The notes under the pieces are model-generated. The model ran no database searches and was not told where the DNA came from. It saw only the letters and a list, made by a program, of their open reading frames with translations. The position numbers were made by a program, and so were the translations under genes. A stretch of DNA of 64,000 bases from Escherichia coli (lineage in GTDB: Bacteria; Pseudomonadota; Gammaproteobacteria; Enterobacterales; Enterobacteriaceae), in the NCBI RefSeq assembly GCF_003334335.1, contig NZ_QOWQ01000016.1; one strand, given 5' to 3'. Of this stretch, positions 1 through 64,000 are shown piece by piece (position 1 is the first letter of the stretch; the number at the start of each line of letters is the position of its first letter).

Positions 1-3000
1 GATCTTTGGCATCGGCTTCACTCAACCAGACCACCGGACCACCGCGACCTAAAGTCAGCATCAGCAGGTTGTCGCTGTAGGTGGAGTGGATACCCCACTT
101 CTGGTGCGGCGTCAGGAAGTTGAGCGCTTTTTCCTGGTTGCCGTTGGATTTCTGGCCTATCACTTCTTTCACCGAACGGGTGTCGATCGGCGGACGATAA
201 ACCAGCAGGCTTTCACCGAAATCACGCATCCACTGGTGATCCTGATACAGTTGCTGACGACCAGAGAGCGTACGCCATGGGATCAGCTCGTGAACGTTGG
301 TGTAACCGGCGTTGTAAGAAACGTGTTCATCTTCCAGACCAGACCAGGTCGGGCTGGAGATAATTTTGCGCGGCTGTGCCTGAATATCGCGGAAGCGGAT
401 CTTCTCGTCTTCTTTATTCAGCGCCAGATGCGTATGGTCACGACCGGTAAATTCGCTCAGGGCAGCCCAGGCTTTCACGGCTACCTGACCGTTGGTTTCC
501 GGTGCCAGTGTCAGGATCATCTCTGCCGCATCAATTGCGGTGTTCAGCATCGGCTGGCCTTTCGCCGGACCTTCCGCTTTGGTGTAGTTGAGCTTACGCA
601 GCAGATCCATCTCGCTCTGGGTGTTCCAGGCAATCCCTTTACCGCCATTACCGATTTTCTCCATCAGCGGGCCGATAGAGGTAAAGCGTTCGTAAGTCGC
701 CGGATAATCGCGCTCTACGACCATAATGTGTGGCGCGGTTTTACCTGGGATCAGGTCGCACTCGCCTTTTTTCCAGTCTTTCACATCCAGCGGCTGCGCC
801 AGTTCAGCGGCAGAGTCATGCTGGATAGGCAGCGTGACGATGTCGGTTTCTTTACCCAGATGGCCGACGCACACTTCGGAGAATTTCTTCGCGATGGCTT
901 TGTAGATTTCCCAGTCGCTTTTCGCTTCCCAGGCCGGATCGACCGCCGCAGACAGCGGGTGAATAAACGGATGCATATCCGAAGTATTCATGTCGTCTTT
1001 TTCGTACCAGGTCGCCGTCGGCAAAATGATGTCGGAATAGAGACAGGTGCTCGACAGACGGAAGTCCAGCGTAACCACCAGATCCAGCTTGCCTTCCAGA
1101 CCATTGTCCTGCCAGTCCACTTCTTCCGGCTTCACGCCGCCCTGTTGCCCCAGATCTTTACCCTGGATACCGTGCTCCGTCCCCAGCAGGTACTTGAGCA
1201 TAAACTCATGACCTTTACCGGAAGAACCGAGCAGGTTAGAACGCCAGATGAACAGGTTGCGCGGGTGGTTTTTACCGTTTTCTGGTTGTTCTGCCGCAAA
1301 ACGGATGGAACCCTCTTTCAGGGATTTCACCGTATAGTCCACCGGATTCATCCCGGCTTTTTCCGCTTCGCCAGCGATAGTCAGCGGGTTAGTGCCTAAC
1401 TGCGGTGCAGACGGCAGCCAGCCCATGCGTTCCGCACGGACGTTAAAGTCGATCAAGTGTCCGGTATAGCGGGATTTGTCCGCCATCGGTGACAGCAACT
1501 CTTCCGCCGTGACGGTTTCATAACGCCACTGGCTGGAGTGGTTATAGAAATAAGAAGTGCTGTTCATGTGACGCGCCGGACGCTGCCAGTCAAGGGCAAA
1601 CGCCAGCGGCTGCCAGCCGGTTTGCGGACGCAGTTTTTCCTGACCTACATAGTGCGCCCAGCCGCCCCCGCTCTGACCGACACAGCCGCAGAAAATCAGC
1701 ATGTTGATCAGACCACGATAGTTCATATCGAGGTGATACCAGTGGTTCAGCCCCGCACCGACGATAATCATCGAACGACCGTGCGTTTTATCAGCGTTAT
1801 CGGCAAATTCACGGGCGATGCGAATAATCTGGCTGCGAGAAACGCCGGTAATCTGCTCGGCCCAGGCCGGGGTATAAGCTTTCACATCGTCATAGCTGGT
1901 TGCACAGTTAACGTCGTTCAGGCCACGTTCCAGACCGTAGTTTGCCAGCGTCAGATCATAAACGGTGGTCACCAGGGCGGTGCTGCCATCAGCCAGTTGC
2001 AGGCGTTTCACCGGCAGTTTGTGCAGCAGCACGTTTTCCAGTTCCACTTTGTTGAAGTGTTCCGTGCCGTCGCCACCAAAGTACGGGAAGCCTACCTCAG
2101 CGATCTCATCCTGGCTACCCAGCAGGCTCAGTTGCAGCTCGGTTTCTTCGCCAGTTTTGCCGTCGCGCTGCTCAAGATTCCATTTGCCCTTCTCGCCCCA
2201 GCGGAAGCCAATAGAACCGTTCGGCGCAACCATTTCGCCATTGGTATTAAAGGCGACAGTTTTCCATTCCGGATTGTTTTCCTGGCCCAGCGCATCAACC
2301 AGATCAGCAGCGCGCAGCATACGACCTGCAGCGTAGTAACCGTCGCGTTCTTCCAGCATCACCAGCATCGGCATGTCGGTGTAGCGACGCACATAGTCGG
2401 TGAAATACTGGCTTGGGTTGTCGAGGTGGAATTCACGCAGCATTACGTGGCCCATCGCCAGCGCCATTGCCGCATCGGTGCCCTGTTTCGGTGCCAGCCA
2501 CAGATCGCACAGTTTGGCGATTTCAGCGTAGTCTGGTGTGACGGCAACAGTTTTGGTCCCTTTGTAACGCACTTCAGTAAAGAAGTGAGCATCCGGGGTA
2601 CGCGTCTGCGGCACGTTTGACCCCCAGGCGATGATGTAGCTGGAGTTGTACCAGTCAGCAGATTCCGGTACGTCAGTTTGCTCGCCCCAGGTTTGCGGAG
2701 ACGCAGGAGGCAAGTCGCAGTACCAGTCGTAGAAGCTTAAGCAAGTACCGCCAATCAGCGAGAGATAGCGTGCACCCGATGCGTAAGAAACCATCGACAT
2801 TGCCGGAATTGGCGAGAAACCAGCAACACGGTCCGGGCCGTAGTTTTTGATGGTGTAAACGTTAGATGCGGCGATCAGTTCGTTCACCTCCTGCCAAGAA
2901 GAACGAACAAATCCACCGCGTCCACGCGCCTGCTTAAAGCTTTTCGCTTTATCGGCGTCTTCAATGATAGAAGCCCATGCCTCAACCGGATCGCTATGCA

Positions 3001-3382
3001 GCGCCTTCGCTTCACGCCACATTTTCATCAGGCGTTTGCGCATCATCGGGTATTTCAGGCGGTTGGCACTGTAAAGATACCAGGAGTAGCTGGCACCGCG
3101 CGGGCAGCCGCGAGGTTCATGGTTTGGCAGATCCGGACGGGTACGCGGATAGTCAGTCTGCTGGGTTTCCCAGGTGACCAGACCGTTTTTGACGTAGATT
3201 TTCCAGCTGCAGGAGCCGGTGCAGTTTACCCCGTGGGTAGAGCGGACGATTTTGTCATGCTGCCAACGCTGGCGATATCCATCCTCCCAGTCACGGTTGG
3301 TATTGAGAAGCTGGCCATGCCCATCGGCAAAGGTTTCACCCTTCTGTTTGAAGTAGCGAAACCGGTCCAGGAATTTACTCAT
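1..3382 (-). CDS. narG: Respiratory nitrate reductase 1 alpha subunit NarG (partial; C-terminal part lies beyond the left edge)
   Basis: Minus-strand translation begins MSKFLDRFRYFKQKGETF at 3382 and runs unbroken to position 1 (last residues ...MLTLGRGGPVVWLSEADAKDL); SD-like ctcct/aggag just upstream; synteny with narK and narXL. ORFs listed on the + strand in this span are antisense shadows. Confidence 0.9.
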   Translation of the reverse strand, partial: MSKFLDRFRYFKQKGETFADGHGQLLNTNRDWEDGYRQRWQHDKIVRSTHGVNCTGSCSWKIYVKNGLVTWETQQTDYPRTRPDLPNHEPRGCPRGASYSWYLYSANRLKYPMMRKRLMKMWREAKALHSDPVEAWASIIEDADKAKSFKQARGRGGFVRSSWQEVNELIAASNVYTIKNYGPDRVAGFSPIPAMSMVSYASGARYLSLIGGTCLSFYDWYCDLPPASPQTWGEQTDVPESADWYNSSYIIAWGSNVPQTRTPDAHFFTEVRYKGTKTVAVTPDYAEIAKLCDLWLAPKQGTDAAMALAMGHVMLREFHLDNPSQYFTDYVRRYTDMPMLVMLEERDGYYAAGRMLRAADLVDALGQENNPEWKTVAFNTNGEMVAPNGSIGFRWGEKGKWNLEQRDGKTGEETELQLSLLGSQDEIAEVGFPYFGGDGTEHFNKVELENVLLHKLPVKRLQLADGSTALVTTVYDLTLANYGLERGLNDVNCATSYDDVKAYTPAWAEQITGVSRSQIIRIAREFADNADKTHGRSMIIVGAGLNHWYHLDMNYRGLINMLIFCGCVGQSGGGWAHYVGQEKLRPQTGWQPLAFALDWQRPARHMNSTSYFYNHSSQWRYETVTAEELLSPMADKSRYTGHLIDFNVRAERMGWLPSAPQLGTNPLTIAGEAEKAGMNPVDYTVKSLKEGSIRFAAEQPENGKNHPRNLFIWRSNLLGSSGKGHEFMLKYLLGTEHGIQGKDLGQQGGVKPEEVDWQDNGLEGKLDLVVTLDFRLSSTCLYSDIILPTATWYEKDDMNTSDMHPFIHPLSAAVDPAWEAKSDWEIYKAIAKKFSEVCVGHLGKETDIVTLPIQHDSAAELAQPLDVKDWKKGECDLIPGKTAPHIMVVERDYPATYERFTSIGPLMEKIGNGGKGIAWNTQSEMDLLRKLNYTKAEGPAKGQPMLNTAIDAAEMILTLAPETNGQVAVKAWAALSEFTGRDHTHLALNKEDEKIRFRDIQAQPRKIISSPTWSGLEDEHVSYNAGYTNVHELIPWRTLSGRQQLYQDHQWMRDFGESLLVYRPPIDTRSVKEVIGQKSNGNQEKALNFLTPHQKWGIHSTYSDNLLMLTLGRGGPVVWLSEADAKD

Positions 3383-3473
3383 CGGTTTTCTCCTGTGGGA
3401 GCCTGTCGGCCCTCTGATAAATCGACATTGCTAATGTTTAAGGGCAAGGTAACGCTCTGAAACAGCGTGGGAA

Positions 3474-3487
3474 TTGATAACGATCAA
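3474..3487. promoter_or_regulatory. FNR box (TTGATaacgATCAA) upstream of narG
   Basis: Perfect TTGAT-N4-ATCAA palindrome about 90 bp upstream of the narG start codon; narG is a classic FNR-activated promoter. Confidence 0.7.
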
Positions 3488-3599
3488 GAGTGATGGGGAT
3501 GAAAAATAAAGTAAATTCCTAAGATACCCCTTTAGGATAATTAACAGCCACCACATAACAGACTGTAAATTAAGACGTTTTATACCTGTAGTTATTTAA

Positions 3600-3665
3600 A
3601 CTATTAAGATTTTTATGCAGATGGGTATTAAGGAGTATTCCCCATGGGTAACATATTAATGGCTC
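3600..3665. promoter_or_regulatory. Cluster of NarL heptamer-like sites (TACCCAT / TACTCCT) in the narG upstream region
   Basis: Reading in the narG direction the sequence is ...ttacccatggggaatactccttaatacccatctgc..., containing several TACYYMT-type heptamers about 220-280 bp upstream of narG; matches the known organisation of NarL sites far upstream of narG. Confidence 0.55.
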
Positions 3666-3897
3666 TTAATGAAATCCGGCGAAATAAACCATATAACATT
3701 AGTATGTTGTAACTAAATGACGCATAAAAAAAGCGCGACATCATGCCGCGCAAAGGATAATCAAATATTTTACTCTATATAATTCGGTTTACAGGAAGGC
3801 GGCAAGTGAATGAATCCCAGGAGCTTACTAAAGTAAGTGACTGGGGTGAATGAACGCAGCCGCAGCACATGTAACCCGAAGTATGACGAGTAACGGT

Positions 3898-5289
3898 TTA
3901 TTTTTTAGAATGCCGACCATATACCGCCCAGGTAATCACTACGCAGGCGATATAGAAAATCAAAAATACCTTCATTGCGCCGACTGGCGAACCCGTTAAT
4001 GCCAGCGAGCTACCAAACGCTTTCGGGATAAAGAAGCCACCAATCGCGCCAATCGCAGAGATGAAACCCAGCGCCGCCGCCGTGTCGGTTGCCGCTTCAC
4101 GCATCGCACGTTCGTCAGAACCCCCTTCTGCTTTCACGCGATCCATTGTCAGTTTACGGAAGATCACTGAAATCATCTGGAAAGTGGAACCACTACCCAG
4201 CCCAGCTGTCAGGAACAGCGCCAGGAAGACCGCGAAGAACGCCATGAAGCTTCCGCCCTGCCCGTCAGTCGGTAAGGTCAGGAACAGCAGGCCGCTGAAA
4301 ATCGCCATCAGAATAAAGTTCACCAGCGTGACACGAGTTCCGCCCAGACGGTCAGATAATGCACCACCTGCAGAACGCGCCAGCGCACCAATAAACGGCC
4401 CGAAGAAAGCGTATTGCAGAATCTGAACATCCGGGAACTGCGTTTTTGACAGCATTGCAAAGCCCGCGGAGAAGCCGATGAAGGAGCCGAAGGTTGCCAG
4501 ATACAGCAGGCTCATAATCCACAGATGACCCCGTTTGAGTACCGGCAACTGCTCCTTGATGGAGGCTTTCGAGGTAGCAAGATCGTTCATGCCAAACCAC
4601 GCCGCAATGGTGAAGATGGCAAGGAACGGCACCCATATCCAGGACGCATTCGCCAGATACAGCTCAGTCCCATCCGGCTGTTTGACGCCCTGGCTACCAA
4701 ATACTGCGAAAATCGACAGTGATACCACCAGCGGAGCAACCAACTGCATGACGCTGACGCCCATGTTTCCCAGACCACCATTCAGACCCAGCGCGCCACC
4801 CTGCTTCTGTTTCGGAAAGAAGAAGCTGATGTTTGCCATACTGGATGCGAAGTTCGCGCCAGCAAAGCCGCATAGCAGAGAGATGATGATGAAGACGCTA
4901 TAAGGCGTGGAGGTATCCTGCACGGCAAAACCCAGCCAGACGCAAGGAATAATCAGAATACCGGTGCTGAACGCCGTCCAGCGACGACCACCGAAGATAG
5001 GAACCATAAAGGAGTATGGAACACGTAATAACGCGCCAGAAACCGAAGGCAGCGCAGTCAACATAAATAGCTGATCGGTCGTAAAATTAAAGCCGACTTT
5101 CGGTAGGTTCACCGCAACAGCGCTGAACAACATCCATACGCAAAACGCCAGCAGCAGACAGGGAACGGAAATCCACAGGTTGCGGCTGGCAATACGTTGA
5201 CCGCGTTGTTGCCAGAACGCAGGATCTTCCGGTCGCCAATCTGTAATGACAGCTCCAGTAGCCCTTTCGGGGGCGGATGAGTGACTCAT
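3898..5289 (-). CDS. narK: Nitrate/nitrite transporter NarK (MFS)
   Basis: ORF 3898..5295 translation (MSMSHSSAPERATGAVITDWRPEDPAFW...) recognised as NarK; start placed at the second Met to give 463 aa; adjacent to narG and narXL. Confidence 0.9.
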   Translation of the reverse strand: MSHSSAPERATGAVITDWRPEDPAFWQQRGQRIASRNLWISVPCLLLAFCVWMLFSAVAVNLPKVGFNFTTDQLFMLTALPSVSGALLRVPYSFMVPIFGGRRWTAFSTGILIIPCVWLGFAVQDTSTPYSVFIIISLLCGFAGANFASSMANISFFFPKQKQGGALGLNGGLGNMGVSVMQLVAPLVVSLSIFAVFGSQGVKQPDGTELYLANASWIWVPFLAIFTIAAWFGMNDLATSKASIKEQLPVLKRGHLWIMSLLYLATFGSFIGFSAGFAMLSKTQFPDVQILQYAFFGPFIGALARSAGGALSDRLGGTRVTLVNFILMAIFSGLLFLTLPTDGQGGSFMAFFAVFLALFLTAGLGSGSTFQMISVIFRKLTMDRVKAEGGSDERAMREAATDTAAALGFISAIGAIGGFFIPKAFGSSLALTGSPVGAMKVFLIFYIACVVITWAVYGRHSKK

Positions 5290-5396
5290 AGACACCTCTG
5301 ATACTCGTTTCGATGTCTGCCACCTTAGTGTCTGTAGCTAAAGGCAATTTGATGTAAATCAAACGATAAGATAACTTTATCTATCATTGATATTTA

Positions 5397-5410
5397 TCAT
5401 TACCCATAGT
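5397..5410. promoter_or_regulatory. FNR-like site TTGATatttATCAT in the narK-narX divergent region
   Basis: One mismatch to TTGAT-N4-ATCAA, about 110 bp upstream of the narK start; TACCCAT heptamer immediately adjacent (5411-5417). Confidence 0.5.
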
Positions 5411-5627
5411 GAGTACAGTGACTTCATAAAAATTATGAGATTTTTCACGGTGCTGTAAAATCCCTACCCTTACCGATGTAAAGCGACTAACCACACGGCA
5501 AATAAGGAGTAACTCTTTCCGGGTATGGGTATACTTCAGCCAATAGCCGAGAATACTGCCATTCCAGAATGTATCGTCACATTCATTAAGGTTATTGCTC
5601 ATTTAAAGCCTGAAGGAAGAGGTTTAC

Positions 5628-7424
5628 ATGCTTAAACGTTGTCTCTCTCCGCTCACCCTGGTTAATCAGGTTGCGCTTATTGTGTTGCTTTCTACTGCTA
5701 TTGGACTGGCAGGGATGGCGGTTTCTGGCTGGCTGGTGCAAGGCGTTCAGGGCAGCGCCCATGCGATCAACAAAGCGGGATCGCTGCGCATGCAAAGTTA
5801 CCGTCTGTTGGCGGCAGTGCCATTAAGCGAGAAAGACAAGCCCTTAATTAAAGAGATGGAACAAACGGCATTTAGCGCCGAGTTGACTCGAGCAGCAGAA
5901 CGAGACGGACAACTGGCGCAATTACAGGGTTTACAAGATTACTGGCGTAATGAACTGATCCCTGCGCTGATGCGTGCACAAAACCGAGAAACGGTGTCAG
6001 CGGATGTCAGCCAGTTTGTTGCCGGGCTTGATCAACTGGTATCTGGTTTTGACCGCACCACGGAAATGCGCATCGAGACAGTGGTACTGGTCCATCGGGT
6101 AATGGCGGTATTTATGGCACTTTTACTGGTGTTCACTATTATCTGGTTGCGGGCGCGACTGCTACAACCGTGGCGGCAACTGCTGGCAATGGCGAGTGCC
6201 GTCAGTCATCGCGATTTTACCCAACGCGCAAACATCAGCGGGCGCAACGAAATGGCGATGCTTGGAACTGCGTTGAACAATATGTCTGCAGAACTGGCCG
6301 AAAGTTATGCCGTACTTGAGCAGCGGGTTCAGGAGAAAACCGCCGGGCTGGAGCATAAAAATCAGATCCTCTCTTTTTTATGGCAGGCTAACCGCCGTTT
6401 GCATTCCCGCGCCCCGCTGTGTGAACGCCTGTCACCTGTACTCAACGGCTTACAGAATTTAACCCTGCTACGTGATATCGAATTGCGGGTGTATGACACT
6501 GATGATGAAGAGAATCATCAGGAGTTTACCTGCCAGCCAGATATGACTTGTGATGATAAAGGCTGCCAGCTCTGCCCGCGCGGCGTATTACCCGTTGGTG
6601 ATCGCGGCACGACCCTGAAGTGGCGGCTGGCTGACTCTCATACGCAGTACGGTATTTTGCTGGCGACCCTGCCGCAGGGGCGTCATCTTAGCCATGATCA
6701 ACAACAACTGGTGGATACCCTGGTTGAACAACTCACCGCCACGCTGGCGCTGGATCGCCATCAGGAACGTCAGCAACAGTTGATCGTGATGGAAGAGCGT
6801 GCCACCATTGCGCGCGAACTGCATGATTCTATTGCCCAATCTCTCTCTTGCATGAAGATGCAGGTGAGTTGTTTACAGATGCAGGGCGATGCGCTGCCAG
6901 AAAGCAGCCGCGAACTGTTAAGTCAGATCCGTAACGAACTGAATGCATCCTGGGCGCAGTTGCGTGAATTGCTCACCACATTCCGCTTGCAGCTCACCGA
7001 GCCTGGATTACGTCCGGCGCTGGAGGCGAGTTGCGAAGAGTACAGCGCCAAATTTGGCTTCCCGGTGAAGCTGGATTATCAATTGCCGCCTCGCCTGGTG
7101 CCTTCGCATCAGGCAATCCACTTGTTGCAAATTGCCCGTGAGGCATTAAGTAACGCCCTCAAACATTCGCAAGCGAGTGAAGTCGTGGTGACGGTGGCGC
7201 AAAACGATAATCAGGTCAAACTGACCGTCCAGGATAACGGCTGCGGCGTGCCTGAAAATGCCATCCGCAGCAATCACTACGGCATGATAATAATGCGCGA
7301 TCGTGCGCAAAGTTTACGAGGCGATTGCCGCGTCCGCCGTCGTGAATCAGGTGGCACCGAAGTGGTGGTCACCTTTATTCCCGAAAAAACTTTCACAGAC
7401 GTCCAAGGAGATACCCATGAGTAA
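5628..7424 (+). CDS. narX: Nitrate/nitrite sensor histidine kinase NarX
   Basis: 598-aa ORF with N-terminal TM region and C-terminal histidine kinase region ([11 protein letters not shown]... H-box); stop overlaps narL start (ATGAGTAA). Confidence 0.92.
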
Positions 7425-8067
7425 TCAGGAACCGGCTACTATCCTGCTGATTGACGATCACCCGATGCTGCGAACTGGCGTAAAACAGCTTATCAGTATG
7501 GCACCAGATATCACCGTGGTTGGCGAAGCGAGTAATGGCGAACAGGGTATTGAACTGGCGGAGTCTCTTGATCCCGATCTGATCCTGTTAGATCTCAATA
7601 TGCCCGGCATGAACGGTCTGGAAACGCTGGATAAACTGCGCGAAAAGTCCCTCTCAGGGCGCATTGTGGTATTCAGCGTCTCTAACCATGAAGAAGATGT
7701 GGTCACCGCACTGAAACGCGGCGCGGATGGCTATCTGTTAAAAGATATGGAACCGGAAGATCTGCTGAAAGCATTGCATCAGGCAGCTGCTGGCGAAATG
7801 GTATTAAGCGAAGCATTAACGCCTGTTCTGGCCGCCAGCTTGCGCGCTAACCGTGCCACTACTGAGCGCGATGTTAACCAGTTAACCCCACGCGAGCGCG
7901 ATATTCTCAAGCTGATTGCCCAGGGTTTGCCGAACAAGATGATTGCCCGCCGCCTGGATATCACCGAAAGCACAGTAAAAGTGCACGTCAAGCACATGCT
8001 GAAGAAAATGAAGCTCAAGTCTCGCGTGGAAGCAGCGGTATGGGTGCATCAGGAGCGCATTTTCTGA
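7417..8067 (+). CDS. narL: Nitrate/nitrite response regulator NarL
   Basis: 216-aa product [22 protein letters not shown]... with receiver domain and LuxR-type HTH; start overlaps narX stop. Confidence 0.92.
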
Positions 8068-9462
8068 TTACGGTTCCCAGCGCAGTTCGTCGTTTGACAA
8101 TGCATCGAACGGTTCGACAAGCGTTAGCGTGATCTCATTGGAGGAGACACGCTGCCCCTGGTTATCTTCCACCACCACAGACAATCGCCAGTGATTGCTT
8201 GCCCCTTCCCCGTTCTGCCAGTCAGGCATGATCAGCGTCCAGCCCTCCGCGCTGTTGGCTTGTGCGCCCGGCGTCAAACTTAATATCTGCGTATCGCCCT
8301 GCCAAATCAGTTGCCGAATACCGTAACGACTGCGGATTTGTAATTTCAGCGGCACTGTTTCGCCAGGTTTTAGATCCCACGGCGGTGTCGCCAGAAACAC
8401 CGTTAACGTTTTTCGCTGTCGGTACTCAAGAGTCGGTAGATTATTTCGCTGCGGATTGTCATAGCGACTACCACGTAACGACTGACTTTCGGCAACCTCG
8501 CCCGCAGAAAGTTGTTTTTTGAGCGGTACACCAAAGCGGTAATTAAGATTCAGCCCGAGGTTATTTTGATTTTCGCCACTTTCACCCTGTTTATGCTGGG
8601 CCGTCACAGTGACTAATGGCACAGGGGTGTAATTTAATCCCAGACTCAACGCGACGGGATTGTGATAACCCGTACCAGAGTTAAACAAATCAACACGATC
8701 ACCAAAATACTGTTCTAGGCTGACACTGGTATTGAGGTGTTGATAGAACGGCATGCGCATCCGAGCTGTCAGGTCGTACCCGCGCGCCATCCGTTGTTCC
8801 TGCGTGGCTGTCTGTTCATGCCATGCAGCAAACGGCTGATAAAAGTTTGCCGATAATCGCAAATATTCGCCCCACGCTTCGGCACCAAAGCCCGCTCGCT
8901 GAAGATTTTCGTCCAGCAAGTTGTCATAAAAAGTGTTATAACCCACCAGCCAGTTGCCGCGCGCCCAGCGTTGCCCAACGCCCACATTGCTCACCAACCC
9001 ATTATCCTGCTGAGTAAGACCAAGCTGGCTCCAGGTGAGATAACGATCATTATCTTGTAACGGCACAAACCAGCTTCCACGACTGCCGGTGAAATGTCCT
9101 TCGTTATCCACTTTGACGTCAACACTGGCATTTCCCCACGGTGATAGCCAGGACTCTACGTGCTGATTAACCTGTTGACTAAGCGCGTCGCGGACTTTTC
9201 CCAATGCGAAAGCTTTTGCCTGCTCGCCAGTATCCAGCCCGTTATCATTCATACTGGTTTCGCCGAAATCTTTCACAATTTCAGCAAAGTGTTTTTCCCC
9301 ATCATGATTTTCGGGAGCCATGCCTAAATCCGGCAGACCATCATTGTTATTATCAAAGGGATTTGCCGCTTTTTGCTCGAAGGTAGATTGTGCGTTAGCT
9401 GTACCGCCTGCTACAAGCAAGAGTAAATAAAACGGGATAATGCGAGGAACGAAACGGCTCAA
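8068..9462 (-). CDS. ychO: Putative invasin/intimin-family outer membrane protein YchO
   Basis: 464-aa ORF with signal peptide (MSRFVPRIIPFYLLLLVAGGTANA); position between narL and ychN matches K-12 synteny; exact start not verified. Confidence 0.75.
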   Translation of the reverse strand: MSRFVPRIIPFYLLLLVAGGTANAQSTFEQKAANPFDNNNDGLPDLGMAPENHDGEKHFAEIVKDFGETSMNDNGLDTGEQAKAFALGKVRDALSQQVNQHVESWLSPWGNASVDVKVDNEGHFTGSRGSWFVPLQDNDRYLTWSQLGLTQQDNGLVSNVGVGQRWARGNWLVGYNTFYDNLLDENLQRAGFGAEAWGEYLRLSANFYQPFAAWHEQTATQEQRMARGYDLTARMRMPFYQHLNTSVSLEQYFGDRVDLFNSGTGYHNPVALSLGLNYTPVPLVTVTAQHKQGESGENQNNLGLNLNYRFGVPLKKQLSAGEVAESQSLRGSRYDNPQRNNLPTLEYRQRKTLTVFLATPPWDLKPGETVPLKLQIRSRYGIRQLIWQGDTQILSLTPGAQANSAEGWTLIMPDWQNGEGASNHWRLSVVVEDNQGQRVSSNEITLTLVEPFDALSNDELRWEP

Positions 9463-9484
9463 AACGTCGGTAACTTCCGGTAAT

Positions 9485-9524
<40 letters not shown>

Positions 9525-9525
9525 A

Positions 9526-9629
<104 letters not shown>

Positions 9630-9646
9630 GAATACAGGAGTAAATA

Positions 9647-10000
9647 ATGCAAAAAATCGTGATCGTTGCCAATGGCGCACCTTACGGGAGCGAATCCTTG
9701 TTTAACAGCTTGCGGCTGGCCATTGCGTTACGAGAGCAGGAGAGCAATCTGGATCTGCGTCTGTTCCTCATGTCTGATGCGGTCACAGCCGGGTTGCGCG
9801 GGCAAAAACCAGGGGAAGGCTACAACATTCAGCAAATGCTGGAGATCCTTACCGCTCAGAATGTACCGGTGAAATTGTGCAAAACCTGTACCGACGGGCG
9901 CGGGATTAGTACACTTCCTCTGATTGATGGGGTGGAAATCGGTACTCTTGTGGAACTGGCGCAATGGACGCTGTCAGCCGATAAAGTGCTCACATTTTAA
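9647..10000 (+). CDS. ychN: DsrE/DsrF-like family protein YchN
   Basis: 117-aa ORF MQKIVIVANGAPYGSESLFNSLRLAIAL...; synteny. Confidence 0.85.
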   Translation: MQKIVIVANGAPYGSESLFNSLRLAIALREQESNLDLRLFLMSDAVTAGLRGQKPGEGYNIQQMLEILTAQNVPVKLCKTCTDGRGISTLPLIDGVEIGTLVELAQWTLSADKVLTF

Positions 10001-10007
10001 TGTTTGA

Positions 10008-10025
10008 GGGGGCGTCTGACGCCCC
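10008..10025. terminator. Hairpin between convergent ychN and chaC (possible bidirectional terminator)
   Basis: GGGGCGTC-t-GACGCCCC perfect 8-bp stem directly after the ychN stop; flanking U-tract is weak. Confidence 0.4.
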
Positions 10026-10043
10026 ACTATGCGGGAAGTTTAC

Positions 10044-10739
10044 TCAGGCGAATCCCGGACGTAACACACCATCCGGAAAATTCTCCGCCAGCAGTTTTTT
10101 TACCGATACCAGCAAATCATTCAGCCCATCGTCCTGCATTCCCAGTTTGATAAGCTCCTGTTCCAGTGAAAACAGGTATTGTGCGTTGGTTCCCAGCGGA
10201 CCGCTCGCCGCCGCAATCAACGGCGCGATGACCTGAGCGCGAGTATCAGATTCATATTCTGGATGTCGCGGGTCCATAATAAACACAATGGCGTTTACTG
10301 TGCGTCCATCATCAAGATCAAGCTGACACCAGGTTGGCAGATAACAGCCGGTAATCATCTCTCGCTTCCACAACAGGGTTAGTTCCTGCTCCAGCGTCTC
10401 TTCTGGCAGTCGATAGGCGACGCCTGTGGTGCGTCCGCCCTCTTTCAGTGCAAGCATCCGTCCCGGCTGGTGCGCAGTCCCGCGCCCGGCGGTCAGGCGC
10501 AGGCAAAATGCGCGATGCCATCCAACCAGTGTACCGGTGCACGATTCGGTAAACTCCAGTGCCGGATTCCACATCAACGATCCATAGCCGAAGATCCACA
10601 CCGGTCCCTCATCAGGTCGACAAGCCAGCGTCGCCGCCAGCGAAGCCGCCCGTTGTTCTGCTGACCATAAGAGTGATTCTTCAATGGCACCAAATGCCGT
10701 TTTACAATCGGCATTCATCAAGAAATCACGCGTTATCAC
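10044..10739 (-). CDS. chaC: Glutathione-specific gamma-glutamylcyclotransferase ChaC
   Basis: ORF 10044..10775; product ...ITRDFLMNADCKTAFGAIEESLLW... recognised as ChaC; start chosen to give about 231 aa, upstream Met is an alternative. Confidence 0.8.
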   Translation of the reverse strand: MITRDFLMNADCKTAFGAIEESLLWSAEQRAASLAATLACRPDEGPVWIFGYGSLMWNPALEFTESCTGTLVGWHRAFCLRLTAGRGTAHQPGRMLALKEGGRTTGVAYRLPEETLEQELTLLWKREMITGCYLPTWCQLDLDDGRTVNAIVFIMDPRHPEYESDTRAQVIAPLIAAASGPLGTNAQYLFSLEQELIKLGMQDDGLNDLLVSVKKLLAENFPDGVLRPGFA

Positions 10740-10896
10740 CTTACACCTCCGCCACTGCATACTTCCCTGCGACAACTTTTTGGTGTCTTCCGGACATTTT
10801 TACTGCTCATTTTGAAACCACTAACGGGACAATATGCAATCCACGGACCACTTGCAAGGCAACACCGCACGAATAGCTTTAACTAAGCGACCGGTT

Positions 10897-11127
10897 TTAC
10901 GATTTTTTATGCCATTTATCATCATCCCCTTTGGCATATTCATGCTTCACAGCAGCCCAGGCCACTTTATGCGCGGTTTCTTCGCGACTGGCGTCATCAC
11001 GCCGATCTTCTTTATCTTTATATTGATCCCATGCGCTGTTGAATGCTTCTTTATAGATATCCTGGGCATGAGACGGTAGAACGTGCTTTACGCTTTCCGG
11101 CAGATCGCTTTTCGTTTTATACGGCAT
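10897..11127 (-). CDS. chaB: Cation transport regulator ChaB
   Basis: 76-aa ORF MPYKTKSDLPESVKHVLPSHAQDIYKEAFNSAWDQYKDKEDRRDDASREETAHKVAWAAVKHEYAKGDDDKWHKKS. Confidence 0.88.
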   Translation of the reverse strand: MPYKTKSDLPESVKHVLPSHAQDIYKEAFNSAWDQYKDKEDRRDDASREETAHKVAWAAVKHEYAKGDDDKWHKKS

Positions 11128-11396
11128 CGTTGACTCCTTTTACAAAGTTGAACATTAAGTGTGGTCAACAATATCTACTCTTGCCAAAACATAAGAATTT
11201 TCAGGTCAGACTCTTCTTAAGAAACGCTAAAACAAACATTGTCTAAACGTAATACTTATTTTTATGCCCCAATGAGTAAAAAATCGACAGCGGGGTAAAA
11301 ATTCGTAAAATGTTACCGATATCCAGACACTTTCTGTTATTTTTCCTACCTATTTTTTACATTTTCGATAAATTCATCTGCAAAGGGATAACCATA

Positions 11397-12497
11397 ATGT
11401 CAAATGCTCAAGAGGCGGTAAAAACCCGCCACAAGGAGACTTCGCTTATTTTCCCGGTTCTGGCGCTGGTAGTGCTGTTCCTGTGGGGAAGCAGCCAGAC
11501 ACTACCAGTGGTCATTGCCATCAATCTTCTTGCGCTTATTGGTATTTTAAGTAGCGCCTTTAGTGTTGTCCGTCATGCGGACGTATTAGCCCATCGCCTG
11601 GGAGAACCTTACGGTTCGCTTATTCTTAGCCTTTCAGTGGTTATTCTTGAAGTCAGTTTGATTTCAGCTTTAATGGCAACCGGCGACGCCGCGCCAACGC
11701 TAATGCGTGATACGCTCTATTCAATCATTATGATTGTTACCGGTGGGCTGGTTGGCTTTTCATTATTGTTGGGCGGTCGTAAGTTTGCCACCCAATATAT
11801 GAATCTGTTTGGTATCAAGCAGTATTTAATTGCGCTGTTCCCCCTGGCGATAATCGTACTGGTATTTCCAATGGCTCTGCCTGCGGCGAATTTTTCAACC
11901 GGTCAGGCGTTACTGGTAGCATTAATTTCTGCGGCAATGTATGGCGTATTTTTGCTGATCCAGACCAAAACGCATCAAAGTTTGTTTGTCTACGAGCACG
12001 AAGATGACAGTGATGATGACGACCCGCATCACGGTAAACCGTCTGCCCATAGCAGCCTGTGGCATGCTATCTGGTTGATTATCCATCTGATTGCCGTTAT
12101 TGCGGTGACCAAAATGAACGCCAGCTCGCTGGAGACATTGCTCGACAGCATGAATGCCCCTGTCGCCTTTACTGGCTTCCTGGTGGCACTGTTGATTCTG
12201 TCGCCGGAAGGTTTAGGTGCATTAAAAGCAGTGTTGAACAACCAGGTTCAGCGCGCGATGAATCTGTTCTTTGGTTCAGTGTTAGCAACCATTTCGCTTA
12301 CCGTACCTGTCGTCACGCTAATTGCCTTTATGACGGGTAACGAATTGCAGTTTGCACTTGGTGCGCCAGAAATGGTGGTGATGGTGGCCTCTTTAGTGCT
12401 GTGCCATATCTCCTTCTCCACCGGACGTACTAACGTGCTCAATGGCGCAGCGCATCTGGCACTGTTTGCCGCCTATTTGATGACGATATTTGCCTGA
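11397..12497 (+). CDS. chaA: Ca2+/H+ (Na+/H+) antiporter ChaA
   Basis: ORF 11310..12497; start placed at MSNAQEAVKTRHKETSLIF (366 aa), multi-TM antiporter; divergent from chaB. Confidence 0.88.
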   Translation: MSNAQEAVKTRHKETSLIFPVLALVVLFLWGSSQTLPVVIAINLLALIGILSSAFSVVRHADVLAHRLGEPYGSLILSLSVVILEVSLISALMATGDAAPTLMRDTLYSIIMIVTGGLVGFSLLLGGRKFATQYMNLFGIKQYLIALFPLAIIVLVFPMALPAANFSTGQALLVALISAAMYGVFLLIQTKTHQSLFVYEHEDDSDDDDPHHGKPSAHSSLWHAIWLIIHLIAVIAVTKMNASSLETLLDSMNAPVAFTGFLVALLILSPEGLGALKAVLNNQVQRAMNLFFGSVLATISLTVPVVTLIAFMTGNELQFALGAPEMVVMVASLVLCHISFSTGRTNVLNGAAHLALFAAYLMTIFA

Positions 12498-12783
12498 CAG
12501 TTATATCTCCTCCGATGACGGTAATCGGGGGAGATAATATAAATTCCTGCTTATTGTATTTCTTCATACTACCTGGACAGGTCGTTAATCAGAATTGCGA
12601 GCCTGTACCACACCCTGCACGAAACCACTGCAACAGCTGTTGAAAAGCCGGAATGTACTCTTCATTGCAAACATTTCAGGGATGAAGTGAAGATGAATTG
12701 CGACGTAGTATCCACACCAAGCCGGCGTTATCCGGTGAGGCGCAATGTTGCGGGGCTTTATCCCTGGTGGCATTGGTTGCTGG

Positions 12784-12853
12784 AAAGAGAAAACCCCCGC
12801 ACGTTGAGAGGTAAAACCTGACAACAAAACGGGGGCTAATCTTGAAACCAGAC
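12784..12853 (-). ncRNA. rdl: Rdl antisense RNA (antitoxin of the ldr type I toxin-antitoxin pair)
   Basis: Minus-strand sequence gtctggtttcaagattagcccccgttttgttgtcaggttttacctctcaacgtgcgggggttttctcttt matches my recollection of Rdl and ends in a hairpin plus U-tract; sits just upstream of ldr on the opposite strand. Ends are approximate. Confidence 0.45.
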
Positions 12854-12900
12854 ACTTCAAGAATAGCCGCAAAATGTTGTCATTACAACAAGGCGGCTAT

Positions 12901-13008
12901 ATGACGCTCGCGCAGTTTGCCATGATTTTCTGGCACGACCTGGCAGCACCGATCCTGGCGGGAATTATTACCGCAGCGATTGTCAGCTGGTGGCGTAACC
13001 GGAAGTAA
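12901..13008 (+). CDS. ldr: Ldr-family small toxic peptide (type I toxin, 35 aa)
   Basis: Translation by hand: MTLAQFAMIFWHDLAAPILAGIITAAIVSWWRNRK, the characteristic Ldr peptide; missed by the ORF track because it is under 60 aa. Confidence 0.85.
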   Translation: MTLAQFAMIFWHDLAAPILAGIITAAIVSWWRNRK

Positions 13009-13057
13009 GGTGAAAACGGGCGTCAGGCTGCCGTGATGGCAATATGCGCCCGAAACC

Positions 13058-13089
13058 GGCCGCAGGGGTAACAGCCTGCGGCCTTTTTT
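13058..13089 (+). terminator. Rho-independent terminator downstream of ldr
   Basis: GGCCGCAGG-N8-CCTGCGGCC stem followed by TTTTTT. Confidence 0.7.
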
Positions 13090-13156
13090 GTATCCGGCAC
13101 CCATGAAAAAAGTCTTAACGCAGAACGCTAATACTTTATTTTTCAAGCAAAAAAGA

Positions 13157-14020
<864 letters not shown>

Positions 14021-14046
14021 TTAATCTTGAGTAAAATGTCGATTAA

Positions 14047-14856
14047 TTAATGCAGCACAATATGTTTATGCGCGATGTTATTTATTTGCGCACGGATCAT
14101 TTCGCTGATCGGGTCTTCCGGACACTGTTCAACGAAATAACTTAAATCGTTCAACGCAACGTGTTCGCAATCCAGTTGCGCATAAATCAACCCGCGATCG
14201 CGAATTTCATAGGGATCTTCAGGGTTGAATTGTAATAAAGCTTCGCTGGTGCGTAACGCCAGCTCCATCTGATTTTCTTCCATCAACGAGGCTTTGAGTG
14301 TATCCAGCAATTTGCGGATTACCTCAATGTTATCAGCTTCATCAAGGTCTTCATAAAACAGTTCCGCCGACGGGCTGATATTTCCCTTTAACCATACGTC
14401 CAGCATATGTTCGCTTAACGATTCACCGTTAAAAGGATTAATCAGCCAAATTTCGCCATCCGGACATTCAATGCGCAATATCAGCTGCGTAGGGAAAATC
14501 ACCGGCAGCAGCGGCAAATCGAGACGATTCGCGACCCATAATAAAACCGCACCTAATGATACCGCACTGCCCTGTCGATTCTTTAACACCTGGTCCAGCC
14601 ATAATGCATCGGAAAGACGATAAACACCGCGTGAGGCTTTAAATCCCCAGTCGCCGTAAAACAGCGCGATCAGTTTTTCCAACTGCTCTTCTAAAGGCAG
14701 AAGCTGGCTGATTTCTTCCTTCGCCAGACTAACGAGACGCTCCAGTTCGTCGTAAACATCTTGCGAGGGAAAATCGCGGCGGATTGCTTCGCAAGCCAGG
14801 ATCATGCCTTCGCACAATGGCGCTTTATTAAATTCGAAATCAGCTAACGATCTCAT
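14047..14856 (-). CDS. sirB1: SirB1 / YchA (transglutaminase-like, TPR protein)
   Basis: 269-aa ORF; position between kdsA and sirB2/prmC as in K-12. Confidence 0.8.
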   Translation of the reverse strand: MRSLADFEFNKAPLCEGMILACEAIRRDFPSQDVYDELERLVSLAKEEISQLLPLEEQLEKLIALFYGDWGFKASRGVYRLSDALWLDQVLKNRQGSAVSLGAVLLWVANRLDLPLLPVIFPTQLILRIECPDGEIWLINPFNGESLSEHMLDVWLKGNISPSAELFYEDLDEADNIEVIRKLLDTLKASLMEENQMELALRTSEALLQFNPEDPYEIRDRGLIYAQLDCEHVALNDLSYFVEQCPEDPISEMIRAQINNIAHKHIVLH

Positions 14857-14859
14857 GAC

Positions 14860-15252
14860 TTACCCCAGTAACGGTACTTTTGTGGTGGCGAGTTTAATGA
14901 TGATGTACAGCACCACCAACGCCAGCGGGAAGGCAATAATGCGCGCCTGCTGACTGTGCATACGACGATAATCGAGTGCAATAAAACCCAAAACGATATA
15001 AATGATAACTCCAAACAGCTTTTCAGTCAGCCACTGTGCCTGCCCGGAAAATGGCAGGATGTGCGCTTTAGCCATCAACGCAATGCCGCTTAACAGTAAC
15101 AGCGTATCGACAACCGGCGGCACAATGCGCGTCCAGCGAGCAAATGCCTGTGGATGCTTCTGATAACGTAGCCAGAAACGTAAGGTTAATAGCCCAACAG
15201 AAAGCGCGATACTAATAAGATGAACACTAAGCAGTGTAGAAAAACTTGTCAT
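14860..15252 (-). CDS. sirB2: SirB2 / YchQ small inner membrane protein
   Basis: 130-aa hydrophobic ORF; 4-bp overlap with the prmC stop. Confidence 0.8.
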   Translation of the reverse strand: MTSFSTLLSVHLISIALSVGLLTLRFWLRYQKHPQAFARWTRIVPPVVDTLLLLSGIALMAKAHILPFSGQAQWLTEKLFGVIIYIVLGFIALDYRRMHSQQARIIAFPLALVVLYIIIKLATTKVPLLG

Positions 15253-16082
15253 TGATAATAGCGGCCGAGCGTTACGCGCTCGTTATCACCATAGTCACGG
15301 CAGGTTTCGACGTCATGATACCCCGCGAGGATAAATGCTTGTCGCACCGCTTCGCCCTGCTGCCAGCCATGTTCCAGAAGCAGAAAGCCGCCGGATACCA
15401 GCGCGTTACGCGACTGTTCGATGATATGCACGATGTCTGCCATTCCACTGTCTGCCGCAACCAGCGCAGTGAGCGGCTCAAAGCGGACATCGCCTTGTTG
15501 AAGATGAGGGTCCTGCTCGTCAATATACGGCGGATTGCTGACAATCATCGCAAACTGCTGCCCGGCTAGCGCGCTAAACCAGTCGCTTTGCAGAATGTGG
15601 ATATTTTTGATCGCCAGATGCTGGGCATTACGTTGTGCCAGGGAGACAGCATCAGGCATACGATCTACAGCGATAATTTCGCAGTCCGGGCGCTCGCTAG
15701 CCAGCGCAAGCGCAATCGCCCCGGTACCCGTCCCGAGATCGAGAATACGGCAAGGTTGTTCAGGCAACCGCGCCAGTGCCTGCTCCACCAGACACTCCGT
15801 ATCCGGGCGCGGAATTAAGGTCGCTGGCGAAACAAATAACGGCAACGACCAGAATTCTCGCACCCCGGTTAAATGAGCAATGGGTTCACCATCGCGACGA
15901 CGTGTCAGTAGCGCATCAAGTTGCTGACATTGTTCGTCAGTCAGCTGCGTTTCACCAAAGGCGAGAATAAAAGTACGCCCTCTGCCGGTAACATGCTCCA
16001 GCAGGATTTCAGCATCACGCCGCGGGCTTTCGCTCGCCTGAAGTTGGCTTATTGCTTCACGTAACCAGTGTTGATATTCCAT
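15249..16082 (-). CDS. prmC: Release factor glutamine N5-methyltransferase PrmC (HemK)
   Basis: 277-aa ORF with SAM-binding motif (ILDLGTGTGAIALALA) and NPPY motif; overlaps the prfA stop. Confidence 0.92.
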   Translation of the reverse strand: MEYQHWLREAISQLQASESPRRDAEILLEHVTGRGRTFILAFGETQLTDEQCQQLDALLTRRRDGEPIAHLTGVREFWSLPLFVSPATLIPRPDTECLVEQALARLPEQPCRILDLGTGTGAIALALASERPDCEIIAVDRMPDAVSLAQRNAQHLAIKNIHILQSDWFSALAGQQFAMIVSNPPYIDEQDPHLQQGDVRFEPLTALVAADSGMADIVHIIEQSRNALVSGGFLLLEHGWQQGEAVRQAFILAGYHDVETCRDYGDNERVTLGRYYQ

Positions 16083-17164
16083 TATTCCTGCTCGGACAAC
16101 GCCGCCAGTTGGTCGGCCTGATGTTCCTGGATAATCGGTTCAATCAGCATATCCAGCTTACCTTCCATCACTTCATCCAGGCGGTAGAGCGTCAGGTTGA
16201 TGCGGTGATCGGTAACGCGCCCCTGCGGGAAGTTGTAAGTACGGTTACGGTCGCTGCGATCGCCACTCCCCAGCAGGTTACGACGGGTAGACGCTTCGGC
16301 CTGTTGGCGTTTTGCCATTTCAGCAGCGTGGATGCGAGCACCGAGAACAGAAAGTGCTTTAGCTTTGTTTTTATGTTGTGAACGTTCGTCCTGACATTCA
16401 ACAACAATCCCGGTCGGCAAGTGAGTAATACGAATTGCCGAATCGGTGGTGTTAACGTGCTGACCACCCGCCCCTGACGAGCGGAAAGTATCAATGCGTA
16501 AATCTGCTGGGTTGATGTCCGGCAGTTCTGCGTCAGGCAGTTCTGGCATTACCGCAACGGTACAAGCAGAAGTATGAATACGACCCTGCGATTCCGTAGC
16601 AGGAACACGTTGCACGCGATGACCGCCGGATTCAAATTTCAGACGACCATACACACCATCACCGCTAATTTTGGCGATGATCTCTTTATAACCACCATGT
16701 TCACCCTCGCTGGCGCTCATGATTTCTACCCGCCAGCGGCGGGCTTCGGCATAACGGCTGTACATACGGAACAGATCGCCCGCGAACAGCGCCGCTTCGT
16801 CGCCGCCGGTTCCGGCTCGGACTTCGAGGAAGGCGTTACGTTCGTCATCAGGATCTTTTGGCAGTAACAGAACCTGTAATTGCTGTTCCAGTTGCTCGCT
16901 TTTTTCTTTAGCTTCGCGCAGTTCATCCTGCGCCATCTCACGCATTTCAGGATCATCGAGCATCATCTGTGCGGTTTCGATATCTTCCTGAACCTGTTGC
17001 CAGTCGGTAAAACAGCGCGAAACATCACTTAACTGCGCATATTCGCGTGATAATGCGCGAAAACGTTCCTGGTCGGCGATAGTTTGCGCGTCACCCAGCA
17101 ACGCCTGAACTTCTTCATGGCGTTCATGCAGGGCTTCCAGTTTGGCAACGATAGAAGGCTTCAT
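16082..17164 (-). CDS. prfA: Peptide chain release factor 1
   Basis: 360-aa ORF with GGQ motif ([11 protein letters not shown]) and PxT-type region. Confidence 0.95.
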
Positions 17165-17205
17165 AGGCGTAAATGCACCCTGTAAAAAAAGAAAATGATG
17201 TACTG

Positions 17206-18462
17206 CTACTCCAGCCCGAGGCTGTCGCGCAGAATATTCAGGCGTTCGTTATCCCCGTCACGGGCGGCCTGTTGAAGTGATTTCGTTGGCGCATGGATCA
17301 AGCGGTTAGTCAGTTTCCATGCCAGATCCTGCATAATGGCTTGCGCGTCGCCGCCCTGCTCAAGGGCCGCTAACGCTTTGGCGGTTAACTCATCGCGAAC
17401 TTGCTCTGCCTGGCTGCGATACTCGCGAATGGTTTCGCTGGCGCTTTGTGCTCGCAGCCACGCCATAAATTCGCTGGTTTCCTGAGCGACAATAGTTTCC
17501 GCCTCAACCGCTGCGGCTTTACGCTGCGCCAGGTTGTGCGAAATGATGCTTTGCAGATCATCAACGCTATAAAGATAAGCATTCGCCAGTTTGCCAACTT
17601 CCGGCTCAACATCGCGCGGAACGGCAATATCCACCAACAGCATTGGTTGGTTGCGACGGCTTTTTAATGCGCGCTCCACCATGCCTTTCCCGATAATCGG
17701 TAACGGGCTGGCGGTGGAACTGATGATGATATCGGCTTCGCGCAGACGTTCGTCGATATCACTCAGGGCAATCACTTCCGCGCCGACTTCATCTGCCAGA
17801 ATTTGGGCACGTTCGCGAGTGCGGTTGGCGATAATCATCTTCTGTACTTTGTGTTCGCGCAGATGACGCGCCACCAGCTCGATAGTTTCGCCCGCGCCTA
17901 CCAGCAACACTGTGACCGTAGAGAGCGATTCAAAGATCTGCCGCGCCAGCGTACAAGCCGCAAAAGCGACAGACACAGCGCTGGCACCGATATCTGTTTC
18001 AGTGCGAACGCGTTTCGCGACAGAGAAAGATTTCTGGAACATGCGTTCCAGTTCGCTGGCCTTCATATGACCTTTTTGCGAATCGGCAAACGCTTTTTTA
18101 ACCTGACCGAGGATCTGCGGCTCCCCCAGAACCAGTGAATCCAGGCCGCTGGCAACACGCATTAAATGGCTAACCGCGTCGTTATCCTGATGCCAGTAGA
18201 GGCTTTTACGCAGATCTTCTTCATTAAGATTGTGATAATCGCAAAGCCAGCGGATTAACGCCTCTTGCAGGTTGTCCTGCTCTTCAACGCTAAGATAAAG
18301 TTCCGTGCGGTTGCACGTCGACAGCACCACGCCGCCCTGCACCATCGGCTGCGCAAGCAGGCTGTCAAGCGCCTGATCGAGCTTATCCGGCGAAAACGAT
18401 ACACGTTCTCGCAGCGATACAGGTGCCGTTTTATGGTTGATACCGAGTGCTAAAAGGGTCAT
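17206..18462 (-). CDS. hemA: Glutamyl-tRNA reductase HemA
   Basis: ORF 17206..18660; start placed at [21 protein letters not shown] (418 aa); the 66-codon N-terminal extension in the track is rejected. Confidence 0.92.
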
Positions 18463-18606
18463 GTCTGCGGGAAATAATACCAACGTTGATAGGGTTAGTC
18501 TGCTTGCATCATACAGGATGCGTAAGATCAATAAAAGAGAGCGCCCCCTTTTGGAGTAATTGCCGAAAGCCGTTAGATTCTGGCAATTAAGACAACTTGA
18601 ACATAG

Positions 18607-19298
<692 letters not shown>

Positions 19299-19299
<1 letters not shown>

Positions 19300-20150
19300 T
19301 GCGGACACAGTGGCCCTCTCCGGCAAAACTTAATCTGTTTTTATACATTACCGGTCAGCGTGCGGATGGTTACCACACGCTGCAAACGCTGTTTCAGTTT
19401 CTTGATTACGGCGACACCATCAGCATTGAGCTTCGTGACGATGGGGATATTCGTCTGTTAACGCCCGTTGAAGGCGTGGAACATGAAGATAACCTGATCG
19501 TTCGCGCAGCGCGATTGTTGATGAAAACTGCGGCAGACAGCGGGCGTCTTCCGACGGGAAGCGGTGCGAATATCAGCATTGACAAGCGTTTGCCGATGGG
19601 CGGCGGTCTCGGCGGTGGTTCATCCAATGCCGCGACGGTCCTGGTGGCATTAAATCATCTCTGGCAATGCGGGCTAAGCATGGATGAGCTGGCGGAAATG
19701 GGGCTGACGCTGGGCGCAGATGTTCCTGTCTTTGTTCGGGGGCATGCCGCGTTTGCCGAAGGCGTTGGTGAAATACTAACGCCGGTGGATCCGCCAGAGA
19801 AGTGGTATCTGGTGGCGCACCCTGGTGTAAGTATTCCGACTCCGGTGATTTTTAAAGATCCTGAACTCCCGCGCAATACGCCAAAAAGGTCAATAGAAAC
19901 GTTGCTAAAATGTGAATTCAGCAATGATTGCGAGGTTATCGCAAGAAAACGTTTTCGCGAGGTTGATGCGGTGCTTTCCTGGCTGTTAGAATACGCCCCG
20001 TCGCGCCTGACTGGGACAGGGGCCTGTGTCTTTGCTGAATTTGATACAGAGTCTGAAGCCCGCCAGGTGCTAGAGCAAGCCCCGGAATGGCTCAATGGCT
20101 TTGTGGCGAAAGGCGCTAATCTTTCCCCATTGCACAGAGCCATGCTTTAA
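19299..20150 (+). CDS. ispE: 4-diphosphocytidyl-2-C-methyl-D-erythritol kinase IspE
   Basis: 283-aa GHMP kinase ([14 protein letters not shown] motif); start overlaps the lolB stop. Confidence 0.93.
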
Positions 20151-20174
20151 GCCGGGCAAGCTGAGTTTCGGTGA

Positions 20175-21248
<1,074 letters not shown>

Positions 21249-21265
21249 TCGAACCCGGCTCAAAG

Positions 21266-21287
21266 ACCCGCTGCGGCGGGTTTTTTT
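21266..21287 (+). terminator. Rho-independent terminator after prs
   Basis: CCCGC-tgcg-GCGGG hairpin followed by TTTTTTT. Confidence 0.7.
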
Positions 21288-21372
21288 GTCTGTAATATCC
21301 ATTTGTATGACCTATGCCTCCTTCACCTGCCATTTAGTTGACAGATGATGCGCTCACGGATGAAACATTATT

Positions 21373-23052
21373 GTGAACAAAATATTTTCCTCACATGTGA
21401 TGCCTTTCCGCGCTCTGATCGACGCTTGCTGGAAAGAAAAATATACTGCCGCACGGTTTACCCGTGACCTGATTGCCGGGATAACCGTCGGGATTATTGC
21501 TATCCCGCTGGCGATGGCGTTGGCTATTGGTAGTGGTGTGGCACCCCAGTACGGTTTATATACCGCAGCTGTTGCGGGGATTGTCATTGCTCTGACGGGT
21601 GGGTCACGCTTTAGCGTTTCCGGTCCGACTGCGGCATTTGTGGTAATTCTCTATCCCGTGTCGCAACAGTTTGGACTGGCAGGACTGCTGGTTGCGACCT
21701 TGCTGTCGGGGATCTTTTTGATTCTGATGGGTCTGGCACGCTTTGGTCGCCTGATTGAGTATATTCCGGTTTCCGTCACCTTAGGTTTCACCTCGGGTAT
21801 CGGGATCACCATCGGTACCATGCAGATTAAAGATTTTCTCGGTCTGCAAATGGCCCATGTCCCGGAACATTATCTACAAAAAGTCGGCGCATTATTTATG
21901 GCGCTGCCGACCATTAATGTGGGTGATGCTGCCATTGGCATTGTGACGCTAGGTATTCTTGTTTTTTGGCCGCGTCTGGGCATTCGTTTACCCGGTCACC
22001 TTCCGGCCTTGCTGGCTGGTTGCGCGGTGATGGGGATTGTTAACCTGCTCGGCGGACATGTTGCTACCATCGGTTCGCAATTCCACTACGTCCTGGCCGA
22101 TGGTTCTCAGGGTAACGGTATTCCGCAACTGCTGCCGCAACTGGTGCTGCCGTGGGATCTGCCTAATTCAGAATTCACGCTAACCTGGGATTCTATTCGC
22201 ACACTGCTGCCTGCGGCATTCTCAATGGCAATGCTCGGCGCAATCGAATCTCTGCTCTGCGCCGTGGTGCTGGATGGTATGACCGGGACGAAACACAAGG
22301 CGAACAGCGAACTGGTTGGACAGGGACTGGGGAATATTATCGCTCCGTTCTTTGGTGGTATTACCGCTACAGCTGCCATCGCGCGTTCTGCCGCTAACGT
22401 CCGTGCCGGGGCAACGTCCCCTATCTCGGCGGTGATCCACTCTATTCTGGTTATTCTTGCCCTGCTGGTACTGGCACCGCTGCTCTCCTGGCTGCCGCTT
22501 TCCGCCATGGCAGCCCTGCTGTTGATGGTGGCGTGGAACATGAGTGAAGCGCACAAAGTGGTCGACTTGCTGCGTCATGCGCCGAAAGATGACATCATCG
22601 TCATGCTGCTGTGCATGTCGCTGACCGTGTTGTTTGATATGGTTATTGCCATCAGCGTGGGGATCGTGCTGGCATCGCTGCTGTTTATGCGTCGTATCGC
22701 ACGTATGACTCGCCTGGCACCGGTAGTCGTAGATGTTCCAGACGATGTCCTGGTTCTGCGCGTTATTGGCCCGCTGTTTTTTGCTGCTGCTGAAGGCTTA
22801 TTCACGGACCTGGAGTCACGTCTTGAAGGCAAACGGATTGTGATTCTGAAGTGGGATGCCGTTCCGGTACTTGATGCTGGTGGTCTTGATGCGTTCCAGC
22901 GTTTTGTGAAGCGTCTGCCCGAGGGATGTGAACTGCGCGTGTGCAACGTGGAATTCCAGCCACTGCGCACTATGGCTCGCGCTGGCATTCAACCGATCCC
23001 GGGACGCCTGGCGTTCTTCCCGAATCGTCGCGCGGCGATGGCGGATTTATAA
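21373..23052 (+). CDS. dauA: C4-dicarboxylic acid (aerobic succinate) transporter DauA/YchM (SulP family with STAS domain)
   Basis: 559-aa multi-TM ORF with C-terminal STAS-like region; synteny. Confidence 0.88.
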
Positions 23053-23106
23053 GTACGAGATTGACCAGTCAGCGCAAACTGACTGGTCAGCAAACTGCAT
23101 TATTTG

Positions 23107-23385
23107 TTAGCTATGACGGCGATTATCGCTACGGCGGCAACGTTTGTCATAGTGGCGAACCCACCAGTAACGGTCGCACACCTGTTCATGCCCGCCAACA
23201 CGGGCACCCGCCAGCCAGAGAATGGCACCGACGAAAATACTTAGCACTGCACCATGTGCGAAATACTGGGGCATATTAAACTGTGGTAACTGGTTGAGGA
23301 TTGAATACCCCACGCCGACCACCATTACCACCAGACCCAACCCCATGAGCACGTTACCGAGTAACGAAGCGTTTTTGCGTTTCAT
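23107..23385 (-). CDS. ychH: Small inner membrane stress-induced protein YchH
   Basis: 92-aa ORF MKRKNASLLGNVLMGLGLVVMVVGVGYSILNQLPQF... Confidence 0.85.
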   Translation of the reverse strand: MKRKNASLLGNVLMGLGLVVMVVGVGYSILNQLPQFNMPQYFAHGAVLSIFVGAILWLAGARVGGHEQVCDRYWWVRHYDKRCRRSDNRRHS

Positions 23386-23662
23386 ATGTCACCTCCGGAA
23401 CTTTCTGGGTTGTAACAGGGAATACCCCTCTTCCTTATGTGTAAAGTATAGACAACACCCAGTGGGTTATGTGCGGGCGTGATCACAATTACAACCCTTA
23501 TTTCAACAAAACTTTACAAATAAACGCCTGAACACCTTGACTTTCTAATAGTCCACTCAGGCAATTATTACGTTATCTGCATTTGATACGCAGTTTTTTG
23601 TCAAGCGGGGCCGCAACCAGTAAACTACGCGCCAGTTATGTACACACTCAGGACAAAAAAAC

Positions 23663-24247
23663 GTGACGATTAAATTGATTGTCGGCCTGGCGAACCCCGG
23701 TGCTGAATACGCCGCAACGCGACATAATGCTGGTGCCTGGTTCGTTGACTTACTGGCAGAGCGTTTGCGCGCTCCGCTGCGCGAAGAGGCTAAATTCTTT
23801 GGTTATACTTCGCGAGTCACTCTTGGAGGCGAAGATGTCCGCCTGTTAGTCCCGACTACATTTATGAATCTCAGCGGCAAAGCCGTTGCGGCGATGGCCA
23901 GTTTTTTCCGCATTAATCCGGACGAAATTCTGGTGGCCCACGACGAACTGGATCTGCCTCCTGGCGTCGCCAAATTTAAATTGGGCGGTGGCCATGGTGG
24001 TCACAATGGACTGAAAGACATCATCAGTAAATTGGGTAATAACCCTAACTTTCACCGTTTACGCATCGGAATCGGTCATCCGGGCGATAAAAATAAAGTT
24101 GTCGGTTTTGTGTTAGGCAAACCGCCTGTTAGTGAACAGAAGTTAATTGATGAAGCCATTGACGAAGCGGCGCGTTGTACTGAAATGTGGTTTACAGATG
24201 GCTTGACCAAAGCAACGAACCGATTGCACGCCTTTAAAGCGCAATAA
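23663..24247 (+). CDS. pth: Peptidyl-tRNA hydrolase
   Basis: 194-aa [35 protein letters not shown]... Confidence 0.95.
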
Positions 24248-24363
24248 GTCGTTGTCTGCGGCATTTTTGCCGAGTGCCGTGTATAATAGGCAAAGTTATT
24301 TCCATTTCTGCAATCTGTTAGCAATAACAGGTTGATTATTAAGATATTAAGGTGATTTAAATC

Positions 24364-64000: not shown

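Follow-up and report, generated by a model that had tools for sequence, protein, structure and literature searches.

Does the presence of one identical 14-bp FNR-like sequence in two promoters of unrelated genes call for a special explanation, or is it what FNR operators can be expected to produce? An exact search of the window (the whole 64,000-nucleotide, or 64-kb, stretch of E. coli DNA analysed here) found TTGATATTTATCAT twice on the plus strand, at 5387-5400 and 51652-51665, and nowhere else. The original prediction, which had reported an exact 14-mer at two positions, was right about the number of copies and about the second position, but had placed the first 10 bp away, at 5397-5410, an interval that takes in the final four bases of the narK copy and the NarL heptamer TACCCAT. 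Each copy lies between genes, one in the narK-narX divergent region and the other upstream of hlyE, as had been stated, and comparison with annotated E. coli genomes confirmed the gene identities (Table 1). The gene order in the window is narG/narK on the minus strand and narX on the plus strand, followed at a distance by umuDC on the minus strand and hlyE on the plus strand; the two copies are therefore oppositely oriented with respect to their target genes, narK on minus and hlyE on plus. Our preferred reading, to which we give a probability of about 0.85, is that the 14-mers are independent FNR operators in unrelated DNA, the hlyE copy being a class I site at -61.5 and the narK copy a weaker second site at -79.5. 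The identity of the two sites reflects no more than motif constraint and chance.

Table 1. Features of the narG-narK-narX and umuD-hlyE regions, numbered from the first base of the window
Feature	Position	Strand	Details
narG FNR box, perfect	3474-3487	-	TTGATAACGATCAA; narG sense TTGATCGTTATCAA; known narG -41.5 site
narK CDS, nitrate/nitrite antiporter	3898-5289	-	Transcription start inferred at ~5314
Primary narK FNR box, perfect consensus	5349-5362	-	TTGATGTAAATCAA; narK sense TTGATTTACATCAA; class II, -41.5
Copy 1 of the 14-mer	5387-5400	-	narK sense ATGATAAATATCAA; 9/10 FNR consensus; centre 5393.5
NarL-type heptamers (presumed), inverted pair	5401-5415	+ and -	TACCCAT, 5401-5407 (+); TACTCAC, 5409-5415 (-); adjoins copy 1
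narX CDS, divergent from narK	5628-7424	+	Identified by annotated-genome comparison
umuD	51000-51419	-	Identified by annotated-genome comparison
Copy 2 of the 14-mer	51652-51665	+	hlyE FNR/CRP site; centre 51658.5 = -61.5
hlyE core promoter	51685-51714	+	-35 TTGACG, 51685-51690; -10 TATGAAT, 51708-51714; start 51720
hlyE (clyA/sheA) CDS, 303 aa	51792-52703	+	Pfam PF06109

FNR is an oxygen-sensing regulator, and the two copies match nine of the ten fixed positions of its consensus, TTGAT-N4-ATCAA. Table S6 of Myers et al. 2013 (PMC3688515) has 63 predicted FNR sites that are bound in ChIP, and from these a symmetrised weight matrix was derived, on which TTGATATTTATCAT scores 13.87 bits, outscoring 16 of the 63 bound sites. 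The score of TTGATATTTATCAT is equalled or exceeded at only five positions in the window: the narG box at 3474, the narK box at 5349, the two copies themselves, and 24352. The last of these, the FNR/CRP-like GTGATTTAAATCAT at 24352-24365, overlaps the translation-start signals of ychF, its Shine-Dalgarno sequence and ATG, and was set aside as a chance match. TTGATATTTATCAT is missing from Table S6, in which the lowest PatSer score is 12.17, and its own PatSer score, estimated by additivity, is about 11.9, just below that value. The estimate starts from the 14.9 of TTGATATTTATCAA and subtracts a penalty of 3.0 for the final T; the penalty was taken from the rows for TTGATGTACATCAT/G and TTGATTTAAATCAA/C and checked on TTGATATTAATCAT (12.49) versus TTGATTAATATCAA (15.49). 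The positions of the copies are those of operators: the hlyE copy is centred at -61.5, and the narK copy, at -79.5, stands above a box at -41.5 in an arrangement compatible with tandem FNR binding.

At hlyE, the FNR interpretation is fully documented. The promoter is class I, and FNR and CRP alike recognise the sequence from -69 to -54, TTTGATATTTATCATA (Lithgow et al. 2007, PMC2156107). Because the published elements of this promoter, the -35 hexamer TTGACG, the heptameric -10 element TATGAAT and an ATG at +73 (PMC2156107), map exactly onto the window, +1 falls at 51720 and the centre of the 14-mer at -61.5, as published. Copy 2 is thus the same site as the FNR/CRP site described in earlier work (Green & Baldwin 1997; Westermark 2000; Wyborn 2004; Lithgow 2007), from which it shows no difference, the allele in the window being the standard one of E. 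coli. H-NS silences the promoter, and SlyA relieves this silencing (PMC2156107). The mechanism is established: FNR during anaerobiosis, or CRP during glucose starvation, binds at -61.5 and activates through a class I contact, and does so only once H-NS silencing has been lifted, for example by SlyA.

The bases next to the shared 14-mer bear on the use of the sites by CRP. Scored against the CRP core TGTGA-N6-TCACA, the hlyE 16-mer TTTGATATTTATCATA matches at eight of ten positions and the corresponding narK 16-mer, ATTGATATTTATCATT, at six of ten, and the hlyE 16-mer is experimentally a CRP target (PMC2156107). Since the bases flanking the shared 14-mer differ, the two copies need not be equivalent for CRP; judged from these bases, dual FNR/CRP use would be expected at hlyE and not necessarily at narK.

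FNR activates narK from a class II promoter, at which ChIP shows a peak (PMC3688515; PMC1802558). The expectation that both 14-mers are FNR-type operators in FNR-controlled promoters was borne out, the hlyE copy being the published site. The main narK FNR site, however, is not the shared 14-mer but the perfect box at -41.5, which the original prediction had overlooked; the narK copy is a secondary site. Myers et al. place the narX/narK box at 1277107 and -41.5 with a score of 17.06, the second-highest in Table S6 (PMC3688515), where the coordinate is the first base of each 14-mer, as we verified from the narK and narG start codons. Lying 38 bp upstream of that box, centre to centre, the narK copy is centred at -79.5; upstream of both start codons, it is separated from the ATG of narK by 104 bp and from that of narX by about 235 bp.

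Class II activation of narK from -41.5 together with NarL is established. The heptamers that adjoin the narK copy are presumed to be NarL sites from their resemblance to the NarL heptamer consensus, TACYYMT, on which Li, Kustu and Stewart reportedly worked in 1994. FNR sites at both -41.5 and -79.5 are presumably recorded for narK in EcoCyc/RegulonDB, and synthetic promoters with tandem FNR sites are said to have been studied by Barnard, Green and Busby in 2003. In a literature search for TTGATATTTATCAT and its reverse complement that covered papers other than the primary narK promoter papers, the string was found in the hlyE paper only. Natural promoters with two FNR sites include yfiD, ompW and cydA (Myers Table S6), and narK resembles them in having an upstream FNR-like box in addition to the -41.5 box. 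It differs from them in its tandem spacing (38 bp vs 45-53 bp), in the weaker match of its upstream site (9/10), and in the NarL heptamers that this site abuts. The perfect box at -41.5 is the anaerobic switch of narK, whereas -79.5 would most likely be a lower-affinity site for a second FNR dimer, of the tandem type and with a modest modulating effect on the promoter; FNR bound there may also interact with NarL on the adjoining heptamers.

FNR occupancy in ChIP data had been proposed as the check on both copies, and by this criterion the prediction holds only conditionally: there is a wild-type peak at narX/narK, whereas at hlyE an FNR peak and anaerobic induction appear only in a delta-hns delta-stpA strain, the wild type being without a peak (PMC3688515), and hlyE is not among the 63 FNR ChIP-chip targets of Grainger et al. 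2007 (PMC1802558). The wild-type ChIP-seq peak at narX/narK is centred at 1277080-1277082. The upstream site, with its centre at 1277075.5, is 4.5-6.5 bp away from this, and the primary site, with its centre at 1277113.5, is 31.5-33.5 bp away. Across the 63 motif-containing ChIP-seq peaks, the peak-to-motif distance has a median of 23.5 bp and is at least 33 bp in 44%, and the ChIP-chip centre at narK is 1277131 (Grainger et al., PMC1802558). With the sites 38 bp apart and a median offset of 23.5 bp, the narK peak is not assignable to -79.5 or to -41.5. The ChIP-seq summit was therefore rejected as an arbiter between the two narK boxes, its offsets being within the peak-to-motif scatter of the dataset, and as a test of the narK copy ChIP proved uninformative because of the perfect box beside it. 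Identity of the core site does not predict occupancy, since the hlyE copy is silenced by H-NS and the narK copy lies in a strongly FNR-bound region.

The exactness of the match had been singled out as worth noting, and this part of the original prediction did not hold up. The expected number of occurrences of TTGATATTTATCAT itself in the window is 0.00, but the pair was chosen only after it had been seen. Counted in direct and inverted orientation, maximal exact repeats of at least 14 bp form 47 pairs in the window, of which 33 are no longer than 14 bp, vs 17.3 +/- 4.0 such pairs in first-order Markov simulations of the window; with 47 such pairs present, an exact 14-bp duplicate in 64 kb is commonplace. 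Among the 63 ChIP-bound FNR sites, six of the 1953 possible pairs are identical 14-mers when reverse complements are counted, and the weight-matrix model gives a probability of about 2.7e-3 that a pair of FNR sites is identical. FNR-like sites number in the hundreds genome-wide, which makes identical pairs an expected outcome. The six include three between unrelated promoters: the narK -41.5 box is identical to the nirB site, the narG box to the ydhY site (Myers Table S6 rows 1278982 and 1752702), and the pdhR site to the ycgF site. These are likewise exact 14-bp identities between independent FNR operators, although they involve above-threshold, mostly perfect or near-perfect consensus sites, whereas the narK(-79.5)/hlyE pair has a non-consensus final base and a lower score. 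Exact identity of the pair follows from nine of the 14 bases being fixed by the motif, from a shared mismatch that is tolerated, and from the 4-bp spacer being A/T-rich, as it is in many FNR sites. That one 64-kb window should hold two identical FNR sites is mildly coincidental and calls for no special cause; the non-random part of the pair is its match to the FNR consensus in anaerobically regulated promoters, not the identity itself.

Shared ancestry of the copies, by duplication, gene conversion or a mobile element, would also yield 14 exactly identical base pairs on the same strand of the window. We consider it exceedingly improbable. The flanks diverge abruptly at both ends (CTATCA|TTGATATTTATCAT|TTACCC at narK and CATTGT|TTGATATTTATCAT|ATTAAT at hlyE), identity stopping at exactly 14 bp, and the promoters around the two copies are unalignable. 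This abrupt divergence, together with the opposite orientation relative to the target genes, leaves no sign of common ancestry. Neither copy is flanked by a repeat or mobile element in the window, the window has a further 46 exact repeats 14 bp or longer, and the narK and hlyE sites differ in phylogenetic distribution. A dispersed repeat or duplicated DNA was rejected as a source on the same pattern, the similarity being confined to the 14-bp core of one repeat among 47.

The standing of the narK copy as an operator can be judged from its conservation. We fetched 80 loci encoding NarK relatives and compared the upstream regions of orthologues with at least 83% identity. All of the enterobacterial narK orthologues examined, from Escherichia, Citrobacter, Enterobacter, Klebsiella/Raoultella, Kluyvera, Kosakonia, Cedecea and others, have a perfect TTGAT-N4-ATCAA box, TTGATTTAYATCAA or another, at the equivalent of -41.5, and the NarL heptamer pair is kept across genera in the same way. 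The narK 14-mer was present only in E. coli and E. albertii among these orthologues and was absent from those of the other genera, including Citrobacter, Enterobacter and the Klebsiella group.

These comparisons bear directly on a competing view, that the narK copy is a functionless FNR-like product of A/T-rich drift beside the NarL heptamers and that the hlyE copy alone works. In other genera, ATGA(Y) next to the NarL heptamer is the sole part of the site that is kept, and is followed by a run of T; the right half-site is not retained outside Escherichia. Even with a NarK that is 99% identical, Escherichia sp. MOD1-EC7003 has ATAATAAATATTCA in place of the site: three substitutions have destroyed it, leaving four consensus mismatches that include the critical G, while the -41.5 box and the NarL heptamers are intact. 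The placing of the narK 14-mer under the Myers et al. PatSer cut-off agrees with drift too. Against this, the 14-mer outscores a quarter of the sites bound in vivo, it also occurs in E. albertii, and it is intact in 5397 of the 5416 E. coli genomes that have the region (99.6%), despite SNPs only 4 and 23 bp away; the 5397 comprise 4385 genomes exact for the 30-mer 5379-5408 and 1012 that differ at 5404 alone. The fall of the ChIP-seq summit on the narK copy also speaks against drift, if weakly. On balance we regard a functionless narK copy as rather unlikely, and favour a weak second FNR operator. The loss of the 14-mer in a close Escherichia lineage with a NarK 99% identical indicates weak selective constraint, and the pattern as a whole suggests that an ancient primary site has been joined by an accessory one that is young or under weak constraint. 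The upstream site, restricted as it is to one lineage, is on a small scale a case of an operator turning over alongside a primary site that is deeply conserved.

A stronger claim can be built on the fixation of the narK copy across E. coli and on the identity of its 14-bp core with that of the dual-specificity hlyE site, namely that -79.5 is an Escherichia-specific addition at which a second FNR dimer, or CRP, acts in interplay with NarL. If it were true, the narK/narXL region of E. coli would have a response to nitrate and oxygen (or carbon) that other enterobacteria do not have. We hold this to be unlikely.

Outside the 14-mer, position 5404 is polymorphic: of 5426 complete E. coli genomes, 1012, strain 131 among them, have TATCCAT in place of TACCCAT. 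This polymorphism is common, and it falls in a heptamer presumed to bind a regulator. The block at 5436-5449, TGAGATTTTTCACG (TGTGGTTTTTCACG in most other genera), is a strongly conserved part of the narK-narX intergenic region in Enterobacteriaceae and could be a NarL/NarP-type element or a narX promoter element.

The divergent arrangement of the region raises the question of whether the copy serves narXL instead, FNR bound there repressing or tuning narX rather than activating narK. The narK-narX intergenic region has only two FNR-like boxes, of which the 14-mer is the one nearer narX; the 14-mer is oriented towards narX as the hlyE copy is towards hlyE; and in vitro FNR is reported to be a repressor of narX (Takahashi et al. 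1994, cited in PMC1805755). However, the 14-mer is about 235 bp from the narX ATG. To repress, a regulator must as a rule overlap the core promoter, and a consensus scan of the plus strand gave no sigma-70-like narX promoter overlapping the 14-mer. The consensus promoter scan returned a minus-strand TTTACA-16-CATAAT at 5459-5432 only, which is not conserved in other genera. A role confined to narXL strikes us as quite doubtful, and the copy is better read as a second narK site.

The hlyE site has a distribution of its own. Of the 4265 E. coli genomes with the promoter segment, 4256 have the same 30-mer around the site. Outside E. coli the genomic context of hlyE differs, and no FNR-like box with up to two mismatches was found within 260 bp upstream of hlyE in Salmonella enterica, S. 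salamae or Rahnella. Upstream homology extends only about 70 bp from the hlyE ATG, and positional conservation is therefore unscorable in Salmonella and Rahnella. In Trabulsiella guamensis, TTGATATTTGTCAT lies 110 bp upstream of hlyE within ATTGATTGATATTTGTCAT and is one base from the E. coli 14-mer.

The hlyE promoter segment 51619-51698 is missing or truncated in approximately 1160 of 5426 complete E. coli genomes. This loss is consistent with the clyA deletions known in extraintestinal (B2) strains (PMC4164713). In a clinical E. coli, JNEC-KY203, IS1 has inserted exactly where the hlyE FNR/CRP site has its left edge (~51651) and cuts the upstream DNA off from the site and the promoter. Just upstream of umuD, and 190 bp from the hlyE FNR/CRP site, the window has the palindrome TACTGTTTTTATATACAGTA at 51440-51459, which is the classical SOS box of umuDC, the site for LexA.

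The pair is thus real, ordinary and already known in kind, with nothing new in it, and the FNR reading that is fully documented for hlyE is plausible but secondary for narK. The case illustrates that reading a sequence by itself can detect real FNR operators, and also the limits of doing so, the dominant narK site having been missed and the exact match over-read. Among the exact repeats in the window are two perfect palindromes, AAAATCCACGCAATTGCGTGGATTTT at 25512-25549, just after ychF, and GGCCCGACATGTCGGGCC at 39592-39613, which are probably terminator hairpins or regulator sites.

Follow-up and report, generated by a model that had tools for sequence, protein, structure and literature searches.

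Ordinary compact gene junctions around narX, narL and ychO in Escherichia coli, with probable Rho-dependent termination of narXL within the convergent gene

The tightly packed gene junctions in the narXL-ychO region of Escherichia coli are ordinary junction types of a compact chromosome and exceed nothing that is normal for the E. coli genome. We consider it very probable that they are to be read in the documented way: overlaps within operons would allow translational reinitiation, and narXL transcription would run antisense into the convergent gene ychO, where it would be terminated by Rho. The junction types are textbook material, and the narL/ychO pair is already contained in genome-wide datasets of overlapping transcripts and of Rho-dependent termination; new in this analysis are the cross-species counts for narL/ychO convergence, for the gap between the two genes and for the narX/narL overlap. 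The window, i.e. the whole stretch of 64,000 nucleotides that was analysed, is part of an E. coli chromosome close to that of K-12. The junctions are composed of the following features, the coding sequences being taken from the RefSeq annotation mapped to the window and the narX/narL overlap and the Shine-Dalgarno sequence from direct reading:

5628 to 7424, plus strand: narX coding sequence (nitrate/nitrite sensor kinase)
7405 to 7410, plus strand: Shine-Dalgarno sequence AAGGAG of narL, located within the 3' end of narX, with the ATG 6 nt further
7417 to 7424, plus strand: overlap of narX stop and narL start, 8 nt, ATGAGTAA
7417 to 8067, plus strand: narL coding sequence (response regulator)
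8065 to 8070, both strands: abutting convergent stop codons, gap 0, narL TGA at 8065-8067 (plus) and ychO TAA, read as TTA, at 8068-8070 (minus)
8068 to 9462, minus strand: ychO coding sequence (inverse autotransporter invasin)
15249 to 15252, minus strand: overlap of prmC stop and sirB2 start, ATGA, 4 nt
16080 to 16084, minus strand: overlap of prfA stop and prmC start, TAATG, 1 nt in common (16082)
19297 to 19301, plus strand: overlap of lolB stop and ispE start, TAATG, 1 nt in common (19299)
50998 to 51002, minus strand: overlap of umuD stop and umuC start, TGATG, 1 nt in common (51000)

Direct reading and the transferred RefSeq annotation agree on the narX/narL overlap and on the direct adjacency of the narL stop to the ychO stop on the opposite strand, both of which had been described in an earlier note on this DNA, and the overlaps that it had listed for lolB/ispE, sirB2/prmC, prmC/prfA and umuD/umuC were all found where it had placed them. 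An error of about 1070 nt in these other coordinates was considered and rejected: they are right for the window, and the apparent offset relative to MG1655 arises because this strain carries one ldr copy and MG1655 three. The start codon of ychO is the unusual TTG. A scan against Rfam detected no known RNA family at any junction, the only matches being rdlD and C0299, which are both located elsewhere.

The spacings at the five co-directional junctions (-8, -4, -1, -1 and -1 nt) all lie inside the coupling range of -8 to +6 nt, and coupling is known to drop sharply once the spacing exceeds about 10-20 nt (PMC10666635). Within the window, nine of 28 co-directional pairs fall into the range of -8 to +6 nt; the genome-wide figure for E. 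coli is 707 of 2987 pairs (24%), with -4, -1 and -8 nt as the three most frequent configurations (PMC10666635). The geometry is identical to that of known coupled stop/start overlaps (the ATGA, TAATG/TGATG and ATGNNTAA classes), from which the pairs of the window do not differ structurally. The proposal of the earlier note that the overlaps are consistent with translational coupling is supported by these classic termination-reinitiation geometries and by the retention of the narX/narL overlap together with the upstream AGGAG in 55 of 78 species; the overlap measures -8 nt in these 55 and -4 nt in a further five, and an (A/G)GGAG Shine-Dalgarno sequence in front of narL is kept across species. 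Judged from overlap geometry, a ribosome terminating on the upstream gene would thus be expected to reinitiate on the next one at narX/narL, prmC/sirB2, prfA/prmC, lolB/ispE and umuD/umuC. Since narL possesses a strong Shine-Dalgarno sequence of its own, de novo initiation may contribute there. For sirB2 and umuC, no obvious Shine-Dalgarno sequence was seen in the few upstream bases inspected.

With a gap of 0 nt there is no room for a terminator between narL and ychO, as the earlier note had remarked, and a hairpin-plus-U terminator was found nearby on neither strand. A scan with an intrinsic-terminator consensus gave seven weak matches near the junction as compared to 4.0 ± 2.2 in shuffled sequences, and the folds of five segments around it were no more stable than shuffled sequence (z between -0.7 and +1.2). 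The sole plausible candidate on the minus strand, a ychO-strand hairpin running from 7999 to 7983, was rejected, as all six pairs are present in only four of 51 species and its U-tract is poor. Consensus scan, folding and the lack of hairpin conservation together led us to reject the idea that either gene contains an intrinsic terminator for its convergent partner. How a hairpin-terminated junction looks is illustrated within the window by ychN/chaC, which has the same convergent orientation as narL/ychO and possesses a bidirectional intrinsic terminator: its 43-nt spacer contains a GC-rich hairpin (GGGGCGTCTGACGCCCC), and the Term-seq 3' end there is strong. At narL/ychO, both the spacer and a stable GC-rich hairpin at the gene ends are missing. 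In Pectobacterium and Yersinia, where space is present after narL, an intrinsic terminator was likewise missing at this position, and the hairpin-independent termination of narXL therefore looks ancestral.

The earlier note had proposed a read-through analysis at this junction, and such a check has in effect already been published. Direct RNA-seq with and without bicyclomycin revealed that the narL-strand transcript is terminated by Rho within ychO (PMC7815308, supplementary file 2). The termination region is assigned to MG1655 position 1274961 on the minus strand and classed as antisense to ychO, with a Rho score of 10.6 (p = 5e-14); downstream and upstream reads amounted to 6 and 101 without bicyclomycin and to 408 and 649 with it (PMC7815308), which corresponds to an about 10-fold increase of narXL read-through upon inhibition of Rho. 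By coordinate calibration, this position lies at about 8285 of the window, about 210-220 nt beyond the narL stop; it is coarse, because the comparison windows spanned 800 nt and a single growth condition (aerobic LB) was used. The curated Term-seq 3' ends of the same study include none for narL or ychO (PMC7815308). Two further features can be placed in this part of the window:

8148 to 8245, plus strand: C-rich, G-poor, rut-like stretch of the narXL read-through RNA, antisense to ychO codons (C/G 2.1-2.3)
8250 to 8320, plus strand: approximate Rho-dependent termination region of narXL (PMC7815308; resolution hundreds of nt)

Between +81 and +178 past the narL stop, the C content is 0.41 and the G content 0.18-0.19, so that a C-rich, G-poor RNA segment of the expected length (about 80 nt) is present beyond the stop codon, untranslated and upstream of the termination zone. 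An excess of C over G at +101 to +175 after the narL stop is present in 80% of 60 species. The skew originates from codon position 1 of ychO, third positions being not significant (p about 0.06, with species that are not independent of one another). Selection for a rut site was accordingly rejected, the amino acid composition of YchO explaining the C-over-G bubble in the absence of a skew at synonymous sites; the stretch is therefore possibly used by Rho, yet bears no sign of selection. The narXL case resembles other Rho-dependent antisense terminators in convergent neighbours in its bicyclomycin sensitivity, in the C-rich, G-poor region upstream and in an end more than 50 nt past the stop codon, and differs from them in that the putative rut site is known from base composition and the termination position is coarse. 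Of the 1078 Rho termination regions, more fall into the class "antisense" than into any other (PMC7815308).

In the sequence of events that we favour, RNA polymerase transcribing narXL would pass the narL stop and go on antisense into ychO, Rho would load on the untranslated C-rich, G-poor RNA about 80-180 nt downstream of that stop, and transcription would end roughly 200 nt past it. We infer the exact Rho loading site on the narXL RNA and likewise the way in which the ychO transcript ends. Roughly the last 200 nt of the narXL mRNA would thus form a tail that is antisense to the ychO mRNA at its 3' end, and the two transcription units would therefore overlap. In agreement with this, ychO-narL belongs to a set of 165 convergent pairs whose transcripts overlap in 50% or more of 58 RNA-seq datasets (PMC12288877, Table 1; 2025, NAR), so that the transcript overlap of a convergent excludon is observed for this pair in published data. 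At a gap of 0 nt, any 3' UTR at all results in an overlap. As to the frequency of tight convergent pairs, we rely on published counts, according to which 75 of roughly 700 E. coli pairs overlap outright (PMC4161906).

A ychO gene convergent with narL is present in 62 of 80 Enterobacterales species, and in 50 of these 62 the gap measures between -4 and +6 nt, down to a YchO identity of 45%. The stop codons themselves change and the gap slides among -4, 0, +1, +2, +3 nt and other values; ychO has been wholly lost in E. albertii, and narL occurs without ychO in many Enterobacterales. The neighbouring convergent pair ychN/chaC keeps its spacer, which never falls to 6 nt or below, and is a weak control because it could be measured in 10 loci only. 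Most simply, the zero spacer would be the neutral outcome of deletion bias at a place that contains no spacer element in need of preservation.

The same observations could be taken to mean that the spacer-free arrangement is a selected excludon, in which antisense overlap leads via interference or RNase III cleavage to mutually exclusive expression of the nitrate regulator and the adhesin. The listing of ychO-narL among the published excludons (PMC12288877), the persistence of the tight tail-to-tail arrangement across 50 species and the spacer retained at ychN/chaC argue for this possibility. The genes of excludon pairs lie closer together than those of other pairs (PMC12288877). However, deletion bias predicts a tight gap equally well where nothing in a spacer is required, the sequence of the junction is not conserved, the overlap region lacks a signal at synonymous sites, E. 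albertii has lost ychO, and many Enterobacterales have narL alone. Moreover, about a quarter of the convergent pairs of E. coli (165 of a published total of 704) pass the same coverage criterion, and we found no reciprocal expression data for ychO-narL. Membership in the ExcludonFinder map is assigned from RNA-seq coverage alone, whereas a functional excludon is defined by mutual exclusion and RNase III processing. We therefore regard a selected excludon as unlikely. Also quite unlikely is the corresponding proposition that selection has kept the gap within -4 to +6 nt from Escherichia to Serratia because the obligatory antisense overlap couples the nitrate response regulator and the YchO adhesin in their expression; if it were true, the "pleiotropic" phenotype of published ychO knock-outs would in part reflect altered narL expression.

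It is very improbable that both transcripts are ended, instead of by Rho, by head-on collision of RNA polymerases at a bidirectional boundary defined by a hairpin. Termination by collision has been proposed for hundreds of convergent pairs of E. coli (Ju et al. 2019; Wang et al. 2022), with 306 bidirectional terminators reported between convergent genes, and narL/ychO is such a pair without a classical terminator; an RNA hairpin at the boundary is however needed to fix the site, and none is present here. Such terminators are furthermore described as Rho-independent, in conflict with the effect of bicyclomycin, and as most effective in highly expressed pairs, whereas the reads at this locus are low (101 upstream). 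We found no support for an annotation artefact by which one of the two genes would really end elsewhere and the stops would not abut, a notion raised only by the start codon of ychO; we give it practically no credence, since the stop codons are unambiguous, the RefSeq annotation agrees and, in dozens of species, both frames stay uninterrupted and show homology right up to the final residues.

The value of the spacer-free junction as a discovery is small, and two modest practical points can be made. As narL and ychO have remained without a spacer in most Enterobacteriaceae and in some Yersiniaceae, they offer a clean example of convergent genes in which each coding sequence serves the partner as 3' UTR and termination zone. 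In addition, a deletion of ychO necessarily takes out the termination region of narXL, and this holds for published knock-outs whose cassette was put right behind the narL stop. In the APEC ΔychO mutant the cassette directly adjoins the stop codon of narL, and effects on narL should therefore be checked before phenotypes are credited to YchO alone.

A second tight convergent pair of the window, ycgR/emtA, was absent from the list in the earlier note:

38391 to 38397, both strands: near-abutting convergent stop codons, gap 1, ycgR TGA at 38391-38393 (plus) and emtA TAA, read as TTA, at 38395-38397 (minus)

About 260 nt beyond the emtA stop, a region of Rho termination is located on the strand opposite to ycgR (PMC7815308), and emtA-ycgR is, together with ychH-dauA and ymgM-cvrA, among the pairs of the window that are also contained in the ExcludonFinder map of E. 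coli (PMC12288877).

The narX and narL genes, encoding the nitrate/nitrite sensor kinase and a response regulator, and the opposite-strand gene ychO, encoding an inverse autotransporter invasin, are packed without spacers. RefSeq gene calls were moved onto the window coordinates, with a clean translation verified for each gene, and define the following features:

5628-7424, plus strand: narX
7405-7410, plus strand: Shine-Dalgarno sequence AAGGAG at the narX/narL junction
7417-7424, plus strand: narX/narL overlap of 8 nt, ATGAGTAA
7417-8067, plus strand: narL
8065-8067, plus strand: narL stop codon TGA, directly abutting the ychO stop codon
8068-8070, minus strand: ychO stop codon TAA (reads TTA), gap to the narL stop 0
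15249-15252: prmC/sirB2 overlap, ATGA
16082: prfA/prmC overlap, TAATG
19299: lolB/ispE overlap, TAATG
38391-38397: convergent ycgR/emtA junction, with the ycgR stop TGA (38391-38393, plus strand), one base, and the emtA stop TAA (38395-38397, minus strand)
51000: umuD/umuC overlap, TGATG

The earlier note had listed the narX/narL overlap, the abutting narL and ychO stops and the four other co-directional overlaps, and all were found where it placed them, in the junction sequence as well as in the transferred calls; ycgR/emtA, a second convergent pair nearly as tight as narL/ychO, was absent from it. The junction is confirmed as real, correctly read and already known. The RefSeq annotation also contains a 39-aa hypothetical open reading frame that shares 40 nt with ymgJ in the same orientation (58733-58772). 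Overlaps linked to coupling are typically shorter, and this one may be an artefact of small-ORF annotation.

Tight junctions are not more frequent in the window than expected for E. coli. Spacings of -8 to +6 nt occur in 9 of its 28 co-directional neighbour pairs, and in 707 of 2987 such pairs (24%) in E. coli overall, where overlaps of 4, 1, and 8 nt are the three commonest co-directional layouts (PMC10666635). Two of the 13 convergent pairs have gaps of 0-1 nt, the others 43-749 nt. Since 75 of the approximately 704 convergent pairs of the E. coli genome overlap outright (PMC4161906), a zero gap is among the tightest spacings but is not rare. Judged by their geometry, the co-directional overlaps are of the standard types associated with translational coupling, and coupling is plausible; for narX/narL, the 8-nt overlap and its AGGAG are kept in 55 of 78 species. 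In the narL loci L041, L042, L046, and L047 (Klebsiella), L030 (Yokenella), and L043, the TAA of the ATGNNTAA overlap is lost (ATGAGTCAA...), and the predicted narX frame extends 38 or 260 nt into narL to the next stop.

The absence of room for a terminator between narL and ychO, as read in the earlier note, is supported by the zero gap, by the lack of any conspicuous hairpin nearby and by published termination of the narL strand inside ychO. A consensus scan of 3 kb found seven weak terminator-like sites compared with 4.0 ± 2.2 in shuffled sequence, and none of five folds computed for the two strands near the junction was more stable than shuffled sequence (z -0.7 to +1.2). A 6-bp stem inside narL (7999->7983), the only plausible terminator of the ychO transcript, was rejected, because its U-tract is poor and all six pairs are retained in just 4 of 51 species. 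Between +81 and +178 past the narL stop, the read-through RNA is strongly enriched in C (0.41) and poor in G (0.18-0.19). Rho prefers RNA of this kind. The published data settle where transcription of the narL strand ends: a Rho termination region of the class antisense to ychO was mapped at MG1655 position 1274961 on the minus strand (Adams et al. 2021; PMC7815308, supplementary file 2), with upstream/downstream reads of 101/6 without and 649/408 with bicyclomycin (Rho score 10.6, p = 5e-14). Calibrated through the ychN Term-seq 3' end, which is printed with its flanking sequence in PMC7815308, this region falls at about window position 8285, directly downstream of the C-rich stretch and roughly 210-220 nt beyond the narL stop. 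The position is coarse, since it derives from a comparison of 800-nt windows (PMC7815308). No sharp Term-seq 3' end is curated for narL or ychO in that study (PMC7815308), consistent with diffuse, Rho-dependent ends and with weak expression in aerobic LB. A further Rho region lies antisense to ycgR, approximately 260 nt past the emtA stop (PMC7815308), so the two spacer-free junctions of the window behave alike. The zero gap would place the 3' UTR and termination zone of each gene inside the other; for narXL, Rho ends transcription roughly 200 nt inside ychO.

The C-rich stretch could be exploited by Rho, with no evidence of selection for it. The excess of C over G at +101 to +175 is present in 80% of 60 species and stems from G-initial ychO codons (position-1 skew +0.21 there vs +0.06 in the rest of the gene), whereas third positions, in species that are not independent, do not differ significantly (p ~0.06); the composition thus follows from the amino-acid sequence of YchO.

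The comparison of narL loci from 80 species is new in the present analysis. A convergent ychO homologue directly follows narL in 62 of them, and in 50 of these, from Escherichia to Serratia and Rouxiella (YchO identity down to ~45%), the coding ends lie within -4 to +6 nt: -4 nt in 23 species, with shared-stop motifs such as CTAA, TTAA, and CTAG, 0 nt in 12 and +1 to +6 nt in 15. Distances of 7-46 nt occur in only 9 species. The junction stays tight though the stop codons themselves vary. In three species (L054, Shimwellia; L055, Entomohabitans; L016, a MAG) the usual ychO stop is apparently lost and the frame reads 48-54 nt antisense into narL, reflecting either a longer convergent overlap or a sequencing error. 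In E. coli and Salmonella, the neighbouring convergent pair ychN/chaC, taken as a control, is separated by 40-42 nt that contain a GC-rich hairpin, and its spacer is never ≤6 nt in this small control of 10 measurable loci. Pectobacterium, Dickeya, Yersinia, and Hafnia have no ychO beside narL and 14-300 nt after it; neither of two ychO-less loci scanned contains a hairpin terminator after narL, so narXL appears never to have used an intrinsic terminator. In E. albertii (L004, 4152-4452), ychO is deleted (the equivalent of window 8212-9481, start codon included), 144 nt of its 3' end remain beside narL, and narL lies ~300 nt upstream of the co-directional ychN.

ychO-narL is among 165 convergent pairs with overlapping transcription units in 50% or more of 58 E. 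coli RNA-seq datasets (ExcludonFinder, PMC12288877), as are emtA-ycgR, ychH-dauA, and ymgM-cvrA from the window (PMC12288877), and a regulatory excludon, with mutually exclusive expression, is conceivable. However, the stops slide among species, a synonymous-site signal is absent, some lineages have lost ychO, and roughly one in four convergent pairs in E. coli shows the same transcript overlap; for these reasons, neutral compaction explains the gap better. Bidirectional termination driven by collision at the junction fits poorly, as the boundary hairpin is absent and narL read-through is Rho-sensitive.

The geometry bears on an APEC ΔychO mutant, for which the recombineering homology arm (window 8018-8067) ends at the narL TGA (PMC4787180), so that the inserted cassette abuts narL and takes the place of the entire narXL termination region. 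narL and nitrate are unmentioned in that paper, and the main phenotypes were complemented in trans (PMC4787180); the reported "pleiotropic" transcriptome could include narL effects.

The 4.1-kb stretch around the junctions matches E. coli chromosomes, K-12 MG1655 among them, at 100% identity, and the whole window aligns colinearly, in inverted orientation, with the narG-ycgH region of MG1655 (~99.9% identity). The ldr/rdl type I toxin-antitoxin repeat is present once (12618-13091) vs three 535-bp copies in MG1655, leaving the window ~1070 bp shorter after 13091; because of this difference, distant coordinates in the earlier note had first seemed off against the MG1655 annotation. Among 5426 complete E. 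coli genomes, ~1330 match the single-copy layout over 80% or more of the query. In a few E. coli records matching the junction stretch (H1-H3), IS481- or IS3-family insertions lie inside narX-narL-ychO and break the match in two. The autotransporter gene ycgV carries three copies of the 10-bp unit CTGCTGATAG close to its 5' end (26350-26379), one more than the two of MG1655. This additional copy alters the reading frame, so the intact ORF begins at 26471 (876 aa) instead of 26224 (955 aa in K-12), a pattern suggestive of slipped-strand variation affecting an adhesin gene.

What the first reader, a model, noticed from the sequence alone, without database searches (positions are those of the whole stretch)
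12585..13100. Single ldr/rdl type I toxin-antitoxin cassette between chaA and kdsA
A 35-codon ORF encoding the Ldr toxin peptide (MTLAQFAMIFWHDLAAPILAGIITAAIVSWWRNRK) sits at 12901-13008 with an Rdl-like antisense RNA and hairpin upstream on the opposite strand. It is invisible to the 60-aa ORF track. The chaA-kdsA gap here is only about 660 bp, enough for one cassette, whereas K-12 is recalled to carry three tandem LDR copies at this position, so this strain may be an ancestral or collapsed state of a duplicating TA locus.
Basis: partly seen in the sequence, partly recalled or inferred. Interest (0 to 1): 0.45.

Follow-up and report, generated by a model that had tools for sequence, protein, structure and literature searches.

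The report
Single ldr/rdl toxin-antitoxin cassette, collapsed array
This is an ordinary, already known E. coli type I toxin-antitoxin cassette (Ldr toxin plus Rdl antisense RNA); this strain has one copy where K-12 has three, because two repeat units were deleted by recombination, and about a quarter of E. coli genomes also carry one copy.

Summary
The 659-bp chaA-kdsA gap holds one intact ldr/rdl cassette. The 35-codon ldr ORF lies at 12901-13008 (Pfam Ldr_toxin, E 1.8e-24) and its peptide is identical to K-12 LdrA/LdrC. A full-length Rdl RNA lies at 12788-12853 on the minus strand (Rfam rdlD, 91.8 bits). The K-12 gap is 1,729 bp with three units of 535 bp.

The flanks are 0/1201 and 0/1766 mismatches from K-12. 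The cassette equals K-12 LDR-C up to 13083 and LDR-A from 12856 onward. The window is therefore the K-12 haplotype minus exactly 1,070 bp, with the crossover inside a 228-bp identical stretch. The K-12 units differ from each other by about 3% and have position-specific orthologues in other phylogroups, so the array predates this strain.

The single-copy state is common: about 27% of a sample of complete E. coli genomes, carrying different unit types. It has been reported before (AIEC NRG857c). At deeper level (Kluyvera, Pseudocitrobacter) one copy is the usual state.

A conserved fold-back between the 3'UTR and the translation start region is predicted; this part of the mechanism is inferred, not shown. 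The system is already known and of low interest.

The parts
11397..12497 (+). chaA (Na+/K+:H+ antiporter), the left flanking gene
   Evidence: Annotated in the identical RefSeq record. 0 mismatches to K-12 over chaA plus 100 nt.
12498..12623 (.). Unique chaA-proximal spacer. It is not part of the conserved repeat core.
   Evidence: Alignment A1: identical to the K-12 sequence upstream of LDR-C and only weakly similar to the K-12 inter-unit spacers.
12706..12711 (+). Inferred -10 box of the ldr promoter (TAGTAT). It implies a transcription start near 12718 and an mRNA of about 373 nt.
   Evidence: GTAG(A/T)ATC is the first block conserved across Escherichia, Salmonella, Citrobacter, Kluyvera and Pseudocitrobacter homologues. 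Inference only: the strict consensus scan found no promoter.
12718..13090 (+). Putative ldr mRNA: 5'UTR, ldr CDS, conserved 3'UTR and terminator
   Evidence: Conservation block. MFE -161.4 kcal/mol, z = -6.5 against shuffles. The ends are inferred, not mapped.
12788..12853 (-). rdl antisense RNA (antitoxin). It is identical to K-12 rdlC and complementary to the ldr 5'UTR, 48-113 nt upstream of the ldr AUG.
   Evidence: Rfam RF01813, 91.8 bits, full length. Fold z = -5.1. Identical to K-12 unit 1.
12860..12888 (-). Inferred rdl promoter: -10 TATTCT (12865-12860), 17-nt spacer, -35 TTGTAA (12888-12883). The start at 12853 lies 7 nt downstream.
   Evidence: Read from the sequence. AGAATAGCCGC and TTGYCATTRCAA are conserved in all 42 homologues aligned. 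It matches 8 of 12 consensus positions, so it falls below the scan threshold.
12901..13008 (+). ldr toxin gene, 35 codons. SD AAGG lies at 12890-12893.
   Evidence: Pfam PF13940, 1-35/35, E 1.8e-24. The peptide is identical to K-12 LdrA and LdrC. RefSeq annotates it as an Ldr family toxin, WP_000170955.1.
13019..13050 (+). Conserved 3'UTR element. It is predicted to fold back onto the 5' GGCGC (12739-12743) and onto the translation initiation region (12876-12884, 12893-12897, 12903-12908).
   Evidence: RNAalifold on 42 homologues. 98.2% of cells are paired against 30-60% when the partner is slid; 4 pairs carry compensatory changes. The same pairing appears in the single-sequence MFE. This is a prediction.
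13058..13089 (+). Intrinsic terminator of the ldr mRNA: 9-bp GC-rich stem followed by TTTTTT
   Evidence: Terminator scan. Conserved in all homologues.
12856..13083 (.). Inferred crossover interval of the LDR-C x LDR-A deletion: 228 bp that are identical in the two K-12 units
   Evidence: The window equals LDR-C up to 13083 (first mismatch at 13084). It equals LDR-A from 12856 onward (last mismatch at 12855).
13157..14011 (-). kdsA, the right flanking gene
   Evidence: 0 of 1766 mismatches to K-12 across 13091-14856.

Best explanation
The chaA-kdsA gap holds one complete, apparently functional ldr/rdl type I toxin-antitoxin cassette. The + strand gives an mRNA of about 370 nt that encodes the 35-aa inner-membrane toxin Ldr, identical to K-12 LdrA/LdrC. 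The - strand gives the 66-nt Rdl RNA, which is perfectly complementary to the ldr 5'UTR and represses toxin synthesis.

The full-length mRNA is predicted to be kept translationally closed by pairing of its conserved 3'UTR with the SD/AUG region. This resembles the hok fold-back arrangement. How Rdl blocks translation from a site 48 nt upstream of the AUG is not known.

The single-copy state in this strain is derived. An ancestral K-12-type three-unit array (LDR-C, B, A) lost exactly two 535-bp units (1,070 bp). The cause was unequal homologous recombination or replication slippage between LDR-C and LDR-A, inside their 228-bp identical segment (12856-13083). What remains is the LDR-C promoter/Rdl half joined to the LDR-A-side junction with kdsA.

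Shown here: the anatomy, the family membership, the identity to K-12 and the population frequency. Taken from the literature: toxicity and Rdl repression. Inferred: the promoters, the mRNA ends, the fold-back and the recombination route.
For: Identity of the parts:
- The ORF and peptide are as stated.
- Pfam Ldr_toxin matches over the full length, E 1.8e-24.
- Rfam rdlD scores 91.8 bits over the full length, with a stable stem-loop.
- A terminator follows the ORF.
- The peptide is identical to K-12 LdrA/LdrC. LdrA is membrane-located, drops ATP and arrests growth (PMC8309996; PMC12643268). Rdl represses Ldr translation (PMC4147584).

Collapse:
- The gap is 659 bp here and 1,729 bp in K-12, a difference of 2 x 535 bp.
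- The flanks show 0/1201 and 0/1766 mismatches to K-12.
- The unit is identical to LDR-C up to 13083 and to LDR-A from 12856 onward.
- K-12 LDR-A and LDR-C differ at about 14 of 460 core positions. Position-1 units and last-position units of the phylogroup A/B1/E strains examined form separate clades, so the array is older than this strain's split from K-12.
- An independent C/A chimera with a different crossover point (12752-12813) exists in the K-12 derivative GM4792.
- Single-copy genomes of other lineages carry different unit types.

Reality of the state:
- About 33 independent assemblies share the identical single-copy haplotype, including two NCTC strains.
- 16 of 59 sampled genomes have one copy, as do 8 of 30 in a second sample.

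Fold-back.
Against: - A never-duplicated ancestor would have the same junctions. The argument for collapse rests on relative divergence and on orthology of units, not on a unique deletion scar.
- Gene conversion between units could blur the unit tree.
- Expression and toxicity were not measured for this strain.
- No promoter passes the strict consensus scan.
- Rdl stem pairs are invariant, so there is no covariation support.
- Support for the fold-back is mostly one-sided, pair-preserving change, with only 4 compensatory pairs.
- The 20-codon upstream ORF (12842-12904) that could couple translation is not conserved. It was found in only about a third of the distinct units examined, 20 of 58, so the leader-peptide model gains no support here.
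Confidence: 0.8

Rival explanations
1. The single cassette is the ancestral, never-duplicated state, and K-12 and its relatives expanded it later.
For: Outgroup genera usually have one copy at chaA-kdsA: Kluyvera genomosp. 3, K. georgiana, Pseudocitrobacter faecalis and P. vendiensis. The Escherichia genome named E. coli E69 also has one. A pre-duplication unit would have the same two junctions as the window.
Against: The window differs from K-12 at 0 of 2,967 flanking bases. K-12 LDR-A and LDR-C differ by about 3% and have position-specific orthologues in ATCC 8739, 13E0767, O26 and O55:H7. The three-unit array therefore predates the window/K-12 split. E. whittamii and Escherichia sp. E1V33 already have two units, and E1V33 has the same two Rdl-tail types as E. 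coli.
Confidence: 0.08
2. The single copy is an assembly artefact: three near-identical 535-bp repeats were collapsed by the assembler. This was suspected for AIEC NRG857c.
For: The authors of PMC7232551 raised this for NRG857c. Assemblies labelled K-12 differ in copy number, with 1, 2 or 3. Short-read assemblers do collapse such repeats.
Against: About 33 assemblies from unrelated laboratories, hosts and countries share exactly this configuration. Roughly 27% of complete genomes have one copy, and these carry lineage-specific unit types. The window sequence is a clean C-type unit, not a mosaic consensus of A, B and C.
Confidence: 0.08
3. The cassette is a decaying, non-functional remnant.
For: None specific. 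Chromosomal type I loci do decay in some lineages; for example, the Pseudocitrobacter vendiensis ldr has an internal stop.
Against: Every element is intact and base-identical to K-12 LDR-C/A: ORF, SD, Rdl, both promoter-like regions, 3'UTR and terminator.
Confidence: 0.03

Closest known systems
E. coli K-12 LDR-A/B/C array (ldrA-rdlA, ldrB-rdlB, ldrC-rdlC) between kdsA and chaA
   Same: Same site, same flanks (0 mismatches), same unit architecture. The window unit equals LDR-C on the left and LDR-A on the right, and the peptide equals LdrA/LdrC.
   Different: One unit instead of three. The 1,070 bp that include LDR-B and both inter-unit spacers are absent. Only the RdlC-type antisense tail remains.
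E. coli ldrD/rdlD (solitary LDR-D between bcsG and yhjV), the experimentally characterised prototype
   Same: A solitary cassette with the same layout: Rdl opposite the 5'UTR, conserved 5' and 3' UTR blocks, and a terminator.
   Different: A different chromosomal site. The LdrD-type peptide is about 60% identical, and the Rdl 5' tail and loop differ.
AIEC NRG857c Ldr-1 (PMC7232551)
   Same: A single Ldr cassette between chaA and kdsA in a natural E. coli isolate.
   Different: A B2-lineage strain whose peptide is 97% identical. The authors attributed the missing copies to a possible assembly error. The survey here shows that the one-copy state is widespread.
hok/sok of plasmid R1 and its chromosomal hok loci
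   Same: A small membrane toxin; a cis-antisense RNA against the 5' leader rather than the toxin's own RBS; a long, highly structured mRNA with predicted 5'/TIR-3' fold-back pairing. The literature states that ldr/rdl is thought to be regulated like hok/sok.
   Different: No sequence relation. The Rfam sok hit scores only 26.9 bits against a gathering score of 59. No conserved mok-like leader ORF was found. 3' processing has not been shown for ldr.
Fst/RNAI-RNAII (par of pAD1), Fst/Ldr superfamily
   Same: The toxin superfamily signature is present: a TM helix with a PxxxG motif, a conserved Trp and a charged C-terminus (PMC7472228; peptide sequence).
   Different: In Fst systems the antisense RNA is encoded opposite the 3' end of the toxin gene. 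In Ldr systems it is encoded opposite the 5' end (PMC2887945).

Membership tests
Ldr toxin (Pfam PF13940) | Full-length match to the 35-residue Ldr_toxin profile | tested here: met
   1-35/35, 85.9 bits, E 1.8e-24. 100% identical to K-12 LdrA and LdrC.
Ldr toxin (Pfam PF13940) | Fst/Ldr signature: hydrophobic TM helix with PxxxG, a conserved Trp after the helix, and a basic C-terminus | tested here: met
   Read from the peptide: P17-ILA-G21, W29/W30, RNRK C-terminus. The signature is described in PMC7472228.
Ldr toxin (Pfam PF13940) | Toxic when expressed (membrane damage, ATP drop, growth arrest) | not testable with these tools
   Published for the identical LdrA peptide. Not measured for this strain.
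Rdl antitoxin RNA (Rfam RF01813 rdlD) | Covariance-model match above the gathering score, full length | tested here: met
   91.8 bits against 50, model positions 1-66/66, at 12788-12853 (-).
Rdl antitoxin RNA (Rfam RF01813 rdlD) | Single-stranded 5' tail plus a long terminator-like stem-loop ending in a U run | tested here: met
   -26.7 kcal/mol, z = -5.1. The stem is conserved in 22 homologues but invariant, with 0 compensatory pairs.
ldr/rdl type I toxin-antitoxin cassette | Rdl is encoded in cis, opposite the ldr 5'UTR, and does not overlap the SD or the start codon | tested here: met
   Rdl lies at 12788-12853; the SD is at 12890-12893 and the AUG at 12901. All 22 ldr copies scanned with Rfam, in 16 outgroup and related loci, have an rdlD match just upstream on the opposite strand.
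ldr/rdl type I toxin-antitoxin cassette | Rdl represses Ldr synthesis | not testable with these tools
   Shown for RdlD/LdrD according to reviews. The mechanism is stated there to be unknown.
Long direct repeat (LDR) tandem array | Two or more tandem units of about 535 bp at chaA-kdsA | tested here: not met
   One unit only. No direct repeat of 40 bp or more in the 64-kb window, and a single rdlD hit. Repetition is not required for cassette function: LDR-D is also solitary.
hok/sok-like regulation | Fold-back pairing of the mRNA 3' end with the 5' end and translation initiation region | tested here: inconclusive
   Predicted in 42 homologues. 98.2% of cells are paired against 30-60% when slid; 4 of 25 pairs are compensatory (4 of 500 shuffles reach this). 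Also present in the single-sequence MFE. No experimental probing.
hok/sok-like regulation | A leader ORF (mok-like, the proposed ldrX) that overlaps the antisense target and is translationally coupled to the toxin | tested here: not met
   A 20-codon TTG ORF at 12842-12904 ends in ATGA in the window. The ATGA is forced by Met-Thr. The ORF is absent or frame-shifted in most homologues, including close E. coli units. ORFs in other frames were checked only by eye.

The most novel reading that the evidence does not exclude
The chaA-kdsA LDR array may behave as a rapidly expanding and contracting copy-number locus. Independent collapses recur at the longest identical segment, while the short Rdl 5' tail and its target (12838-12855) is the one part of the unit kept distinct between paralogues. 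The same two tail types occur in E. coli and in Escherichia sp. E1V33. That pattern would imply selection for non-cross-reacting antitoxins and a dosage or specificity role for copy number. Separately, the conserved pairing of the 3'UTR with the translation start region may be an untested hok-like activation switch for ldr.
Probability: 0.12. Interest if true: 0.35.

Novelty: already known. Interest (0 to 1): 0.12.

Why it matters
It matters little beyond housekeeping. The ldr/rdl system, its tandem duplication and strain-to-strain differences in Ldr number are all published. A single copy at this very site has been noted before.

The useful points are practical:
- The one-copy state is real and common, about a quarter of complete E. 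coli genomes. It should not be dismissed as an assembly error.
- It arises repeatedly by recombination between units. SNP or indel calls in this gap, and copy numbers in short-read assemblies, need caution.
- Strains with one chaA-kdsA cassette, like this one, are simpler natural backgrounds than K-12 for studying Ldr/Rdl. This genome has only one other LDR-like locus (the 861-bp query matches two places in it), whereas K-12 has four LDR copies.

Tried and rejected
- NCBIfam scan of the 35-aa peptide returned no family. This is uninformative, because Pfam gives a full-length hit.
I replaced it with a degenerate DNA pattern for FWHDLAAP against genome contigs. That pattern misses homologues with other codons or substitutions. 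No E. fergusonii or Salmonella enterica subsp. enterica locus came back, and E. albertii returned only an LdrD-type copy on a 2.4-kb contig. Absence in those species cannot be concluded.
- The strict sigma-70 scan found no promoter in 12450-13200. The promoters are therefore inferred from conservation only.
- Covariation test of the Rdl stem: 0 compensatory pairs, because the stem is invariant. This neither supports nor contradicts the structure.
- Leader-ORF (ldrX-like) coupling: the ORF ending at the ATGA overlap is not conserved. I rejected it as evidence.
- The sub-threshold Rfam 'sok' hit on the mRNA strand (26.9 bits against 59) was treated as non-significant.
- An exact census of copy number across all 5,426 genomes was not possible. 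The search tool joins two-copy arrays into one place and lists at most 60 rows, so the frequencies are estimates from samples of 59 and 30 rows.
- DNA Res 2002 (Kawano et al., comparative LDR study) is not held in the library. Kawano 2012 (RNA Biol) is known here only as a citation in other papers, and I did not try to retrieve it. I therefore cannot say whether the fold-back pairing is already published.

Full report
**What is in the sequence**

The window is E. coli chromosome covering narG to umuC. It is 100% identical to strain CFSAN061761 (NZ_CP042903.1). chaA ends at 12497 and kdsA, on the minus strand, occupies 13157-14011. The intergenic gap is therefore 12498-13156, or 659 bp.

It matches Pfam Ldr_toxin over its whole length (E 1.8e-24). 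It is identical to K-12 LdrA and LdrC, and RefSeq already annotates it as an Ldr-family toxin.

On the minus strand, Rfam rdlD matches 12788-12853 over the full model, at 91.8 bits against a gathering score of 50. That segment folds into a 16-nt single-stranded tail plus one long stem-loop ending in UUUUCU (z = -5.1). A GC-rich terminator with a T-run follows the ORF at 13058-13089. The 64-kb window has no second copy and no direct repeat of 40 bp or more.

**Comparison with K-12**

In MG1655 the same gap is 1,729 bp. It carries ldrC/rdlC, ldrB/rdlB and ldrA/rdlA with a 535-bp period. The difference from the window is exactly 1,070 bp, or two units.

- The window matches K-12 at 1201/1201 bases across chaA plus 100 nt.
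- It matches at 1766/1766 bases across the kdsA-sirB1 side.
- Anchored at the start codon, the window unit is identical to LDR-C up to 13083, with the first mismatch at 13084.
- It is identical to LDR-A from 12856 onward, with the last mismatch at 12855.

The window is therefore the K-12 haplotype with a clean deletion whose crossover lies in the 228-bp segment that LDR-C and LDR-A share.

**Ancestral or collapsed**

A never-duplicated ancestor would have the same junctions, so the decision rests on relative age. K-12 LDR-A and LDR-C differ at about 14 of 460 core positions (about 3%), whereas the window and K-12 flanks differ at 0 of 2,967.

I aligned 27 units from 15 Escherichia genomes. The chaA-proximal units of K-12, ATCC 8739, 13E0767, O26 and O55:H7 cluster together. 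The kdsA-proximal units cluster separately. The multi-unit array therefore predates the divergence of these phylogroups, and so predates the window's split from K-12. The one-copy state here is derived.

Three further observations fit recurrent collapse.

- The K-12 derivative GM4792 (CP011343.2) also has one unit. It is a C/A chimera with a different crossover, between 12752 and 12813.
- Other K-12-labelled assemblies show two units.
- Single-copy genomes of other lineages (SF-088, 4/4, SSGw2, YZMc3-1) carry different unit types.

At a deeper level one copy is the common state. Kluyvera genomosp. 3, K. georgiana, Pseudocitrobacter faecalis, P. vendiensis and the genome named E. coli E69 each have one unit at chaA-kdsA. 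E. whittamii, Escherichia sp. E1V33 and a Pseudocitrobacter MAG have two. Every ldr copy in the 16 loci scanned with Rfam is accompanied by an rdlD match.

**How common the state is**

I took an evenly spaced sample of the ranking of 5,440 records.

| State at chaA-kdsA | Records out of 59 informative rows |
|---|---|
| One unit (one of these also has an IS200C insertion) | 16 |
| Two units | 15 |
| Match split at the array, indicating three or more units | 28 |

Three units were confirmed in all four split arrays that I opened. A second sample gave 8 of 30 with one unit. So roughly a quarter of complete E. coli genomes are single-copy.

About 33 assemblies from unrelated sources, including NCTC11121 and NCTC9966, share the window's exact haplotype. 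This argues against a one-off assembly artefact, although that cannot be excluded for any individual record.

The literature already records differing Ldr counts between genomes (Table 1 of PMC2887945) and lineage-specific duplications. It also records a single Ldr between chaA and kdsA in AIEC NRG857c, which the authors suspected was an assembly error (PMC7232551).

**How it works**

The established part comes from papers. LdrA is identical to the peptide encoded here. It is a single-pass inner-membrane peptide whose expression drops ATP within minutes and arrests growth, presumably by forming pores. YajC counteracts it. Overproduced LdrD kills cells, and RdlD suppresses this by inhibiting translation, but the mechanism is stated to be unknown.

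From the sequences I infer the following.

- *ldr promoter.* Family-wide conservation begins at GTAG(A/T)ATC, giving a -10 box TAGTAT at 12706-12711. This implies a start near 12718 and an mRNA of about 373 nt.
- *rdl promoter.* It reads -35 TTGTAA, a 17-nt spacer and -10 TATTCT at 12888-12860. These elements are conserved in all 42 homologues aligned, although they fall below the strict scan threshold.
- *Conservation pattern.* The 5'UTR and 3'UTR are more conserved than the coding region.
- *Fold-back.* RNAalifold on 42 homologues pairs the 3'UTR block 13019-13050 with the 5' GGCGC (12739-12743) and with the region around the SD and the first codons (12876-12884, 12893-12897, 12903-12908). 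These 25 pairs hold in 98.2% of cells, against 30-60% when the partner is slid. Variation is almost entirely pair-preserving, and four pairs carry compensatory changes. The window's own MFE shows the same fold (z = -6.5).

This is a hok-like fold-back that would keep the full-length mRNA closed. It is a prediction, and I could not check whether it is already published.

The proposed leader-ORF coupling gains no support. The 20-codon ORF at 12842-12904 ends in an ATGA that is forced by the conserved Met-Thr, and it is absent or frame-shifted in most homologues. The Rdl stem is invariant, so covariation says nothing about it. The variable parts are the 5' tail and the apical loop. Paralogous E. 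coli units differ mainly in that tail, and the same two tail types occur in Escherichia sp. E1V33. This hints at paralogue specificity but was not tested.

**Verdict**

This is a correctly identified, already known type I toxin-antitoxin cassette. Its single-copy state is a common, recurrent and previously noted polymorphism. In this strain it is a recombinational collapse of a K-12-type three-unit array. Interest is low.

Noticed in passing
window 51479-51557 (-): Rfam C0299 sRNA, 111.9 bits, full length. It is the only other Rfam gathering-level hit in the window.
   Followed up: no
window 12752-12903 (+): Sub-threshold Rfam 'sok' (RF01794) match on the ldr mRNA strand that ends exactly at the ldr AUG: 26.9 bits against a gathering score of 59, E 0.0026, with many non-canonical pairs. 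Probably not meaningful.
   Followed up: partly
window 13019-13050 with 12739-12743 and 12876-12908: The conserved 3'UTR block is predicted to pair with the 5' end and the SD/start region of the ldr mRNA in 42 homologues from 6 genera. The UTRs are more conserved than the coding sequence.
   Followed up: yes
L056 (K-12 GM4792, CP011343.2); hits H134 and H140-H144: Assemblies labelled K-12 differ in LDR copy number (1, 2 or 3). The GM4792 single unit is a C/A chimera with a crossover between window-equivalent 12752 and 12813. This is either real laboratory evolution or assembly collapse.
   Followed up: partly
hits H44, H81, H102, H103, H126, H127 (E. coli genomes): The matches in some genomes are interrupted by IS elements in or beside the chaA-kdsA region: IS200C, IS150, and an IS annotated as 'integrase core domain-containing protein'. 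I did not locate the insertion points.
   Followed up: no
L018 1443-1547 (Pseudocitrobacter vendiensis): The ldr at chaA-kdsA has an internal stop codon at position 31 (where homologues have Trp) although its rdlD match is intact at 85 bits. It may be a decaying toxin with a retained antitoxin.
   Followed up: no
window 12838-12855; A3 columns 133-154: Paralogous LDR units differ mainly in the Rdl 5' tail and its target. The same two tail types are found in units 1 and 2 of Escherichia sp. E1V33 and in E. coli, while the rest of the unit looks homogenised within each species.
   Followed up: partly
L012 9379-10866 (Pseudocitrobacter MAG): Two identical ldr genes lie 1,383 bp apart in a 2,576-bp chaA-kdsA gap. 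The period is far longer than the 535 bp of E. coli, so extra sequence is present between the units.
   Followed up: no
window 12745-12807 (+): A single-G length difference in the 5'UTR (GCGGGG here and in K-12 LDR-C, GCGGGGG in LDR-A/B and nearly all homologues) shifts the frame of a small upstream ATG ORF. This shows that the ORF is not conserved as a peptide.
   Followed up: partly
literature: PMC8143356: An experimental-evolution study reports five clustered 'intergenic mutations' between chaA and kdsA shared by all resistant lines. Their positions fall inside the LDR array and look like repeat mis-mapping or gene conversion.
   Followed up: no
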